Part shown: one piece after another, positions 1 through 64,000 of the stretch
Layout: each line of letters opens with the position of its first letter
Position numbering within the stretch: position 1 is the first letter of the stretch
NCBI GenBank assembly: GCA_022566265.1
Contig: JADFJG010000002.1
Location: 9,173-73,172 of the forward strand
Direction of reading: 5' to 3'
Length of the DNA stretch: 64,000 nt
Source: Pseudomonadota bacterium
Lineage (GTDB): Bacteria > Pseudomonadota > Alphaproteobacteria > SMXQ01
Program-made: the position numbers and the translations under genes
The notes under the pieces: generated by a model
The model's database searches: none
Seen by the model: only the letters and a program-made list of their open reading frames with translations
Told to the model about the DNA's origin: nothing

Positions 1-107
1 CTAGTACGTACTTTCATAGATAGGGTGATACATCATCGGGGCCACCCGGACCAAGGGAAAGCGGGGGCGATCCCGACGCCACCGTCCGGCGTTCGCGCGG
101 GGCCCCA

Positions 108-440
108 TCAGCGGGCCAGCGGGACGGTGGGGGTCTCCGGCTGGGACGGGCCCGGCTCGACCGGCGCCTCCTGGGCCGGGGTCCCCGCCCCGCCTTCATC
201 CAGGATCGACCGGGGCGTGCGTTCGGCGCTGGCGAGTATCGCCAGCAACAGACTCATGCCCACGAACAGCGCCGCGATAACCGCCGTCGCCCGGGTCAGG
301 AAATTGGCCGTACCACGGCTCGTCATCATGCCGCCGCCGCCGCCCATGCCTAGCGCCCCACCCTCGCTACGCTGGAGCAGGACCGTGACCACCAGGGCCA
401 AGGCGAGACAAAGATGGATAACAAGTAGGATCGTCGTCAT
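108..440 (-). CDS. secG: preprotein translocase subunit SecG
   Basis: Translation MTTILLVIHLCLALALVVTVLLQRSEGGALG...GMGGGGGMMTSRGTANFLTRATAVIAALFVGMSLLL matches the SecG pattern: two TM helices plus a Gly-rich loop. Lies immediately downstream of tpiA, as is typical. Start taken at the internal Met, not the ORF-track Met. Confidence 0.8.
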   Translation of the reverse strand: MTTILLVIHLCLALALVVTVLLQRSEGGALGMGGGGGMMTSRGTANFLTRATAVIAALFVGMSLLLAILASAERTPRSILDEGGAGTPAQEAPVEPGPSQPETPTVPLAR

Positions 441-535
441 GACCGATACAACAAAGCGCCACTCACACAAGCGGCCGGGTCCGATGCCGGCCGGAAAATT
501 TCACACGACCTTTTACTCGCTTCCCGGCGAAACCG

Positions 536-1315
536 CTAGGGACAACTTCGGGCAATGGACCAAAAATCGTCGGCATGGAGCGATGCGCCGCCGACCAGCG
601 CCCCGTTGACCTCCTCCAGCGCAAGGATTTCGGCCGCGTTGGCGGCATTGACCGAGCCGCCGTAAAGAATCCGAATCGAACCGCCCTCGGCCGAGGCGCC
701 GCCGAGTATTCCACGTATATGGGCGTGCACCCGGGCGATTTCATCCAAACTCGGCGTCAGCCCGGTGCCGATCGCCCATATCGGCTCATAGGCGATCACC
801 ACCTTAGCGGCGCCGGGGGCGATGCCGGGACCCTTGGGCAAAGAGCCCGCCAACTGCTTCTCGAGCACGCCGAGGGTCTCACCGGCGCCATACTGGGCCT
901 CGGTCTCGCCGATGCAGACGATGGCGCAAAGCCCGGCCCCGAGCGCCGCCTCCGCCTTGGCGCGCACCAGCGCGTCGGTCTCCGAATGGCCGGCGCGGCG
1001 CTCCGAATGGCCGACGATGGCGTAAGTGGCGCCCGCGTCCTTCAGCATTTCGGCGCCGATATCGCCGGTGTGGGCGCCCTTGGCGTCGGCATGGCAGTCC
1101 TGGCCACCGACGGCGATGGGGCTTTGGCCAAGGGCCTCGGCCACCCGCCACAACAGGGTCGCCGGCGGGCAGACGAGAAGATCGCAGGCCGGCGATTCCT
1201 CCCCCTTGGCCGAAGCGGCGCGGCGGGCGAGATCGGCGGCAAGGGCGAGGCCATCGCCGCCGAGGCCGTTCATCTTCCAGTTGCCGGCGACCAGAGGCCG
1301 GGGGGGATCGGTCAT
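536..1315 (-). CDS. tpiA: triosephosphate isomerase
   Basis: 259 aa. Motifs LVAGNWKMNG, AIVGHSERR, IAYEPIWAIGTG and ILYGGSV are diagnostic of TIM. Confidence 0.95.
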   Translation of the reverse strand: MTDPPRPLVAGNWKMNGLGGDGLALAADLARRAASAKGEESPACDLLVCPPATLLWRVAEALGQSPIAVGGQDCHADAKGAHTGDIGAEMLKDAGATYAIVGHSERRAGHSETDALVRAKAEAALGAGLCAIVCIGETEAQYGAGETLGVLEKQLAGSLPKGPGIAPGAAKVVIAYEPIWAIGTGLTPSLDEIARVHAHIRGILGGASAEGGSIRILYGGSVNAANAAEILALEEVNGALVGGASLHADDFWSIARSCP

Positions 1316-1584
1316 GATTTCCGCTCTATTCCGCTCATGGGCATCATCCCTGGCGGCCCGCCTGGACCGGCGCGAGGCCCGAGCGAGGCCGACCGCGGCG
1401 CCAAGACGCGCCTGTTTATCACAGGACCCGGCCGAATGCCACCGGCAAGCCGGGCCAAGGCTTCGGGGCCATTTCCCGGTTGCGGCGCACCAACGGCGCT
1501 CTTATGATGCCGCGCCGCCCAAAGCCATGGCCGGGGAGGCCTTTGGCGGTGGGTGTTGGACGAGTTGGCGGGACCCTTTGAGTC

Positions 1585-3465
1585 ATGCTCCAAGCCCTTC
1601 GCAAACAGACCGGCTCCTGGATCGTCAAGATCCTGCTCGGGCTTCTGATCCTCAGCTTCGCCGTCTGGGGCATCAACGATATCTTCCTGGGTGAACGCGA
1701 CCCGGTGGTGGCGGAGGTCGGCGGCGTCAAGATCACCAGTTCGCAGCTCAACCGCGAATTCCGCCGCGAGCTCGCCCGCGTCTCCCCGATGTTCGGCGGC
1801 CGTCTCGACCGCGAACAGGCGAAGCAGCTGGGTCTTCTCGACGGCGCCCTAGACGGGCTCGTCAACCGGATACTGTTCTCCCTCGGGACGCGGGACCTCG
1901 GGCTCGCCATCAGCGAACAACTGGTCAAACAAACGATTCGCGCCAACCCGGAGTTTCATGACGACCGCGGCCGGTTCGACCGGCGCCTGTTCAGCAATGT
2001 CCTGTTCCAGAACAATCTCACCGAGGACCTTTACGTCTCCATGATAATGGAGGATTTGGCGCGGTCGCAGCTGATCTCGGCGGTGGCCTCCCTTAGCCAG
2101 GTGCCGCGAAAATCGGTGGAGACGATCTACCGCTACCGGCATGAGCGGCGCATCGCCGAACACGTCCTCGTGCCCGCCGGTTCGGTGACCGGTGTCGGCG
2201 TTCCCGATCAGGCCGCCATCGACGAATTCTACAAGGCCAATAGCAGCCGTTACATGGCGCCGGAATACCGCTCCGTGACCTATGTCAGCCTGGATCCGGA
2301 CATCCTGGCGACGGAAATCCGGGTTTCCGATGACAAGCTGCGCGAGGCCTACGAGGCCCGGCGCGACGAGTTCACCGCCCGCGAACGGCGCCAGGTCGAT
2401 CAGATCGTGTTGACGGACGAGGCGACGGCGCGCCGCGCTTACGGTTTCCTGCTCGACGGCAGGAATTTCCCGTCCATCGTCGAGGAGCTTGGCGACAACA
2501 AGACCAACCTCATCTCGCTGGGTTGGGTCGAGCGCGCGGATTTGTTGCCCGAGCTCGCCGATCCCACCTTCGCGCTCAAGGATGGAGAGGTCACCGATCC
2601 GGTCAAGAGTCCGCTGGGCTGGCACATTCTCCGGGTCACGGCTTCCGAGAACACGCGGGTCCGGACCTTTGAGGAGGTGCGCGGGAAGCTTCGCAAGGAC
2701 ATCGCCCGTGACCTCGCGCTCGAGGGCATCTCGGAATTCGCCAACGGCATCGAGGACGCCCTCGCCGGCGGCGCCAGCCTCGAAGAGGCGGCGGGCAAGC
2801 TCGACCTCAAGGCGGTCAAGATCAAGGCGATCGACGGCAAGGGACGCTCGCCCGAGGGCAAACCGGTGGACGATCTGGCGCGCGATGGGGCCTTCCTCAA
2901 GCTCGCCTTCGCAACGTTCCAGGGCGAGGAAAGCCCGCTGACCGAAACCGAAGCCGGCGGTTATATGATACTCAGGGTCGACGCCATCACTCGACCCAAA
3001 CCCAAACCGATCGAGAGCGTGCGCCAGAAAATCGTCACCGCCTGGCAGACCGAGCAACGCGCCAAGAAGGCGAAGGAGCGGGCCGAGGCCATCGTCAAGC
3101 GGGTCACGGCGGGAGAGAAACTCTCCGCCATCGCCGCCGAGGAGAAACTCGCCTTCAAGGTCACGCCGCCTTTCGACCGCACCGGCCAGGACGCCAGGCT
3201 CGGCGCCGTGCGCGTGCTGGTCGCCAAGCTGTTCGCCGCCAAGCCGGGCGAGGCGGTGATCGGGGAAACCCCCGGCGGCACCATCGTCGCCCGGCTTACC
3301 GAGGTCAAACCGGCGCAGCCGTCAGCGGACAAAAAGGCCGTCGACGCGACCCGCGATTCCCTGCGCCAGGGCATCGCCAGCGATCTCCTCGAGCAGTTCG
3401 CCAGCGCTTTGCGTCAGCGCTACACGGTGGAGATCAAGCGAAAGACCATCGATTCCCGGTTCTGA
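1585..3465 (+). CDS. ppiD: periplasmic chaperone / peptidyl-prolyl cis-trans isomerase D (PpiD/SurA-like)
   Basis: 626 aa. N-terminal membrane anchor (KILLGLLILSFAVWGINDIF), a long chaperone region and a parvulin-like segment. Located upstream of trpE. Confidence 0.8.
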   Translation: MLQALRKQTGSWIVKILLGLLILSFAVWGINDIFLGERDPVVAEVGGVKITSSQLNREFRRELARVSPMFGGRLDREQAKQLGLLDGALDGLVNRILFSLGTRDLGLAISEQLVKQTIRANPEFHDDRGRFDRRLFSNVLFQNNLTEDLYVSMIMEDLARSQLISAVASLSQVPRKSVETIYRYRHERRIAEHVLVPAGSVTGVGVPDQAAIDEFYKANSSRYMAPEYRSVTYVSLDPDILATEIRVSDDKLREAYEARRDEFTARERRQVDQIVLTDEATARRAYGFLLDGRNFPSIVEELGDNKTNLISLGWVERADLLPELADPTFALKDGEVTDPVKSPLGWHILRVTASENTRVRTFEEVRGKLRKDIARDLALEGISEFANGIEDALAGGASLEEAAGKLDLKAVKIKAIDGKGRSPEGKPVDDLARDGAFLKLAFATFQGEESPLTETEAGGYMILRVDAITRPKPKPIESVRQKIVTAWQTEQRAKKAKERAEAIVKRVTAGEKLSAIAAEEKLAFKVTPPFDRTGQDARLGAVRVLVAKLFAAKPGEAVIGETPGGTIVARLTEVKPAQPSADKKAVDATRDSLRQGIASDLLEQFASALRQRYTVEIKRKTIDSRF

Positions 3466-3468
3466 ATA

Positions 3469-4977
3469 ATGGACAATTCGCCTGACTTTCGTGACTTTGC
3501 CCGCATTTACCGGGCAAAGCAGGGACAGGTCGTGTGGACCAAGCTGGTTGCCGATCTGGAGACTCCGGTCTCGGCGATGCTCAAGCTGTCCGAGGGGGAG
3601 ACCAACAGCTTCCTGTTCGAATCGGTCGAAGGCGGGAAGGTGCGCGGGCGTTACTCCTTCATGGGGTTCAAGCCCGATCTCATCTGGCGCTGTCACGGCG
3701 ATCGGGCCGAGATCGACCGGGCCGCGCGCACGCACGTGGACGCCTTCGAGCCCTGCTCCGGCGGACCGCTCGACTCCTTGCGCGCGATCATCGCCGAATC
3801 CGGGTTCGAGACGCCACCCGAGTTGCCGCCGATGGCGGCGGGGCTTTTCGGCTATATGGGCTACGACACGGTCCGCCTGATGGAGCGCCTGCCCGACGAC
3901 AACCCGGACGATCTCGGCATTCCCGACGCCATATTCCTGCGCCCGACGATCATCGCCATCTTCGACAACATAGAGGACGCGATCACGCTCATTACCCCGG
4001 TGTGGCCCGCCGACGGTATCGACGCGCGCGCCGCCTATGACGCGGCTTCCGCGCGGCTCGGGGAGGCGCTCGAGGCGCTCGAGGGGCCGCTGCCCTACCG
4101 TCACGAGACCGCCGCCGGCGAGATCGCGGCGCCGGTCATCCAATCGAACACGACGCGCGAGGCCTACCACGCCATGGTCGAGACGGCGAAGGCGTATATC
4201 CACGCCGGCGACATCCTCCAGGTCGTGCCCTCGCAACGCTTTTCCGCGCCTTTCCCCCTGCCGTCCTTCGCGCTGTACCGGTCGCTCAGGCGGCTCAACC
4301 CGTCGCCGTTCCTGTTCCACCTCGATTTCGGCGCCTTCCAGATCGTGGGATCGAGCCCGGAAATCCTGGTCAGGCTGCGCGACGGCGTCGTCACCATCCG
4401 CCCCATCGCCGGGACCCGAAGGCGTGGCGTCGACGCCAAGGAAGACCGCGCGCTGGCCGAGGACCTGCTGTCGGACCCGAAAGAGTTGGCGGAACATCTG
4501 ATGCTGCTCGATCTCGGGCGAAACGACGTCGGCCGGGTGGCAAAAGTCGGCACCGTCAAGGTCACCGAGCGGAACATCATCGAGCATTACTCCCACGTCA
4601 TGCACATCGTCTCCAACGTCGAGGGCGATATCGAGCCCGGCCTGGCGGCGCTCGACGCGCTCATCGCCGGCTTTCCCGCCGGCACCGTCTCCGGGGCGCC
4701 CAAGGTGCGGGCGATGGAGATCATCGACCAGCTCGAATGCTCGCGCCGCGGCATCTATGGCGGCTGCATCGGCTATTTCGCCGTCAACGGCACCATGGAC
4801 ACCTGCATCGCGCTCAGAACGGCGCTGGTCAAGGACGGCACCATGTACGTCCAGGCCGGCGGCGGCATCGTCGCCGATTCCGATCCGGAGGCGGAATACC
4901 AGGAAAGCTGCAACAAGGCCAAGGCGCTGATCCGCGCGGCGGAAGAAGCGGTGAGGTTCGCCGCCGCCAAGGGCTGA
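3469..4977 (+). CDS. trpE: anthranilate synthase component I
   Basis: 502 aa. Chorismate-binding C-terminal motifs are present: IAGTRRRG, SGAPKVRAMEII, GIYGGCIGYF, QAGGGIVADSDPEAEYQE. Confidence 0.95.
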   Translation: MDNSPDFRDFARIYRAKQGQVVWTKLVADLETPVSAMLKLSEGETNSFLFESVEGGKVRGRYSFMGFKPDLIWRCHGDRAEIDRAARTHVDAFEPCSGGPLDSLRAIIAESGFETPPELPPMAAGLFGYMGYDTVRLMERLPDDNPDDLGIPDAIFLRPTIIAIFDNIEDAITLITPVWPADGIDARAAYDAASARLGEALEALEGPLPYRHETAAGEIAAPVIQSNTTREAYHAMVETAKAYIHAGDILQVVPSQRFSAPFPLPSFALYRSLRRLNPSPFLFHLDFGAFQIVGSSPEILVRLRDGVVTIRPIAGTRRRGVDAKEDRALAEDLLSDPKELAEHLMLLDLGRNDVGRVAKVGTVKVTERNIIEHYSHVMHIVSNVEGDIEPGLAALDALIAGFPAGTVSGAPKVRAMEIIDQLECSRRGIYGGCIGYFAVNGTMDTCIALRTALVKDGTMYVQAGGGIVADSDPEAEYQESCNKAKALIRAAEEAVRFAAAKG

Positions 4978-5032
4978 TCGCAATCAATCGCTTGGTCCCC
5001 GCCGCAGCCGGGGTGGAGAACGGCCTAACCGC

Positions 5033-6229
5033 CTACCTTTCGCGCATCGCGATGGCGGAGATCGGCACCAGCACGAAGCCCCGCGCGATCACGTCGGGCA
5101 GCCATTCCTCCAGCACCTCCAGGGTGGCGTCGCGGGGATGGCCGATGGCCACCGCGAAACCGGTATGGGTGGCGATCAGCTCGACCTCCCCCAAGCGCTG
5201 GCGTACGGTCTCGGTCAGGGCCTCGTTGTCGAGGAAGACGTGGCGGCGCGCATTGGGCACGCCGAAACGCCTGGCCATCCTGGTGCCGACGGAGTCCTGC
5301 GTCGTCCGGGAATCGAGGAACATCAACCCCTCGGCGCGGAGCTCGCGCACCACCGTCGTCATGCCCTCGGCGTCGCCGGTGAATTTGCTGCCCATATGGT
5401 TGCTGATGCCGACATAGCCGTCGAAACGGCCGAGCGCCCAGCGCAGCCGGCTAAGAATGTCCTTCGGCTCGAGGTCGCCGATAAGCGCGTTCGGCCCCGG
5501 GTCTTCGTCCACCGATTCGGGCTCCATCGAGACATGCACCAGAAGTTCGTGACCGGCGGCGCGCGCGGCCTCTGTCTGGCGCCTTAGATCCGAGCCGTAA
5601 GGAAGATAGGCAAGCGTCAACGGGCCCGGAAGGGCGATCGCGCGGGCCGACCGGGCGCGGTCCAGTCCCATGTCGTCGATGACCACGGCGATCATCGCCC
5701 TGCCATCCAAGTTGGAGACCTTTACCGCGTTCCGCCGCCAGCGGAGCCGATCGTCCGGGATGGGCGGGAAGGTGGCGCTGGGCAACGCCGCGACCTCTTG
5801 CGGCGCCGGCACGCGCCCGTCCTTATTTTCCGCGGCGCCGGCGGTTCGAACCACGGGCACTTGTTCAGCGGCGGGTTGTCGAGGGACGGAATTTTCAGCA
5901 GTGGCTTGCTCAGGCACGGATTTCTCGCCGACGGATCGACCGCCAAGCTCGCCGACCCGCCGTTTCGGCGGACCGTGCTTGAAGACCACCCGGGGCGGGC
6001 GGAACGGCCGCGCCTTCCTGGGCACAATTTCATCCGCTTGGGAAATCCCCTGCCCATCGGCGCCGGCGATGACCGCTTGGCCCCCTTCCGACGGCCCGAA
6101 CAGGAAGGTCATCCCGACGCCGACGCCGACGCCGACACACAAGGACAGGAAAGCGATCACCAAGGGCAACGAGAGGCCCCGGGACAACCGCTGTTTCATC
6201 CTTTGCAACAGGCCCCAGCCGAGTTTCAC
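5033..6229 (-). CDS. divergent polysaccharide deacetylase family protein (YibQ-like)
   Basis: 398 aa with an N-terminal TM segment and a low-complexity linker. C-terminal region (MIAVVIDDMGLDRA...LAYLPYG...HELLVHVSMEP...GISNHMGS) matches the divergent polysaccharide deacetylase / DUF610 fold. Confidence 0.65.
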   Translation of the reverse strand: MKLGWGLLQRMKQRLSRGLSLPLVIAFLSLCVGVGVGVGMTFLFGPSEGGQAVIAGADGQGISQADEIVPRKARPFRPPRVVFKHGPPKRRVGELGGRSVGEKSVPEQATAENSVPRQPAAEQVPVVRTAGAAENKDGRVPAPQEVAALPSATFPPIPDDRLRWRRNAVKVSNLDGRAMIAVVIDDMGLDRARSARAIALPGPLTLAYLPYGSDLRRQTEAARAAGHELLVHVSMEPESVDEDPGPNALIGDLEPKDILSRLRWALGRFDGYVGISNHMGSKFTGDAEGMTTVVRELRAEGLMFLDSRTTQDSVGTRMARRFGVPNARRHVFLDNEALTETVRQRLGEVELIATHTGFAVAIGHPRDATLEVLEEWLPDVIARGFVLVPISAIAMRER

Positions 6230-6504
6230 TTCACGCCTCCAGGGGAAGAAAGTTCACCGGAGGCGTCCGGCGCCCATATCCCGGCGCCGACACTATACCG
6301 AAACCCGTTGGCGCCGATCCAGCCAAATCCCTTGGCCATGTGCGCTCCGCCACGACAAGAAGCGCGAGAAGAAGCGCGGAGTTGACAATCAGGGGATCGC
6401 CAGCCCCATCCATTGCGCGAGCAGCCGCGCCTGGCTTCGGCGCGTCGGCGGCCAAGGCCACAGTTTTGGCTGGCGCGGGAGAGGTTCCATTTCGACGCGC
6501 CATC

Positions 6505-7167
6505 TCAGAAAAGATTCCAGATCCTTTCCCAGAGGCCTTGTTCCTCGTGTGCGTCGTTCACGAGTGCGTTGACGAAGAGGACGAGGTTCGTCGGATCGAA
6601 CCTCAGACCGTGAAAATTCGCCCGCCAGCGCCCGTCCCGGTCGATCACATGGGTGACGACGCTGTGAACCTGGTAGCCGCCATCCACCTCGGTAAACTTG
6701 TGACCGAACTTCTCCACCAGTTCTCGCGTGGCGGTCAGCCGATCCGGGCCGCTGGTGAGAAACGTCCAGTTTGCCCGATCCAAACCATGTGCCGTGCCAT
6801 AGGCCCGCATGACTTCGGGCGTGTCCCTCCTGGGATCGCTCGTGATCGTCACGAACCGTACCAGATCGCGCATCGGCGTCTGGTTGACCATCTTCTGAAT
6901 CTCGGCGATGCGTTCCGCGTGCAGCGGGCAGACGTCCGGGCAGTTGGTGTAGATGAAGTAAAGGACGACGACCTTGCCTCGAAGGTCCCGCAGCCCGACG
7001 GTTCCGCCGTCGGCGTCCTGGAGCTCGAAGTCCGGCGCTTCCTTGTCGAGAGGCTGGAAGTATTTTTCCTTGTTGTGAAGTTGGTTTTCGAGAGACTTCA
7101 GGGAATGAGCGGACACGGGAGGCGAGGCCGCGGCGACCAGCGCGAGGCCGAGAATAGCGGCGGCCAT
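6505..7167 (-). CDS. SCO1/SenC family copper chaperone (thioredoxin-like)
   Basis: Signal/anchor MAAAILGLALVAAA, then YFIYTNCPDVCPLHAERIAEI (the CxxxCP SCO motif) and a conserved downstream His. Start uncertain; upstream in-frame Mets exist at 7200 and 7224. Confidence 0.8.
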   Translation of the reverse strand: MAAAILGLALVAAASPPVSAHSLKSLENQLHNKEKYFQPLDKEAPDFELQDADGGTVGLRDLRGKVVVLYFIYTNCPDVCPLHAERIAEIQKMVNQTPMRDLVRFVTITSDPRRDTPEVMRAYGTAHGLDRANWTFLTSGPDRLTATRELVEKFGHKFTEVDGGYQVHSVVTHVIDRDGRWRANFHGLRFDPTNLVLFVNALVNDAHEEQGLWERIWNLF

Positions 7168-7217
7168 TTTCGATGTGTTCACCGGGATACCTCGCATAGC
7201 GCCATGGCCGAGCCCCT

Positions 7218-7553
7218 TCAGCATCCCGTCTTAATGAAGGCGCTGATCTCGCCGGGCGCGGAAAAGATGACGAAGCTCCGGTCCCCCCGCATGGCTGCCT
7301 TGATGACGACCGGAGTCCCCGGCGCGGGTCCATCCGGGCTCCCGTCGGTCTTGAAGCGAAGATCGAACTCGCGATAGTCGATGGGAGACCCCGCTTTCGT
7401 GATCACGCGGTACGTGCCCTTGCAATAGGTGATGGCCTCGACCCGCTGATCGGCGGGCGCGTCCGCCAAGTGCAGCTTCTTTCCCTGCTGGTGGGCCAGG
7501 GCCGTTCCCGTCCACAAGCCGCTCGCGACGAGGATGATTGCCATCTTCCTCAT
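7218..7553 (-). CDS. secreted/periplasmic protein of unknown function (copper-cluster member)
   Basis: ORF with a signal peptide (MRKMAIILVASGLWTGTALA) and a C-terminal Cys. No recognisable family. Co-directional, with minimal gaps to the neighbouring copper-cluster genes. Confidence 0.5.
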   Translation of the reverse strand: MRKMAIILVASGLWTGTALAHQQGKKLHLADAPADQRVEAITYCKGTYRVITKAGSPIDYREFDLRFKTDGSPDGPAPGTPVVIKAAMRGDRSFVIFSAPGEISAFIKTGC

Positions 7554-7658
7554 GATGCGGTTCTCCTGCTGTCTCATGTTGCGGTCCTCCTGCTGTCGAA
7601 ATGGTAAAACGACCGGCAACCCGGTTTGTGGAACAGGCCACCAGCCGAAACATGTCCT

Positions 7659-7955
7659 TTACCCCTTGTTCTTCTTCGGCGTCTGGCCGGGTTTCTGGGG
7701 CTTTTCTTGCTGAGGCTGCACCATGGCCTGCATCATCTGGTTGCAGGTCGCCATCATCTGGCTCATCTGCCCCATCATGTTCATCATGCCCATCATGCCG
7801 CCCCGACCCATCTGGCCGCCCTGACCCATCATCCCTCCTTGGCCCATCATCGACCCCGGTGATTTGCTTGTTCCGTCGGCATAGACCGCTGGCGCGGAAA
7901 TGATTCCAGCGATCAAGGCCGCCACGGCCGCCAATGTTTTCAGTTGGATTTTCAT
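7659..7955 (-). CDS. methionine-rich periplasmic (putative Cu(I)-binding) protein
   Basis: Signal peptide MKIQLKTLAAVAALIAGIISAPAVYA, then an extremely Met/Gly/Gln-rich tract (SMMGQGGMMGQGGQMGRGGMMGMMNMMGQMSQMM). This resembles the Met-rich Cu(I)-binding motifs of periplasmic copper-resistance proteins. Start taken at the internal Met. Confidence 0.6.
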   Translation of the reverse strand: MKIQLKTLAAVAALIAGIISAPAVYADGTSKSPGSMMGQGGMMGQGGQMGRGGMMGMMNMMGQMSQMMATCNQMMQAMVQPQQEKPQKPGQTPKKNKG

Positions 7956-8034
7956 GTCGGTTCCTTTTTCCAAAGTTGAGATTGAAGTGACGAAACGGGG
8001 AACGGTCCCCCATCCCATCACGGTTCCCCGTCCT

Positions 8035-8349
8035 TTACGCACCCCCGTCCGAGCCCCTCTTGAAGTCTGACCCCTTTCGGGGGGTCTTGTTGCCGGATGA
8101 GCACGATTCGCCCCCGGCCTTGTTCATGCAGAGCCCCAGGGCGCACATCGCCGCGCAAGGGAGGACGAATAGCAGGATGGGTGCGATACCCACTGCGACT
8201 AGCCAACCCCAGTTCATTGCCATTCCAGCGGCCGCGATGCCGATTGCCAGGACAATCAGACCGCGTCTGCCGCCGATGTGGGGCCAGATTGCGTTCACCA
8301 TGCCCTGGACCGGCGCGACCGAAGTTCCTCTTGAACGTGTCGTGCTCAT
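8035..8349 (-). CDS. small Cys-containing membrane protein (DUF2933-like, metal-resistance associated)
   Basis: 104 aa with one or two TM segments and a CAAMCALGLCM cysteine cluster. A GGGAGAA RBS precedes the first ATG. Such small Cys-rich membrane proteins are commonly found beside CopA/CueR loci. Confidence 0.5.
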   Translation of the reverse strand: MSTTRSRGTSVAPVQGMVNAIWPHIGGRRGLIVLAIGIAAAGMAMNWGWLVAVGIAPILLFVLPCAAMCALGLCMNKAGGESCSSGNKTPRKGSDFKRGSDGGA

Positions 8350-8411
8350 TTGTCGTTCTCCCGCGTTTGATCATTGGTGGACCGAATGAACAACCTACCG
8401 AGAGGTCACAA

Positions 8412-8858
8412 CTAGCTAACCGGTGCCCTGGACTCCACCTCGCCGTTGGCGAGATCGGTGAGTATGGGGCAATCGGGCCGGTCGTCGCCGTGGCAACGCG
8501 CGGTCAGATCGAGCAGCGTTTCACGGATCGAGCGTAACTCGGCGATCTTCAATTCGATGGCGTCGATGTGCCTGAGCGCCAGCGCCTTCACATTGGCGCT
8601 GGCCCGCTCCTGATCGTTCCACAGCGACAACAGACCGCGCACATCGCGGACCGAAAAGCCGAGGCCTCGTGCCCGCTGGATGAAGCGAAGCACGGCGACG
8701 TCGCGCTTGGAATAGGCGCGGTAGCGGTTGGCGGCGCGTACCGGCTCATCGGTCAGGCCGATGCTCTCGTAATAGCGCATGGTCTTGGCGGAAACGCCGG
8801 TCAGCGCCGATGCGGTGCCGATGTTCATGTAAGGACTGAGTCCGAGATCGTCGGGCAT
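8412..8858 (-). CDS. cueR: MerR-family Cu(I)-responsive transcriptional regulator (CueR/HmrR-like)
   Basis: N-terminal HTH (MNIGTASALTGVSAKTMRYYESIGL), a dimerisation helix, and a C-terminal CHGDDRPDCP metal-binding loop typical of CueR. A strong SD (GAAGGAGG) precedes the ATG at 8858. Confidence 0.85.
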   Translation of the reverse strand: MPDDLGLSPYMNIGTASALTGVSAKTMRYYESIGLTDEPVRAANRYRAYSKRDVAVLRFIQRARGLGFSVRDVRGLLSLWNDQERASANVKALALRHIDAIELKIAELRSIRETLLDLTARCHGDDRPDCPILTDLANGEVESRAPVS

Positions 8859-8933
8859 GGGAGACCTCCTTCGAAGCGGAATCGAACGTCGGCAATCAGG
8901 GCGCCGAGGCCCCGGGCTGAAAATACGCCAGGG

Positions 8934-11567
8934 TCATAACTCGGTCTTGCCGAGCCGCAAGGCGTTGGCGATGACCGAGACCGAGCTGAGGCTCATGGCG
9001 GCGCCGGCGATCATCGGGCTCAGCAATATCCCGAAGACGGGAAACAGCACCCCCGCCGCGATCGGGATGCCGAGCGCGTTGTAGGCAAAGGCGAAGAAGA
9101 GGTTCTGGCGAATGTTCGACATCGTCGCCCTGCTCAGCCTGCGCGCCCTGACGATGCCTCTGAGATCGCCCTTGACCAGGGTGACGCCGGCGCTTTCCAT
9201 GGCGACATCGGTGCCCGTACCCATGGCGATGCCGACTTCGGCCTGGGCCAGCGCCGGGGCGTCGTTCACCCCGTCCCCCGCCATCGCCACGATGCGCCCC
9301 GCCGCCTGTAGCTCCCTGATCACCTCGCTCTTGCGGTCGGGAAGGACCTCGGCCTTGACTTCCTCGATGCCAAGGCGGCGGGCGATGGCCTCGGCGGTGG
9401 CGCGGTTATCGCCGGTCAGCATGACGATGCGAAGCCCGTCCTTGCGCAGCCGCTCGATCGCCGCCGGCGTCGTTTCCTTGATCGGATCGGCGACGGCGAT
9501 CAACCCGGCCGCCTGGCCGTCGAGAGCGACGAACATGACCGTGTTGCCTTCGGCGCTGAGCGCGCCGGCGCGGCCCGAGAAGCTGGCGATATCGATGCCG
9601 AGTTCGGCGAACAGCGCCGCGTTTCCAAGGGCGACGGATTTGCCGTCGACGGTGCCGGTGACGCCCATCCCGGTCAGGGACCGGAAGTCGTCGACGCCGG
9701 TGAGTTCGAGGTTGCGCTCCTCGGCGCCGCCGACGATGGCCTCGGCAAGGGCGTGTTCGCTCGCCCGCTCGAGGCTGGCCGCGAGGCGCAACAATTCGCG
9801 ATCATCGACGCCGGGCGCCACTTCCAGGCGCGTGAGGCGCGGTTTGCCCTCGGTCAGCGTGCCGGTCTTGTCGATCACCAGGGTGTCGACCTTCTCGAGC
9901 ACCTCCAGCGCCTCGGCGTTCTTGATCAATACGCCGATGGTGGCCCCGCGGCCGGTGCCGACCATGATCGACATCGGTGTCGCCAGGCCAAGCGCGCAGG
10001 GGCAGGCGATGATCAGCACGGCGACGGCATTGACCAGGGCATAGACCAAGGCCGGGGCCGGCCCGATCAACGCCCAGGTGATGAAGGTGATGACGGCGAT
10101 GACCAGCACCGCGGGCACGAAATAGCCGGCGACCACGTCGGCCGTGCGCTGAATGGGGGCGCGGGAACGCTGCGCTTCGCTCACCATCCGCACGATCTGG
10201 CTCAACAGCGTGTCGGCGCCGACGCGCTCGGCGCGCATGATCAGGCTGCCGGCGCCGTTGATCGTCGCCCCCGTCAGCCAATCGCCGGGGGTCTTTTCCA
10301 CCGGCAGGGATTCGCCGCTGACCATGGATTCGTCGAGGGAGCTCCCGCCCTCGAGCACCACCCCGTCGACCGGGACCTTCTCCCCGGGCCGCACCCTGAG
10401 GCGATCGCCCGGCATCACCCTTTCCAGCGCGATATCCTCCTCGGACCCGTCCTCGCGGATGATGCGCGCCGTCTTCGGCGCCAGGTCGAGGAGGGCGCGG
10501 ATGGCGTCGGATGTCTTGCTCCGCGCGCGCAGCTCCAGCACTTGGCCGAGAAGCACCAGCGCGGTGATGACCGCCGCGGCCTCGAAGTAGACGCCGACCT
10601 CGCCGGTGGCGCCCTTGAACGCCGCCGGGAAGATGTCGGGAAAGAGGACGGCGACGGTGCTGAACAGGTAGGCGACGCCGACGCCAATGGCGATCAGGGT
10701 GAACATGTTGAGGCGGCGAAGAAGGATCGAGTTCCAGCCGCGCACGAAGAACTGCGAGCCGCCCCAAAGGACCACCGGCGTCGCCAGGAAGAACTGGACC
10801 CACGACAACGTCTGCCCGGGCACGGCTTCCTGCAAGGGCCGTCCCGGAATGAGGTCCGACATCGCCAGCAGAACGAGTGGCACCGTGAGGACGAGGGAGG
10901 CCCAGAATTTGCGCGTCATCAACACCAGCTCGGGATTCGGCGGCGCCTCCACCGCCACCGATTGGGGCTCGAGCGCCATGCCGCATTCGGGGCAGTCCCC
11001 CGGTCCGTCGCTGACGATCTCGGGGTGCATCGGGCAGGTGTAGACCGTTTTGGATCCGGCGCCCGGCACCATCACGGGCTCGAGCGCCATGCCGCAATCG
11101 GGGCAATCGCCCGGTGCGTCGTTGACGATTTCGGGGTGCATCGGACAGGTGTAGACCGTCCCGCCGCCGGCGCCGGGCAGGGTCACCGGCTCGAGCGCCA
11201 TGCCGCATTCGGGGCAGTCGCCGGGCCCGGCGTTCCTCACGTCGGGGTGCATCGGACAGGTGTAGACCTCTTCGACGCCGGCGCCGAGGACCACCAAGGG
11301 ATCGAGCGCCATGCCGCATTCGGGACAATCCCCCGCCCCTGCCCGGCGCACATCGGGATGCATCGGACAGCCGAAAATACCGGCGACGACGACGCCGGCC
11401 TGGTGGCCGTGACCGCCGGCGTGATCGTGGTGCCCGCGGCCGGCGCCATGACCGGCGTCATCCTGATGATCGTCGCTCTGATCGGCGTGGCCGTGCTGTT
11501 GGTGACAAGGGTGCCCTTGATCCGCACTCTCACCCGGGTGCTGATCGCCCGATGCTTTCTCGTTCAT
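8934..11567 (-). CDS. copA: copper-translocating P1B-type ATPase with His-rich N-terminus and four tandem CPMHP/CxxC metal-binding repeats
   Basis: 877 aa. ATPase motifs present: CPC ([13 protein letters not shown]), [24 protein letters not shown]-terminus is His-rich ([38 protein letters not shown]), followed by four repeats of YTCPMHPE(I/V)..[13 protein letters not shown]. There is no classical MxCxxC heavy-metal-associated domain. Confidence 0.95.
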
Positions 11568-11818
11568 GTTCGAGGTCCTAAACGGCGGCCAGGAGAGGAG
11601 GCCGCGAGCGAAGTGGGAACCGGTTTGATGAATCTCAATATCCCATATGAGGCTTCTAGTTGCTGGAAGGTCAAGGTTATTCCGTCCGCTTGCCCCGCGG
11701 TCTTTCCCGGTGCCTGGCGGCGCCTCTCGCGGCCTCCTTCCTTCCCTCGCCGAGACCTGATATATAGGGTGAGTATTGGTTCCGGCTGTATCTTAGGGTC
11801 GCGTCATAAGTCACTGAA

Positions 11819-12406
11819 ATGTTGTTATTAATCGACAATTACGATAGCTTCACCTACAACCTGCTCCACTATCTCGGCGAACTGGGGGCGGAGGTCGTGG
11901 TGAAGCGCAACGATGCGCTCGGCGCCGACGAGGCGATGGCGCTCGGGCTCGACGGACTGGTTTTCTCTCCCGGGCCGTGCGACCCCGACAAGGCGGGCAT
12001 CTGCCTCGAGCTGATCGGCAAAGCGGCCGGGCGGCTGCCGATGCTGGGCGTTTGCCTCGGCCATCAGGCGATCGGCCAGGCCTTCGGCGCCAAGGTGGTG
12101 CGCGGCCCGGCGCCGATGCACGGCAAGCTCAGCGACACCTTTCACCACAATCATGACATGTTCGAGGGCATCCCCAGCCCCTTCCGGGCGACGCGTTACC
12201 ATTCGCTGATCGTGGAGCGCGAGTCGCTGCCGGACTGCCTGGAGGTCACCGCCGAGACCGGCGACGGCATCGTCATGGGGCTGGCGCACCGCGAGCTGCC
12301 GATCTACGGCGTCCAGTTCCATCCCGAGAGCATCGCGTCGGAGCACGGCCACCAGGTGCTCAAGAATTTCCTCGGCCGGGCGCGGCGGGGAGGACTCGCG
12401 GCATGA
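11819..12406 (+). CDS. trpG: anthranilate synthase component II (glutamine amidotransferase)
   Basis: 195 aa. Class-I GATase motifs: [29 protein letters not shown]. Confidence 0.9.
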
Positions 12407-13437
12407 GCGGAGAAGCCAACGAGTTCAAGGAACTCCTGGCTTTCGTCGCCGACGGCGGACGCATGAGCCAGGTCCAGGCCGAGGAGGCGTTCGAGATCAT
12501 CATGTCGGGCGAGGCGACGCCGTCCCAGATGGGCGCTTTCCTCATGGCGCTTAGGGTCCGTGGCGAGACCGTGGACGAGATCGTCGGCGCCGCCCGGGTG
12601 ATGCGGGCCAAGGCGCTCAAAATCGACGCCCCCGACGGCGCCATCGACACTTGCGGCACCGGCGGCGATGCTTCGGGCACCTTCAATATCTCCACCGGCG
12701 CCGCCCTGGTGGCGGCGGCGGCGGGCGTGCCGGTGGCCAAGCACGGCAACCGGGCGCTGTCCTCGAAATCCGGCTCGGCCGACGTGTTGGCCGCGCTCGG
12801 CGTCAACATCGACGCCGATATGGCGCTGGTGAAGGAATGCCTGTGGGAGAACAACATCGGCTTCCTCATGGCGCCGCGCCACCACAGCGCCATGCGCCAT
12901 GTCGGACCGACCCGGGCCGAACTCGGCACCCGCACCATATTCAACCTGCTGGGCCCGCTGTCGAACCCGGCCGGCGCCAAGCGCCAGCTCCTCGGCGTGT
13001 TCCACCATCAATGGATCGAGCCGATCGCCGAGGTGCTGGCCAATCTCGGCGCCGAGCGGGCCTGGGTGGTGCACGGCGCCGACGGGCTGGACGAGTTGAC
13101 CACCACCGGCGCATCCTACGTCGCCGAGTTGAACGACGGGCGCATCGCCACCTTCGAGGTCACGCCCGAGCAAGCGGGCCTTCCCCGCGCCAGGCCCGAG
13201 GATTTGAAGGGCGCGGACGCCGGGACCAACGCCAAGGCGATGGGCGAAATGCTCGCCGGAGAGCCCGGCCCCTTCCGCGATATCGTGCTCTATAACGCCG
13301 CCGCGGCGCTCATCGTCGCCGGCAAGGCGGAAGGCCTGAAGGCCGGTGTCGCCGCCGCCGCCGAGGCCGTCGATTCGGGCGCCGCCAAGGGCGTGCTCGA
13401 CCGCCTTATCGACATCACCAACCGCCAGGCCGCCTGA
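12403..13437 (+). CDS. trpD: anthranilate phosphoribosyltransferase
   Basis: 344 aa. Motifs [36 protein letters not shown] and [13 protein letters not shown] 4-nt ATGA overlap with trpG suggests translational coupling. Confidence 0.95.
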
Positions 13438-13451
13438 GGCCAGAGATATAG

Positions 13452-14279
13452 ATGGGCGACAAACTTGCCGAAATCTGCGCCGTGAAGCGCGACCATGTGA
13501 AGGCCTGCATGGCGCGCCGACCTCTGCGCGAGGTCATCATCGCGGCGAACGGCGCCGGCCCGCCGAGGGGATTTCACGCCGCCCTTGCCGGCGTCCGGGA
13601 GGCCGGCGGTTACGGTCTGATCGCCGAGATCAAGCGGGCCTCGCCGAGCGCCGGTCTGATCCGCCCCGATTTCGCGCCCGAAGAGCTCGCCGCCGCCTAT
13701 GAGAGAGGCGGCGCGGTATGCCTTTCGGTGCTGACCGACGTTGCCTATTTTCAGGGCAGCGATGACGACCTGGTTAGCGCCCGGGGGGCGTCGGCGCTGC
13801 CGGTATTGCGCAAGGACTTCATGGTCGATCCCTATCAGATCGCCGAGGCCCGCGCCCTTGGCGCCGACTGCGTGCTGCTGATCATGGCGGCGCTCGACGA
13901 CGGGATGGCGCGGGAACTTGAGACGAGCGCGCGATCGTTCGGCATGGACGTCCTGATCGAGGTCCATGACGAGGGCGAGCTTGGCCGCGCGCTGGGGCTG
14001 GGCTCAAAGCTGATCGGCATCAACAACCGCGACCTCAAGACGCTTAAGACCGACCTCGCGACCACCGAGGCGCTGGCCTCGAAGGTGCCCGGAGACCGCC
14101 TCGTGGTCAGCGAAAGCGGCCTCCATGGCGCCGGCGACCTCGCCCGCATGGCCGAGGCCGGCGTCACCTCTTTCCTCATCGGCGAATCGCTGATGCGCCA
14201 GGCCGACGTCGAAGCGGCGACGCGCGCCCTTCTCGCTCCGCCGGCTTTGGCGGCTGGCAGCGGCCGGGCACGGGCCTGA
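13452..14279 (+). CDS. trpC: indole-3-glycerol phosphate synthase
   Basis: 275 aa. Motifs [34 protein letters not shown]. Confidence 0.9.
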
Positions 14280-14292
14280 TCGCGGAAAGAGC

Positions 14293-14769
14293 ATGGCCGA
14301 ACTCACCCATTTCGACGCCAAGGGCAAGAGCCGCATGGTCGACGTTTCCGACAAGGAGGTGAGCCAGCGCGTCGCCGTGGCGGCGGGCTCGGTGGTCATG
14401 GCGCCCGACACCATGAAGCTGATCACCGAAGGCGGCGTCAAGAAGGGCGACGTGCTGTCGGTGGCCCGCCTCGCCGGCATCATGGGCGCCAAGAAGACAC
14501 CCGAGCTTATCCCGCTGTGCCATCCCCTGGCGCTCGATTCGGTCGAGGTGGACCTGGTCTGCGACCCCGAACGAAACGCCATCGACATCACCGCGACCTG
14601 CAAGGTGACGGGACGCACCGGGGTGGAGATGGAAGCCCTGACCGCCGTCGCCGTCGCCGCGCTCACCATCTATGACATGTGCAAGGCCGTCGACCGGGCG
14701 ATGCGGATCACCGATATTCGCCTGATCCACAAGTCCGGCGGCAAGTCCGGCACCTACGACGCCCGATGA
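14293..14769 (+). CDS. moaC: cyclic pyranopterin monophosphate synthase
   Basis: 158 aa. [11 protein letters not shown] and [11 protein letters not shown] motifs are typical of MoaC. Confidence 0.9.
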
Positions 14770-15983
14770 CGATATCCGTAGACCAAGCCCGCGCCCGGAT
14801 TACCGGCGCCTTCAGCCCCCTCGCCGCCGAGCAGGTCGGGATCGAAGGGGCGCTCGGCCGGGTGCTGGCCGAGGACCTGGCGTCGCGCCGCGGCCAGCCC
14901 CCGGTGGCGGTCTCGGCGATGGACGGCTATGCCGTGCGCGCCCGGGACGTGGCGAACGTGCCGGTGACGCTCAAGGTCATCGGCGAGGCGCCGGCGGGGG
15001 CGGAATTCAAGGGAAACATCGGCGCCGGAGAAGCGGTGCGGATCTTCACCGGCGGTCCGGTGCCCGATGGCGCCGATGCCATCGTCATCCAGGAGAACAC
15101 CGACCTCGGCGCCGAAGCGGTGTCGGTGAAGGAAACCGTCGAGGCCGGCGCCTATATCCGCGAAGCCGGGCTCGACTTCAAGGAACACGACGTGCTTCTA
15201 CGCCAAGGCAGGGTGCTGACGGCGCGGGATGTCGGCCTGGCGGCGGCGATGAACCGGCCCTGGCTAAGCGTGCGGCGCAAACCCCGCGTCGCCATCCTGG
15301 CGACCGGGGACGAGGTGGTGATGCCGGGCGAGCCCTTGGGCCCCAACCAGATCGCAAGCTCCAACGCGGTGGCCCTCGCCGCCTTCGTGGCCGCCGACGG
15401 CGGCGTCCCCTTCAACCTCGGCATCGCGCCGGACGACGCCGGCGCCATCGGCGCCATCGCCGAGGGAGCGCGGGGGATGGACCTCCTCATCACCACCGGC
15501 GGCGCTTCGGTCGGCGACCACGACCTGGTCAAGACGGCGCTGGACGACCACGGCTTGGAGCTCGATTTCTGGGGCATCGCCATGAAACCGGGTAAGCCCC
15601 TGATGTTCGGGCGCCTGGGCGCGACGCCGATGCTCGGCCTTCCCGGCAATCCGGTATCCGCCCTGGTCTGCGCCGTCCTGTTCGTGCGCCCGGCGCTGGC
15701 CGTCATGCTCGGCATCGATCGGGCGGAGGAAACGGTGAAGTCGGCGCGCCTCGGCAAGGACGTGGGCAAGAACGGCGCGCGGGAGGAATATATGCGCGCG
15801 ACGCTGACGCAAAACGACGCGGGAGAGCAACTTGTCATTCCCTTCGATGTTCAGGACAGCTCCATGCTGGCGACCCTGGCCGGCGCCGATTGCCTGATAA
15901 AGCGTCCACCCCACGCCCCAGCCGCGAAGGCCGGAGAGCGGGTCGAAATCATCCCCCTCGCCGGCGGCATCGTCGGCATTTAG
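14766..15983 (+). CDS. moeA: molybdopterin molybdotransferase
   Basis: Start at the Met of [12 protein letters not shown], giving an ATGA overlap with the moaC stop. Contains the MoeA PGNPVSA motif and a GGxS region. Confidence 0.85.
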
Positions 15984-16150
15984 CGCACACTCCGGCCACC
16001 TTCATAAAAATTGTGGCCCACATAGTCGTCGAAGGGCGTCGCCTTCAGGGCCGATTGACGACGATTGGCGCGCCGCCCCTTTCGTTTCGGCGGTTTCTCC
16101 CGATTTTTTTTGTGTGATCTTTTGGCCACTTAATCCTTGACGGCGGGTGA

Positions 16151-16190
16151 GAACTAAACTAGAACATGTACAGACGTTTTGGTTTTGTTC
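16151..16190 (+). promoter_or_regulatory. LexA operator(s) upstream of lexA: exact alphaproteobacterial GAAC-N7-GAAC (GTTC-N7-GTTC) box plus a second near-consensus box
   Basis: GAACtaaactaGAAC at 16151-16165 matches the alphaproteobacterial SOS box exactly (read on the opposite strand, GTTC-N7-GTTC). GTTTtggttttGTTC at 16176-16190 is a one-mismatch second box. These lie 35-74 bp upstream of the lexA start. Confidence 0.7.
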
Positions 16191-16224
16191 CATATTTTGT
16201 GTTCCCACGCCGCCGGGGGGCGAT

Positions 16225-16935
16225 ATGCTGACAAAAAAGCAACACGAACTTTTACTCTACGTGAACCAGCATCTGCGCGAGAGCGGCATATCGCCTTCGT
16301 TCGATGAAATGAAGGACGCGCTCGGGCTGAAATCGAAATCGGGCATCCACCGGTTGATCACCGGGCTGGTGGAACGCGGTTTCATCCACCGCCTGCCCCA
16401 CCGGGCCCGCGCGCTCGAGGTGCTGCGCATGCCGGAGGGCACGGCGGTCTCGCCATCGGGCGCTCCCGGCAACGGCTCGGGCTTCGCTCCCAACGTCATC
16501 GAGGGCCGGTTCAAGCCCGAACTGCCTGGAAGCCAGCCGGTGCCGGCCGGCGAGGTGGTGGAGCTGCCGCTTTACGGCCGCATCGCCGCCGGCACGCCGA
16601 TTGAAGCGTTGCGGGACCACACCGAAACCGTGGCGCTGCCGCCGCACATGGTCAGTGGCGGCGAACATTACGCGCTCGAGGTCGAAGGTGATTCGATGAT
16701 CGATGCCGGCATCCTCGACGGCGACATCGCCATCATCCGGCGTTGCGACGTGGCCGAGACCGGCGCCATCGTCGTCGCCCTGATCGATGAGAACGAGGTG
16801 ACGCTGAAGCGGCTGCGCCGAAAGGGCCACTCCATCGCGCTGGAGCCCGCCAACGAGGCCTACGAGACCCGCATCTTCGGCCCCGACAGGGTGCGTCTGC
16901 AAGGCCGCCTCGTCGGCCTCCTGCGCAAGTACTAG
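16225..16935 (+). CDS. lexA: LexA repressor
   Basis: Start at [11 protein letters not shown]-terminal winged-helix domain, and a C-terminal S24 peptidase domain ([13 protein letters not shown]...[18 protein letters not shown]) with a Ser/Lys dyad. Confidence 0.95.
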
Positions 16936-16980
16936 AGCGTACCCCGATTGGCTTGACCCCTCCCGCTCCCCCCGCGGGAC

Positions 16981-19900
16981 GTGTCCCGGTCGGCCGGCAA
17001 CGCCCTGAAAGGCCCCGCCCAGGGGCCTTTCACGCTATGGCCCGCTCAGGGAACAAGATTGGCTCAAAACGAGACACAGCAGATAGAGATATACATCGGA
17101 CAGCAGATCGAGCATGCGTCCGAGCGGGCCGTACTCGACCGGCTTGTCCACCTGCTCAAGCGTGATCAGCGACCGGCCATTATCCTTTCAAATTTCAGTC
17201 TGAAAGCTCGCCAGATCGATTTCGTCGTGGGCTTGGATGACCTGGCTCTGGTCGTCGAAGCAAAGGGTTGCTCTCGGCCTGTGCGCGGTGGGGAGAACGG
17301 CCCTTGGCACGTCGGGTTGGCATCGGGCGACTGGAAAGATTTTCGGAACCCTTACGTTCAGGCCCGCGATGCAGCCCTCGCAGTCAAGGATGCTATGCGC
17401 TCCTTCTTTAATGCCGACGTACAGTACCCTTCGGCAGCACTCATTTTCGTGCCCGAGATCCCGCGCGGCTCTCGGGTTTATGCGGGAGACTTCAAAGTGT
17501 CAGTGACCGGCCTGGACGGTTTGCATGCCGCGCTTCAGACGCGACAAAACGACACCTGGCCGCTCATTCAGTGGAGAGAGTTCGCCCAGCATCTTCGACT
17601 CACGCCCGTTTCCACGGTTGCAACTGCGTGTGACCCCAGCCTGGCTGGGGCTGAGGACCTCCTCAGGCGCTACACGGCAGCATTCGGCCGCACATACACG
17701 TCTGCGGAGCCGTTGATTCCCTTCGTATGCCAATCGGATGGGGAGGCGATTTCGTCCGAGGATGTCGCTCGTCTGGTTTCTGAGCAGCACGCTGACATCC
17801 TGATCCGAGGCCCCTCAGGATGCGGCAAGACACTGTTGGCGGCCCACGCCGGCCTTGAGTTCAACCGGCGTGGTGGAGTAGCCATCACCATTCCTGCCAG
17901 GAATTACACCGGCAGTCTCAAGGCCGTGCTTGATCGCGAAGCCAGTTTGTTGGGTGCCGCATCGGCCGTAAAGCTGTTAAACGCGGCGCGGAGGCGCAAC
18001 CGACCAATCCTTTTTATCCTCGATGGCTATAACGAGTGCGCAGAGTCGGAACAGTCGTCACTCACCCGTGGGCTTGCTGCGCTGGCGCGAAATTATGAAG
18101 GCAGCGTCCTTATCACCTCACAGACGCCGCTGGCACGAAACGACCTACTGGCGCTCCGTGCTGTTGAGGTCTCGTCGACCAGCATGGAAACGAAGATTGC
18201 CATCGCTCTGAACGTCATAGGTGGCGATGCGCTACCAAGGGAAATCAAACCTCTGCTCGATGCAGTCAGCACTGGCCTGGAGGCTAGGCTCGTTGGCGAA
18301 GTGGGTCAGCAGCCTAGCCGCGGGAGCAGCCGGTATGCTTTGTTCGATGCGTTCGCACGGAAACGACTGGGCAACGCGGCCAACGATGGCATTCGCACCC
18401 TTACGGAGGTGGCCGCTTGGCTCTCCGACCGCATCGCATTCAGTCTGTCGATACGCGATCTCGACCGCCTCGCAGACGCTGAGCGTGTGCCACAATCGCT
18501 ACTCAGACTCTTGCAGACATCAGGCTTGCTCGCATTACGTGGAGACCGGGTCAGCTTCGAACATGAAATGTTCTTCAACGCCTTTGCGGCGGAAGCGGTA
18601 GTTCGTCGCACGGCAGGTCAGTCAGAGCCGCTTCTGATTGCACTCACCACCCCACAGCATGCTGCGCGCAAGGACTTTATCATCGGAGCAATCGACGACG
18701 ATCTTCTCCTCGAACAGGTATTGGAGGGAGTGACAGATAGAACGTGCGTCGCTGCGTGCCTCTCTGGAGCATGTGGCCGCCGGGCGCAGGAATGGGCCGA
18801 AGCTCGTTGCCTAAACCTGTTGGAACGACTCCGCGAGGAAGTTCGCAACATTCGATTCCGGATATACGATAAGGGCTGGTGGAACGTCGCCTTTGAGGAA
18901 GATTTCTTGACCACCTGGAGTCTGTGCGATCGAGCATTCCTCGCTGCGTTGCCGCAGTTGATCGCCGAAGGGTGCTATCTCGACGATATCCTTAACATTA
19001 TCGGGATCCTGGACCAACGCATTGCTGAAGAATGGAGCCGGCTACGCCACGAAGCCAGCGAACGCTCCATTGCACTTCGAAGCGGACTTTTTGCAAACAG
19101 CTACGTCTTTCCGTTCAGCGCTACTCCTGGAATTACCCAGATCTGCTCTCACTTGCACGGCCAACTCTTTTGGACCACAAGCGATGCAGTAGCAAGGGTC
19201 ATCGAAAGAAACCTGATGGGAGACGACTTGTCTCCTGGACAGCTCTACCTGATTCTGATGCTGCGTCGTGGCGCCGATATCGCGGCGTCACTCATTACTC
19301 GCGCCCTCAAGACGCGCTGGGCCAGCGCCCCCTACCATCTGCGGCTGGACTTAATAGATGCGGCTGTTGTGTGTCAGCGGGCTAATGAAGCTGATCGAAC
19401 TGCTCTGATCGAGGCAATTGAAGCGCTTCCGCAACCTCAACACCCGTTCATCTCAACTGCAATCGTAGACGCGTTGCGATTCCTGGGGGGCCTCGAAACG
19501 CCCGAACAAGAGCACCAAATTGTCGTTCGCGAAGAAATCAGCCGGTGCCTTACCTGTCCGGATGACGCGGAAACCTGCGCTGCAGCCTACGGCATCTACT
19601 CCGCGCAGTTCGATCATCCCTTTTCGGGCGCTTACTGTGAGGTCGTCCCCAATCTCTCCGATGACGAGCGAAAGCAGCTCTTGATGATGGCGGCGAGAGG
19701 AGCCGATGATTCCACGTTCTTCCTGTCCCCGTTGCTCATCGAACTGGCATCATTTGGAGACCCCAAAGTCGGCGTCATTATCGGCCGCTCGACCGAATTT
19801 CCGCCTACTGACAGCTTCATGCCCCAGGACGCCATCGCCGTCTTCGTCGTCGCCCACGTCTCCCTGGGCCGCCTCGGCTGCCGCCTGCCCGATAGGCAAC

Positions 19901-20388
19901 TCACAACTGACAACCCCTCGGCTGAGGCCTTAGCCGCTTGCGGGGCCATTCTGTATTGGTGCAATCGCGCCGACCTTGACGAGAATACAAAGCGGAACGC
20001 CTGCCATCACCCGCTGAGCATCCTGGCGCGGCATGAGCAGGGCGCCGCGCTCGATGTTATTCGGGATTGCGAGCACGCCCTCGTCGAAGGCCTGAAGCAT
20101 CTTCCAGGAAAAACGCCAGTAGAGCGGTCCATTGTCGGCCGCTTTCCGGCCGAGGTGGTAGAAATCTGCCGCCATGCTCTACTCCGGCCGGCAATCCAGA
20201 TAGGATACTTCCGTCATTTCTCGGATTATGACAGGCACCAGGATCTGGAATTCGCCATCAACGTCCTCGCACACCATGGGAACACCACCCACCTCACGCT
20301 TCTTCGACGTTGCGCTGGCGACCCCGCCCTCGGAATAACTGCGATTGCCGCGGTGAAGGTGGCCGAACAGCGCATGACTACCCCATGA
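16981..20388 (+). CDS. NERD (nuclease-related domain) - NACHT/STAND P-loop NTPase fusion with a long alpha-helical C-terminal region (candidate bacterial NLR-like antiphage protein)
   Basis: N-terminal ~190 aa match the NERD pattern: GxxxE (IGQQIEHASE), QIDFVVG, LVVEAKG, NPYVQ. The central P-loop has Walker A ILIRGPSGCGKTLL, a NACHT-type Walker B ILFILDGYNE (hhhhDGhxE), and a following LITSQ resembling the NACHT TSR motif. The ~700-aa C-terminal region is helical, with no obvious TPR or WD repeats. GC content is clearly below the flanks. The start is non-ATG in this frame: GTG at 16981 or TTG at 17059. Confidence 0.7.
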   Translation: MSRSAGNALKGPAQGPFTLWPAQGTRLAQNETQQIEIYIGQQIEHASERAVLDRLVHLLKRDQRPAIILSNFSLKARQIDFVVGLDDLALVVEAKGCSRPVRGGENGPWHVGLASGDWKDFRNPYVQARDAALAVKDAMRSFFNADVQYPSAALIFVPEIPRGSRVYAGDFKVSVTGLDGLHAALQTRQNDTWPLIQWREFAQHLRLTPVSTVATACDPSLAGAEDLLRRYTAAFGRTYTSAEPLIPFVCQSDGEAISSEDVARLVSEQHADILIRGPSGCGKTLLAAHAGLEFNRRGGVAITIPARNYTGSLKAVLDREASLLGAASAVKLLNAARRRNRPILFILDGYNECAESEQSSLTRGLAALARNYEGSVLITSQTPLARNDLLALRAVEVSSTSMETKIAIALNVIGGDALPREIKPLLDAVSTGLEARLVGEVGQQPSRGSSRYALFDAFARKRLGNAANDGIRTLTEVAAWLSDRIAFSLSIRDLDRLADAERVPQSLLRLLQTSGLLALRGDRVSFEHEMFFNAFAAEAVVRRTAGQSEPLLIALTTPQHAARKDFIIGAIDDDLLLEQVLEGVTDRTCVAACLSGACGRRAQEWAEARCLNLLERLREEVRNIRFRIYDKGWWNVAFEEDFLTTWSLCDRAFLAALPQLIAEGCYLDDILNIIGILDQRIAEEWSRLRHEASERSIALRSGLFANSYVFPFSATPGITQICSHLHGQLFWTTSDAVARVIERNLMGDDLSPGQLYLILMLRRGADIAASLITRALKTRWASAPYHLRLDLIDAAVVCQRANEADRTALIEAIEALPQPQHPFISTAIVDALRFLGGLETPEQEHQIVVREEISRCLTCPDDAETCAAAYGIYSAQFDHPFSGAYCEVVPNLSDDERKQLLMMAARGADDSTFFLSPLLIELASFGDPKVGVIIGRSTEFPPTDSFMPQDAIAVFVVAHVSLGRLGCRLPDRQLTTDNPSAEALAACGAILYWCNRADLDENTKRNACHHPLSILARHEQGAALDVIRDCEHALVEGLKHLPGKTPVERSIVGRFPAEVVEICRHALLRPAIQIGYFRHFSDYDRHQDLEFAINVLAHHGNTTHLTLLRRCAGDPALGITAIAAVKVAEQRMTTP

Positions 20389-20518
20389 TCGATAATGCCA
20401 CCTCGACACGTGTCATCGGCGCGGTGGTCGAGCCGGGAAGCGAGCCGCTCGAGACCTTAGCCCGTCGAATCGGATCGCATTACATACGAGACGGGCTTCA
20501 ATAGGATATCCTGGCGCT

Positions 20519-21163
20519 ATGGAAGAGCCGACCTTTAATGAACTCCTTGAGCGAGACTTTAGTTGGCCGAAGATAGGAAACAAACTGTTCTCACCGGGCC
20601 AACCTGCATACGGAGCGTTTCTGGCCGGCCACGCTGGCGAGCGGCTTCATCATTTGACAGAAGGATACAAGTTGGCTGCCGATCTACTCGTTGAACAGTC
20701 AGAAGCTGAGGTATGGCGAAGGCGGAAATTGGTCTACCCCATCGTTTTTTGCTATCGGCATTTTTTGGAACTTACGTTGAAAGGCATGCTCAAAGAGTAT
20801 GGATCGATGGGCAGCACAACGCCGAAATGGTCCCACCACAGACTTCAAGACCTATGGAGAGATTTTCGGACGCTTCTTACAAGTCTCGACGGAGACCATC
20901 AAGACGAGCAGGGCACGGAGGCAGTTGAGCAATGCATCGCGGAGTTCGCGAAGATCGATCCGTTCTCGGAGACTTTTCGGTATCCGACTCGCCGAAAGGG
21001 ACAGCCTTTTGACGTTCCCTATGAGATGATCGACTTGCTCCAGCTTCGCGACACAATGCAAGCGATAGAAAACTACTTCATGTGCGCCGATAGCATCCTC
21101 GACAGCGACATCGCCATGGCCCCGCTCCGCGCCGGGCTTGTTTTGCGCCCGTCCGACCGCTAG
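20519..21163 (+). CDS. hypothetical protein, co-located with the NERD-NACHT gene in the low-GC islet
   Basis: 214-aa ORF, ATG start 130 bp downstream of the NERD-NACHT stop. GC roughly 50%, against ~67% for the genome. Predicted alpha-helical. No family recognised by eye. Confidence 0.5.
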   Translation: MEEPTFNELLERDFSWPKIGNKLFSPGQPAYGAFLAGHAGERLHHLTEGYKLAADLLVEQSEAEVWRRRKLVYPIVFCYRHFLELTLKGMLKEYGSMGSTTPKWSHHRLQDLWRDFRTLLTSLDGDHQDEQGTEAVEQCIAEFAKIDPFSETFRYPTRRKGQPFDVPYEMIDLLQLRDTMQAIENYFMCADSILDSDIAMAPLRAGLVLRPSDR

Positions 21164-21386
21164 CGCCCGGCGCCCGGTATCTGTAACTCTACGTATAGGA
21201 TCGACCGAATGGCCCGTGGTAGGTCTGGGCGTGGCGCTGACCGGCTTCCGGGAGCCCGTCCTGGGGATGTGTTTCGACGCCTAATCCCCACTGCCCTGGG
21301 CTCCCCTCTCTCCGATCAGCGCCACCCTTCCCTTCCCGACCGGTCCGATCCCCGCTCCGCGCCCGGGTCGATTTCGGTTGAGCGAA

Positions 21387-21890
21387 TCACAAGGGTTCGA
21401 ACTTGTCGCGGTCGATCTTCGCCAGGTTCTGGCCCTCGATTCGGATCAGGCGGGTCTCGCTTTCGCGCATCGGCGAGTGGAGATCGCCTTCGTTGTAGAC
21501 CTTAGCCATTCCGGGCTCGAGGTTGTAGGTGCGCAGCCGTTCGACCTTGCCCGGCTTGTCGCCTTTCGGCGGTTCGACGAGCCGCCAGTCGGTCATTTCG
21601 GTCACGCCCTCCACTTGGCCATAGATCGCCCACGACGGTCCGTGGTCGTGCGGCTGGCTGCTTCTCGGGCCTTTGTAGATATGGGCGACGATGCAAAAGC
21701 CGAGATCGGCGTCTTCATAGAGGATATTGCGCGCCTTATCCGCCTCCGGCCCGAGATGGGCGGCGACGAAGGCGTCGTCGCCGAGCGCGCGTTCCAGCAA
21801 CCCGCGCACCTTTTCGCGGCCCGGAGGCCCGGGAAATTCCGTCAACGCGTTTCGGCAATCGGCGGCGAATTCATCAAGCGTATAGGCCAT
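21387..21890 (-). CDS. cupin-domain protein (cysteine dioxygenase type-I-like)
   Basis: Start at MAYTLDEF. The cupin His cluster (CIVAHIYKGPRSSQPHDHGPSWAIYGQVEG) resembles the thiol-dioxygenase / CDO family. Confidence 0.5.
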   Translation of the reverse strand: MAYTLDEFAADCRNALTEFPGPPGREKVRGLLERALGDDAFVAAHLGPEADKARNILYEDADLGFCIVAHIYKGPRSSQPHDHGPSWAIYGQVEGVTEMTDWRLVEPPKGDKPGKVERLRTYNLEPGMAKVYNEGDLHSPMRESETRLIRIEGQNLAKIDRDKFEPL

Positions 21891-21977
21891 TCCATCCCTC
21901 CCCGGTGATTTTCCTGGATCGCTACGCCCAGCATATACCACCCATTACCCGCCATACAGGCTCCACCGGCGCCAAAC

Positions 21978-22781
21978 CTACAACACGCGGTCGAGGCCTC
22001 TCCATAACAGGGCGCCGGCGCCGACCAGCAGGATCAACTGGAAGGCGCCGTAAAACCGGCTGGTATCCGAGCGGTCGAAGAAGCGGATGCCTATCCAGGC
22101 GCCGAACCACGACGCCGGCGCCAGAAACAACGATTCGATGAGGAGCCGGAAGGAAATCAGCCCGACGAAGATGGCGATGATGAAACGCCAATAGAGGAAT
22201 ATGGACCCCAGCAGGATCGAGGTGCCCCGCATGAGCGCCGGCGTCGGGCAGGCAAGCTTGAGGTACACCGAATAGAAGTACATGCCGCCGCCCCCGGCCA
22301 TACCGGCGATCAGGCCGCTGATGGTGGAAAGGCCGAAGGCCGTCGCCATGCCGCGGAGGTCGATCTTGCGGGCCAGGCGATCGAGCAGATGATAGCGGTC
22401 CATCACCATCACCCCGGCCAGGACGACGCCGAGGAGGACCATGAGCCAGCCCGCCTCGATCTTCTTGAAGATCAGGAGGCCGACGGCGATGGCGGCGAAG
22501 CCGGCGGCGATCATCGGTCTGGCGATCTTCCAGTCGCCGTGGCGCAGCCCGAAGGGGATCATCTGGACCTGGGCGATCACGCCGGCGCTCAGCGCCAACA
22601 GGACGGCATGGTGAGGCTCGGTCACCAGGGTGGAGAACACGACCGCGGGCGTGATCGCCCCGAAGCCGAAGGCGCCGCGGATGATGGCCGTCGCCCCGTA
22701 GATCAAGACCAGCAGGGCCACCCCGGCACCGTCGAGCCGGTGGAAGGGCACGAGATCGGGGGCAAGGAAATCGAGGGTCAC
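21978..22781 (-). CDS. sulfite exporter TauE/SafE family membrane protein
   Basis: 267 aa with ~8 TM segments and two Gly-rich internal repeats (AFGFGAITPA, AGMAGGGGM) typical of DUF81 / TauE-SafE. Confidence 0.7.
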   Translation of the reverse strand: MTLDFLAPDLVPFHRLDGAGVALLVLIYGATAIIRGAFGFGAITPAVVFSTLVTEPHHAVLLALSAGVIAQVQMIPFGLRHGDWKIARPMIAAGFAAIAVGLLIFKKIEAGWLMVLLGVVLAGVMVMDRYHLLDRLARKIDLRGMATAFGLSTISGLIAGMAGGGGMYFYSVYLKLACPTPALMRGTSILLGSIFLYWRFIIAIFVGLISFRLLIESLFLAPASWFGAWIGIRFFDRSDTSRFYGAFQLILLVGAGALLWRGLDRVL

Positions 22782-23121
22782 GGGCGCGCGCCCCGGCTTC
22801 TCCTGGCGGTCGTCTTCATGGCTTGGGGAACTTAAGCGGTCGCCGCCCCCAAGGCACCAAGATTCTGGTCGGCCCAGGGCGCGCCCGGCGATAACCGGCG
22901 CCGGCGCCGATGGGGAACCTGCCCGTCAGTAGTAGTGCCCGTCAGTAGTAGTGAATGACGTGGCGGCTGCGTGACAGGATGTAGGAGTTGCCGTAGCGGT
23001 CGAAACACAGGGTCCCGCCGATCTTGGCCCGGCGGCCGAAGCGGTCAAAGCCGTACTTGATCACCGCCCTACAGCCGGCCGAATACCGGCTGCGGCCGTA
23101 ATTGTGGCCGCCGTAGTGACG

Positions 23122-23424
23122 TTAGCGGACATGAGGTCCGTAGGCAAAATAGGCGAACGGAAGGGCGAGACTGAGGAAAAACCTTGTCCGCCCGTGCCGG
23201 CGCCCATGGCGAAAGCCGCCCCCGTGTCGGCCGAAACGCCCGTGGCCGAAACCGCGTCCGGACCCGAGGCGGTGACGGCTTTTGGCCTTGACGATGTGAT
23301 TGCCGGCGACCGCCCGGCTGTCGGCCTTCACCGCCGCGCCGGCATGAATGGCGGCGGCGTGTCCCGGCTGGATCACGCCCAGCGTCAGGACCAAGGCGGA
23401 AATCGCCACTCCTGGTCTCATCAT
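23122..23424 (-). CDS. small secreted Gly/His/Arg-rich protein (possibly disrupted; in-frame TAA followed by a further coding-like segment)
   Basis: Signal peptide MMRPGVAISALVLTLGVIQPGHA, then GFGHGRFGRHGGGFRHGRRHG. The in-frame stop at ~23120-23122 is followed by another ~60 codons (RHYGGHNYGRSRYSAGC...HVIHYY) ending in a duplicated 16-bp 3' end. Confidence 0.35.
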   Translation of the reverse strand: MMRPGVAISALVLTLGVIQPGHAAAIHAGAAVKADSRAVAGNHIVKAKSRHRLGSGRGFGHGRFGRHGGGFRHGRRHGRTRFFLSLALPFAYFAYGPHVR

Positions 23425-23583
23425 GGCGCCCTCCCTTCACAATCGAGTGCTCTATAGCTCAAGGAGACCCTAGCCGATCGATGCTGAACCGGTCATGAAC
23501 GGCGCCGGGCAGGGCTCCGGCGATCTTCCAGTCGCCCTCACGGAGGCTGACGAGGTGCCCGTTCGGGCCGGGCCGCAAAGGTG

Positions 23584-24015
23584 CTAACAGGCGCCGCAAC
23601 TCTCGACCGGCAGGCCGCGTTTGAGCCAGCCGGGGCCGTAGGGGCCGCCGAGCATCCCTTCCTTGATGTTCAGGACCCGGGTGAAGCCGGCCTCGGCGAG
23701 GATCCGCTGGGCGAGGGTCGAGCGGTTGCCGGTGGCACAGATGACCGCGATCGGCCTCTTGAGATCGCCGCCGAGCGCCACCTTCACCGCCTCGACGAAG
23801 CCTGGCAGGCCACCCGGATCATGGATCGTCACCCGGCGCGCGCCCTTGGGAACGCCGGTCTGGCGCCACTCCCCGGGCGAGCGCACATCGATCACCAGAA
23901 TCTCACCGGCCGCGGCGCGCCGGGCCGCCGCGTCGGCGGCGATGACACCGGCCTCGCCGGCGGCGGCAAAGGTGGCCAGCGCCAGCGTGCCGATCAGCAA
24001 TATAAATCCCGCCAT
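23584..24015 (-). CDS. rhodanese-domain sulfurtransferase (secreted/periplasmic)
   Basis: Start at MAGFILLIGTLALATFAAA (signal peptide). Rhodanese fold with an active-site loop CATGNRS. Confidence 0.75.
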   Translation of the reverse strand: MAGFILLIGTLALATFAAAGEAGVIAADAAARRAAAGEILVIDVRSPGEWRQTGVPKGARRVTIHDPGGLPGFVEAVKVALGGDLKRPIAVICATGNRSTLAQRILAEAGFTRVLNIKEGMLGGPYGPGWLKRGLPVESCGAC

Positions 24016-24227
24016 CGGCGCGCGCCGTCGGCGCGGCGCCTTCGCCCCCCCAAGTTGCCCCGTGGTCATGGATTTCTCCCCCGATGTGTGGGATGTCCCG
24101 GCAAGGATAACGCCGATCGGCCGGCGGGTCCATCGGACCCGCCCCTTGAAGCATTAGGCTGGCCTGGCGACAAAGCCACTTCGTCCACCGGCAATATGCC
24201 GATTATCTATTCGGCGGGTACCGGCAC

Positions 24228-25142
24228 CTATCCGCGCACCGGTGTTGCCAACTCATCGCGCAGGAATTCGCCCAGCATTCGAAACTCATCGCCGCGCCTG
24301 GTGCTCTTGCGCCATGCCAGGGTGATGCGGCGGGACGCCTTGGGGCTTGAGAACGGACGGAAATCCAACCTGAGCCCGCGCAGGATGCCGGCGTCTATCG
24401 ACATTTTGGGCAGCACCGTCACACCGAGCCCGTTATCGACCATCTGCACCAGGGTATGCAGGCTGGTGGCCTGAAAACGGCCCCCGCGCACCCTTTCGCC
24501 GAACTTGCCCATGGCCAGGATCTGGTCGGTCAGACAGTTCCCTTCCTCCAGCACCAGCAGCGCATCCCGGTCCAGCCGCGCCGGCGTCATGGTTTCGAAC
24601 GCGCCCATGCCATGGCCGCGCGGGAAAACGGCGAGGAAAGAATCGTCGGCGACCTCGAATGTTTCCACCTTTTCCGCCTTATACGGTAACGCCATCAACA
24701 CCAGATCCAACGCGCCGCCGGCCAGTTGCCGCAGCAGGGACCCCGTCTGTTCCTCGCGCAAATACAGCCGCAGCTCGGGATAGTCCCGCCGCAGCCTGGG
24801 CAGCACCCGGGGCAACAGGAACGGTCCGATGGTGGGAATCACCCCCATCCGAAGATCGCCCGCCAGCGGCGCGCCCGCGGCCCCCGCCAGGTCGGTCAAA
24901 TCGTCGACCCTGGCCACCACTTCCTTGGCCAGGCCGACCATCTCACGACCCAACGGCGTCAGCATGACGGAACGCTTGGTCCGCTCGAAAAGCGTGGCGC
25001 CGAGTACGGTCTCCAATTCCTTGATGCTGGCGCTCAACGACGACTGGGTGACCAGGCAAGCCTCCGCCGCGCGGCTGAAATGGCATCGCTCGGCCAGGCT
25101 CAGGAAATGGCGAAGCTGACGAAGGGTGGGTTCGGGCGGCAT
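24228..25142 (-). CDS. oxyR: LysR-family transcriptional regulator, OxyR-like (single-Cys variant)
   Basis: 304 aa with an N-terminal LysR HTH. The regulatory domain aligns to OxyR around EEGNCLTDQ (the E. coli C199 region), but the position equivalent to C208 is Lys (AMGKFGE). Divergently transcribed from a peroxiredoxin gene. Confidence 0.6.
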   Translation of the reverse strand: MPPEPTLRQLRHFLSLAERCHFSRAAEACLVTQSSLSASIKELETVLGATLFERTKRSVMLTPLGREMVGLAKEVVARVDDLTDLAGAAGAPLAGDLRMGVIPTIGPFLLPRVLPRLRRDYPELRLYLREEQTGSLLRQLAGGALDLVLMALPYKAEKVETFEVADDSFLAVFPRGHGMGAFETMTPARLDRDALLVLEEGNCLTDQILAMGKFGERVRGGRFQATSLHTLVQMVDNGLGVTVLPKMSIDAGILRGLRLDFRPFSSPKASRRITLAWRKSTRRGDEFRMLGEFLRDELATPVRG

Positions 25143-25310
25143 TGGACGGGTCCTTATATTAATCGTTTTAATCGATTATTATAATCATTATTACTCATTT
25201 TACAAATCATGAATACGCCCTATATTTCTCTTCACGACACCAACGCAACCGGTCGAGAGACCCCACCAAGAACCCTTTGCCACACCAAGAACCCTTTGAA
25301 GGAGAGGAAA
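25143..25310. promoter_or_regulatory. divergent oxyR-prx intergenic control region
   Basis: 168-bp AT-richer spacer between the divergently oriented OxyR-like regulator and the peroxiredoxin. This is the classic arrangement for OxyR-bound promoters. The binding site itself was not resolved by eye. Confidence 0.4.
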
Positions 25311-25850
25311 ATGAAAATGCCGACAGTCCCCAGCGTTACCTTCAAGACCCGGGTCCGCAACGACGCCATCGAAGGTCCCAACCCGTTCGAGTGGAAAGAT
25401 CTGACCAGCGACGAGGTCTTCAAAGGCAAGCGGGTCGTCTTGTTCGCCTTGCCCGGCGCCTTTACGCCCACCTGCTCGACCTCTCACCTGCCGCGCTACG
25501 AAGAACTTCACGACGAATTCCGCGCCCAAGGCATCGACCGGATCGTCTGTCTGTCGGTGAACGACGCCTTCGTGATGTATCGATGGGGCGAGTCCCAGAA
25601 CGCCAAAAACGTCTTCCTGCTGCCCGACGGTTCCGGTGAATTCACCCGCAAGATGGGGATGCTGGTGGACAAGTCGAACCTCGGTTTCGGGATGCGCAGC
25701 TGGCGCTACTCGATGTTGGTCGAGGACGGCGTGATGGTAAAAATGTTCATCGAAGATGGTTTCTCGGACAACTGCCCGACCGATCCCTTCGAGGTCTCCG
25801 ACGCCGACACCATGCTGGGCTTCCTCAAGGAAAACCGCGAAGCCGCCTAA
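25311..25850 (+). CDS. peroxiredoxin (Prx5/type-2 AhpC-TSA family)
   Basis: Start at MKMPTVPS. Motif [15 protein letters not shown] (peroxidatic Cys) plus a resolving-region Cys. Resembles Prx5-like bacterial peroxiredoxins that OxyR regulates in alphaproteobacteria. Confidence 0.85.
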
Positions 25851-26017
25851 CTTCCTGCCGCAATCGGTTTTGTGCGATCAGACCCGCGGGCAGGACGGCC
25901 CGAAGCGCTTCAATCGACGGCTCGACCGGTCGATCGCGGGGGTCCAGCATGGTGGCTTGTTCCGGAAATCTAGGTTAAGTAAATAGGCGCATTCGAACTC
26001 CCAGGAGGACACGCCAG

Positions 26018-26392
26018 ATGCCGGACCCATCCCTTTACCAACGCCTCGGCGGGTATGACGCCATCGCCGCCGTCGCCGACGCCTTCCTGGCGCGGGTAAC
26101 CGGCGATGATATACTGCGCCGCTTCTGGGATCACCGGGGCGAGGATGGGGTCGAGCGCGAGAAACAGTTGCTGATAGATTTCCTGTGCGCCTCGGCGGGC
26201 GGACCGCTCCTTTATACCGGCCGCGACATGAAGACCACGCACAAGGGCATGGGAATCGGCGAAGACGACTGGCGGCGGCTACTCGGTCACCTGAGTACGA
26301 CCCTTGACAGCTTCGACGTGCCCGAGCGGGAAAAAAGCGACGTGCTGGCCTTTATAGACAGCACCAAGGCGGAGATCGTCGAGGTCCCCTAG
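26018..26392 (+). CDS. glbN: truncated haemoglobin (group I/II trHb)
   Basis: 124 aa. Motifs LYQRLGGYDAIAAVADAFLARV...FLCASAGGPLLYTGRDMKTTHKGMGI match the 2/2 haemoglobin fold. An AGGAGG RBS precedes the start. Confidence 0.8.
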   Translation: MPDPSLYQRLGGYDAIAAVADAFLARVTGDDILRRFWDHRGEDGVEREKQLLIDFLCASAGGPLLYTGRDMKTTHKGMGIGEDDWRRLLGHLSTTLDSFDVPEREKSDVLAFIDSTKAEIVEVP

Positions 26393-26433
26393 GAGCCTGG
26401 TTTTCCATAGACCCGATTTGAGGCGCAAGGGGG

Positions 26434-28605
26434 TCAGCGCTTGCGTTTCCGCCGCGGCTTCCGGGCCGGCGACCAGGGGCGATTGCCCCTGACGTCGCGC
26501 ACGCTTTGGGCGCGCACCCGGCCGTCCTCGAGCCACAAGGCGTAGGCGCCGTTGCGCCACAGATCGAAGCGGTCGACGACGGTGCCGGCCGACGGGCATT
26601 CGCCGCGGATGGGGATCCGGGCGATGACGACGTCGGCGATCCAGCAATCCTCGATGATTGCCGCCCGCGAGTCGACCAGCGCCACGACATGGCCGTTGGC
26701 GCGGTAGATGCAGCCGAGCCCGCCGCAGCGCAACCGGCCGCCGTCGCTGGTCTCCTCGGGCCACGGCCGGGCCGCCTTGAGCCCGGCGAGGCGCAGCCAG
26801 TTTTCGCGGTCGAAGCGGTTGCCCCGGCCTTTCGACAGCATCAGCCCGCCGTCCGCGGTCCGCGCCGCCATCAATCGCCCGTCGCCGGAGATCAATATAT
26901 CCGGCGGACGCGCCAGCGGCACGGTCCCGAGCCCGGCGGCGATGACGAGGACGCCGAACAACCGCCAGCGCCGCCGCCACAGGCAAAGCCAAAGCCCACC
27001 GGCGGCCACCAGGACCAGCCCCGAGACCGGCATCGCCGGCACCAGCGTCACCGATCCCGGCCAGCCGGCGACCTCCCGGGCGATGGCGATCACCGCCTCG
27101 ATCCCCCACCCCATCGGCGCCAACGCCACGCCTTCGAGGCCGAGCGGCATCAATATATATGCCACCGTCGCCCACGGCATGATCCACAGCGCCGTCACCG
27201 GCACGGCGAGAAGGTTGGCCGCCAGTCCGAAGGCGGAGAAACGGTTGAAGTGGAAGATCACGAACGGCGTCGTCGCCGACCCGGCGATGATGGTGGTCAA
27301 ACCGACGCCGAGGAGATAGATCAGGGGCAGACGCCACCATCCGCCATGGGCCCGCCACCGGCCGAACGGCACGCGCACCGCTTCATAGCCCGCCACCAGC
27401 GCGATCACGGCGGCGAAGGACATCTGGAAACTGGCGCCGAGCAGGCTTTCGGGCGCGATCAGCAGAACGATCAGCGCCGCCCAAGCCACCAGGCGCATGG
27501 ATATCGCCGTGCGGTCGAGCATGATGGCGGAAAGCACCATTGCCGCCATCAGGAAGGCGCGCTGGGTCGGCACCGTCGCGCCGGTCACCAGCAAATAGGC
27601 GAAGGCGCCGAGAAGGGCGCCTAACGCCGCCCATTTCTTGATCGCGAAGCGAAGCGCGATCGGCTCCAAGGCCGCGAGGATGCCGCGAATGGCGAAGAAC
27701 AGCACGCCGGTGACGAGCCCGATATGTAACCCGGAGATGGCCAGGAGATGGGCCAGGCCCGAGGCCCGCATGGCCTCCATCACCTCTTCCGGAATGGCGC
27801 CGCGTATGCCGGTCATCAATGCCGCCGCCACCGCGCCGACGGTACCGCCAAGGCTTTGGGTGATGCGCCGATAGATGCCCTGGCGCAAAGTCGAGAGCCA
27901 AAGGGCGAACGAGCCCTGGTCCTTTCCCTCCGGCGCCTCGGCGTGCCTGACCCGTCCGACGGCAAAGCCGACCGCGCCGATCTCCTTGAAGAAGGCGTGA
28001 CGGGGGAAATCGAAGGCGCCCGGCGCCGAGGGCGCCGGCGGCGGCATCAATATCGCGGCGATGGAAATCCAATCTCCGGGCGCCACCCGGCCCTGGCTGT
28101 CGCGCAACCTGATGCGCACCCGCCTCGGTGTTTCATCGGCGTCGAGCCGCCTCACCGCGACATCGGCGAGGGTGATCCTCGGGCCGCCCGGCTTCGGTTC
28201 GACCTTGACCACCTGTCCCGACACCATCGCCGGGCCGGTTCGGACCGCCAACACCGGGGCATCGACGGAAAGCGTCCGGTATTTGGCGCCGGTGAAACCA
28301 AGCCCGATGGCGCCAATGGCGAGGCCCACCAGCACCAGGGCCGGCCGGCGCCTAAGGCCGGCGAAGACCAAGACAAGCGCCAGGGCCATGACGGCCAGTC
28401 CCAACCACAGGGGAGGCTCGAGCTCGAGGGTGAAATAAATGGCGGTGCCGGCGCCGACGCCGACGGGCAGCCACAGCGGCCAGCGTTCGCGCTCGGCGGC
28501 CAAGGTCTCCCGGAGCCAACCGGCAAGCGCCGGAATGAGAAACGCCACGCCGGCGCGAGGGACGAAAACCCGATCAAGGCCTTGGCGATCGAAGCCGCCG
28601 ACCAT
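26434..28605 (-). CDS. comEC: ComEC/Rec2 family competence protein
   Basis: ~724 aa, starting at MVGGFDRQGL inside the 1272-aa track ORF. Multi-TM N-terminal part and a ComEC competence domain (LAHLLAISGLHIGLV...). Divergent from gltX. The upstream 550 codons of the track ORF are antisense to gltX. Confidence 0.8.
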   Translation of the reverse strand: MVGGFDRQGLDRVFVPRAGVAFLIPALAGWLRETLAAERERWPLWLPVGVGAGTAIYFTLELEPPLWLGLAVMALALVLVFAGLRRRPALVLVGLAIGAIGLGFTGAKYRTLSVDAPVLAVRTGPAMVSGQVVKVEPKPGGPRITLADVAVRRLDADETPRRVRIRLRDSQGRVAPGDWISIAAILMPPPAPSAPGAFDFPRHAFFKEIGAVGFAVGRVRHAEAPEGKDQGSFALWLSTLRQGIYRRITQSLGGTVGAVAAALMTGIRGAIPEEVMEAMRASGLAHLLAISGLHIGLVTGVLFFAIRGILAALEPIALRFAIKKWAALGALLGAFAYLLVTGATVPTQRAFLMAAMVLSAIMLDRTAISMRLVAWAALIVLLIAPESLLGASFQMSFAAVIALVAGYEAVRVPFGRWRAHGGWWRLPLIYLLGVGLTTIIAGSATTPFVIFHFNRFSAFGLAANLLAVPVTALWIMPWATVAYILMPLGLEGVALAPMGWGIEAVIAIAREVAGWPGSVTLVPAMPVSGLVLVAAGGLWLCLWRRRWRLFGVLVIAAGLGTVPLARPPDILISGDGRLMAARTADGGLMLSKGRGNRFDRENWLRLAGLKAARPWPEETSDGGRLRCGGLGCIYRANGHVVALVDSRAAIIEDCWIADVVIARIPIRGECPSAGTVVDRFDLWRNGAYALWLEDGRVRAQSVRDVRGNRPWSPARKPRRKRKR

Positions 28606-28695
28606 GGCGCGAAAACCCCTGCTGAATCCCCGTCGCGGATATGCTACACCGGGCAACGGTCGACACTTTAGCAATCCCCGGGCGCGCAGGAAACC

Positions 28696-30108
28696 ATGAC
28701 CGTCGTCACCCGCTTCGCTCCATCGCCGACCGGCATACTGCACATAGGCGGGGCGCGGACCGCTCTTTTCAACTGGCTCTATGCCCGCCATCACGGCGGC
28801 AGGTTTCTTTTGCGCCTCGAGGACACCGACAGGGCGCGTTCGACCAGGGAAGCCATCGACGCCATCATCGACGGGCTCGACTGGCTCGGGCTGGAGTGGG
28901 ACGGCGATGTGGTCCATCAATCGGCGCGCGCCGGCCGCCACCGGGAAATCGCCGAGGAGCTGCTGGCCGAGGGCAAGGCGTACCGCTGTTACTGCACGCC
29001 CGAGGAGCTGGCCGAGATGCGCGCCAACGCCCGGGCCGAGGGCAAGCGGAAGCTTTACGACGGACGTTGGCGTGATCGCGACCCATCCGATGCCCCGCCC
29101 GGGGCGGCGCCGGTCATCCGTTTCCGGGCGCCCCAGGACGGCGACACCGTGATCGAAGACCTGGTCCAGGGCGAGGTCCGCGTCGCCCGCGAGACGCTCG
29201 ACGATATGGTGCTTTTGCGCTCCGACGGCACGCCCACCTATATGCTGTCGGTGGTGGTGGACGACCACGACATGGAGATTTCCCATGTCATCCGCGGCGA
29301 CGATCACCTGACCAATGCGTTCCGCCAAGCCGAGCTCTACCGGGCGCTGGGCTGGGCGGAGCCCCTGTTCGCCCATATCCCCCTGATTCACGGCGCCGAC
29401 GGGGCCAAGCTTTCGAAACGCCACGGCGCGCTCGGCGTCGAGGCCTACCGGGAGATGGGCGTGCTGCCCGAGGCGCTTTGCAATACTCTCCTCAGGCTCG
29501 GCTGGTCCCACGGCGACGACGAGATCATCGCCCGCGAACAAGCGATCGAGTGGTTCGACCTTGCCCATGTCGGGCGCGGCGCGGCGCGCTTCGACCTCGA
29601 CAAATTGATGAGCGTCAACGCCCATTACCTGCGCCGGCGCGATGACGCCACGCTCGCCGGACTGATCGCGCCGCTCCTTGCCGCCAGGCTCGGCCGCGAT
29701 CTCGGCGGCGAGGAGATCGGACGCCTCGAACGAGGCATGGCCAGCCTGAAGGAACGCGCGAAGACCACCGTGGAACTTGCCGAAGTCGCGTCCTTCTATG
29801 CCGCCGACCGCCCGCTTTCGCTGAACCCGAAGGCTTTGAAGATCCTGACCGCCGAGGCACGAGAGCGGCTCGCCGCCCTTATCGGCCCACTGACGGCGAT
29901 CGAGGCGTGGGACGGCGCGGCGCTGGAGGCGCTCATCCGCGCCTTCGCCGACGAGGCCGGCATCAAGCTTGGCGGGATCGCCCAACCCCTTCGCGCCGCG
30001 TTGACCGGGTCGGACGCCTCGCCCGGCATCTTCGAGGTGATGGAAGTGCTCGGTCGCGATGAATGTGTCGGGCGCCTGGCCGACGTCGCCGGCGGGCCAA
30101 ACGCGTAG
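28696..30108 (+). CDS. gltX: glutamate--tRNA ligase
   Basis: 470 aa. Class-I aaRS motifs: HIGG ([15 protein letters not shown]) and KLSKR (KMSKS-like). Confidence 0.95.
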
Positions 30109-30284
30109 AACCGTGCTAGTATGGGAAATATGCAGACGCGGAATGGCGAGGCGAATTGATAAATTCGCCCGGCGGTTATATTCTATACCGCCGCCTGAAG
30201 TCGAGCCCAAACGCTTGCGCCCCTGAACGCCAGCGCCGTTCCCTGCCTCCAACTCGGGCCTGCCTCTAACTCGGGAAAGATAAA

Positions 30285-31607
30285 ATGACCGAATCCAGGG
30301 ACACCGAATCCAACCCCGAATACGTTACCCTCACCGACAGCGTGTCCAACAAAAGCGTCGATCTACCGCTCCTCAGCGGCACCGAGGGACCCAAGGTGAT
30401 CGACATCCGGCGCCTCTACGCCGAGACCGGCTACTTCACCTTCGATCCCGGTTACATGGCGACGGGCAGCTGTGCCTCGAACATCACCTACATCGACGGC
30501 GATCAGGGGATACTCAGGCACCGCGGCTACTCCATCGAGGACCTGGCCGAGCACAGCGACTTCATGGAGGTGTGCCACCTGCTGTTGTTCGGCGAGCTTC
30601 CCAACCGGGCGCAAAAGGAAAAGTTCGAGCACGACATCACCTACCACACCATGGTGCATGAGCAGATCAGTTACTTCTACCGGGGGTTCCGCCGCGACGC
30701 CCATCCCATGGCCATCATGTGTGGCGTGGTCGGGGCGCTCTCCGCCTTCTATCACGACAGCACCGACATCACCGACCCCCACCAACGCATGGTGGCGTCC
30801 TATCGCTTGGTCGCGAAGATGCCGACGATCGCGGCGATGGCGTACAAATTCTCCATCGGCCAGCCCTTCATCTATCCACGCAACGATCTGAGCTATGCCG
30901 AGAATTTCCTCCACATGATGTTCGCGGTGCCCTGCGAGACCTACGAGATCAATCCGGTCGTGGCCGATGCCATGGACCGGATTTTCATTCTCCACGCCGA
31001 CCACGAGCAGAACGCCTCGACCTCGACCGTGCGTCTGGCGGCGTCGTCCGGCGCCAACCCCTTCGCCTGCATCGCCGCCGGTATCGCCTCGCTTTGGGGG
31101 CCCGCCCATGGCGGCGCCAACGAAGCGGTGCTGAAAATGCTCACCGAGATCGGCCACAAGAAGAACATCCCCGCCTATCTCGATCGGGTCAAGGACAAGA
31201 GCGATCCGACCATGTTGATGGGCTTCGGACACCGGGTGTACAAGAACTACGATCCGCGCGCCGCGGTCATTCAGAAATCCTGCCACGCGGTGCTGAACGA
31301 ACTGGACATCAAGGACGAGCCGCTGCTGGATCTGGCGCTGGAGCTTGAGCGGATCGCGCTCAATGACGAATATTTCGTCTCGCGCAAGCTCTTTCCGAAC
31401 GTCGATTTCTACTCGGGCATCATCCTCAAGGCCATGGGCTTTCCGGTCAGCATGTTCACCGTCCTGTTCGCGGTGGCCAGGACCGTCGGCTGGATCGCCC
31501 AGTGGAACGAAATGATCGCCGATGAGAGCCAAAAGATCGGCCGGCCCAGGCAGCTTTACACCGGCGTCGGCAAACGGCCTTTCGTGCCCTTGGAGGAGCG
31601 TGGCTAG
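30285..31607 (+). CDS. gltA: citrate synthase
   Basis: 440 aa. Motifs [36 protein letters not shown]. Confidence 0.95.
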
Positions 31608-31654
31608 CGCGCTCTTCGTCCAGACGGTGGGCCGGCCAGACGGCGGGATATTTT

Positions 31655-32071
31655 TTATTTTCGCTCGATGAGCTCGATCTTGTAGCCGTCGGGATCCTCG
31701 ACGAAGGCGATGACGCTGCCGCCATGCTTCATCGGTCCCGCCGGCCGCGGGATGGAAACCCCTTCGCTTTCCAGGCGCTCACAGGTTCCATGGACGTCGG
31801 CGACACCGATGGCGAGATGGCCGAAACCGGTGCCCAATTCATAGGGTTCGGTCTGGTCCCAGTTGTGGGTCAGTTCAATGACGGCGTTCTTGGCCTCGTC
31901 GCCGTAACCGACGAATGCGAGGGTGAACTTGCCGCCGGGGTAATCCTTGCGCCGCAACAAACTCATGCCGAGAAGCCGGGTGTAGAAATCGATCGAGCGG
32001 TCGAGGTCGCGCACCCGGATCATGGTATGAAGCAGGCGGCCATTCTCCAAGGCCGGCGTTTCAGTGCTCAT
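31655..32071 (-). CDS. gloA: lactoylglutathione lyase (glyoxalase I, VOC family)
   Basis: 138 aa. [16 protein letters not shown]...ELTHNW...GHLAIGV typical of GloA. Confidence 0.85.
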
Positions 32072-32137
32072 GGCAATCTCTCCCTCGGTTCCCGGGGGGC
32101 CTCGGGCCTTCGCCCGGCCGGCGCCCCCACATAAGTT

Positions 32138-33307
32138 TTATCCCTTGACGTGGCGCAAGATGACCTCGGCGCCCCGTTCGCTCGGCGGACGTTGGCCGAG
32201 GCCCAGTTGGCGGAGCACATCGCGGGTGCCGTCTATTTGCGCCCGGCGCGCCTGCCCGTCCCTCAGCAAGTTGGCGACGGCGGACGCCAACAATGGCGGC
32301 GTGCAGTTCTCCTGTATATATTCCGGCACCACCTCGCGGCCGAGAATGATATTCACCACCGTCACATAAGGCACCTTCACCATCCGGCGCCCCACCCAGG
32401 CCGTCAGCGGCGAAAGCTTGTAGGCGACCACCGTCGGCACTTCCGCCAGCGCCAGTTCCAGCGTCACCGTTCCAGAAGCGTTGAGCGCCGCCGTCGAGGC
32501 CGCGAAGGCATTATATTTTTCCGCCTCCCCTTCGACCAGCGTAATCGGGATCGGCCAGCCGGCGGCGGCGGCGGCGACCTCTTCCCTGACGGTGGAGACC
32601 ACCGGCACCACGCCCCTGAGACCGGGGAATTCCGGGGCCAGGCGCCGGAGCGTCTGGCCGAAAACCGGCAACAGACGCGAGACCTCGGTGCCGCGGCTGC
32701 CCGGCAGGATGGCGAGCACCGGCGCCTCCGGCGGGATGGCGTGGCGGACGCGGAAATCGGCGCCGTCGCCCTTATCGGCGCCGAACTCGACGATGGGATG
32801 GCCGATCAGGGTGCAAGGCAGTCCGACCGCCTCGAAATAGGGCGGCTCGAAGGGCAGCAATACCAAGAGGTGATCGAGAAATCGGCTGAGCATGCGCGCC
32901 CGGCGCGGCCGCCATGCCCAGACCTGTGGCGCGACGCAGTGAATAAGCGGTATCCCCGCCCCCTTGAGCGACTTGGCGACGCGAAAGGAAAAGGTCGGCA
33001 CGTCGATGGTGACGACCACGTCGGGCCGCATCTCCTTGACCGCATCGGCGGAATCGCGCACCCGGCGCAACACCCGTGGGGCATGGCGCAGCACCTCGGC
33101 CAAGCCGAACACCGAAAGATCCTCCATCGGAAAGAGGCTCTCGATGCCCTCGTGCTCCATGCCCTCGCCGCCGACGCCGGCGAAACGTACCCGGCCTCCC
33201 GTCTGCTTCTTGAGCGCCGCCATCAGCCGGGCGCCGATCTGATCTCCCGACGGTTCGCCGGCGATCAGGAAGATGAGGGGATCGGTGCCATCGGCGACCC
33301 CGTTCAC
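32138..33307 (-). CDS. lpxB: lipid-A-disaccharide synthase
   Basis: IFLIAGEPSGD N-terminal motif and the LpxB core. Start assigned to a GTG overlapping the lpxI stop (cagTGAacg / GTGaac). The Arg-rich upstream extension in the track ORF is an artefact. Confidence 0.85.
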   Translation of the reverse strand: MNGVADGTDPLIFLIAGEPSGDQIGARLMAALKKQTGGRVRFAGVGGEGMEHEGIESLFPMEDLSVFGLAEVLRHAPRVLRRVRDSADAVKEMRPDVVVTIDVPTFSFRVAKSLKGAGIPLIHCVAPQVWAWRPRRARMLSRFLDHLLVLLPFEPPYFEAVGLPCTLIGHPIVEFGADKGDGADFRVRHAIPPEAPVLAILPGSRGTEVSRLLPVFGQTLRRLAPEFPGLRGVVPVVSTVREEVAAAAAGWPIPITLVEGEAEKYNAFAASTAALNASGTVTLELALAEVPTVVAYKLSPLTAWVGRRMVKVPYVTVVNIILGREVVPEYIQENCTPPLLASAVANLLRDGQARRAQIDGTRDVLRQLGLGQRPPSERGAEVILRHVKG

Positions 33308-34125
33308 TGCCCCCCCTCGATGCCGACGACGAAAAGGCCGGCGGCATCCGCGGCCTCGATCACCGCCTTGCGGTCGATCACCAGGGCGCCGCCGGCCTCG
33401 ATCGCGATGCCCCGCAGACCGGCGTCGGCCACGGCGGGCACCGTCCTCGGCCCGATCGCCGGCAAATCGACGCGCCGCTCCTGCATCGGTTTCTTGACCT
33501 TGACCAGCACGCCGCCGGGTCCGTCCTGGCCCAGCGCCTGGCAACGCCGAAGCAGCGCGTCGGTCCCCTCGGCCGCCTCGACGCCAAGCACGATGCCGTG
33601 CCGCACCACCACCGCCTGGCCGACATCGAGCGCGCCAAGCGCCCGGGCGACCACCACGCCCCGGGCGATGTCGCTAAGCGCCGCCTCGTCGGGCGCGATC
33701 GCCCCGAACGGACCCGGGGTCGCCAGGATGTCGGCCAATATATCGTCGGCGCCGACGACCCTGAATCCCTCGGTCTCGAATTCCTTGATGACCGCCGATA
33801 AGAGCCCGTCGTCGCCGAGCGCCGCCTTTCCGGCCTTGGCCAGGAACTTGACCGCCCTGGCGTCGGGGCGCAGCGAGGAAAGGGGAGGCAGGGTCACCGG
33901 TCCGGCCAGGACCAACTCCTCGACACCGGCCTCATGCAGCAGTTCCATGCCCTTGCCGATGGCGCCGAGTCCCACCCATTCGTGGGATACACCCTCGACC
34001 AGCGCCTCGTCGGTCTCGTGCCTGATGGCGAGGACGAAGACCTCCCGCCCGGTGGCCCGGCACGCCTGCAGGAGATGCGCCGGCAACTCGCCGCGGCCGG
34101 CGACGATGCCGAGCTTAGGCGGCAC
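33304..34125 (-). CDS. lpxI: UDP-2,3-diacylglucosamine pyrophosphatase LpxI (DUF1009)
   Basis: 273 aa. [16 protein letters not shown]-terminus. Conserved position between lpxA and lpxB in alphaproteobacteria. Confidence 0.8.
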   Translation of the reverse strand: MPPKLGIVAGRGELPAHLLQACRATGREVFVLAIRHETDEALVEGVSHEWVGLGAIGKGMELLHEAGVEELVLAGPVTLPPLSSLRPDARAVKFLAKAGKAALGDDGLLSAVIKEFETEGFRVVGADDILADILATPGPFGAIAPDEAALSDIARGVVVARALGALDVGQAVVVRHGIVLGVEAAEGTDALLRRCQALGQDGPGGVLVKVKKPMQERRVDLPAIGPRTVPAVADAGLRGIAIEAGGALVIDRKAVIEAADAAGLFVVGIEGGQ

Positions 34126-34915
34126 GTTCCACTTTGGGTTGGCAGACGGAGCGCGCGGAATCGATCTGGATGAAGTTGACGATGTCCATGACGGTCGGGT
34201 GATCCCTGAACGTGGCGCTGACGTCTTCCAGACGTTCCGCCATGGTCCCTTCCTCGGCGAACAACAACCTGTAAGCCTTGCGCAATTCGTGGATGTCGTC
34301 GCGGGAAAATCCGCGGCGCTTCAGTCCCACCATGTTGAGGCCGGAAAGATGCGCCCGGTCCCCGACCACCGAGCCATAGGGAATGACGTCATGCTCCACC
34401 CCGGACATTCCGCCGACCATGGCGTGCTGGCCGATACGCACGTACTGATGGATCGCCGCCAATCCGCCGAGTACGGCGTGATCGCCGATTTCGACGTGCC
34501 CGCCTATGGTGGCGTTATTCGCCATGACCACATGATCGCCGATGGTCGAATCGTGGGCGACGTGGCAACCAACCATGAAAAGGCCGTGGCTGCCTACCTT
34601 CGTGACCATGCCTCCTCCCCGGGTGCCGGGGTTCATGGTCACATGTTCGCGAATGACGTTGTCGCCGCCGATCTCGAGCGTCGAGGGTTCGCCCTGGTAC
34701 TTCAGGTCCTGGGGCTCATGACCGAGGGAAGCGAAGGGAAAAACCCGGGTGTTCGCTCCTATCCAGGTCCTGCCGGCGATGACGACGTGCGAGATCAGGG
34801 CGACGTTGTCACCAAGCCTGACGTCGGGACCGACGCAACTGAAAGGACCGATGGTGACGTTGTCCCCGAGTTCGGCCCCGGGCGCGACGACGGCGGTGGG
34901 ATGAATGTCGGTCAT
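34115..34915 (-). CDS. lpxA: acyl-ACP--UDP-N-acetylglucosamine O-acyltransferase
   Basis: 266 aa. Left-handed beta-helix hexapeptide repeats. [21 protein letters not shown] start. Confidence 0.95.
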
Positions 34916-35382
34916 TCCTTGTCCAGGATCATGGCGGAGTAGGTTGCCTCCGCCACGACGACGCCGTCGACCTTGGCCTCGGCGCTGAACTTCCAGACAC
35001 TGCCGCGGCTGCGCATCTTGGTGACATGAACGTAGAGGCGGTCGCCAGGGACCACCGGCTTGCGGAAGCGCGCCGAACCGATCGACATGAAGTAGACGAT
35101 CTTACCCTCGGCGTGGGCGCCCATGCTGTGAACCACCAGGGCGGCGGAGGTCTGGGCCATGGCCTCGATGATCAGGACGCCCGGCATCACCGGCTGGCCC
35201 GGGAAATGTCCCTGGAAATAGGGCTCGTTGACGGTGACGTTCTTGATGCCGGTGGCGCTGACATTGGCGATGATATCGACCATCCGGTCGATCATCAGGA
35301 ACGGATAACGGTGAGGGAGCACTTCCATCAACCGATTGGTATCCATGTCGGTGACGGTCTCGCTCGCTACATCCATCGCCAT
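34912..35382 (-). CDS. fabZ: 3-hydroxyacyl-ACP dehydratase
   Basis: 156 aa. [13 protein letters not shown]...[16 protein letters not shown] hot-dog fold motifs. Confidence 0.95.
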
Positions 35383-35385
35383 CGG

Positions 35386-36408
35386 TCACTTGCCCTTTCG
35401 CTTGCTCAAACCGGCCAAGGTAACCACCTGCCGGTGCCAATCCCGGATCGGCACCGCGGGGATTCCGCCATACTGGATGCCGGCGGGAATATTCGACCTG
35501 ACGCCGCTTTTGGCGGCAATCTGGGCACCCTTGCCGATGTCGACGTGCCCACTGATACCGCCCTGTCCCCCGATCACCACATTATCCCCGATTCTGGTGC
35601 TGCCGGAAATACCCACCTGGGCGACGATCACGCAACCCTTGCCTAGCTTCACGTTGTGCCCGATCTGGACCAAATTATCAATCATGCAGCCGGCGCCGAT
35701 CACCGTATCCGGGCCGGCGCCCCGGTCGATGGTGGTGTTGGCGCCGATTTCCACATCGTCGTGGATGATGACGCGGCCGAGCTGGGGAACCCTGGTGTGA
35801 CCCGACGCGTCGGTGGCGAAGCCGAAGCCGTCCTGGCCGACGCGCGCACCCGGATAGATCACCACCCGGCATCCGACAATACAGTGACTGAGCGAGGCCA
35901 AGGTTCCGACCGAACAATCATCGCCGAGAACGACCGCATCGCCGATGACCGCGTTGGCGCCGATACGGCATCTCTTTCCCATTTGGACGTTTGGACCGAT
36001 CACCGCCCCGGCATCGACCCAGCAATCCCCGCCCAACCGCGCCGTCGGATCGATGACCGCGGTGGTCGCGATCCGGGGCTCGGGCCGCTCATCGGGGTAG
36101 AAGGCCTGGGCGACACGGGCGAAAGCGAGATACGGATTCTCCGACACCAAAAGGGCCATGCCGTTGGGCGCTTTCGATGCCCATTGGGCTTCGACGACAC
36201 AGGCCCCGGCCCGGCTTTTGGCGAAGGCCCCGGTGTAACGTTTATTGTCGAGAAAGCTGACATCCTCGGGTCCCGCCTCGTCCAGCGGCGCCACGCTATT
36301 GAAAAAGGCGTCCGGGTCGGCTCCCTCGCCGATCAGCGATCCCGAAATCTCCGCCAACCGGGCAAGCGTGAAGGGCCCGCCCACCTTGAAGAACCTGGGA
36401 TCCGCCAT
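35386..36408 (-). CDS. lpxD: UDP-3-O-(3-hydroxyacyl)glucosamine N-acyltransferase
   Basis: 340 aa. Hexapeptide repeats. Located between skp and fabZ. Confidence 0.95.
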
Positions 36409-36411
36409 CGT

Positions 36412-36981
36412 TCACTCACTCGGTAGTTCCACTTTCACGGTCGGCAGCTTGGCGTCGAGGCGCTTGATGATTTCCTGCGTGACCACATATTGCGGTGACA
36501 CGAACAGGAACTGCGATTTCCTGAAAACCATGTTGAACCCTTTTTCCTTGGCGAATTCGTTGACGATTTCACGCAGGGTCTGGCTCACCGTGGTCCTGGC
36601 CGTAGCGAATGCCCTTTCCACCACGCGCTTGCGGTTTTGGGAATAACGCTCGAGCCGGCCCAGCAGCCGGTCGACCTCCCCGCGGCGTTCCCGGTAGGCC
36701 TCCGGGTCGAGGAGTGTTTTCTGGCGGGAAAGCTCCTGCTGCTTGGCGCGCAACTCGGTTTCCTGGAGCGTGATCTCCTTCTTGTATGTCGCGACTTGCT
36801 TGTCGATCTGGGAACGGATGGATCGAATCGCCGCCGCTTCCCGAAACACCTTCTGTACGTTGATCACCGCTATAATCGGCTGGGCCGCCTGCTGCGCCGC
36901 CGCGACGGAAGCCATCATCGCCGACGCCAACAGGAGGACCGGAACCCACCGCGAAATTCTTTGTCCCGTCATGATCTTCAA
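36412..36981 (-). CDS. skp: OmpH/Skp periplasmic chaperone
   Basis: 189 aa. Signal peptide plus a coiled-coil, K/Q/E-rich body. Canonical position downstream of bamA. Confidence 0.85.
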   Translation of the reverse strand: MKIMTGQRISRWVPVLLLASAMMASVAAAQQAAQPIIAVINVQKVFREAAAIRSIRSQIDKQVATYKKEITLQETELRAKQQELSRQKTLLDPEAYRERRGEVDRLLGRLERYSQNRKRVVERAFATARTTVSQTLREIVNEFAKEKGFNMVFRKSQFLFVSPQYVVTQEIIKRLDAKLPTVKVELPSE

Positions 36982-39299
36982 AACCTCGTGCCAACGCTGA
37001 ATCTGAAGCTTTCGGTTTCATCGAAATCCGCTTTGACGATGGCGTTCGCGAAATCCAACCGGAGGGGACCGAACGGTGTCGTGATGCCGAGACCGACGCC
37101 CACGGACACCCTGAGCCCCCCGCTGTCGGCGATACCGATACCGCTGTCATCGAGGTTACCGAGACCTCCCGCCAGGGAGAACAGGTATCCTCTGAATTCA
37201 AAATCCTTGCCGCCAAGGGGAAAACTCAACTCCGAGGTCAGGGTATATAACAGGTTGCCGCCAAGCGCGTCTTTTGTACTCACATCCCGGGGCCCGACGC
37301 CGAATCTCTTGAATCCCGGGAAACTGTCGCCGCCGAGGAAAAATCGGTCATTGATACGAACGTCCTCGCCAATGCCGAAAATGTAACCCACTTTTCCGCG
37401 AAGGCTGGCGACCCATTTTTCGCCAACCGGATAGTATTGCGCCCCGGCAATCACGGTCTTTATGAACCTGGCGTCACCGCCAAGGCCGGCGAATTCGTTC
37501 GTCAACCTCACCACATGGCCCTCTCTCGGCAGCACTCTGCTGTCGCGCCGGTCATAGGTCAAAGACTGGCCGATCGAGGAGGTGACGGTGGTGCCCTTCT
37601 GCTGTTTAACGAATACCGAGGCGTCGTCATCGATATCGGTGATCTTCGTAGAACGCAGGTTGTAACTCAAACCCTGCCGCAGATTCTCGTCGTATTCGAA
37701 GCCCGAATTCAGTCTCAGCCCGGTATTCTGCTCCTCGAAGTTGATACTGTCGCGCTTTCGCCTGAATGTCTGGAAGATATCGAAACCGGCGGAAAGGTTG
37801 CGGTCGAGGAAATACGGCTCGGTAAAGCCGAGCAGAAACTCCTGGACTTCCGTGCCGATTCTAAAGCTCAAGCGGCCCTGTTGGCCCTTACCCAGGAGAT
37901 TCCGCTCGGTGAGCGAAAGCTGGCTGATGAGACCCTCGGTGCTGGAAAACCCGCCACCGATCGAAAACGTGCCGGTCGATTGTTCCTCCACCTTGACATC
38001 GATGACCACCCTGTCGTCGGCCGATCCCTCGGTCTTCTTGACCTCCACCTTCTTGAAGAATCTGAGGTTGCGCAGCCGCTGACGCGAGCGGCGGAATCTG
38101 GCGGTGTTGAAGGCATCGCCCTCGACCAGGCGGAACTCGCGTCTGAGCACCCGGTCAAAGGTTCTGAAATTGCCTTTTACATCTATGCGTTCGACGAAGA
38201 CACGCGGCGCCTCGCCGATCTCGAAGGTGATTCCGACGGTGCGCTTTTCGCGATCGCGTTTAACCCGGGTTTTGATGTCGACAAAAGCGAAACCGAAATT
38301 TCCGACCGCATCGGTCAAACTGCTCACCGTCGCCTCGACCAACTTGGCGTTGTACCGCTCACCCTGTTTGATCTTCATCGCCGGCGTAAGCTTGGAGACG
38401 TCGAGTTCCTCCAGCCGGGACGAAATTTCTATCGAACCAAAACGGTACCGCTGCCCTTCCTCGAGGGTGAAAGTGACAAAGAAGTCCCTGCGGTTTCGAC
38501 TCAACTCCGCCACCGCCGAGACCACCCGGAAGTCGGCGAAACCCTTATTCTGGTAAAACCGCAACAGCAGTTCGCGGTCGAAGGTCAAGAGGTCGGGATC
38601 GTAAATGCCGGCGCCGGTCAAGAAACTCAGCGTCAGATAATTCATCAAGCTGCTCTCCTGCGACTGGATGACCGACCGCAATCGGCTGTCGGTGAATCGC
38701 TTGTTGCCGATGAAGCTGATTTTGCGAATCTTGGTCGGCGGGCCCTCGTCGATTTCGAAGACAAGGTCCAGGCGATTCTGCGACAGGCGAATTATCTTGG
38801 GTTCGACCTTGGCGGCGAAACGTCCGTCGGCGCGGTAAAGCTCCACGATCCGCTTCACGTCGTTCTGCACCCGCGTACGGGAATAGACCTGGCGCGGCGC
38901 CAACTGGACCTCGCTATTGAGGGTTTCGTCGTCTATCTGATCGTTCCCCTCGAAGACCAAACGGTTGATGATCGGGTTTTCCACCACCCGAACGATAAGG
39001 ACGGCACCCTCCTGGCGAATCGAAACATCGGCGAACAGGCCGGTGCCGAACAGGGATTTCAGCGAACGGTCGATCCGTTCCGGATCGAACGGGTCTCCGG
39101 CCCTGATGCTCATATAGGAGCGCACGGTTTCGGGCTCTATCCGTTGAATGCCCTCGACACGGATTTCGCGCACCGTAGGGGCGCCACCGGGCCCGGTCTG
39201 TGCCGCCGCCGGGACGGACAGGCCGGCGATCGCCAGCCAAAACGCGGCAACGCCGATCCAACGCGGCAAATTTCCTCTCCGCTGCTGATCGCCGGTCAC
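36978..39299 (-). CDS. bamA: outer membrane protein assembly factor BamA
   Basis: 773 aa. POTRA repeats plus a C-terminal Omp85 beta-barrel ending in an aromatic residue (...FSVGTRF). Confidence 0.95.
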   Translation of the reverse strand: MTGDQQRRGNLPRWIGVAAFWLAIAGLSVPAAAQTGPGGAPTVREIRVEGIQRIEPETVRSYMSIRAGDPFDPERIDRSLKSLFGTGLFADVSIRQEGAVLIVRVVENPIINRLVFEGNDQIDDETLNSEVQLAPRQVYSRTRVQNDVKRIVELYRADGRFAAKVEPKIIRLSQNRLDLVFEIDEGPPTKIRKISFIGNKRFTDSRLRSVIQSQESSLMNYLTLSFLTGAGIYDPDLLTFDRELLLRFYQNKGFADFRVVSAVAELSRNRRDFFVTFTLEEGQRYRFGSIEISSRLEELDVSKLTPAMKIKQGERYNAKLVEATVSSLTDAVGNFGFAFVDIKTRVKRDREKRTVGITFEIGEAPRVFVERIDVKGNFRTFDRVLRREFRLVEGDAFNTARFRRSRQRLRNLRFFKKVEVKKTEGSADDRVVIDVKVEEQSTGTFSIGGGFSSTEGLISQLSLTERNLLGKGQQGRLSFRIGTEVQEFLLGFTEPYFLDRNLSAGFDIFQTFRRKRDSINFEEQNTGLRLNSGFEYDENLRQGLSYNLRSTKITDIDDDASVFVKQQKGTTVTSSIGQSLTYDRRDSRVLPREGHVVRLTNEFAGLGGDARFIKTVIAGAQYYPVGEKWVASLRGKVGYIFGIGEDVRINDRFFLGGDSFPGFKRFGVGPRDVSTKDALGGNLLYTLTSELSFPLGGKDFEFRGYLFSLAGGLGNLDDSGIGIADSGGLRVSVGVGLGITTPFGPLRLDFANAIVKADFDETESFRFSVGTRF

Positions 39300-40444
39300 G
39301 AGAATATCCCCTCGAAGAACTCCACGACGCCCTGGAATCTCTTGATATCCTGGTAGGTAACGAAGACGAATAGCGTCAGCACCAGCCCCAGGCCGACGCG
39401 GAAACCGTACTCCATGAACCGTTCGCTCGGCGGCTTTCCCCGCACCGCTTCGATGGCATAAAACATCAAGTGCCCGCCGTCGAGTACGGGTATCGGGAAC
39501 AGATTGATAATGCCGAGATTGACCGAAAGCATCGCTATGAACCAGAAGACGTTGTACAAGCCGAATTCCGCCATCTGACCCGACATCTGGAAGATGCCGA
39601 TGGGCCCACCCAGCTCTTTCGACGAACGGGTTCCCGAGATGATCTCGCCGAGCACCTTCAACAACAGCGTCGCGTAGCGATAGGTTTCCTGCCCCGCCCT
39701 CAGGGCGGCGGTGGCCGGACTATGGCGGACTAAGGCGGAACCCGCGGGCGAGACGCCGATCAAGCCGACTTCGTGGCGGTTGCCCAGGATATCGGTGATT
39801 TCCTTCAGCTTCGGTGTCACCAGCAGGGTCAACCGACGGCCGTCCCGGCGCAACCCGAGGCGCAAGGGGACCCCGGGAGAGATGCTGATGATCCGCTGAA
39901 GATCACTGAATCGCTCGATCTCTTTATCGTCGATGCTGACGATCACGTCACCGGGCTTGAGTCCCGCTTCCTCGGCCGCGCTGCCGGATTGGACGGTGCC
40001 GACATTCGGCGGCGTGACGCGTTGACCGACGGTCCCGAACAGCACCGCCCAAACGACGATGGCGAGGACGAAATTGGCCAGGGGACCGGCGCTTACGATG
40101 GCCGCCCGGCGGGCAAGACTTTTTTCCTGGAAGGAGACCGCCCGCTCCTCGGCGGTTAACTCGCGGGCGTCCTCGCCCTCGGCGCCGGGCATGGCGGTCT
40201 CGCCGAACATCTTGACGTAACCGCCAAGCGGCAACAGGCTGACTTTCCAATGGGTGCCGGCGCGGTCCGTCCAGCCGAAGAGCTCCGGTCCGAAACCGAT
40301 GGAAAAGACCTCGACGCGCACGCCGCAGCGCCGGGCGACGAAGTAGTGGCCAAACTCATGGACGAAGACAATGACCGTGAGGATGAACACGAAGGCCGCC
40401 CCGTTGGTCCATAAATTCACCCAAATGAAATTCAATGTATCCAT
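39296..40444 (-). CDS. rseP: RIP zinc metalloprotease RseP (site-2 protease)
   Basis: 382 aa. HEFGHYFVARRCG (HExxH), a PDZ domain, and LDGGH at the C-terminus. Confidence 0.9.
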   Translation of the reverse strand: MDTLNFIWVNLWTNGAAFVFILTVIVFVHEFGHYFVARRCGVRVEVFSIGFGPELFGWTDRAGTHWKVSLLPLGGYVKMFGETAMPGAEGEDARELTAEERAVSFQEKSLARRAAIVSAGPLANFVLAIVVWAVLFGTVGQRVTPPNVGTVQSGSAAEEAGLKPGDVIVSIDDKEIERFSDLQRIISISPGVPLRLGLRRDGRRLTLLVTPKLKEITDILGNRHEVGLIGVSPAGSALVRHSPATAALRAGQETYRYATLLLKVLGEIISGTRSSKELGGPIGIFQMSGQMAEFGLYNVFWFIAMLSVNLGIINLFPIPVLDGGHLMFYAIEAVRGKPPSERFMEYGFRVGLGLVLTLFVFVTYQDIKRFQGVVEFFEGIFS

Positions 40445-40469
40445 CTCAGTCGGCCGCCCTCATCGCCCG

Positions 40470-41681
40470 CTAACCCGCGCGGTACCCGTTCACGAACTGT
40501 TCCGCCGCGCGCCGCGCCTCGGCGTCGAGCCCGTAAACGTCGTCGAGGGTCTCGACCACGGTGTCGGGCATGGTCTCGAGGGTCTCCTCGACGACCCGCG
40601 AGATATCGAGGAAGCCGATACGCCCGGCGAGAAATCCCTCGACCGCGATTTCGTTGGCCGCGCTCAGGACCGTCGGCGCGCCGCCGCCTTTCCGCAACGC
40701 CTGCCTTGCCAGCAGCAATGTCGGGAACTGTTCGGGATCGGGTTCCTCGAAGGTCAGCGTCCCGATGCGCGCGAGATCGAGCCGTTCCGCCGGCGACGCT
40801 ATGCGTTTCGGCCAGGCCAGCGCATAGGCGATCGGCGTGCGCATGTCCGGCATCCCCATCTGGGCCAGGACCGAGCCATCCTTGTAGGCCACCATGGAGT
40901 GAATGATCGACTGGGGATGGATGAGAATATCGATTTGGGGCTCGGAAACGGGAAACAGGTGAAAGGCCTCGATAAGCTCGAGGCCCTTGTTCATCATCGT
41001 CGCCGAATCGACCGAAATCTTCGCTCCCATGTCCCAGTTGGGGTGGTTGACGGCCTCCTTGGGACTCACATTCTCCAAATCCGCCCGATCGCGGTTCAGG
41101 AAAGGTCCGCCGGAAGCGGTGAGGATGATACGTTCCACGGCATCGCCATTGGCGAAATCGAACACCTGGAATATGGCGCTATGCTCCGAGTCGACGGGCA
41201 GCAGGGTGGCGCCGTTCTTCGTCACCTCCGCCATCATCAATTCGCCGGCGCAAACCAGACATTCCTTGTTCGCCAGGGCCACGGTGGCGCCCCGTCGCAC
41301 CGCCGTCAACGTCGGCTCCAGCCCGGCGGCGCCGACGATCGCGGCCATGACCCAATCGGCGGGCATGGCCGCGGCCTCGACCAGCGCACCCGCGCCGGCG
41401 CCGACCTCGATACCGGTGCCGCCGAGCGCCTCCTTGAGGTCGGCGTAACGGCTCTCATCGGCGATCACGGCCATGCGCGGACGCAGCTTGCGGGACTGCT
41501 CGGCCAGTGTCTCGACATTGCGGTGAGCGGTCAGGGCCTCGATCGCGTAGCGGCCGGGATAGCGTTGGATGAGATCGATGGTATTGCATCCCACCGACCC
41601 GGTGGAGCCGAGAATGGTGACACTCCGTGCCTCCCCGTCCAGGCCGCCCGCCGTATCCTCATTGCTCAATGTCACCGCCAT
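40470..41681 (-). CDS. dxr: 1-deoxy-D-xylulose 5-phosphate reductoisomerase
   Basis: 403 aa. ILGSTGSVG NADPH-binding motif and the Dxr core. Confidence 0.95.
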   Translation of the reverse strand: MAVTLSNEDTAGGLDGEARSVTILGSTGSVGCNTIDLIQRYPGRYAIEALTAHRNVETLAEQSRKLRPRMAVIADESRYADLKEALGGTGIEVGAGAGALVEAAAMPADWVMAAIVGAAGLEPTLTAVRRGATVALANKECLVCAGELMMAEVTKNGATLLPVDSEHSAIFQVFDFANGDAVERIILTASGGPFLNRDRADLENVSPKEAVNHPNWDMGAKISVDSATMMNKGLELIEAFHLFPVSEPQIDILIHPQSIIHSMVAYKDGSVLAQMGMPDMRTPIAYALAWPKRIASPAERLDLARIGTLTFEEPDPEQFPTLLLARQALRKGGGAPTVLSAANEIAVEGFLAGRIGFLDISRVVEETLETMPDTVVETLDDVYGLDAEARRAAEQFVNGYRAG

Positions 41682-42490
41682 TGCAACAGATTCCCGCCTC
41701 CAAACTGGTACAAAATAGCGACAACGGGCGTCACCGCCAAAAGCCCGTCGAGCCGGTCAAACATACCGCCATGGCCGGGGATGAGGCCACCTGAATCTTT
41801 CACCCCGAAATGACGCTTGATCCTTGATTCCGCCAGATCCCCCGCCTGGGAGACCAGCGCCAAGGCGCCACTAAGCACGAAAAGCGACACCGGTGCCAGC
41901 AATTCCGTGGCGTAACCCGCCGCCAACCCCCACAAGCAAGCGCAGACGAGACCGCCTATCAGCCCGGCAATTGTCTTGTTGGGGCTGATACCGGGCGCCA
42001 GCTTGGGCCCGCCGATGGCCTTGCCGAAAAGAAAGGCCCCGGTGTCGGTGGCCCACACCAGGCCGAGAAGCCAGAACAGGGTCTCGCGCCCCAAGGCCGG
42101 CTCCGTACGCAGCCACATCAGGGCGAGCATCGGCAGGCCGATATACAGGGTGCCGGCCGAGAGCCAAATCGGCGACGGAAAGCGCCCAAGCCGGGCGACG
42201 ACGTAGACCGCCAGCGCGCCAGCCAGGGTCCCGAGCAAGGCGGCGCCGTAATATCGAAAAGCGGCGGCGGCGATGACGGCGAGGATCGCCGCGATCAGCA
42301 CGCCGGCCCACGCCGTCCCCGGCCCCCGCCCGCAGAGCCGGGCCCATTCGTGGGCCAGAAGGAGCGATACCAGGCCAATGAGGAATTCGAACGCCGGGGT
42401 GCCGTAATGAACCGCGGCGAGTACCGGCGGGATCAGGACCAGGGCCGAAACGACACGCTTTAGAAATGCGCCGGATCGGCCGTCAGCCAC
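41672..42490 (-). CDS. cdsA: phosphatidate cytidylyltransferase
   Basis: Multi-TM protein with the CTP-transferase signature (SxxKRxxGxKDxGxxxPGHGGxxDRxD). Start assigned to a GTG overlapping the uppS stop, giving a typical ~272 aa. The track ORF's 50-aa N-terminal extension is spurious. Confidence 0.8.
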   Translation of the reverse strand: MADGRSGAFLKRVVSALVLIPPVLAAVHYGTPAFEFLIGLVSLLLAHEWARLCGRGPGTAWAGVLIAAILAVIAAAAFRYYGAALLGTLAGALAVYVVARLGRFPSPIWLSAGTLYIGLPMLALMWLRTEPALGRETLFWLLGLVWATDTGAFLFGKAIGGPKLAPGISPNKTIAGLIGGLVCACLWGLAAGYATELLAPVSLFVLSGALALVSQAGDLAESRIKRHFGVKDSGGLIPGHGGMFDRLDGLLAVTPVVAILYQFGGGNLLQWR

Positions 42491-43217
42491 TGGACGCGCC
42501 GTAGCGTCTTTCACGCCGGCGAAACTCGTTAATCGCGCCCTCGAGATCGCTTTTGGTGAAATCCGGCCACAAGGTGTCGATGAACACCAATTCGGCGTAG
42601 GCCAACTGCCACAGCAGGAAATTGCTGAGCCGCTTCTCACCGCTGGTCCTTATGAACAGGTCGGGGTCGGGAATGCCCGAGGTCGCCAGATGGCCGGCAA
42701 ACACCGCCTCATCGATCTCCGTGGCCCTGAGCCGGCCGGCGGCGACATCCGCCGCCAGGCTTCGCGCCGCCGCCGTGATTTCCTGGCGTCCGCCGTAATT
42801 CAAGGCGACCGTAAGGTTGAGCGCCGTATTGTCCTTGGTGTGATCTTCGGCATAAGCGATGAGGGAAACGATATCGGGCGCCAGCCGCTCGAGGTTGCCG
42901 ATAATGCGGAGCCTGACGCCGTTCTTGTGCAGCTCGGCGATCTCGCTCCTGAGGTAGCGGCGCAGCAGATTCATCAAATCACTGATTTCGGAAGCCGGCC
43001 GCTTCCAGTTCTCCGACGATAGACCGAACAGCGTGAGATAGGGTATGTGCAGCTCGAAGGCGGCCTCGACCGCCCGGCGCACCGCCTCGGCGCCGCGCTT
43101 GTGGCCGGCCGTGCGGGGCAAGCCCCGGGCCGCGGCCCAGCGGCCGTTGCCGTCCATGATGATGGCGACGTGAGTGGGGGGCGGGGACTCTTCGGTGGGA
43201 AACGGAACTGCCTTCAT
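42483..43217 (-). CDS. uppS: isoprenyl transferase (undecaprenyl-diphosphate synthase)
   Basis: HVAIIMDGNGRWA motif. Start at MKAVPF, which avoids overlap with frr. Confidence 0.9.
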   Translation of the reverse strand: MKAVPFPTEESPPPTHVAIIMDGNGRWAAARGLPRTAGHKRGAEAVRRAVEAAFELHIPYLTLFGLSSENWKRPASEISDLMNLLRRYLRSEIAELHKNGVRLRIIGNLERLAPDIVSLIAYAEDHTKDNTALNLTVALNYGGRQEITAAARSLAADVAAGRLRATEIDEAVFAGHLATSGIPDPDLFIRTSGEKRLSNFLLWQLAYAELVFIDTLWPDFTKSDLEGAINEFRRRERRYGASSG

Positions 43218-43221
43218 CTGA

Positions 43222-43785
43222 TCAAAACTGCAATATTTCTTTTTCCTTGGACGCGAAGGCGGCATCGATCCCCTTGATGAGCTCGTCGGTCATTTCCTGG
43301 ATTTCCTCGCCCCAGGCGCGGTGCTCGTCCTCCGATATTTCCCCGCTCTTTTCCGACTTTTTCAAGTGGTCCATGCCGTCGCGGCGCACGTTGCGCACCG
43401 AGACCCTCGCCTGTTCGCTGTATTTGCCGGCGATCTTGACCAGCTCCAGGCGACGTTCCTCGCTCAACTCGGGGATCGGCACGCGCACGATCTGGCCGTC
43501 GCTCGAGGGGTTGAGCCCGAGGCCCGAGCCCCTGACCGCCTTCTCCACCGCCGAGACCAGCGATCTGTCCCAGACATTCACGGTCAAAAGCCGGGGTTCG
43601 GGGACGTTGACGGTCGCCACCTGGGTGATCGGCATCTCGCCGTCATAGGCCGGGACGACGACCCGGTCGAGCAGGCTTGCCGACGCCCGCCCGGTCCTCA
43701 GGCCGGCGAACTCGGACCGTAACACACTGAGCGCTCCGTCCATGCGGCGCTTCAAGTCACTGATATCCGGATCGGCCATTGTCAA
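43222..43785 (-). CDS. frr: ribosome recycling factor
   Basis: 187 aa. Typical RRF sequence ([25 protein letters not shown]...). Confidence 0.95.
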
Positions 43786-44507
43786 CCCTCTTCACTTATG
43801 ACAGTGAATTTCCCTTTGCCGGAGACGACATCGACAAAGGCTCCTGGATTGTGTACCGAAAATACCAAAATCGGAATGTTATTTTCACGCGCAAGGGAGA
43901 TCGCGGCGGCGTCCATGATCCGGAGATCCTTGGACAAGACATCGAGATAGGTCAGCTTTTCGAACCTTTCGGCGCCCTCGACCTTCAACGGATCGTCGCT
44001 GTAGACGCCGTCCACCTGGGTGCCCTTCAGTAACGCGTCGCACCCCATTTCCGCCGCCCGCAGCGCCGCCGCCGTGTCGGTGGTGAAAAAAGGGTTGCCG
44101 GTGCCGGCGGCGAAAATCACCACCCGGCCCTTCTCCAAATGGCGCACGGCGCGCCGGCGGATATAGGGTTCGCAGACCGACGCCATGGGTATGGCCGAAA
44201 GCACCCGGGTCGGCACGTCCAGCCGCTCCAGCGCGCTCTGCATGGCGATGGCGTTGATCACGGTCGCCAGCATGCCCATGTAATCGGCGCTGGCCCGCTC
44301 GATCTCGCCGGCGGCGCCCGAGACGCCGCGAAAAATGTTGCCGCCGCCGATGACGATGCAGAGCTCCACCCCCATGCCATGCACGGCCGACATATCGCCG
44401 GCGATGCGGTTCACGGTTTCGGGGTCGAGGCCGTAATCACGGGGCCCCATGAGGGCCTCGCCGGAAATCTTGAGTAAAACGCGCCGGCATTTGACGTCAA
44501 ATGGCAT
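43782..44507 (-). CDS. pyrH: UMP kinase
   Basis: 241 aa. [11 protein letters not shown] and [10 protein letters not shown] motifs. Confidence 0.95.
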
Positions 44508-44582
44508 GCCTACACCAACACCTCTCGATCGTCTCGGGCGGCCCTGCCCCGTGGCGGGACCCCAAGCAAGGACGCCCGTCGC

Positions 44583-45467
44583 TCAATCGCGCTTGACACC
44601 GTCGCCGAGGGCAAAACGGACGAAGCCCGAGAGCCTGATCTCCTCGCCGAGTTCCTTGGCCACGTCCTCGATGACCTTCGCCACCTTGGATTCGCCGTCG
44701 ACGACGTAAACCTGCTCGAGCAGCGCGACCTCCTGGTAGAACTTGCGCAACCGGCCCTCGACCATCTTTTCGACGATGTCCTCGGGCTTGCCCGACGATC
44801 TGGCCTGATCGCTCAACACCGAGCGCTCGCGCGCCAGCAGATCGGGATCGAGGGTCTCGACCGATAGCGCCTGGGGGCTCGCCGCCGCCACATGCATGGC
44901 GAGCTGCTTGCCGAGCGCCGCCAGCTTGGTGGCATCGGCGGCGGACTCCAGCGCCACCAGCACGCCGATCTTGCCGAGACCGGGCGCCACGGCGTTGTGG
45001 GTATAGGTCGCCACCAAGCCGTTCTCGACCGACAACCCCTCGGCCCGGCGCAACTGGAGTTTCTCGCCGATGCTGGCGATCAGATCGGTCAGTTTCTCCT
45101 CCACCGTGCCGTCGAAGCCGGGATAGGCGGTGGCGGCGAGCGCGGCCAAATCCCCGCCCGCATCGAGCGCCAGCCCCCCAAGCGTGCTGACGAACTCCTG
45201 AAAGGTCTCGTTGCGGGCGACGAAGTCGGTCTCCGAGTTGACCTCGACGACGACGCCCCGGCCGCCGTTCGCCAGCGCGCCGACAAGCCCCTCGGCGGCG
45301 ACGCGCCCGGCCTTTTTCGATGCCGTGGCGATGCCTTCGCGGCGCAGCCAGTCGACCGCCGCCTCCAGATCGCCGCCGGTCTCCGTCAGCGCCTTCTTAC
45401 AGTCCATCATGCCGACGCCCATCCGTTCACGCAGTTCCTTCACCAGCGCCGCGGTGATCTCGGCCAT
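44583..45467 (-). CDS. tsf: translation elongation factor Ts
   Basis: Start at MAEITAALVKELRERMGVGMMDCKKAL. UBA-like N-terminal domain plus EF-Ts core. Confidence 0.9.
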   Translation of the reverse strand: MAEITAALVKELRERMGVGMMDCKKALTETGGDLEAAVDWLRREGIATASKKAGRVAAEGLVGALANGGRGVVVEVNSETDFVARNETFQEFVSTLGGLALDAGGDLAALAATAYPGFDGTVEEKLTDLIASIGEKLQLRRAEGLSVENGLVATYTHNAVAPGLGKIGVLVALESAADATKLAALGKQLAMHVAAASPQALSVETLDPDLLARERSVLSDQARSSGKPEDIVEKMVEGRLRKFYQEVALLEQVYVVDGESKVAKVIEDVAKELGEEIRLSGFVRFALGDGVKRD

Positions 45468-45562
45468 CATTTCATCCTTCGCATCAGAAAAATAATATAA
45501 CTCGTTAATATATTGCACCTATGTAACCGGACCACCCGATGGCGAGAGTGCCGGTGACGACA

Positions 45563-46924
45563 TCAGGGTGCGTCTTTCGCCGCCGATTTCCCGGATGACT
45601 TGGCCCCGCCCGGCTTTTTTTCCGGCTTCTTGGCGTCGTCCGATCCGCTCGCTTTGGCCACCGTCTTCTTCTTATCGCCCTTCTTGTCGTCGGCCGCCCC
45701 GGAGGTTTTGACCCCGGGCTTCGCCGCCGCGCCGGTCTTCTTACGCCTCGGTTTCGCCGCCGGCTTTTCCTTCGCCGGCGCCTCGGCCTCTTCCGCCGGC
45801 GCCGGTGGCGGCGCCTCGGCCTCTTCCGCCGGTGCCGGTGGCGGCGCCTCGGCCTCTTCCGCCGGTGCCGGTGGCGGCGCCTCGGCCTCTTCCGCCGGTG
45901 CCGGTGGCGGCGCCTTGGCCTCTTCCGCCGGCGCCGGTGGCGGCGCCTTGGCCGGTTCGCTCACCGGCGCGTCGGCGGCGGGGACAGGCGAGGTCGAGGT
46001 TTCGGGTGCGGCAGGTTCGGCTCCGGCGCCCTCGGGCGCTACTTCCGCCGCGCCGCCCGGCGGCGCCTGAATGGCCGGCGCCGGGTCGGCCGCCCCGGCG
46101 GTTGCGTCGGCGGGTTTAGGCGCCGGGGTCATCTCGGCCGTGGCGGCGGCTTTCGCCTCCCCTGGCGCCGCGTCGAGCTGCTCGGCGGGCGCTTCCTCGC
46201 CCTCGCCGACGTCGATGCCGGCCGCCAGCATCTCCTTCTGGATGCCATCGAGGACCGCGTCCGCCATCAGATCGCAATAGAGGTTGATCGACCTCACCGC
46301 GTCGTCGTTTCCGGGGATCGGGTGGGTGATCCCGGCCGGGTCCGAATTGGTGTCGATCACGGCGATCACCGGAATGCCCAACTTGTTGGCTTCCGAGACG
46401 GCGATATGTTCCTTGTTGGTGTCGATGACGAACAGGATGTCGGGCAGCCCGCCCATCTCCTTGATGCCGCCAAGGGCGCGCTCGAGCTTGTCGCGTTCGC
46501 GGGTAAGGCGCAGGAGCTCCTTCTTGGTCAGCCCGAGGTTTTCCTCGTCGTCGCCGAGCTGCTCCTCCAGCTCCTTCAGGCGGCGCATGGAGACCGAGAT
46601 CGTCTTCCAGTTGGTCATCATGCCGCCGAGCCAACGATGGTTGACGTAATGCTGGCCGCAGCGCTTGGCCGCCTCGGCGATCTTCTCGGTCGCCTGGCGC
46701 TTGGTGCCGACGAAAAGCACGCGCCCGCCACCGGCGACCGTGTCCCTGACCGCCGAGAGCGCCCGGTAAAGCAACGGCACGGTCTGCTGCAGATCGATGA
46801 CGTGGATCTTGCGGCGCTGGCCGAAAATGAAGGGCGCCATCTTCGGGTTCCAGCGCCCGGTGCGGTGTCCGAAATGGACCCCCGCTTCCAACAGCTGGCG
46901 CATGGTAAAGGAAGGCAATGCCAT
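45563..46924 (-). CDS. rpsB: 30S ribosomal protein S2 with a ~200-aa low-complexity C-terminal extension
   Basis: N-terminal 250 aa are canonical S2 ([20 protein letters not shown]...). The ORF then continues through an Ala/Pro/Glu-rich tract containing five perfect or near-perfect [11 protein letters not shown] repeats and a Lys-rich tail, giving 453 aa in total. Confidence 0.85.
45781..45935. repeat. 30-bp tandem repeat (about 5 copies) within the rpsB 3' extension
   Basis: The unit cctcggcctcttccgccggtgccggtggcggcg is repeated head-to-tail. It encodes [13 protein letters not shown] units on the minus strand. Confidence 0.85.
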
Positions 46925-47142
46925 AGGTCTTCTCCGGTTTCGCCGCCGCGGGATTTTGGTCCGAAATTCGGCTCATGCTTGCGCATAGGCCGGCGGACAC
47001 CGGATCGGTCCTTGGGGATGTCTCCCCCTCAAGGCCGCGTTCCCGCGTGAGGATTTAATTGGGCCTGCTAGATAGCGTCCGCGCCCGCCTTTGGCAAGGG
47101 AAATCGCCGCGCCCGCTAGGCCGGGCCCGCCAACGAAAGCGG

Positions 47143-50100
47143 TTAGCTTTCGCGCACCTCGGCGACGCCGGGCAGGGCCAGGATGCGCCCGCGCGCCTCG
47201 GGCGAAATCGCGTAGCCGCCGGGAAGGACGATCTCGACCTCCGAACCCGGCCAGGCACCGAGCACCAGATTGACCTCGCCGCGCCCGCCGCCCGCCTTGC
47301 CGATGACTTCCTTCAGCCGATCGAGCGCCTCATCGGCGGTGAGGTAGACCGTCAGCCTTGGCGGCGCCGCCGCCGCCGCCTCGTCCAACGCCTCGATGTT
47401 CTGGGCGGTGAGACGAACGCTATCGCCCTCGCGCCTGGCGTCCACCGTCACCAGCACCGGCGCGCCCGAGTCCAGAAGCTCGCGCGAGGCCGCCAGCACC
47501 TCCGAGAACAGCGTCACCTCGAACATGCCCGACGCGTCCGACATCTGCACGAAGGCGAAACGGTTGCCGCGGGCAGACGTGCGCTCCTTCTTGGCGATCA
47601 CCGTGCCGGCGAGGCGCGCGCGGGTGAGTTCGTGACCGGCGGGGCGGGACGCCAACTCGGCCCATTCGGTGACCTTCAGGCGCTCGAGCGCCTTGGCGTA
47701 GGCATCGAGGGGATGGGCCGAGAGGTAAAAGCCGATGGCCTCGAACTCGTGGCGCAATCGCTCAATGGCCGGCCAGTCGGCGACGTCGGGCAAGGGCTTG
47801 GCATGGAGCGCCAGATCGTCATCGGCGGAGAACAGGCTTTCCTGGGCGCTTCCCCGTTCGCTGGCCATGACGTTGGAATGCTGGACCAGGGCCTCGACGG
47901 CCCCGAGCGCCTGGGCGCGGTTGGGGTTGAGGCCGTCGAAGGCGCCGGCCGAAGCGAGGCTCTCCAGTTGACGCTTGTTGATGGCCTTGGAATCGCACCG
48001 CCCGGCGAAGTCGAAGAGGTCGGTGAACGGCCCGTTGTCGGCGCGCTCCTTGACCACCGCCTCCATCGCCTGGACGCCGACGTTCTTGAGCGCGCCCAGC
48101 GCATAGCGGATGGCGCGTTCGCCCGCGGGCAGGGTCTCGACTTTGAAGACGGCGGCGGAGGCGTTGATATCGGGGGGCAGGAGCCGGATCCGTAAGCGCG
48201 CGAGCTCCTGGCGGAAGGTGTTGAGCTTGTCGGTGTTGCCGAGATCGAGCGTCATCGAAGCGGCGAGGAACTCGACCGGGTAATTGGCCTTGAGATAGGC
48301 GGTCTGATAGGCGATCAGGGCGTAGGCGGCGGCATGGGACTTGTTGAAGCCGTAGCCGGCGAACTTGTAGACCTGCTCGAAAATTTGTTGGGCCGTGCCT
48401 TTGTCGACGCCCCTGGCGACGGCGCCGTCGATGAAGTGGCGCCGCTGTTCCTCCATCTCCGACTTGACCTTCTTGCCCATGGCGTAGCGCAGCACGTCGG
48501 CGGCGCCGAGGCTGTAGCCGGCCAGCACCTGGGCAATCTGCATGACCTGTTCCTGATAGATCATCACCCCGAAGGTCGGCTTGAGGATCTGTTCGAGGGA
48601 CGGGTGCAGATAGTCGGGCTGCTCGTCGCCGTGTTTGCAGGCGATATAGCGCGGGATGTTGTCCATCGGACCGGGGCGGAACAGGGCGACCAGCGCGATG
48701 ATGTCCTCGAAGCTGTCGGGCCTCAGCTTGCGCAACACGTCGCGCATGCCGGAGCTTTCCAGCTGGAACACCCCGATGCTCTCGCCCCGCGTCAGCATCT
48801 CGTAGGTCGGGGCGTCGTCGAGCGCCAGGCTCGAGAGATCGATCTCGACGCCGCGTTCCCCGATCAGCTCGCGGGCGCGTTCGAGCACGGTGAGGGTCTT
48901 GAGCCCCAAGAAGTCGAACTTCACCAGCCCCGCCATCTCGACATATTTCATCGAGAACTGGGTCACCGGCATGTCCGAGCGCGGGTCGCGGTAGAGCGGG
49001 ATCGTCTCGTCGAGCGGCCGATCGCCGATGACGACGCCGGCGGCGTGGGTCGAGGCGTGGCGGTAGAGCCCCTCGAGCTTCTGGGCGATGTCGAGGAGCC
49101 GGGCGACGGTGGCGTCCTCGTCGCGCATCTCCTGTAACTGGGGCTCGGACGCGATGGCGTCCGCCAGACCGACGGGATTGGCCGGGTTGTTGGGCACCAG
49201 CTTGCAGATCCGGTCGACCTGACCGTAGGGCATGCCAAGGACGCGCCCGACGTCGCGCAGCGCCGCGCGGGCCTGCAGCTTTCCGAAGGTGATGATCTGG
49301 GCGACCCGGCCACGGCCGTATTTCCGCTGGACGTAGGCGATGACCTCGTCGCGCCGGTCCTGGCAGAAATCGATGTCGAAGTCCGGCATGGTCACCCGGT
49401 CGAGGTTGAGGAAACGCTCGAACAGAAGACCGAAGCGCAACGGGTCGAGATCGGTGATGGTGAGCGACCAGGCCACCACCGAGCCGGCGCCCGATCCCCT
49501 GCCCGGCCCGACCGGTATGTCGTGGCCCTTGGCCCATTTGATGAAATCGGCGACGATCAGGAAGTAGCCGGGATAGCCCATTTCGGCGATAACGCCGAGT
49601 TCGTATTCGAGGCGCTCGCGATACGGCCTCGCCGCCTTCTTGCGCTGCTCCTCAATCATCGAGGCGGTGAACACATGGCTCTCCAGGCGCCGGGCAAGCC
49701 CGTCTTCGGCCTCGCATCTCAGCGCCTCGGCCTCGGTCTGGCCGTCGGCGACCGGAAAGGCGGGCAGGATCGGGCTTCGCGGCGAGAGCTTGAAGGCGCA
49801 GCGCTTGGCCACCACCAGGGTGTTGTCGGCGGCCTCGGGCAGATCGGCGAAAAGCGCCCGCATCTCCGCCGCCGTCTTGAAGCGATGCTCGGGCGTCAGC
49901 TTGCGCCTGGCGCCATCGGCGACGTAGGCGCCCTCGGCGATGCAGATCAGCGCGTCGTGGGCCTCGAACATCCCGGCGTCGGCGAAGAAGGTCTCGCTGG
50001 TCGCCACCAGTGGCACCTCGTATTCATAGGCGAGGTCGAGAAGCCTTCCCTCGATCCGTTTCTCGACCTCCAGCCCATGGCGCGTCACCTCGACATAGAG

Positions 50101-50628
50101 CCGGCCCGGGAACAGCTCCTTGAGCCGGGCGAGCCTTTCGCCCGCCCCCTGGTCCTGGTCCTCGGTGAGAAGCCGGCCGATGACGCCGCTGGGCCCGCCG
50201 GTCAGCGCGATCAGCCCGTCCGAGGCGCCCTCGAAGTCGTCCAGCGCCACCCAGGGGACGCCGCCGGCCTCGGCGTCGAGATAGGACTTGCTGAGAAGCT
50301 TGATCAGATGGTGGTAGCCCACCTGGTTCTGGACCAGGACGACGAGCTTGTCGGGTTCGGGCGCGCCGCCGGGGCCGGTTAATCCGGGGCGGCGGCCGGG
50401 CTTGTCCGGGGCGATGGCAAGCTCGCAGCCGATGATCGGCTGTACCCCGGCATCGGCGCACGCCAGGGAGAACTGGAGGGCGCCGAACAGATTCCTGGTA
50501 TCGGTCACCGCCACCGCCGGCATGTCGTTCGCCCGGCAGAGCGCCGCCAACTCCTCGATCTTGATCGCCCCCTCGAGCAGCGAGTAGGCCGAATGGACCC
50601 TCAAATGAACGAAATCCGCGTGCGCCAT
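47143..50628 (-). CDS. dnaE: DNA polymerase III alpha subunit
   Basis: 1161 aa. PHP domain (FVHLRVHSAYSLLEGA), polymerase core, OB fold. Confidence 0.95.
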   Translation of the reverse strand: MAHADFVHLRVHSAYSLLEGAIKIEELAALCRANDMPAVAVTDTRNLFGALQFSLACADAGVQPIIGCELAIAPDKPGRRPGLTGPGGAPEPDKLVVLVQNQVGYHHLIKLLSKSYLDAEAGGVPWVALDDFEGASDGLIALTGGPSGVIGRLLTEDQDQGAGERLARLKELFPGRLYVEVTRHGLEVEKRIEGRLLDLAYEYEVPLVATSETFFADAGMFEAHDALICIAEGAYVADGARRKLTPEHRFKTAAEMRALFADLPEAADNTLVVAKRCAFKLSPRSPILPAFPVADGQTEAEALRCEAEDGLARRLESHVFTASMIEEQRKKAARPYRERLEYELGVIAEMGYPGYFLIVADFIKWAKGHDIPVGPGRGSGAGSVVAWSLTITDLDPLRFGLLFERFLNLDRVTMPDFDIDFCQDRRDEVIAYVQRKYGRGRVAQIITFGKLQARAALRDVGRVLGMPYGQVDRICKLVPNNPANPVGLADAIASEPQLQEMRDEDATVARLLDIAQKLEGLYRHASTHAAGVVIGDRPLDETIPLYRDPRSDMPVTQFSMKYVEMAGLVKFDFLGLKTLTVLERARELIGERGVEIDLSSLALDDAPTYEMLTRGESIGVFQLESSGMRDVLRKLRPDSFEDIIALVALFRPGPMDNIPRYIACKHGDEQPDYLHPSLEQILKPTFGVMIYQEQVMQIAQVLAGYSLGAADVLRYAMGKKVKSEMEEQRRHFIDGAVARGVDKGTAQQIFEQVYKFAGYGFNKSHAAAYALIAYQTAYLKANYPVEFLAASMTLDLGNTDKLNTFRQELARLRIRLLPPDINASAAVFKVETLPAGERAIRYALGALKNVGVQAMEAVVKERADNGPFTDLFDFAGRCDSKAINKRQLESLASAGAFDGLNPNRAQALGAVEALVQHSNVMASERGSAQESLFSADDDLALHAKPLPDVADWPAIERLRHEFEAIGFYLSAHPLDAYAKALERLKVTEWAELASRPAGHELTRARLAGTVIAKKERTSARGNRFAFVQMSDASGMFEVTLFSEVLAASRELLDSGAPVLVTVDARREGDSVRLTAQNIEALDEAAAAAPPRLTVYLTADEALDRLKEVIGKAGGGRGEVNLVLGAWPGSEVEIVLPGGYAISPEARGRILALPGVAEVRES

Positions 50629-50724
50629 GACCCCTTACCGCTCCCCTTGGCCGGCTCCTCCCGGCCTCGGCCTATTGATTCCACAGACCCGGGCCAAGCG
50701 CAACATGTCGCTACCCGATTTTAC

Positions 50725-50748
50725 TTATCCACAGCATTTTGTGGATAA
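50725..50748. promoter_or_regulatory. inverted pair of perfect consensus DnaA boxes (TTATCCACA-n6-TGTGGATAA) upstream of dnaE
   Basis: ttacTTATCCACAgcatttTGTGGATAAatcg. Both 9-mers match the E. coli/alpha high-affinity DnaA box exactly, are palindromic to each other, and lie ~100 bp upstream of the dnaE start. Confidence 0.6.
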
Positions 50749-51007
50749 ATCGGACGGGATGGCCGCGCGCCTGTACCGCCGCTCATAGCCATGAGCCGAC
50801 ATCTGACCCGCATGATGTGCCCTCCAACGTTGGCTCGGTTTGCCGTCACGACCGCCTTCCGCTGGTCCCGATTGCCCGCCTCCGGCGGTACCCGCGATTC
50901 CACGGCGCTCACCCTATCGGTTGCTACGTCGAGCCCGATCCGGTAGGCTTGTTCGTCCGCGCATCCGTCCATCTGGGACGCCGGAAAGCCTCGGCAACGG
51001 GGGAAAT

Positions 51008-51634
51008 ATGATCAGAGCCGCTGGTCTCGCCATCTTGATCCTGGCCGCATGGACACCCATCACCCAGGCGGATTTCACGCAGAACATTCGACGGTGTGAC
51101 TCCGATAGCACCCATCCCGACATCCGGATCGCCGCCTGTACCCGGAATATTCAGTCGGGGCGGTTTATCGGGCGAAATCTCGCCGTCGCCTTCACCAACC
51201 GGGGCCTTGCCTACAAGAGGAAAGGCCAGTGGGACAGGGCCATCGCCGATTTCAGCGAGGCCATCCGCCTAAAGTCCGACGATGGCCATATCTTCAACAA
51301 CCGGGGCAATGCCTATTATTACAAAGGCCAATTGGATCGGGCCATCGAAGACTACGTTGACGCCATCCGCTTGAAACCCGATCTTGCCGTGGCCTTCAGC
51401 AACCGGGGCAATGTCTACAGAAAGCAAGGCCGATTCGACCGGGCCATCAAGGAATACGACGAGGCCATCCGCTTGAAACCCGACGATGCCCAGGTCTTCG
51501 CCGACCGGGGACTCGCCTACGAGATGAAAGGCGAACGAAGTCGAGCCCTGCGGGACTTCGAAAAGGCCCATGCCCTGGGCTTTCGTCATCCGCTGCTTTT
51601 GAAGAAACTTCGCGAGGCCGGCACCCCTCTGTGA
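51008..51634 (+). CDS. secreted TPR-repeat protein
   Basis: Start at MIRAAGLAILILAAWTPITQA (signal peptide). Followed by five or six 34-aa TPR units (AIADFSEAIRLKSDD...AIEDYVDAIRLKPD...AIKEYDEAIRLKPDD). Confidence 0.75.
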   Translation: MIRAAGLAILILAAWTPITQADFTQNIRRCDSDSTHPDIRIAACTRNIQSGRFIGRNLAVAFTNRGLAYKRKGQWDRAIADFSEAIRLKSDDGHIFNNRGNAYYYKGQLDRAIEDYVDAIRLKPDLAVAFSNRGNVYRKQGRFDRAIKEYDEAIRLKPDDAQVFADRGLAYEMKGERSRALRDFEKAHALGFRHPLLLKKLREAGTPL

Positions 51635-51916
51635 AGGCGGCGAACCTGATCTCCCGAATGGCCGAGCTGGGTCACGAGCAGCGATCCGCAACCCCCTTAA
51701 CGGTCGGTCCGCTGTCAGGGGTGATGCCGACGAAGTCGGGCGGAAAGCTGACGCCGGGTGTCGAAGGTCGGCTTGGGGCAGGAGAGCGGCCATACTGCAG
51801 GGTGGCCTCGTACGGCCGGGTATCGCCAACAACGGACGTCAAGTCTCCGCCGTTAGACATGGTTATGACGTCCGCGTCGTCACGGGATCAGTGGGCGGCA
51901 CGGATCGATCGGCCAA

Positions 51917-52249
51917 TCAGTCGGACTTGACGATGCGCGGCTTGGGAAAGCGTTTCTTCCGTTTCGCGTCTTTCACGATCGCGGCGCCCGCTTCCTCCAT
52001 CAAGTGTTTACCGACCTCCTCGCGCGCGAGCTTTTCGGCGGCCATGCCCCGGAAGACCTCGGCCTGTTCGTCGCCCGCGTCGGCCGCGAGCCCGAACAGT
52101 CTGAAGGCCTCGCCCAGGTTCTGTTCGACGCCGCGCCCGAGCATGTAGAGCAGGCCGAGGGCGAAGCGGGCCTCGGTGTCGCCGGCGTCGGCGGCGATGC
52201 CCAGCAGCTCCGCCGATTTGCCCATCGCTCGGCCGACGGCCAGCGCCAT
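51917..52249 (-). CDS. Sel1-like repeat protein
   Basis: Start at MALAVGRAMG. Two Sel1 repeats (GDTEARFALGLLYMLGRGVEQNLGEAFRLFGLAADAGDEQAEVFRGMA). Confidence 0.55.
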   Translation of the reverse strand: MALAVGRAMGKSAELLGIAADAGDTEARFALGLLYMLGRGVEQNLGEAFRLFGLAADAGDEQAEVFRGMAAEKLAREEVGKHLMEEAGAAIVKDAKRKKRFPKPRIVKSD

Positions 52250-52875
52250 GGTTTGATCGGAATCCGTAATGAGTCGTCTCCCGTGCTGGCTCCTGTTGGC
52301 CTTACCGACCATCGGTTCCCCATCCGCCCCGAGCCCGCCTGTGCGGCCGGAGCCGCTTCGGCGTGGCGAAGGCCCGCCGGAACCAACATCGACGGGACAA
52401 ACAAGGGAGGATCACCGGTCCGGGCAGGAGTGAGGTGACCGCCCGTCAACGCTTCGAAACGGCGATCCCCGCCATTTATACACCAAGGTTGGTTAAGAGC
52501 TTGCTAACCCGGATATTTCATGAAGGGAACGGAATTTGCGGCGAGCAATGTTTGTCCAAGGCGGTGTGCGAAGCCGAAAGTCATAGCATCGCTATGGCTT
52601 GAGGTTTGGTGCGCCGATTTGGACAAACAGGGCCGTCGCAAAACCGTTCAGCGGACGAGGGTACAAAACGCCCCTTTTTCGAATAACGAGCCAAGCCATT
52701 GAAGTAAAACACTAACACACCCCGAGGGAGCGCCTTCATGAAATATTCGGGCCAACACATTCGGGCTCTGTTTCACCCTTCGCGCGGCCGGCCCGGGCAT
52801 CCGTCGTCGGTCACTCGCGATCATTGGCCGGCGGCGCTCCAGAACCAGCGTCAACCCGCGTTACGGGAAAACGCC

Positions 52876-53583
52876 CTAAACCAGGACGCCGTCCTTGAGG
52901 GCGACGGTGCGGTCCATGCGCTGGGCAAGCTCGGGATTGTGGGTGGCGATGAGGGCGGCGCTCGAGGTCGCGCGCAGCACCTTGACGAGTTCCTCGAACA
53001 CCTGATCGGCGGTCTCCCGGTCGAGGTTGCCGGTCGGCTCGTCGGCCAACAGCACCGCCGGGGCGTTGGCGAGCGCCCGGGAGATGGCGACGCGCTGCTG
53101 CTCGCCGCCCGAAAGCCTTGCCGGACGGTGGGAGGCGCGTTCCGACAGCCCGACCATGGCCAGCAGTTCGCTCGCCCTATCGGTGGCCTCGGCGCGGCCG
53201 ACGCCGGCGATCAATTGGGGCAGCATGACGTTCTCGAGCGCCGAGAACTCCGCCAACAGGTGATGGAACTGGTAGACGAAACCGAGGCGGGAGCGGCGAA
53301 GCCCGGTCCTCTTGTCATCGTTGAGCCCTCCGCAGGCGAGGCCGTCGAGCCACACCTCGCCGCCGTCGGGATGCTCCAGGAGCCCGGCGATGTGCAGCAG
53401 CGTCGACTTGCCGGCGCCCGACGGCCCCATCAGCGCGACGATCTCTCCGGCCTCGACGGCCAGCGAGGCGCCCCTCAGCACCCTGAGCTCGACCGGGCCC
53501 TGGACGAAGGTGCGCTCGACTTTATCGAGCCTGAGCGGCGCCGTCTCATTCATCGCGCCCTCATTCATAGCGCCCTCATTCAT
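52876..53583 (-). CDS. lolD: lipoprotein-releasing system ATP-binding protein
   Basis: ABC ATPase: Walker [10 protein letters not shown], signature [15 protein letters not shown], Walker [12 protein letters not shown]. The N-terminus carries a triplicated MNEGA from a 15-bp tandem repeat, so the true start is one of 53583, 53568, 53553 or 53538. Confidence 0.85.
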
Positions 53584-54793
53584 AGCGCAGGGCCTCGACC
53601 GGATCGAGCGAGGCCGCCCGCAAGGAAGGATAGATCGTCGCCAGGAAGGAGAGCGCCAGCGCCGTCAGCACCACCACCGCCACGTCCGCCCCATCGAGCC
53701 TCGAGGTCAGACGGGCGAAGAATTCGGCCTCGCCCGAATAGCCGCCGCCCAAACCGAGCGCCGCGATCGCCCCGCCGAGATCCTCGACGCGCGCCGCCAC
53801 CGACAGGCCGACAAGGGTGCCGATGGCGGTGCCGAGGACGCCGACGGAAGCGCCGCTAAAGATGAAGATGCGAAGGATCATCCCCCGGGTCGCGCCCATG
53901 GTCCGCAGGATGGCGATGTCGCGGCCCTTGTCCTTCACCAGCATCACCATGCTGGCGATGATGTTGAGCGCCGCGACGAGGACGATCAGGGAGACGATGA
54001 TGAAGGTGGCGATGCGCTCGACCTCGAGCGCCACCAGCAAGGTCGCGTTCACCTGACGCCAATCGCGGACCTTGAAACCGCCGCCGGCGAGGCGGGCGAT
54101 TCCGGCGGTCCAGGCCTCGACCCGCGCCGGATCGGCGACCTCGACCTCGAGCGCGCTGACCCGGCCGGGCAGGCCGAACATGCGCTGGGCCGCGGCCAGC
54201 GGCATCAACAGCAAAGATTCACCCCTCGGTCCGGCGGCGGCTTCGAGGAGGGCGCCGATGCGAAAACGACCGCGCCGCGGCGCCAGTTGGATGCCTTCCT
54301 TGCCGCCGGCCTTGCCGCCGGCGGTGGGCGTCACCAGGGTCAAGGCATCGCCCCGGACGACGCCGAGCTTGGCCGCCAGCCGTGGCGAGATGACGATCTC
54401 GGGCGCGCCTTCGCCGCCGCCGCCGTCCGGCACTTGGGCGCCGGTAAGCCGGGCGAGCTCGTCGTCGGGCAAGCCCCTGGCGATGAGGACCAAAAGCCTG
54501 CCGCGCGAGGACACCATGACCTGGCGCTCGACCACCGGACGGACGCGGACGACGCCCTCGATGGCGCCGATCTCGCCGGCCAGGGATTCGAAACCGGCGA
54601 TGCCCGGCGGCCCGGCGGCCACCGTCAGATGGCCGCGAAAGCCGATCATCCGATCGACCAGTTGATCGCGGAAGCCGTTGAGCACCGCCATCACCACGAG
54701 CAGCGTGGCGACGCCAAGGGCGATGCCGGCGAGGCCGAGCCCGGCGATGAGGGACACCTTGCCCTCCTGGCGCCGGGGGCGCAGATAGCGCAT
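53576..54793 (-). CDS. lolE: lipoprotein-releasing system permease (LolC/LolE family, FtsX-like)
   Basis: [20 protein letters not shown]-terminus, 4 TM segments and a MacB-type periplasmic domain. Start may be a non-ATG codon further upstream, abutting the preceding permease gene. Confidence 0.75.
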
Positions 54794-54843
54794 CGCGACG
54801 ACGCGCTCGAAGGTGCTAAGCACCGCCGCCCCTCCCCGGTGAT

Positions 54844-56091
54844 TCACCCATAGCGCAAGGTCTCGACCGGATCGAGCGTTGCCGCCCGCCACGACGGATA
54901 GAGCGTCGCCAGCAGCGAGATGCCAAGCGCCATCGCCGCCACCCAGGCCACGTCCGTCCCCTGGATGCGCGCCGGCAACTCGGCCAGGAAGTAGAGCTCG
55001 GGCGAAAACAGATCGACGCCCGCGACTTTCTCGATCCAACGGCGGATGCCCTCGATATTGGACGCCAGCAATATGGCGAGGCCGACGCCGGCAGCGGTGC
55101 CGGTGACGCCGATGGCGAGGCTGTTCAACAGGAAGATCCGCATGATCATGCCCCTGCTCGCGCCCATGGTGCGCAGAATCCCGATCTCGGATCGCTTGTC
55201 CTTGACCAGCATGTTCAGCCCCGAGACGATGTTGAAGGCGGCGACCAGGATCATCAGCCCCAACACCAGCATCAGCATGTTGCGCTGCACGCGCACCTCG
55301 TCGAGGAACGGCGTATAGGCCTGGCGCCAGTCGAAGATCCGGCGGTCCGGGCCGACGACCAAGGCGATCTCGGCGCGCGCCGAAGCGAGTTCCCGGATAT
55401 CGCCAAGCGCGACCTCGATGCCGGTGACGGCGCCCTTGAAACGAAAGAAGATCTGCGCCGCCTCGAGCGGCATGTAGATGAAGCTGTCGTCGTAATCGAA
55501 CATGCCGATCTCGAAAGTGGCGATGACGCGATAGCGCTTCTGGCGGGCGAAGGCGCCGAACGCCGTTCGCGTCGCCTGGGGCGACACCAGGGTCACCCTA
55601 TCGCCGACGCCGACGCCGAGCTTCTCGGCCAGGCGGGTACCCAGGATGACGGCGTTCTTTCCCTTGAAGCGGTCGAGCGTGCCGGCGCGGATATTGCCGG
55701 CGACGATGCTACGGTCCTTGAGATCGGCGGGGCTGAGCCCGCGCACCACCGCGCCGGCGGCGATATCCCCGCTGATGGCCATGACTCGGCCCTGGACCAT
55801 GGGCGTCGCCCGGACCACCTGGCCGAGGCCGCCGATGCGTTTGGCCAGCGCGTCGAAGTCCTCGATCCGCCCGCGCTGGTCGTAGACCCTGAGGTGGCCG
55901 TTGACTTCGAGCACACGGGAAAGAAGCTCGTGGCGGAAACCGTCCATCACCGCCATGACGACGATCAGCGCGCCGACGCCAAGCGCGATCCCCAGCACCG
56001 AAAGGGCGGCGATCACCGAAATGAAGCCTTCCTGGCGGCGCGCCCGCAGATAGCGCCAGGCGACGGTCCGCTCAAACGGGGAAAACATCAT
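54844..56091 (-). CDS. lolC: lipoprotein-releasing system permease (LolC/LolE family) paralogue
   Basis: 415 aa. MMFSPFERTVAWRYLRARRQEGFISVIAAL N-terminus. FtsX-like. In tandem with the second permease and lolD. Confidence 0.8.
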   Translation of the reverse strand: MMFSPFERTVAWRYLRARRQEGFISVIAALSVLGIALGVGALIVVMAVMDGFRHELLSRVLEVNGHLRVYDQRGRIEDFDALAKRIGGLGQVVRATPMVQGRVMAISGDIAAGAVVRGLSPADLKDRSIVAGNIRAGTLDRFKGKNAVILGTRLAEKLGVGVGDRVTLVSPQATRTAFGAFARQKRYRVIATFEIGMFDYDDSFIYMPLEAAQIFFRFKGAVTGIEVALGDIRELASARAEIALVVGPDRRIFDWRQAYTPFLDEVRVQRNMLMLVLGLMILVAAFNIVSGLNMLVKDKRSEIGILRTMGASRGMIMRIFLLNSLAIGVTGTAAGVGLAILLASNIEGIRRWIEKVAGVDLFSPELYFLAELPARIQGTDVAWVAAMALGISLLATLYPSWRAATLDPVETLRYG

Positions 56092-56100
56092 CGAACGACG

Positions 56101-57405
56101 TCACGCAGCCGCCGGCGCCGGAACCAGGCGGGCAAGCGCCGAGTCCGCCGAGTGCTCTTCCACCTCGCCGCTCTCGCGCCGCTTCAACTCGACGACGCCC
56201 TGCTTCACCCCCCGGGGCCCGACGATCAGTTGGTAGGGCAGGCCGATCAGGTCCATGGTGGCGAACTTGACGCCGGGCCGCTCGTCGCGGTCATCGTAAA
56301 GCACCTCGACGCCGGCCTGGCGCAACTTGGCGTAAAGATCGGAACAGACCCCGTCGCAGTCCTTGTCGCCGGCCCGCAGGTTGATCAGCCCGACCTTGAA
56401 CGGCGCCACCGATTCCGGCCAGATCATGCCGGCATCGTCGTGGCTGGCCTCGATGATGGCGCCGGCGAGGCGCGAGATGCCGATGCCGTAGGAGCCCATT
56501 TCGACGGTGATGGACTCACCATTGGGGCCGGTGACGACGGCGCCCATGGGCGCGGAATATTTGGTCCCGAAATAGAATATGTGGCCGACCTCGATGCCCC
56601 TCGCGGCGCGGAGCCTGTCGTCGGGCAGCGGACAGGCGGCCGGATCGTGCTCGTCATCGGTCGCCGCGTACAGGGACTTCAGGGTCTCGAGGTCCGGCTG
56701 TTCCCCCTTGGCGCGCAGCTCGTCGAACTTCGCGTCGTAGAAGATCTCGCTTTCGCCGGTCTCGGCCAGTATCTGGAACTCGTGGCTCAACTCGCCGCCG
56801 ATGGCGCCGGGATCGGCGCGCACCGGAATCGCCGTCAGACCCAAGCGGGAGAAGGTCCTGAGATAGGTCGCGAACATGTTGTCGTAGGACCGCTTGGCGC
56901 CGTCGAAATCGAGGTCGAAGGAGTAGTTGTCCTTCATCAGGAACTCGCGGCCCCGCATGACGCCGAAGCGCGGGCGGATCTCGTCGCGGAACTTCCACTG
57001 GATCTGGTAGAGGTTCTTCGGCAGGTCCCGGTAACTCTTGATCAGGTGCCGGAAGATGTCGGTGATCAGTTCCTCGTTGGTCGGGCCGTAGAGCATCTTG
57101 CGCTGATGGCGGTCGGTGATGCGCAGCATCTCCTTGCCGTAGCCGTCATAGCGGCCCGACTCCTCCCACAGCTCCGCCGGCTGGATCGTCGGCATGAGGA
57201 TTTCCTGGCACCCGGCCGCGTCCTGCTCTTCGCGGACGATGCGGGTGATGTTCTGCAGCACCCTGAGGCCAAGCGGCAGCCAGGAATAGATGCCGGCGCT
57301 CGATTGGCGGATCATGCCGGCGCGCAGCATCAACCGGTGGGAGACGATCTGCGCTTCGGCGGGCGTCTCCTTCAGGGTCGGCAGGAAATAGGCCGATAGA
57401 TGCAT
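56101..57405 (-). CDS. proS: proline--tRNA ligase (short alphaproteobacterial type)
   Basis: 434 aa class-II aaRS with a ProRS anticodon-binding C-terminal domain. [11 protein letters not shown] start. Confidence 0.9.
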
Positions 57406-57568
57406 GGCGTCCTTGAGCGCGAAACGGTGCGGGCGGCGCCGATCGAGGATCGGCCGGGTCCTGAGCGCGGTCAGACTTTATGCAAAGGCGCAATCAATAG
57501 CAATGGCGGGCGAAACGAGCGGGGAAAACCGGGTGAAAGAGCGGACCGAGGGGTGTCCGCTACGGCCT

Positions 57569-57994
57569 CTAACCTGCCGGGCCCTGTTTCTGGCAGGCGG
57601 CGGCGAGGCCGTGGCTCTCCTCGCTGGTCAGGGGCTGGCCGTTGAAATAGGCCCGGCCGTCCTTCTTGACGATGACGGTGCCGATAGTGGCCTCGGGCCG
57701 GTACAAATCCGGGGTCGGCGGGATGTTGAAGCGCTTGTCGATATCGACGGTGATGGCGATCACGATCTCCTCTGGCAGCTTGATTTCGGGCGCATCGCCG
57801 AGATCGGCGGGAACGACCGGGCGGCCATCGACGTCGACACCGGACTCATAGGCGACCCCCGGTTCGGCGACATGACGGACGAGGGCGGCGCAGTCGGCCT
57901 TGGTGATGATGACGGTCGCGGCGCCGGTGGGAACGGTGAAAACCGCAAGGATGGCGAGAGTCAGCGTCAAGGCATAAAAAAATTTTGGAAACAT
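57569..57994 (-). CDS. secreted hypothetical protein
   Basis: 141 aa. Signal peptide MFPKFFYALTLTLAILAVFTVPTGAA. No family recognised. Confidence 0.45.
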   Translation of the reverse strand: MFPKFFYALTLTLAILAVFTVPTGAATVIITKADCAALVRHVAEPGVAYESGVDVDGRPVVPADLGDAPEIKLPEEIVIAITVDIDKRFNIPPTPDLYRPEATIGTVIVKKDGRAYFNGQPLTSEESHGLAAACQKQGPAG

Positions 57995-58259
57995 GGATCG
58001 AATCTAATTCACCAACTTTTAACAAAGCGATAACCGCCCGGGCCTACCCTATCCCCATAAATCAGATTAACAAATCGTACCACCATATTGAATAATAAAG
58101 ATATATAACCCGGCATCTAGGTCCACGCTGACACCGTCCGGCACCCGGCGGAACCCCATTCCGACCCTCCCTCCCGGTTTTCGAAGGCGATGAAAAAAAA
58201 TCGAAAATATGCACAGGGCTCGTGACTCCGGCGCGGGAACCACGTACAATAATCGCCAA

Positions 58260-58418
58260 GTGATAAAAAAAGGCCGCACTGGCGGTTACCAATACGGCCC
58301 AAGTTCAGGGAGGAAACGCCTAGTTAGGCGAGTGCAGGAGCAAAAGCCCTGCACCGGCTCATATAGAGCCCAATTATAAAATGGCAACCCCCAATGTGGG
58401 AATTGCCATTTTTTTTTG
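58260..58418 (+). ncRNA. candidate small RNA (predicted promoter plus internal hairpin plus intrinsic terminator) in the AT-rich intergenic region
   Basis: Putative sigma70 promoter GTGACT-n17-TACAAT at ~58224-58252. A downstream GTGCAGG...CCTGCAC hairpin at ~58333-58357. A strong terminator at 58380-58418. No ORF of convincing size or codon bias. Confidence 0.3.
58380..58418 (+). terminator. Rho-independent terminator (8-bp stem AATGGCAA/TTGCCATT with internal CCC/GGG extension, then T9)
   Basis: aAATGGCAAcccccaatgtgggaaTTGCCATTTTTTTTTg. A-rich 5' flank, so it could also function on the minus strand. Confidence 0.75.
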
Positions 58419-58741
58419 CAAGTCTTCTTGCCACGGCGCAGCCCCGCCAAGGATCGACTTTCAGGCGCCGAATGGTTTTTTCAACGCGGGATTTTTGCGC
58501 CGCGGTCTTTCGCGGCACGAACTTTCCCCGCTCGCGCCGTCGTCGGGCAAAGCGCCGCCATTTCCATTTCGTTGGCTCCCCTTCGATATAAATCAAGTTC
58601 CGGCGGCGAAGGGCTTGCTTTGGATGTTGGCCGTTGGTGGCCGCCGCGAGTCGCGTTGGCATGGTGTGTTGGAACGGTGTATTGTCGGGGCAACCGGTAC
58701 AGGGTTGGAACGACCCGTTCATTTTGGCGAGGAGAGTTTAC

Positions 58742-59644
58742 ATGACACCTGGATTTCGAGCTTTGATCGTTAGCGTGCCGCTGATGCTTTTTGTTGCCGG
58801 CTGTGGCTGGAGCAAGATCGATACGATGAAGGACATGACGCCCACGGGCAGCAAGTTCTACCAGGCGCTCTACAGCGAATACGTCAAGGTGGGCGACCGC
58901 GAGGCGAAGGAGGACGACTGGAACAACGCCGTCAAATATGCCGATCGCGCCATCAAATCGGCGTCGGGAGGGCCGGTGTATCCGGAGGCGATCGAGGCCC
59001 GTGATCTTCCCAGGAACACGGTGGGCGATCTCCTTGCCGGCCGCAATCGTCTGACCGCCGCCTTGATCCGCAGTGGCCGGAAGAAAGCGCCCAAGGACGC
59101 GGCGCACGCCCAGGTCATGTTCGATTGCTGGATGGAGGAGCAGGAAGAGAACCATCAGCCGAAGGATATCGCCAAGTGCCGCGCCGCCTTCGAGAAGTCC
59201 CTCGCCAAGGTCGAGAAAGCCCTGAAGAGAAAGAAGAAGCCCAAGGCGAAGGCCAAGGCCAAGGCCATGCCGGCGCCGGAACCCGCGCCCAAGCCGGAGA
59301 AGGCGAGCTTCATCGTCTATTTCGACTTCGACAGCGCCAAAATCACCGCCAAGGGCCGGGCGGTCATCGGTCAGGCCCTGAGTTGGAGCCAGGCCAGGGT
59401 CCCGGGGGAGATCTCCGTGATCGGACACACCGACCGCGCCGGCGCCAACGCCTATAATTCGAAGCTGTCCGAAAGACGGGCGGAGGAGGTTGCCAAAGCC
59501 TTGATCGACGGCGGTCTCGCGCTCGGATTCCTCTTCAAGACCGGGGCGTCCGGCGAGGAGGCGCCGGCGGTGGCAACGGCGGACGGCAAGCGCGAAGCAC
59601 GCAATCGGCGCGTCAAGATCGACCTCGTGCAATTGGCGAGATGA
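58742..59644 (+). CDS. OmpA-family lipoprotein (peptidoglycan-associated)
   Basis: Lipobox LMLFVAGC. C-terminal OmpA-like domain (FDFDSAKIT...IGHTDRAGANAYNSKLSERRAEEVAKAL...NRRVKI). Lys-rich linker KRKKKPKAKAKAKA. Confidence 0.85.
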   Translation: MTPGFRALIVSVPLMLFVAGCGWSKIDTMKDMTPTGSKFYQALYSEYVKVGDREAKEDDWNNAVKYADRAIKSASGGPVYPEAIEARDLPRNTVGDLLAGRNRLTAALIRSGRKKAPKDAAHAQVMFDCWMEEQEENHQPKDIAKCRAAFEKSLAKVEKALKRKKKPKAKAKAKAMPAPEPAPKPEKASFIVYFDFDSAKITAKGRAVIGQALSWSQARVPGEISVIGHTDRAGANAYNSKLSERRAEEVAKALIDGGLALGFLFKTGASGEEAPAVATADGKREARNRRVKIDLVQLAR

Positions 59645-59940
59645 CGATGCACCGCGGGGCCGACCGGTCCGGCGCCAGGCTGGCCTTGTTGCTGGCGCCG
59701 GGGGTCCGTCCATTGGGCCTAAATTGCACCAGGGGCGGCCGCTAGCCGAAAGGGTTGACGTGCATCTTCGGCGGGACTAGGCGCCAGATCGAGAGGCCAA
59801 CTAGGCCCGTGGCCGAACCGCCCCAACGCGAAATCGAAGCCACCGGCCCTCGTGTCGGCGGCGGGTAACGATAAAAAAAATCGGGCGGTGCGCGCAAGCG
59901 GGCGTGCGCCTTCCCGGCGTCTCAGAGAGAGGACTTATCG

Positions 59941-62900
59941 ATGAAAAAGCTGCTCGTCGGCCTTGGCGCCGTCATCGTGTTGCTGGTCACGGCGGTCATC
60001 GCCCTGCCGGTTCTCATCCCTTCGGACACCATCAAGGAGCAAATCTCCGCCCAGGTCCGCGACGCCACCGGGCGCGAGTTGCTGATCGATGGCGAGGTAA
60101 GTTTCTCCCTGGTGCCCAATATCGAGTTCAGCGCCAGCGATATCAGCCTGTCGAACGCGGCGGGCATGACCGATGCCAAAATGCTCTCGCTCGGCGGTAT
60201 CACCGTCAAGATAGGGCTGTTGCCGCTGCTCGGCCGAGAGGTGGTGATCGACACCCTCGTCATTCGCGATCCCGTCCTACATTTGGAGGTCGACAAAGAG
60301 GGACGGCCGAATTGGGCCTTCAAGCCGGCGAAGGCGGGACCATCGGGCGCTGGGGAAGAACCGGCCCAAAAGACGGCGGCATTGCCGTTCTCCGATCTTC
60401 GTCTAGGCGATGTCCGGATCGAGAATGGCCTGGTCTCATTCAACAACGCCTCGACCGGCCAAACCTTGCAGGCCAAGGGGATCGATCTGAAAGTGGCGTT
60501 GGCCGATCTCGGCAGCCCGCTTTCCCTCACCGGCCGCCTGACCCTCAATGACGAGCCCGTGACCCTCGAGCTTTCGGTGAAGACACCGAGGGACCTGCTT
60601 AGCGGCAAGAGCGCGGCCATTCAGACGGCGCTCGTCACCAAGCACCTGACCATCGGCTTCGACGCCAAGATACAGCAGCAGCCGGTGCCGGGCCTCGACG
60701 GCGCCTTCAAGCTCGACATCGCCTCGGTCGGCAGGCTGGCGGCGTGGCTCGGCCAGCCGCTGGACAAGGCACTGCCCGATCCCGGGCCGCTCAAGGTGCG
60801 CGCGACCTTCAAAGGCGACGGCGCCAAGGTGGCGCTCAAGCAAGCGACGATCGAGGGCAAGGGGCTCAAGGCCCAGGCCACCGGCAGCTTCGACGGGACC
60901 GGCAAGATCGCCAAGGTGGTGCTTAACATCGAGACCGGCGTTCTCGACATCGACCGCTATCTGCCGCCGGCGCGGGATAAGAGAGGTCAGAAGGAGATCA
61001 GGGCCGAACCGCCCAAGGGGCAGAAAAAGGCGGCCGACATGCTGGCGGCCTTATCCGATGAGCCTCTCGATTTGAGCGCGCTCAGCCAGACCGACGCCGA
61101 TGTGCGGATCGCCATCGGCGGCATCAAGGTGGCGGGCTTCGAGATCGGACGCGTGGCGTTCACCACCAAACTGACGAAGGGCGTTTTGGCCGCCGAGTTG
61201 AGTGAGCTCCGTCTTTACGGCGGTAACGTCAAGGGCAAGGTGAAGCTCGACGCCTCCGGCGACGCCCTCGCGGTGGAGGCGGCGTTGACCATCGATGGCG
61301 TGAAGCCCGCCAAGCTGGCCCGCACGGCGACCGGCGGCAGGGTGGTGGTGAGCGGTACGGCGTCGGGTTCGGTGAACGCCACCGCGCGCGGCGCCAGCCC
61401 GCGGGCACTGGCGCAAAGTCTCCGCGGCAAGCTCACTTTCGCGCTGGGCGGCGTCGAAATCAAGGACGCGCCGGTGGGCGCCATCACCGATATCAAGGTG
61501 GCCATCGACCTGCCGGGCCTCGAAAGTCCGCCGAGCCTGAAAGGCAGCGTCATCTACAACAAGCAACGGGTCGATCTGACCGCGTCGCTGGATTCGCTCA
61601 AGAAGGTGATGTCGGGCGGGCCGTTCGCGGCCAAGCTATCGGTGGCGACGAAGCACCTTAAGGCCGGTTACGACGGCAAGGTACTTCAACAGCCGGTGCC
61701 CGGTCTCGACGGCGCCTTCAAGCTCGACATCGCCTCGGTCGGTAAGCTGGCGGCATGGCTCGGCCAGCCGCTGGACAAGGCACGGCCCGATCCCGGACCG
61801 CTCAAGGTGCGGGCAACTTTTACCGGTGACGGCGCCAAGGTGGCGCTCAAGCAAGCGACGATCGAGGGCAAGGGGCTCAAGGCCCAGGCCACCGGCAGCT
61901 TCGACGGCTCCGGCAAGATCGCCAAGGTGGTGCTTAACATCGAGACCGGCGTTCTCGACATCGACCGCTATCTGCCGCCGGCGCGGGATCAGAAGGAGAT
62001 AACCGCCGAACCGCCCAAGGGGCGGCAACCGGCGCCCGACATGCTGGCGGCCTTGTCCGATGAGCCTCTCGATTTGAGCGCGCTCAGCCAGACCGACGCC
62101 GATGTGCGGATCGCCATCGGCGGCATCAAGGTGGCGGGCTTCGAGATCGGACGCGTGGCGTTCACCACCAAATTGGCGAAGGGCGTTTTGGCCGCCGAGT
62201 TGAGTGAGCTCGGTCTTTACGGCGGTAACGTCAAGGGCAAGGTGAAGCTCGACGGCTCCGGCGATGCCCTCGCGGTGGAGGTGGCGTTGACCATCGATGG
62301 CGTGAAGCCCGCCAAGCTGGCCCGCACGGCAACCGGCGGCAAGGTGGTGGTGAGCGGTACGGCGTCGGGTTCGGTGAACGCCACCGCGCGCGGCGCCAGC
62401 CCGCGGGCACTGGCGCAAAGTCTCCGCGGCAAACTCGCCTTCGCGCTCGGCGGCGTCGAGATCAAGGACGCACCGGTGGGCGCGATCTCCGATATCAAGG
62501 TGGCCATCGACCTGCCGGGCCTCGAAAGTCCGCCGAGCCTGAAGGGTAGCGTCATCTACAACAAAGAGCGGGTCGATCTGACCGCGTCGCTGGATTCGCT
62601 CAAGAAGGTGATGTCGGGCGGACCCTTCGCGGCCAAGCTATCGGTGGCGACGAAACATCTGAAGGCCGGTTACGACGGCAAGGTACAGCAGCAGCCGGTG
62701 CCCGGTCTCGACGGCGCCTTCAAGCTCGACGTCGCCTCGGTCGGCAAGCTGGCGGCATGGCTCGGCCAGCCGCTGGACAAGGCACGGCCCGATCCCGGGC
62801 CGCTCAAGCTGCGGGCAACCTTCACCAGCGACGGCGCCAAGGTGGCGCTCAAGCAAGCGACGATCGAGGGTAAGGGACTCAAGCTCAAGGCCACCGGCAG

Positions 62901-64000
62901 CTTCGATGGCTCCAATCCCATTCCGCGCTTCAAATCCAATATCGAGATCATGGAAGCGAACCTGAATGCCTATTTGCCGCCGCTCGCAGCCAAGAAAAAA
63001 GCGCCGGCCAAATCCAAAACCGGGAAACAACGGCCCACCGGCTGGAGCCGGGAACCGATCGACTTTTCACCCCTGTCCAAAGCCAATGGCGACATCGACG
63101 TTAAGATCGGCACCATTCGTTATAAGGATCTGCTCATCCAAAACGGCCGCATCAGGGTTTCGATCGCCAACGGTGTTCTCACCACGTCGTTGGAGCAACT
63201 GAAGCTGGCGCAGGGGACGATCTCGGCAACAGCGAAGATCGACGCCTCGAAACCGGCCGCGAGGATCGAATATCAGGCGTCGATCACCGGTGTCGAGTCG
63301 AGGAAGTTATTGAAGACCTTCGCCGACAACGACCGGCTGAGCGGCAGGGTCGATTTCCAGACCAGGGGCAGGGCGCGGGGCCGCAACCAGAGGGAGCTGG
63401 TTGAATCCCTCAACGGGGATGGCAGGTTCAAGTTCATCGACGGCGCCATCCACGGAATCAATCTGGCGGCAACGCTTCGCAAGGCCAAGACCCTGGGGAT
63501 CGGCACCTCCGGGGGTGAAGCGCAGAAGACCGATTTCGCCGAGTTGAGCGGCAGCTTCACGATCAAGAACGGGCTTTTGGAGAACCGCGATTTCAAGATG
63601 CTGGCGCCGTTGATTCGTCTCAGCGGCGCCGGTGTGGTGCCGCTGCCGCCGCAATGGGTCGATTATCTGGTGACGGCGAAGCTTGTCGCCTCCATCAAGG
63701 GCCAGGGTGGAGCTGACGCCCTTGCCGGGTTGCCGATCCCGATCAAAATCGAAGGCCCCTGGAGCAACGTCGGTTATGGCGTCGATTGGAAGAGGGTGTT
63801 CTCCCAGGCGATGTTGGATCCCGAACGCCTCAGGAATATGCCCGCGGACTTACGCGAATCGGCGAAGGGGTTCGGCGTCGATCTGCCGGCTTTCAAGATC
63901 CCCGGCACCGACTTTCTGAAGGGGCTGTTCCAGCCGAAGCAAACACAGCCGGTCGAACCAACGAAGGAACAGGAAGCCCCGCCAGCGCCCAATCCAGCGC
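59941..64000 (+). CDS. AsmA-family outer-membrane biogenesis protein (partial; runs off the 3' end of the window)
   Basis: ATG at 59941 with an N-terminal TM anchor (MKKLLVGLGAVIVLLVTAVIALPVLIPSD), then an AsmA/TamB-like beta-rich sequence. No stop codon in frame before the window end, which is why it is absent from the complete-ORF track. Contains ~334-aa near-identical internal repeats. Confidence 0.8.
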   Translation, partial: MKKLLVGLGAVIVLLVTAVIALPVLIPSDTIKEQISAQVRDATGRELLIDGEVSFSLVPNIEFSASDISLSNAAGMTDAKMLSLGGITVKIGLLPLLGREVVIDTLVIRDPVLHLEVDKEGRPNWAFKPAKAGPSGAGEEPAQKTAALPFSDLRLGDVRIENGLVSFNNASTGQTLQAKGIDLKVALADLGSPLSLTGRLTLNDEPVTLELSVKTPRDLLSGKSAAIQTALVTKHLTIGFDAKIQQQPVPGLDGAFKLDIASVGRLAAWLGQPLDKALPDPGPLKVRATFKGDGAKVALKQATIEGKGLKAQATGSFDGTGKIAKVVLNIETGVLDIDRYLPPARDKRGQKEIRAEPPKGQKKAADMLAALSDEPLDLSALSQTDADVRIAIGGIKVAGFEIGRVAFTTKLTKGVLAAELSELRLYGGNVKGKVKLDASGDALAVEAALTIDGVKPAKLARTATGGRVVVSGTASGSVNATARGASPRALAQSLRGKLTFALGGVEIKDAPVGAITDIKVAIDLPGLESPPSLKGSVIYNKQRVDLTASLDSLKKVMSGGPFAAKLSVATKHLKAGYDGKVLQQPVPGLDGAFKLDIASVGKLAAWLGQPLDKARPDPGPLKVRATFTGDGAKVALKQATIEGKGLKAQATGSFDGSGKIAKVVLNIETGVLDIDRYLPPARDQKEITAEPPKGRQPAPDMLAALSDEPLDLSALSQTDADVRIAIGGIKVAGFEIGRVAFTTKLAKGVLAAELSELGLYGGNVKGKVKLDGSGDALAVEVALTIDGVKPAKLARTATGGKVVVSGTASGSVNATARGASPRALAQSLRGKLAFALGGVEIKDAPVGAISDIKVAIDLPGLESPPSLKGSVIYNKERVDLTASLDSLKKVMSGGPFAAKLSVATKHLKAGYDGKVQQQPVPGLDGAFKLDVASVGKLAAWLGQPLDKARPDPGPLKLRATFTSDGAKVALKQATIEGKGLKLKATGSFDGSNPIPRFKSNIEIMEANLNAYLPPLAAKKKAPAKSKTGKQRPTGWSREPIDFSPLSKANGDIDVKIGTIRYKDLLIQNGRIRVSIANGVLTTSLEQLKLAQGTISATAKIDASKPAARIEYQASITGVESRKLLKTFADNDRLSGRVDFQTRGRARGRNQRELVESLNGDGRFKFIDGAIHGINLAATLRKAKTLGIGTSGGEAQKTDFAELSGSFTIKNGLLENRDFKMLAPLIRLSGAGVVPLPPQWVDYLVTAKLVASIKGQGGADALAGLPIPIKIEGPWSNVGYGVDWKRVFSQAMLDPERLRNMPADLRESAKGFGVDLPAFKIPGTDFLKGLFQPKQTQPVEPTKEQEAPPAPNPA
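60655..62905 (+). repeat. about 1002-bp near-identical tandem repeat (about 2.25 copies) inside the AsmA-family gene
   Basis: Copy 1 is ~60655-61665 and carries a 9-bp indel. Copy 2 is 61666-62667. Partial copy 3 is 62668-~62905. The anchors ggttacgacggcaaggta at 61666 and 62668 give an exact 1002-bp period. Paired spurious antisense ORFs also recur at 1002-bp spacing: 60987/61989 and 61215/62217. Confidence 0.9.

Follow-up and report, generated by a model that had tools for sequence, protein, structure and literature searches.

A full-length NERD-STAND protein of the bNACHT30 family, encoded in a low-GC cassette and with the layout of antiviral NLR-like receptors

The 64,000-nucleotide stretch of DNA analysed here (the window) carries on its forward strand a gene at 17059..20388 (1109 amino acids plus stop), whose product joins a NERD domain, a STAND NTPase and a large helical C-terminal region in one chain. 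We propose that this NERD-STAND protein, a member of the bNACHT30 ('nSTAND4') family, is an antiviral, NLR-like STAND of the Avs/bNACHT type made up of a single chain, and we put the probability that it works as outlined below at about 0.72. Pattern recognition in bacterial immunity falls mainly to NLR-like STANDs, and the families studied to date each sense a different conserved phage protein.

The gene lies in an uninterrupted open reading frame at 16981..20388 (+), which comprises 1135 codons when counted from a GTG at 16981 and is found in identical form in a second assembly (P0121). The first-pass annotation had taken this entire frame as the gene. The frame is real, and all motifs quoted from it (IGQQIE, RQIDFVVG, LVVEAKG, RNPYVQ, GPSGCGKT, ILFILDGYNEC and LITSQ) are present in the translation, but the start had been misplaced: judging from sequence, TTG 17059 is most likely the true start and the GTG is probably 78 nt too far upstream. 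Indeed, a reading from GTG 16981 would traverse a perfect 11-bp hairpin just past the lexA stop codon (at around 17006-17032), the identical NCBI-annotated protein MCH8095564.1 starts at the TTG and is 1109 aa long, and the N-termini of homologues align from about residues 1-8 of this 1109-aa form. The AF2 model of the full-length protein (pLDDT 88.8, pTM 0.74) is in line with this gene model.

The presence of an N-terminal NERD domain, as previously suspected, was confirmed by a Pfam scan, in which PF08378 matched aa 19-113 (17113..17397, +) with 34.1-34.2 bits against a gathering cut-off of 22.1. The catalytic set of this predicted effector core, which is of the PD-(D/E)xK, restriction-endonuclease-like type, is intact and consists of E22 (codon 17122-17124), D54 (17218-17220), E67 (17257-17259) and K69 (17263-17265), all on the + strand; these residues were kept in 50/55, 57/57, 55/55 and 52/55 of the aligned sequences, respectively. 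In the AF2 model the secondary structure elements follow the order alpha-beta-beta-beta-alpha-beta (helix 20-35, strands 40-48, 51-59 and 62-70, helix 98-117, strand 125-131), and both this fold and the catalytic layout, with E in helix 1, D in strand 2 and ExK in strand 3, fit NERD. The spacing of the tetrad (32, 13, 2) is that of the mutated residues E535/D567/E580/K582 of ZwsA (Zowangsin), a defence endonuclease of Pseudomonas aeruginosa, whose NERD domain is an active endonuclease and in which mutation of the tetrad residues abolishes defence. Unlike the window protein, ZwsA carries VHS, DUF647 and S4 domains, has no STAND NTPase, and attacks the genomes of RNA phages as a constitutively active RNase that works alone.

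The nucleotide-binding domain (17779..18183, +; aa 241-375) contains a Walker A motif, GPSGCGKT (aa 251-258; 17809-17832, +), a Walker B motif, PILFILDGYNEC (aa 316-327; 18004-18039, +), and, on the same strand, TSQ at the sensor-1 position (aa 353-355). Both Walker motifs have the form expected of the STAND superfamily (GxxxxGK[ST] and hhhhD). GPSGCGKT and ILFILD are invariant in the family alignment, and across 60 sequences the residues G251, G254, C255, G256 and K257 as well as D322-G323-Y324-N325-E326-C327 did not vary. After this domain, the model shows a helical and then a winged-helix domain (18184..18618, +; aa 376-520; helices 425-457, 465-487 and 503-517, strands 462-464 and 491-500), in which F500, H502, E503, F509 and E512 are further invariant columns. 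From the pattern of the invariant F500-x-H502-E503 motif in the winged-helix domain (18556-18567, +), H502 appears to correspond to the winged-helix His with which NLRs sense the nucleotide (NLRC4 H443). When the full model was compared with the PDB using Foldseek, portal-bound Avs4 was the best match (8dgf, E=2e-8), followed by NLRC4, NLRP9, NOD2 and NLRP3, and Avs4, NLRC4, NOD2 and NLRP3 ranked above Cdc6/ORC.

The NTPase had initially been described as NACHT-like, and a NACHT-like STAND NTPase is what the analysis supports. The NACHT signatures reportedly consist of a Walker B motif of the form hhhhD[GAS]hDE and a TSR at sensor-1. The window protein has the small residue (G323) and E326, but the first acidic position is occupied by the invariant N325 (DGYNE) and TSQ stands in place of TSR, a near-invariant R360 following five positions later; membership of NACHT in the strict sense is therefore not established. 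Moreover, the Pfam NACHT model PF05729 scored 24.2 bits, just below its gathering cut-off of 26.7, and the profiles of Kibby et al. assign the homologue bNACHT30 to nSTAND4 and not to NACHT. No NTPase model fitted the window protein better than NACHT and NPHP3_N (21.3 bits); among 45 relatives they matched 28 (E<=1e-3, best 1.5e-8) and 26, respectively.

The C-terminal putative sensor (18619..20385, +; aa 521-1109) covers about 590 residues and was confidently modelled by AF2 as an all-helical, irregular HEAT/ARM-like alpha-solenoid of about 33 helices. Many of its residues are invariant, including C567, H853, H933 and W967. The initial description of a helical region lacking TPR and WD repeats agrees with this model and with the Pfam search, which found neither repeat family. 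A structural comparison with Avs sensors, as suggested in the first-pass annotation, gave a negative answer: no solved structure in the PDB was specifically matched by the region, and no Avs sensor was among the matches.

A true homologue that is already catalogued is bNACHT30 of Klebsiella pneumoniae 4300STDY6470402 (SSJ43639.1), whose NTPase is labelled nSTAND4, clade 2 (Kibby et al. 2022 preprint, Tables S1/S2). The BLASTP alignment of the two proteins spans 401 aa at 35% identity (E=1e-63); it is colinear, starts at residue 77 of the window protein and extends over the C-terminal half of NERD, the linker and the NTPase. The motifs GPSGCGK, DGYNEC, TSQ and SGLEAxLIG are common to both. DNA located 5' of the annotated bNACHT30 start encodes a NERD core (RQVDVVV...LVIEAKG) in the same frame, and the reading frame of the bNACHT30 clone is already open at its first base. 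While the window protein is full length, the tested bNACHT30 construct was a 468-aa fragment on a 1657-nt clone, from which the ~600-aa sensor was missing. The 'Phage Defense' column for this fragment is blank in the tables of Kibby et al.; it was the only tested relative that we found in the literature, where we came across no phage-defence phenotype for any full-length family member.

The proposed parallel to Avs/bNACHT architectures is supported. The bNACHT30 homology removes the claim that the protein represents a novel NLR-like defence protein, as the bNACHT30 family is already catalogued. We likewise rejected a novel protein family: family members are among the seeds listed in Supplementary Table 1 of the STAND census by Lee et al. 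2026 (WP_169546673.1 and WP_049339737.1), and the NTPase sequences of these seeds share the family motifs with the window protein. Lee et al. 2026 also list NERD (pfam08378) among defence effector domains, and it was matched in 38 of the 45 scanned family members, namely in all those without TIR and without DUF4062. PADLOC 2.0 and NCBIfam contained no specific matching model and gave no AVAST or bNACHT match; in PADLOC-DB v2 we obtained only weak partial matches, to PDC-M16A on the NERD part (18.9 bits) and to mad8 (19.6 bits).

The family, which comprises about 640 clusters at 50% identity and is patchily distributed over more than 10 phyla, has the three-part STAND architecture, in which the N-terminal effector varies and the C-terminus forms a large sensor region. 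NERD is replaced by TIR in P0029, P0037 and P0040 and by DUF4062 in P0055, P0104, P0106 and P0111. Compared with the window protein, these homologues are 60-72% identical in the NTPase and 53-67% in the sensor, against about 20% in the non-homologous N-terminus; the effector (NERD, TIR or DUF4062) is thus exchanged in a modular manner on a constant NTPase and sensor.

The survey of genomic contexts supported the suggested association with defence islands. HamA/HamB (Hachiman) occurred within 5 kb of the homologue in 12/52 genome loci and GajA/GajB (Gabija) in 7/52, so that at least 19 of the 52 loci have a defence system nearby (null 0.0153, P=1.5e-21), a lower bound since Hachiman and Gabija were the only two systems counted. 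The enrichment persisted when loci were collapsed by lineage (14/47, P=8e-15). Lee et al. 2026 recognise defence-associated STAND clades by a listed effector in at least 50% of members and/or by an excess of known defence genes at distances of up to 5 kb (P<=1e-4 against a null of 0.0153). The bNACHT30 family qualifies as such a clade: its 38 NERD-bearing members are joined by 3 with TIR, and the P value of the neighbourhood enrichment lies far below that limit. Tyrosine integrases, rve transposases and TrwC relaxases were recurrent near homologues, nine plasmid records carry one, and metagenomic loci adjoin a reverse-transcriptase (RT) protein, an AAA_21+Schlafen pair, Eco57I, PIN, HicB and an MZB helicase.

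Within the window, the left-flank host gene is lexA (16147..16935, +; Pfam LexA_DNA_bind and Peptidase_S24), at which an SOS box, GTTC-N7-GTTC, was found by pattern match (16151-16165). The hairpin between lexA and the NERD-STAND start (17006..17032, +), detected as an inverted repeat and in the RNA fold of 16936-17062, is probably the lexA terminator even though no U-tract follows, and it was absent from the terminator scan because it lacks a T run. GC content falls to 0.52-0.62 over approximately 17000-21500, compared with 0.67-0.70 in the flanks, which confirms the reported low-GC stretch after lexA (about 4.3 kb). However, this stretch is not a single-gene islet, as it also holds orf214 (20519..21163, +; 214 aa), for which we found 87 homologues of about 200 aa and no Pfam, PADLOC, PHROG or PDB match, and which is inherited along with the NERD-STAND gene in the closest subclade. 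The data support the view that both genes were acquired horizontally as a ~4.3-kb low-GC cassette directly downstream of lexA, in agreement with the initial suggestion of horizontal transfer and with the integrases, relaxases and plasmids found around homologues. The right-hand junction of the cassette is probably at 21093..21117 (+), where a repeat search revealed a 25-nt near-copy (24/25) of lexA coding sequence 16709-16733 (local alignment score 45, versus 21.6 +/- 2.6 and a maximum of 30 for shuffles); we place it there because this lexA-like segment sits exactly where orf214 stops resembling its homologues, from about residue 195. Next to the cassette, the window itself contains no recognised defence gene, and neither an integrase nor a tRNA.

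How the NERD-STAND protein might work can be modelled by analogy with Avs3, Avs4, Avs7 and bNACHT25. The Avs proteins share with it an N-terminal PD-(D/E)xK nuclease, a STAND NTPase and a large helical sensor (8dgc, 8dgf; Gao et al. 2022, Lee et al. 2026), and in them target binding leads to ATP-dependent tetramerisation and nuclease assembly; their effectors are of the Cap4 or Mrr type rather than NERD, and there is no detectable sequence similarity past the P-loop and no PADLOC AVAST match. In bNACHT25, a restriction-endonuclease-superfamily effector (Mrr-like REase) is fused to an NLR-like NTPase and the winged-helix His (NLRC4 H443 equivalent), which Kibby et al. used to hyperactivate the protein, controls activation; in the window family, its probable counterpart lies in the invariant F-x-H-E motif (aa 500-503). 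The likeness is one of layout; the effector of bNACHT25 is of another REase family, and the protein belongs to another NTPase clade and senses via DnaJ. Animal NLRs (NLRC4, NLRP3, NLRP9, NOD2) share the NBD-HD1-WHD module (Foldseek E=1e-7 to 1e-5) and the three-part logic, and a profile search aligned the NLRC4 NACHT with aa 240-357; they differ in having an LRR sensor instead of a HEAT-like solenoid and CARD/PYD adaptor effectors instead of an enzyme, with marginal sequence similarity.

On this model, the protein would be a closed ADP-bound monomer in the uninfected cell. The solenoid (aa 521-1109) would bind a conserved phage-derived, or phage-altered host, component, and binding would open the NBD-HD-WHD module (Walker A K257, Walker B D322, WHD H502), allowing ATP binding and oligomerisation. 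The NERD PD-(D/E)xK domains (E22, D54, E67, K69) would thereby be joined into an active nuclease, whose degradation of nucleic acid would abort the infection. As a motif-intact full-length member, the window protein offers a clean construct for a trigger search and for a DNA-versus-RNA test of NERD on a STAND, the outcome of which would extend the existing framework and not open a new one. More tentatively, the family could be a distinct antiviral STAND family outside the characterised Avs1-24/bNACHT proteins, in which the highly conserved HEAT/ARM-like sensor would respond to a class of trigger that has so far been assigned to no Avs, NERD may cleave RNA and not DNA, and orf214 assists in one subclade.

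Other readings concern the nuclease substrate and the role of orf214. That the NERD effector is an RNA endonuclease acting on phage or host RNA, as in ZwsA, seems doubtful to us. In vitro, the NERD domain of ZwsA, with its identical E/D/E/K spacing, cuts the genomes of RNA phages, and protection from RNA phages is on record for some bNACHT proteins. Yet NERD falls within the restriction-endonuclease superfamily and is read by the Aravind group as an endoDNase, DNA is the target of the characterised PD-(D/E)xK effectors in Avs3, Avs7 and bNACHT25, and the window protein, unlike ZwsA, has no S4 RNA-binding domain. By these analogies, DNA is the more likely substrate. It is unlikely, and somewhat more so than RNA cleavage, that NERD-STAND works only together with orf214 as an obligate co-sensor, regulator, immunity factor or second effector. 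The two genes share strand and low GC in the window; in the closest genome relatives, L004 and L005, an orf214 homologue (78% and 64% identity) lies 15-24 nt downstream of the STAND gene, and metagenomic homologues of both occur on equal-sized contigs (P0155/P0030, P0156/P0026, P0158/P0038 and P0162/P0025). However, L004 and L005 are the only genome loci with adjacent genes, orf214 being missing within 10 kb in 49/52 and represented in L028 by a weak match 4.3 kb off on the opposite strand. Furthermore, a 130-nt gap separates the genes in the window, and orf214 homologues without a STAND gene (L056, L058, L059) adjoin an MmeI-type RM system with an integrase, a RES toxin, or PIN-TPR-GreABC with a resolvase.

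We consider it very improbable that the protein is a non-immune STAND ATPase, be it a signalling or regulatory switch or an SOS-linked DNA-repair factor. The gene does follow lexA in the same orientation at a distance of 124 nt, and read-through is conceivable because the intervening hairpin has no U-tract; in addition, defence and non-defence clades are interspersed in the STAND tree and the family has no defence phenotype on record. Against this, only this genome shows the linkage to lexA, with no lexA, moeA or TauE homologue in any of 55 related loci, a pattern search found no SOS box between lexA and the NERD-STAND gene, and the protein has no DNA-binding output domain, while the TIR/DUF4062 exchange and the Hachiman, Gabija and mobile-element neighbourhoods argue for immunity. 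Equally little weight falls on the idea that the gene is an inactive, decaying remnant of horizontal transfer. The cassette seems to have been rearranged at its right end, where the tail of orf214 is replaced at the lexA-like segment, and no mobility genes are left near the NERD-STAND gene in the window. Nonetheless, the 1109-codon frame is intact, all checked invariant residues of the family persist (in both Walker motifs, in the NERD tetrad and at the winged-helix His), and, besides the second assembly with the identical 1135-codon frame, another assembly carries a 95%-identical orf214.

The 1135-codon open reading frame of the first-pass annotation (+ strand, GTG 16981 to the stop at 20388) is present in the window, and every motif quoted from it was found in the translation. 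Its first 26 codons cross a hairpin (11 bp, perfect; ~17006-17032) located after the lexA stop codon (16935); the NCBI entry for the identical protein (MCH8095564.1, 1109 aa, 'MAG: NERD domain-containing protein [Proteobacteria bacterium]') starts at TTG 17059; and the N-termini of homologues align at residues 1-8 of this 1109-aa form. We therefore adopted 17059-20388 for the NERD-STAND gene and number residues by the 1109-aa form. As had been claimed, it lies in a low-GC insertion next to lexA, with a GC content of 0.52-0.62 over ~17000-21500 against 0.67-0.70 in both flanks. The genes upstream of this cassette are trpC, moeA and lexA, while a TauE exporter gene and a LysR regulator gene lie downstream. 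Where the low-GC zone ends on the right, an ORF of 184 aa (21387-21941, - strand) gave no match in Pfam and PHROG searches. No tRNA was found by a scan of the window, a repeat search gave no convincing direct repeats flanking the cassette, a scan for sigma-70-like promoters found none, and terminator-like sites were not more frequent than expected by chance. SOS control of the NERD-STAND gene was considered and rejected, the sole SOS box nearby being lexA's own. The lexA ORF carries this box, a GTTC-N7-GTTC direct-repeat motif at 16151-16165 (GTTCTAGTTTAGTTC, - strand), at its 5' end. The motif is of the alphaproteobacterial SOS-box type, and it suggests an alphaproteobacterial host as well as a real lexA start downstream of the listed GTG 16147.

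Pfam searches placed a NERD domain (PF08378) at aa 19-113 with 34.1 bits (cut-off 22.1), in agreement with the nuclease-related domain proposed before. The proposed NACHT/STAND NTPase stood on structural grounds, through STAND-type matches to Avs4 and NLRs, and fell short with the Pfam NACHT model (PF05729), which scored 24.2 bits, below its cut-off of 26.7; NPHP3_N scored 21.3 bits on aa 247-362. A full-length AlphaFold2 model, built from a 60-sequence family alignment, was confident (pLDDT 88.8, pTM 0.74). In it, a nuclease core of alpha-beta-beta-beta-alpha-beta order (aa 9-131) is joined by a short helical linker to a P-loop NBD (about aa 241-375); a helical and a winged-helix domain come next (up to about aa 520), followed by a C-terminal region that, as anticipated, is all-helical. 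When this model was compared with the PDB using Foldseek, the top match was Avs4 bound to a phage portal (8dgf, E=2e-8), followed by NLRC4, NLRP9, NOD2 and NLRP3, with Cdc6/ORC-type AAA+ proteins only behind these. Searches of PDB sequences, with a single sequence and with a profile, returned P-loop matches and a marginal alignment to the NLRC4 NACHT, and nothing else. No specific family model for the protein was found in PADLOC 2.0, NCBIfam or PHROGs.

The key motifs are conserved throughout the family. The NERD catalytic residues E22, D54, E67 and K69 are kept in 50/55 to 57/57 aligned sequences, and the Walker A (GPSGCGKT) and Walker B (hhhhDGYNEC) motifs are invariant in the family alignment. 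The same holds for a winged-helix F500-x-H502-E503 motif, which we interpret as equivalent to the histidine that senses the nucleotide in NLRs. Several Cys and His residues scattered across the sensor are invariant or nearly so (C567, C572, H853, H933, C961, C982 and C1004; window 18757-20070) and might form a metal site.

A word-indexed search with the window protein retrieved 387 homologues, the best 120 of which have, for the most part, ~1100 aa and a full-length identity of 44-74%. An exhaustive search with the sensor alone gave 640 clusters at 50% identity (473 at E<=1e-10), in which the sensor almost always occupies about residues 510-1100 of ~1100-aa proteins. The distribution of the family is patchy, with members in Alpha-, Beta- and Gammaproteobacteria, Spirochaetia, Latescibacterota, Obscuribacterales, Verrucomicrobia, Chlamydiae, Bacteroidota, Actinomycetota, Acidobacteria and Planctomycetes. 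Nine plasmid records carry a homologue, in each case named 'NERD domain-containing protein' in RefSeq, and none was found in phage records. The effector is not constant among these proteins. Three TIR-bearing homologues (P0029, P0037 and P0040), with N-termini unrelated to NERD, match the window protein at 70-72% identity across the NTPase and at 63-67% across the sensor, which makes them nearer to it than most NERD-bearing members; four DUF4062-bearing homologues (P0055, P0104, P0106 and P0111), whose N-termini are likewise unrelated, do so at 60-63% and 53-59%, respectively. Judged from these alignments, the N-terminal module of the family is exchangeable. A swappable effector on a constant switch and sensor is the signature of Avs/bNACHT immune proteins, and the same pattern of effector exchange was described by Kibby et al.

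We next turn to the genes around the relatives, for which the neighbours at 52 genome loci were clustered and recurrent clusters were identified with HMMs. Hachiman (HamA+HamB) was present at 12/52 loci, its nearest gene 32-3280 nt from the NERD-STAND gene, and Gabija (GajA/GajB) at 7/52 loci within 5 kb. Thus, either system lies near the family gene at 19/52 loci (P=1.5e-21 against the chance of 0.0153, taken from Lee et al., for a random gene to have a defence system within 5 kb), or at 14/47 once related lineages are collapsed (P=8e-15); 19/52 is a lower bound, because these two systems alone were counted. The context check proposed in the first-pass annotation came out, for these 52 loci, as enriched for defence neighbours. 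Mobility genes were also found within 10 kb, namely tyrosine integrases (8/52 loci), rve transposases (5/52) and TrwC relaxases (5/52). Several Hachiman or Gabija operons stand directly beside NERD-STAND genes in either orientation (for example at loci L016, 13543-17827; L023, 5755-9931; L017, 6338-9929; L030 and L040, among others), and the pairing recurs in the unrelated lineages Mesorhizobium, Obscuribacterales, Ohtaekwangia and Actinomycetota. This suggests that the two travel together as composite islands. Three metagenomic loci carry an RT protein, an AAA_21+Schlafen pair, Eco57I, PIN, HicB, an MZB helicase, MobC, RadC and transposases. At L001, a locus on a complete chromosome from a metagenome, a gene for a 1253-aa RT-domain protein and an AAA_21 ATPase + Schlafen/AlbA_2-HATPase pair flank the NERD-STAND gene (4698-8459 and 13840-17792); these are probably further defence systems. 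As lexA, moeA and TauE were found at 0/55 related loci, the position after lexA is specific to the window genome, as expected of a mobile cassette.

Members of this family have been catalogued before. One protein in Table S2 of the preprint by Kibby et al. bears the family motifs, bNACHT30 of K. pneumoniae (SSJ43639.1), labeled 'nSTAND4 145..453', clade 2, in Table S1. It is 35% identical to the window protein over 401 residues (BLASTP, E=1e-63), colinear from residue 77. According to the preprint, the construct was a 1657-nt clone encoding a 468-aa protein, and the 'Phage Defense' cell is empty. The clone is open in the bNACHT30 frame from its very first base, and in-frame codons ahead of the annotated Met specify the NERD core. 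Thus, bNACHT30 was assayed as a NERD-STAND fragment that lacks the sensor and probably its own start, whereas the window protein is full length, and the empty result therefore says little on the full-length family. The survey of Lee et al. 2026 gives 589 STAND clades, 198 of them defence-associated, and 684 sensor clusters, lists NERD (pfam08378) as an effector domain, and reports 30 cloned clusters and antiphage activity for bNACHT20, which shares the nSTAND4 label with bNACHT30. Two of its 656 seeds, WP_049339737.1 (Pseudomonadaceae) and WP_169546673.1 (K. pneumoniae), belong to the family, and GPSGCGK and DGYNEC occur in both. In the searched portions of the published supplements, neither the window protein nor its NCBI relatives were listed by accession, and a full-text literature search for 'bNACHT30' and 'nSTAND4' found no paper. 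The novelty first ascribed to the fusion was hence overstated, the STAND family being catalogued and the NERD-STAND combination already listed, while its interpretation as an NLR-like, immune-type STAND protein was correct in kind. What is new is a full-length member of this family.

The best-supported reading is that the NERD-STAND protein is an Avs/bNACHT-type single-protein receptor. Its domain layout, conserved motifs, exchangeable effector and gene context are results of the present analysis, while its trigger, oligomerization, substrate and phenotype are modelled here on Avs3, Avs4, Avs7 and bNACHT25. By this analogy, the solenoid sensor would bind a conserved phage component, or a host component modified by the phage, and binding would lift autoinhibition; the NTPase would then swap ADP for ATP and the protein would oligomerize, so that juxtaposed NERD domains could form an active nuclease, destroying nucleic acid and aborting the infection. 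DNA is the likelier substrate, because NERD belongs to the restriction-endonuclease superfamily and because of the Avs precedent. Cleavage of RNA is a live alternative, given that RNase activity is possible for a NERD domain, as seen in the NERD defence endonuclease ZwsA. The residues E535/D567/E580/K582 of ZwsA, mutation of which abolishes defence, are spaced (32, 13, 2) identically to E22/D54/E67/K69 of the window protein.

Directly downstream of the NERD-STAND gene lies orf214 (20519-21163, + strand), which has the lowest GC of the region. In Parvibaculum sedimenti and a Rhodovibrionaceae MAG, which are the two closest genome relatives, its homologue (78% and 64% identical, respectively) follows the STAND gene by 15-24 nt, and the pair is neighboured by an IrrE/M78 protein and a large serine recombinase, or by AbiEi and an HTH_17 protein. 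About 87 homologues of ~200 aa each were found, among which the motifs YPIVFCYRHFLELTLK and AEFAKIDPFSETFRYP are strongly conserved; orf214 and its homologues had no match in Pfam, PADLOC, PHROGs or a PDB profile search. A HEPN identity was considered and set aside, the single match (E=0.027, in 1/12 homologues) not being counted as evidence. As some homologues lie in other defence or mobile contexts without a STAND gene, beside MmeI-type RM, RES toxin and PIN-TPR-GreABC loci, and as orf214 is absent from the loci of most family members, we treat it as a co-travelling gene and not as an obligate partner.

In intergenic DNA upstream of the TauE gene, the 16-mer TGCCCGTCAGTAGTAG occurs in two copies in perfect tandem (22920-22951). 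At the apparent right-hand junction of the cassette, the last ~20 codons of orf214 are unlike all homologues outside the window lineage. This divergent tail starts at a 25-nt segment (21093-21117) that matches an internal lexA coding segment (16709-16733) at 24/25 positions, with an alignment score of 45 versus 21.6 +/- 2.6 for shuffles. It was the sole unusual repeat found in the search for integration signatures, and may be a short-homology recombination scar at the right end of the acquired cassette.

Follow-up and report, generated by a model that had tools for sequence, protein, structure and literature searches.

The window, that is, the whole stretch of 64,000 nucleotides that was analysed, ends in a gene that runs on the forward strand from the ATG at 59941 to position 64000 and encodes residues 1–1353 of the 1370-residue protein P0001, the last 17 codons lying past the window end. 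The open frame extends from 59875 to 63999, and its translation from the first methionine (59941) corresponds to P0001 from residue 1. The Pfam model AsmA (PF05170) matches the protein in four stretches, the best of which covers residues 969–1218, and scores 315.9 bits (E 9e-94) where the cut-off is 29.8; the YhdP model (PF13116) reaches 50.9 bits against a cut-off of 46; the model for the E. coli AsmA equivalog (NCBIfam NF008091) gives 147.5 bits, below its cut-off of 412. The protein is a member of the AsmA family and not an E. coli AsmA equivalog. An identity as TamB was considered and rejected, given that the Pfam matches include no TamB C-terminal/DUF490 domain and that the neighbouring genes are an OmpA-family lipoprotein here and Tag, DUF1467 and RNase J in related loci.

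At its N-terminus the protein carries a hydrophobic helix, KKLLVGLGAVIVLLVTAVIALPVL (59944–60015, forward strand), which is predicted to be an inner-membrane anchor; AlphaFold2 places it at residues 2–20 in the window protein and at residues 2–25 in P0003, a one-module allele whose first 233 residues are identical. An anchor helix in this position is typical of AsmA-like proteins. Directly upstream, and outside the repeat described below, lies the gene of an OmpA-family lipoprotein (58742–59644, forward strand; lipobox LFVAGC), an identical copy of which, in the assembly L001, carries PF00691. Of 88 loci, 21, Magnetospirillum included, have a homologue of this lipoprotein gene beside the gene of the AsmA-family protein, and the lipoprotein is a possible outer-membrane partner of the AsmA-family protein.

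Direct repeats lie within the AsmA-family gene at 60637, 61648 and 62650, with spacings of 1011 and 1002 nucleotides, and the repeat spans 60640 to approximately 62920, which amounts to 2.28 head-to-tail copies, all of them in frame. The repetition is well above chance expectation: at offsets of 1011 and 1002 the sliding identity is 0.8–1.0 over 60660–61910 and at background level elsewhere, and a BLAST search of the gene against itself returns 1275 nucleotides at 92.9% identity for an offset of 1011 and 243 nucleotides at 90.9% for an offset of 2013. Tandem Repeats Finder reported nothing relevant in the window, for the sole reason that its longest period is 500. Copy 1 of the module occupies 60640–61650 (1011 nucleotides, 337 codons) and is formed by an 'a' block (60640–60909) and a 'b' part (60910–61650); copy 2, the extra unit, occupies 61651–62652 (1002 nucleotides, 334 codons), with a hybrid 'a' block at 61651–61920 and a 'b' part at 61921–62652. 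The repeat alignment ends in a partial third copy (62653–62922, or approximately 62920), a third 'a' block that opens the terminal module, and all three copies lie on the forward strand. The sequence 3' of this block is the conserved C-terminal AsmA region, which has approximately 27% protein identity to the 'b' part.

An in-frame intragenic tandem duplication in an AsmA-family gene had been proposed in an initial annotation of this DNA, and the direct repeats, the open frame and the PF05170 match bear it out. The exact period of 1002 nucleotides reported there holds from copy 2 to copy 3, while from copy 1 to copy 2 the distance is 1011. Copies 1 and 2 differ by 60 substitutions over 1002 aligned nucleotides, an identity of 94.0% that places the earlier figure of more than 95% slightly too high, and by one insertion of nine nucleotides, AAGAGAGGT (60979–60987, forward strand; AAG AGA GGT, encoding K R G), which is present in copy 1 and not in copy 2; scattered substitutions and one 9-nucleotide indel had been noted before. 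The first 270 nucleotides are 89.6% identical and the other 732 are 95.6% identical, the longest exact match being 117 nucleotides; as protein modules, the two copies are 334-residue units with 92% identity. The duplicated antisense open reading frames noticed earlier are also present, at 61215–61553 and 62217–62555 on the minus strand, with 112 amino acids each.

The AlphaFold2 models of P0003 and of the window protein (pLDDT 78.6 and 81.6, respectively) consist of the N-terminal helix and an all-beta body; in the window protein, residues 234–570 and 571–904 form 17 strands each, in keeping with the beta-rich module of approximately 334 residues first suggested for each unit. The site of the 9-nucleotide indel falls in a loop predicted to be disordered (residues 345–364, pLDDT below 50). 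The top Foldseek matches are LPD-3/BLTP1 (9cap, E 4.8e-10) and TamB (9xdc_B, E 6e-4), with low TM-scores. Low TM-scores are expected for long, flexible rods. According to these models, the body of the protein is predicted to be an elongated beta-groove of the bridge-like lipid-transport type, each copy being part of a continuous groove. The groove is modular: the 334-residue unit comprises a conserved 'a' block of 90 residues and a 'b' part of 244 residues, and it is preceded by the N-terminal region and followed by a terminal unit, which starts with another 'a' block. The extra unit would add 17 strands to the same continuous sheet, and the periplasmic rod would be longer by an estimated 6–8 nm when the number of strands is combined with the residues per length of known homologues. 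The earlier proposal that changes in copy number would make the periplasm-spanning part of the protein longer is in line with this estimate.

Two independent assemblies contain nearly the same DNA with exactly one module fewer. L001 is 99.38% identical to the window over 9041 ungapped nucleotides, and L091 is 99.71% identical over 6967 nucleotides, with no mismatches across 62918–63869; the extra unit (61651–62652) is absent from both. Within a lineage that is at least 99.3% identical, a single module is found in two of three assemblies (L001 and L091), the three of them, window included, being metagenome assemblies. Copy 1 matches the single module of L091 almost perfectly ('a' block 100%, 'b' part 99.87%); the divergence of the 'b' part of copy 2 is 4.4% to copy 1 and 3.8% to L001. 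Provided that the assembly is correct, these comparisons suggest that the length of the bridge protein varies by whole modules in one species. The tail of the terminal 'a' block of L091 differs from that of the third block of the window (a3) at 7 of 34 positions, so that L091 did not arise by a simple deletion from an ancestor like the window.

The one-module alleles L001, L004 and L091 already hold the 270-nucleotide 'a' block on both sides of the 'b' part, the two blocks being approximately 88% identical, with longest exact matches of 49, 45 and 54 nucleotides, respectively. Given that these alleles hold the block twice, the '2.25 copies' of the initial annotation do not represent a 2.25-fold expansion, and exactly one unit of 1002 nucleotides has been added. 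The middle 'a' block of the window (a2) is a hybrid of the flanking ones: positions 1–177 carry terminal-type variants, of the L091 type, and from position 232 onwards the variants are of the first type, the junction lying in a 54-nucleotide exact match common to the first and terminal blocks (61828–61881, forward strand). Positions 10–231 of a2 are identical to the terminal block of L091, and an exact match of 80 nucleotides to the first block covers positions 178–257. A hybrid in the middle position is what unequal homologous recombination predicts, and the locus shows three sequence marks of a tandem duplication of this kind, namely head-to-tail copies, direct repeats that already exist at the unit ends in single-copy alleles, and a hybrid junction repeat. 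Misaligned homologous recombination between 'a' blocks would add one whole unit of 1002 nucleotides, in frame, and give rise to the order N–a1–b1–a2–b2–a3–C-terminus, with a2 as the hybrid; the reverse event would take one unit out. The second unit probably came from a slightly diverged allele and not from the sister copy.

The age of the copy pair has to be considered separately from that of the architecture. Between copies 1 and 2, dS is 0.139 (range 0.10–0.14) and dN is 0.037, while dS to the nearest strain is 0.015, so that the expansion is not 'very recent', as was first proposed; the pair is young, but not brand new. The dN/dS ratio of 0.27 suggests that purifying selection has maintained both copies. 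When codon changes are polarised, 19 fall on the second-unit branch and 6 on the copy-1 branch. The extra unit looks like an allele 4–6% diverged set in a backbone that is at least 99.5% identical, and not like a clock-like sister copy. A recent duplication in situ after the strains split was accordingly rejected, since the extra unit is 4.4% from its sibling and the strains differ by 0.3–0.6%; a two-module ancestor followed by clean deletions was also discarded, for it fits L001 but not the tail of the terminal 'a' block of L091.

Across relatives, the number of modules per protein is 0, 1, 2, 3 or at least 4. Among the 120 homologues listed, one full module is present in 39 and two in 79, and three and four modules are found in one protein each; zero-module forms of approximately 680 amino acids occur in Magnetospirillum isolates, and two-module forms are found on megabase-scale contigs (L016, L030, L031 and L033). 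Three other independent assemblies of close relatives carry two-module alleles, with a divergence between 'b' parts of 4.9% (L002), 3.8% (L082) and 7.4% (L083). The initial annotation had named ancient, diverged repeats in orthologues as a finding that would speak against recent expansion, and the comparison bears this out in part: modules are repeated in orthologues and anciently diverged, their identity within one protein ranging from 98% down to 33%, whereas the window pair is young. Judging from this range, the repeat architecture is old and widespread, and only the copy pair of the window is young. In a neighbour-joining tree of the modules, 34 nodes have modules of the same protein in both daughter branches, and were taken as duplications, and the modules of a protein are each other's sisters in 12 proteins; many of the module duplications look independent. 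The proteins P0017 and P0058 were examined as a second pair differing by one module and rejected as a mosaic, being 98% identical in the C-terminal part but only 72% in the N-terminal part. Concerted evolution as a general rule for the 'a' blocks was likewise discarded, the median identity being 53% within proteins and 55% between proteins, and homogenisation of these blocks is, by sequence comparison, confined to a few lineages.

Taken together, these observations make it likely that this alphaproteobacterial member of the AsmA family is a modular groove protein, that the extra unit arose by unequal recombination with a diverged allele as donor and lengthens the rod, and that the assembly is correct. 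An unlikely alternative is that the duplication exists in no cell: two one-module strains that differ by a patch of approximately 1 kb with 4–6% divergence would have been mis-assembled, the assembler looping twice through the common 'a' block and taking the branch of one strain on each lap. Such a two-lap walk through a two-strain graph would yield the pattern of the window, which reads as an L091-type allele, then a diverged unit, then L091 again with no mismatches in 950 nucleotides, and it would agree with the asymmetric branches (19 versus 6 codon changes). Every sequence in the comparison is a metagenome assembly, L082 looks like a junction of two haplotypes (95.5% identical to the one-module L004 on the left side and 98.6% on the right), and contigs L083 and L084, from another metagenome, end within the repeat, an observation that supports the assembly hot-spot suspected in the initial annotation. 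However, the hybrid a2 would require k-mers that span the 54-nucleotide block (from position 177 to 232), which, from what can be deduced about assemblers, are absent from one-module genomes at k of 55 or more, and the two members that make up the 90%-identity cluster of P0003 include no one-module allele with the second-unit sequence. Two modules are also present in four independent assemblies of close relatives, and the identity values between modules grade smoothly into one another (98, 93, 92, 82, 80, 77, 73 … 33%), a series in which some pairs are too diverged to be strain artefacts and some lie on megabase-scale contigs.

The same alleles can be read in the opposite direction, with an ancient duplication homogenised by gene conversion, a two-module state ancestral to the clade and one-module alleles produced by recurrent deletions. 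The copies in the window, L002, L082 and L003 cluster by genome in the module tree, the divergence between copies is broadly alike in three lineages (3.8–4.9%), and L001 has second-unit states at the 3' end of 'b' (codons 234–235) and a terminal 'a' block of the third-block type, as a deletion between b1 and b2 would leave. Moreover, in this clade the 'a' blocks of one protein are 80–99% identical to each other and 62–72% identical to those of the P0009 orthologue. Against these points, the 'a' blocks are not homogenised across the family (the 53% and 55% given above), where the best match falls on the terminal block of the same protein in only 7 of 80 cases, and divergence between copies ranges from 1.3% to 7.4% even in close relatives; the window and L091 are the closest pair and yet differ in module number, and the terminal-block tail of L091 is not derived from the third block of the window. 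This history is, in our estimation, rather improbable. Assemblies err most often by collapsing near-identical repeats, and it could be supposed that all strains have two modules, that L001, L091 and L004 are collapsed assemblies and that module number is not polymorphic, to which the few second-unit states in L001 would lend some credit. This supposition is very improbable: the longest exact match between the copies (117 nucleotides) does not reach the k of 141 that the MEGAHIT-style contig name of L091 implies, from which it would follow that the assembler resolved the copies, the L091 module is 99.9–100% of the copy-1 type, without mixture, and its terminal-block tail is that of an allele of its own.

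If the extra unit is taken as real, the locus can be compared with known systems. In E. coli, AsmA, YhdP, TamB and YdbH have been proposed to be phospholipid bridges from the inner to the outer membrane (PMC8593681, PMC10345924), and AsmA-like paralogues differ in length, a property believed to settle whether they reach the outer membrane alone or with a partner (PMC10345924). The window protein resembles them in its Pfam AsmA match, predicted anchor helix, long all-beta body and Foldseek matches to TamB and BLTP1; unlike in those proteins, whose length differs between paralogues and whose repeats are old and unrecognisable, here the difference lies between alleles of one orthologue and consists of whole 334-residue units. 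Among eukaryotic proteins, VPS13C and VPS13D were lengthened by internal duplications of approximately 500 residues, and it has been suggested that repeat number could reflect how wide a gap is bridged (Levine 2022, PMC7613979). In both cases a groove block of several repeats was duplicated in tandem in a bridge-like lipid-transfer protein, giving a longer rod (predicted here), but the VPS13C/VPS13D duplications are ancient and fixed between paralogues, whereas the present one is recent (94% nucleotide identity) and recurrent, has a substrate that is still visible and sets apart assemblies whose flanking DNA is 99.4–99.7% identical. The periscope proteins are bacterial surface proteins with stalks that are longer or shorter according to how many highly identical tandem repeats they contain (Whelan et al., 2021, PMC8201768), and they share with the window protein a rod-like shape, a place in the cell envelope and whole, near-identical, in-frame repeats, which recombination would have produced in the window protein and which, in the metagenome assemblies compared here, would make its length differ between strains. 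Those stalks, however, belong to exposed adhesins, with many short domains and free space beyond the cell, while the window protein is predicted to be periplasmic, presumably bridges a set distance and has a unit of 334 residues and 17 strands in 0 to at least 4 copies. Literature searches for AsmA-family genes with internal duplications or a variable copy number returned nothing specific.

Bridge-like lipid-transfer proteins are thought to work across a fixed gap. A tentative and rather doubtful extension of these results is that periplasmic lipid bridges have a natural module of length in the 334-residue unit, and that recombination between 'a' blocks adds and removes units of 17 strands, from 0 to at least 4 in the family and one versus two in one species. 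If this were true, co-occurring strains would carry bridges several nanometres apart in length, and one of three things would have to hold: bridges need not match the distance between the membranes, the spacing of the envelope depends on the strain, or length tunes the partner that completes the bridge (for example, the adjacent OmpA-family lipoprotein). The family would then be a periplasmic counterpart to the variable-length periscope surface proteins. Whether the length of a bridge must match its gap is a question for bacteria as well as for the VPS13-type proteins of eukaryotes and, if the assembly is right, natural alleles one 17-strand unit apart in an otherwise identical genome, together with the series of 0 to at least 4 units in the family, would constitute a set of length variants with which to test it. 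Should the assembly be an artefact, the gene would be a trap for short-read metagenome assembly and annotation. On the reading preferred here, the locus shows how long groove proteins may grow by internal duplication, with the substrate and the junction still legible.

On the plus strand a reading frame stays open from position 59875 up to the window's end. Its first methionine codon is at 59941, and the translation is the same as residues 1–1353 of P0001, a database protein of 1370 aa that carries the annotation AsmA family protein and comes from a Proteobacteria metagenome-assembled genome. The Pfam AsmA profile matches the window protein with 315.9 bits (E 9e-94) and the YhdP profile does so more weakly, while the NCBIfam equivalog model of E. 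coli AsmA gives 147.5 bits and its cut-off of 412 bits is missed. Within this gene lie direct repeats with starts at 60637, 61648 and 62650 (spacings of 1011 and 1002 nt), and at these offsets the sliding identity is 0.8–1.0 over approximately 60660–61910 and at background level elsewhere. In codon register, all on the plus strand, copy 1 occupies 60640–61650 (1011 nt), copy 2 occupies 61651–62652 (1002 nt) and a partial copy 3 extends from 62653 to approximately 62920 (about 270 nt). An alignment of copies 1 and 2 over 1002 positions shows 60 differences (94.0% identity), and a single 9-nt indel (60979–60987) also separates the two. The direct repeats, the sliding identity and the alignment of the copies confirm the intragenic tandem repeat proposed in the initial annotation, and the duplicated antisense ORFs noted with it were found as well (112 aa each, 1002 nt apart); its period of 1002 nt holds for the second spacing and not for the first, and its identity of more than 95% was an overestimate.

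In each unit of 334 residues, the leading 90 residues (270 nt) form an 'a' block and the other 244 residues a 'b' part. A further 'a' block opens the terminal part of the protein and is followed by the conserved C-terminal AsmA region, whose identity to 'b' is only 25–30%. Since the terminal part starts with its own 'a' block, the apparent 2.28 copies correspond to the order a1–b1–a2–b2–a3; in alleles with a single module the order is a1–b1–aT, the name aT denoting the 'a' block at the start of the terminal part. AlphaFold2 was applied to a one-module relative (P0003, pLDDT 78.6) and to residues 1–1200 of the window protein (pLDDT 81.6); both models predict an N-terminal helix and then a body that is almost purely beta, and the best matches among solved structures are LPD-3/BLTP1, a bridge-like lipid-transfer protein (E 4.8e-10), and TamB (E 6e-4). 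The model places 17 strands in residues 234–570 and 17 in residues 571–904, which bears out the suggestion that each unit encodes a beta-rich module; each unit is further predicted to include some short helices and a single disordered loop, where the 9-nt indel falls, together with three of the amino-acid changes.

The closest relatives carry a single unit. The L001 contig (GCA_022560855.1) aligns with window positions 52871–61911 at 99.38% identity, without gaps, and then runs into the C-terminal region, and therefore has exactly one unit fewer than the window. The L091 contig, from an independent ENA assembly, also has one unit and is 99.71% identical to the window over 6967 nt. Three further assemblies, from relatives with 86–92% identity, have two-unit alleles (L002, L082 and L083, the contig of the last terminating within the repeat). 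In a tree of the 'b' parts the units cluster by lineage: b1 of the window diverges by 1.3% from L001 and by 4.4% from b2 of the window, while b2 of L082 diverges by 0.3% from the one-module contig L004 and by 3.8% from its own b1. The divergence between b1 and b2 is 4.9% in L002, 1.3% in L003 and 7.4% in L083 (first 269 nt). A 34-nt spot at the passage from the 'a' block to the C-terminal region (62884-62917; a3 positions 232-265, with equivalents in L091 and L001) is strikingly variable, and L091 differs from the window there at 7 positions.

The two 'a' blocks of one-module alleles are approximately 88% identical and have exact common runs of 45–54 nt. Homologous recombination in which aT pairs out of register with a1 would create a hybrid junction of the kind seen in the window, where a2 carries terminal-block variants up to position 177, equals a1 over positions 178–257 and continues into 'b'. 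The a2 block of L082 has a mosaic pattern unlike that of the window, which suggests a separate history. Between copies 1 and 2, dS is 0.139 and dN/dS is 0.27, the latter indicating that both units are constrained; because dS against L001 is 0.015, the pair of copies is several-fold older than the split of the strains, and the initial description of the expansion as very recent needs correction. When codon changes are polarised with seven outgroup units, 19 fall on b2 and 6 on b1.

The window and L091 are identical or nearly so across a1, b1 and positions 10–231 of a2; beyond position 231, about 1002 nt of the window (an a1-type tail, b2 and a3) are 4–6% diverged from L091, after which there are 0 mismatches for 950 nt. 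The terminal block of L001 is of the a3 type and the end of its 'b' carries b2 states, and that of L091 is of the a2 type with its own tail. This comparison and these block types make the window look like one allele joined in tandem to a second, diverged one. Two alleles may have undergone a genuine unequal exchange, for instance following DNA import; an older two-unit ancestor that later underwent separate deletions is another possible source of such a structure, and it fits L001 but not the tail of the terminal block of L091. A third possible source, though an unlikely one, is an assembler that traversed a two-strain graph twice. Against this last reading, the hybrid a2 requires k-mers across the 54-nt common block, which at k of at least 55 are absent from one-module genomes, and the protein collection is without any one-module allele bearing b2 sequence. 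In addition, two units are present in four independent assemblies, and the many diverged two-unit genes of the family cannot be strain artefacts.

Among the best 120 homologues, one full unit is found in 39, two in 79, three in 1 and four in 1; Magnetospirillum and related isolates have forms of approximately 680 aa without any full unit, and Mb-scale contigs as well as the isolate Constrictibacter have two-unit forms. The identity between units of the same protein ranges smoothly from 33% to 98%. In a neighbour-joining tree of 204 units, 34 nodes were taken as duplications (nodes with units of the same protein on both daughter branches), and for 12 proteins the tree pairs units of one and the same protein as sisters. 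Recurrent duplication nodes and this range of identities mean that the architecture is old and that duplication, or homogenisation, has been repeated many times. Orthologues with ancient, diverged repeats had been named at the outset as an observation against a recent expansion, and this objection holds in part: the architecture is old, and only the copy pair of the window is young. In another clade, P0017 and P0058, homologues with different module numbers, share 98% identity over the C-terminal region against only approximately 72% over the N-terminal part, which points to recombination between diverged alleles within the gene. Close homologues at five loci (L005, L009, L035, L039, L071) come from bins labelled Binatia, Nitrospinia or Solirubrobacterales; gene and neighbours nonetheless look alphaproteobacterial, and the labels probably reflect mis-binning or mislabelled metagenome bins.

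Directly upstream, on the plus strand, lies a gene for an OmpA-family lipoprotein (58742-59644) with a lipobox (LFVAGC), a C-terminal PF00691 domain and a lysine/alanine/proline-rich linker, whose KAKAKA part is encoded by a 12-nt tandem repeat (GAAGGCCAAGGC, 2.7 copies, 59236-59267, plus strand). Of the 88 fetched loci, 21 (distant Magnetospirillum genomes among them) have a homologue of this gene next to the AsmA gene, on either its upstream or its downstream side, and by analogy with the pairs TamA–TamB and YnbE–YdbH this lipoprotein could be an outer-membrane partner of the AsmA-family protein. The low-GC intergenic region between proS and the OmpA-family gene (approximately 0.50–0.55, against 0.65 elsewhere) contains, on the minus strand, a stretch that matches mmgR, an alphaproteobacterial small RNA (58257-58336; Rfam RF00519, 49.1 bits for a gathering score of 41). 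Further upstream, 53312-57405 is syntenic with L001 and L091 and encodes an ABC ATPase, two MacB/FtsX-type permease paralogues (approximately 68% identical to each other in nucleotides) and prolyl-tRNA synthetase, an ordinary arrangement that resembles lolCDE.

Proteins of the AsmA-like kind are proposed as phospholipid bridges that cross the periplasm, and their need for a partner is thought to be set by their length (PMC10345924, PMC8593681). If the 17 added strands continue the modelled sheet, the rod should gain an estimated 6–8 nm in length from the extra unit; the two-unit protein (1370 aa) is in the same size class as YhdP and TamB, whereas the one-unit form (1026 aa) falls between YdbH and YhdP. 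The bridge-like lipid-transfer proteins VPS13C and VPS13D have been lengthened by internal duplications (PMC7613979), and the number of near-identical repeats in surface 'periscope' proteins varies at the strain level (PMC8201768); no description of an AsmA-family bridge that varies by whole units was found in the searchable literature. What is new is the combination: a periplasmic AsmA-family bridge whose number of complete 334-residue units differs repeatedly across the family and, as it appears, also within a single species, at a locus where the recombination substrate is still visible.
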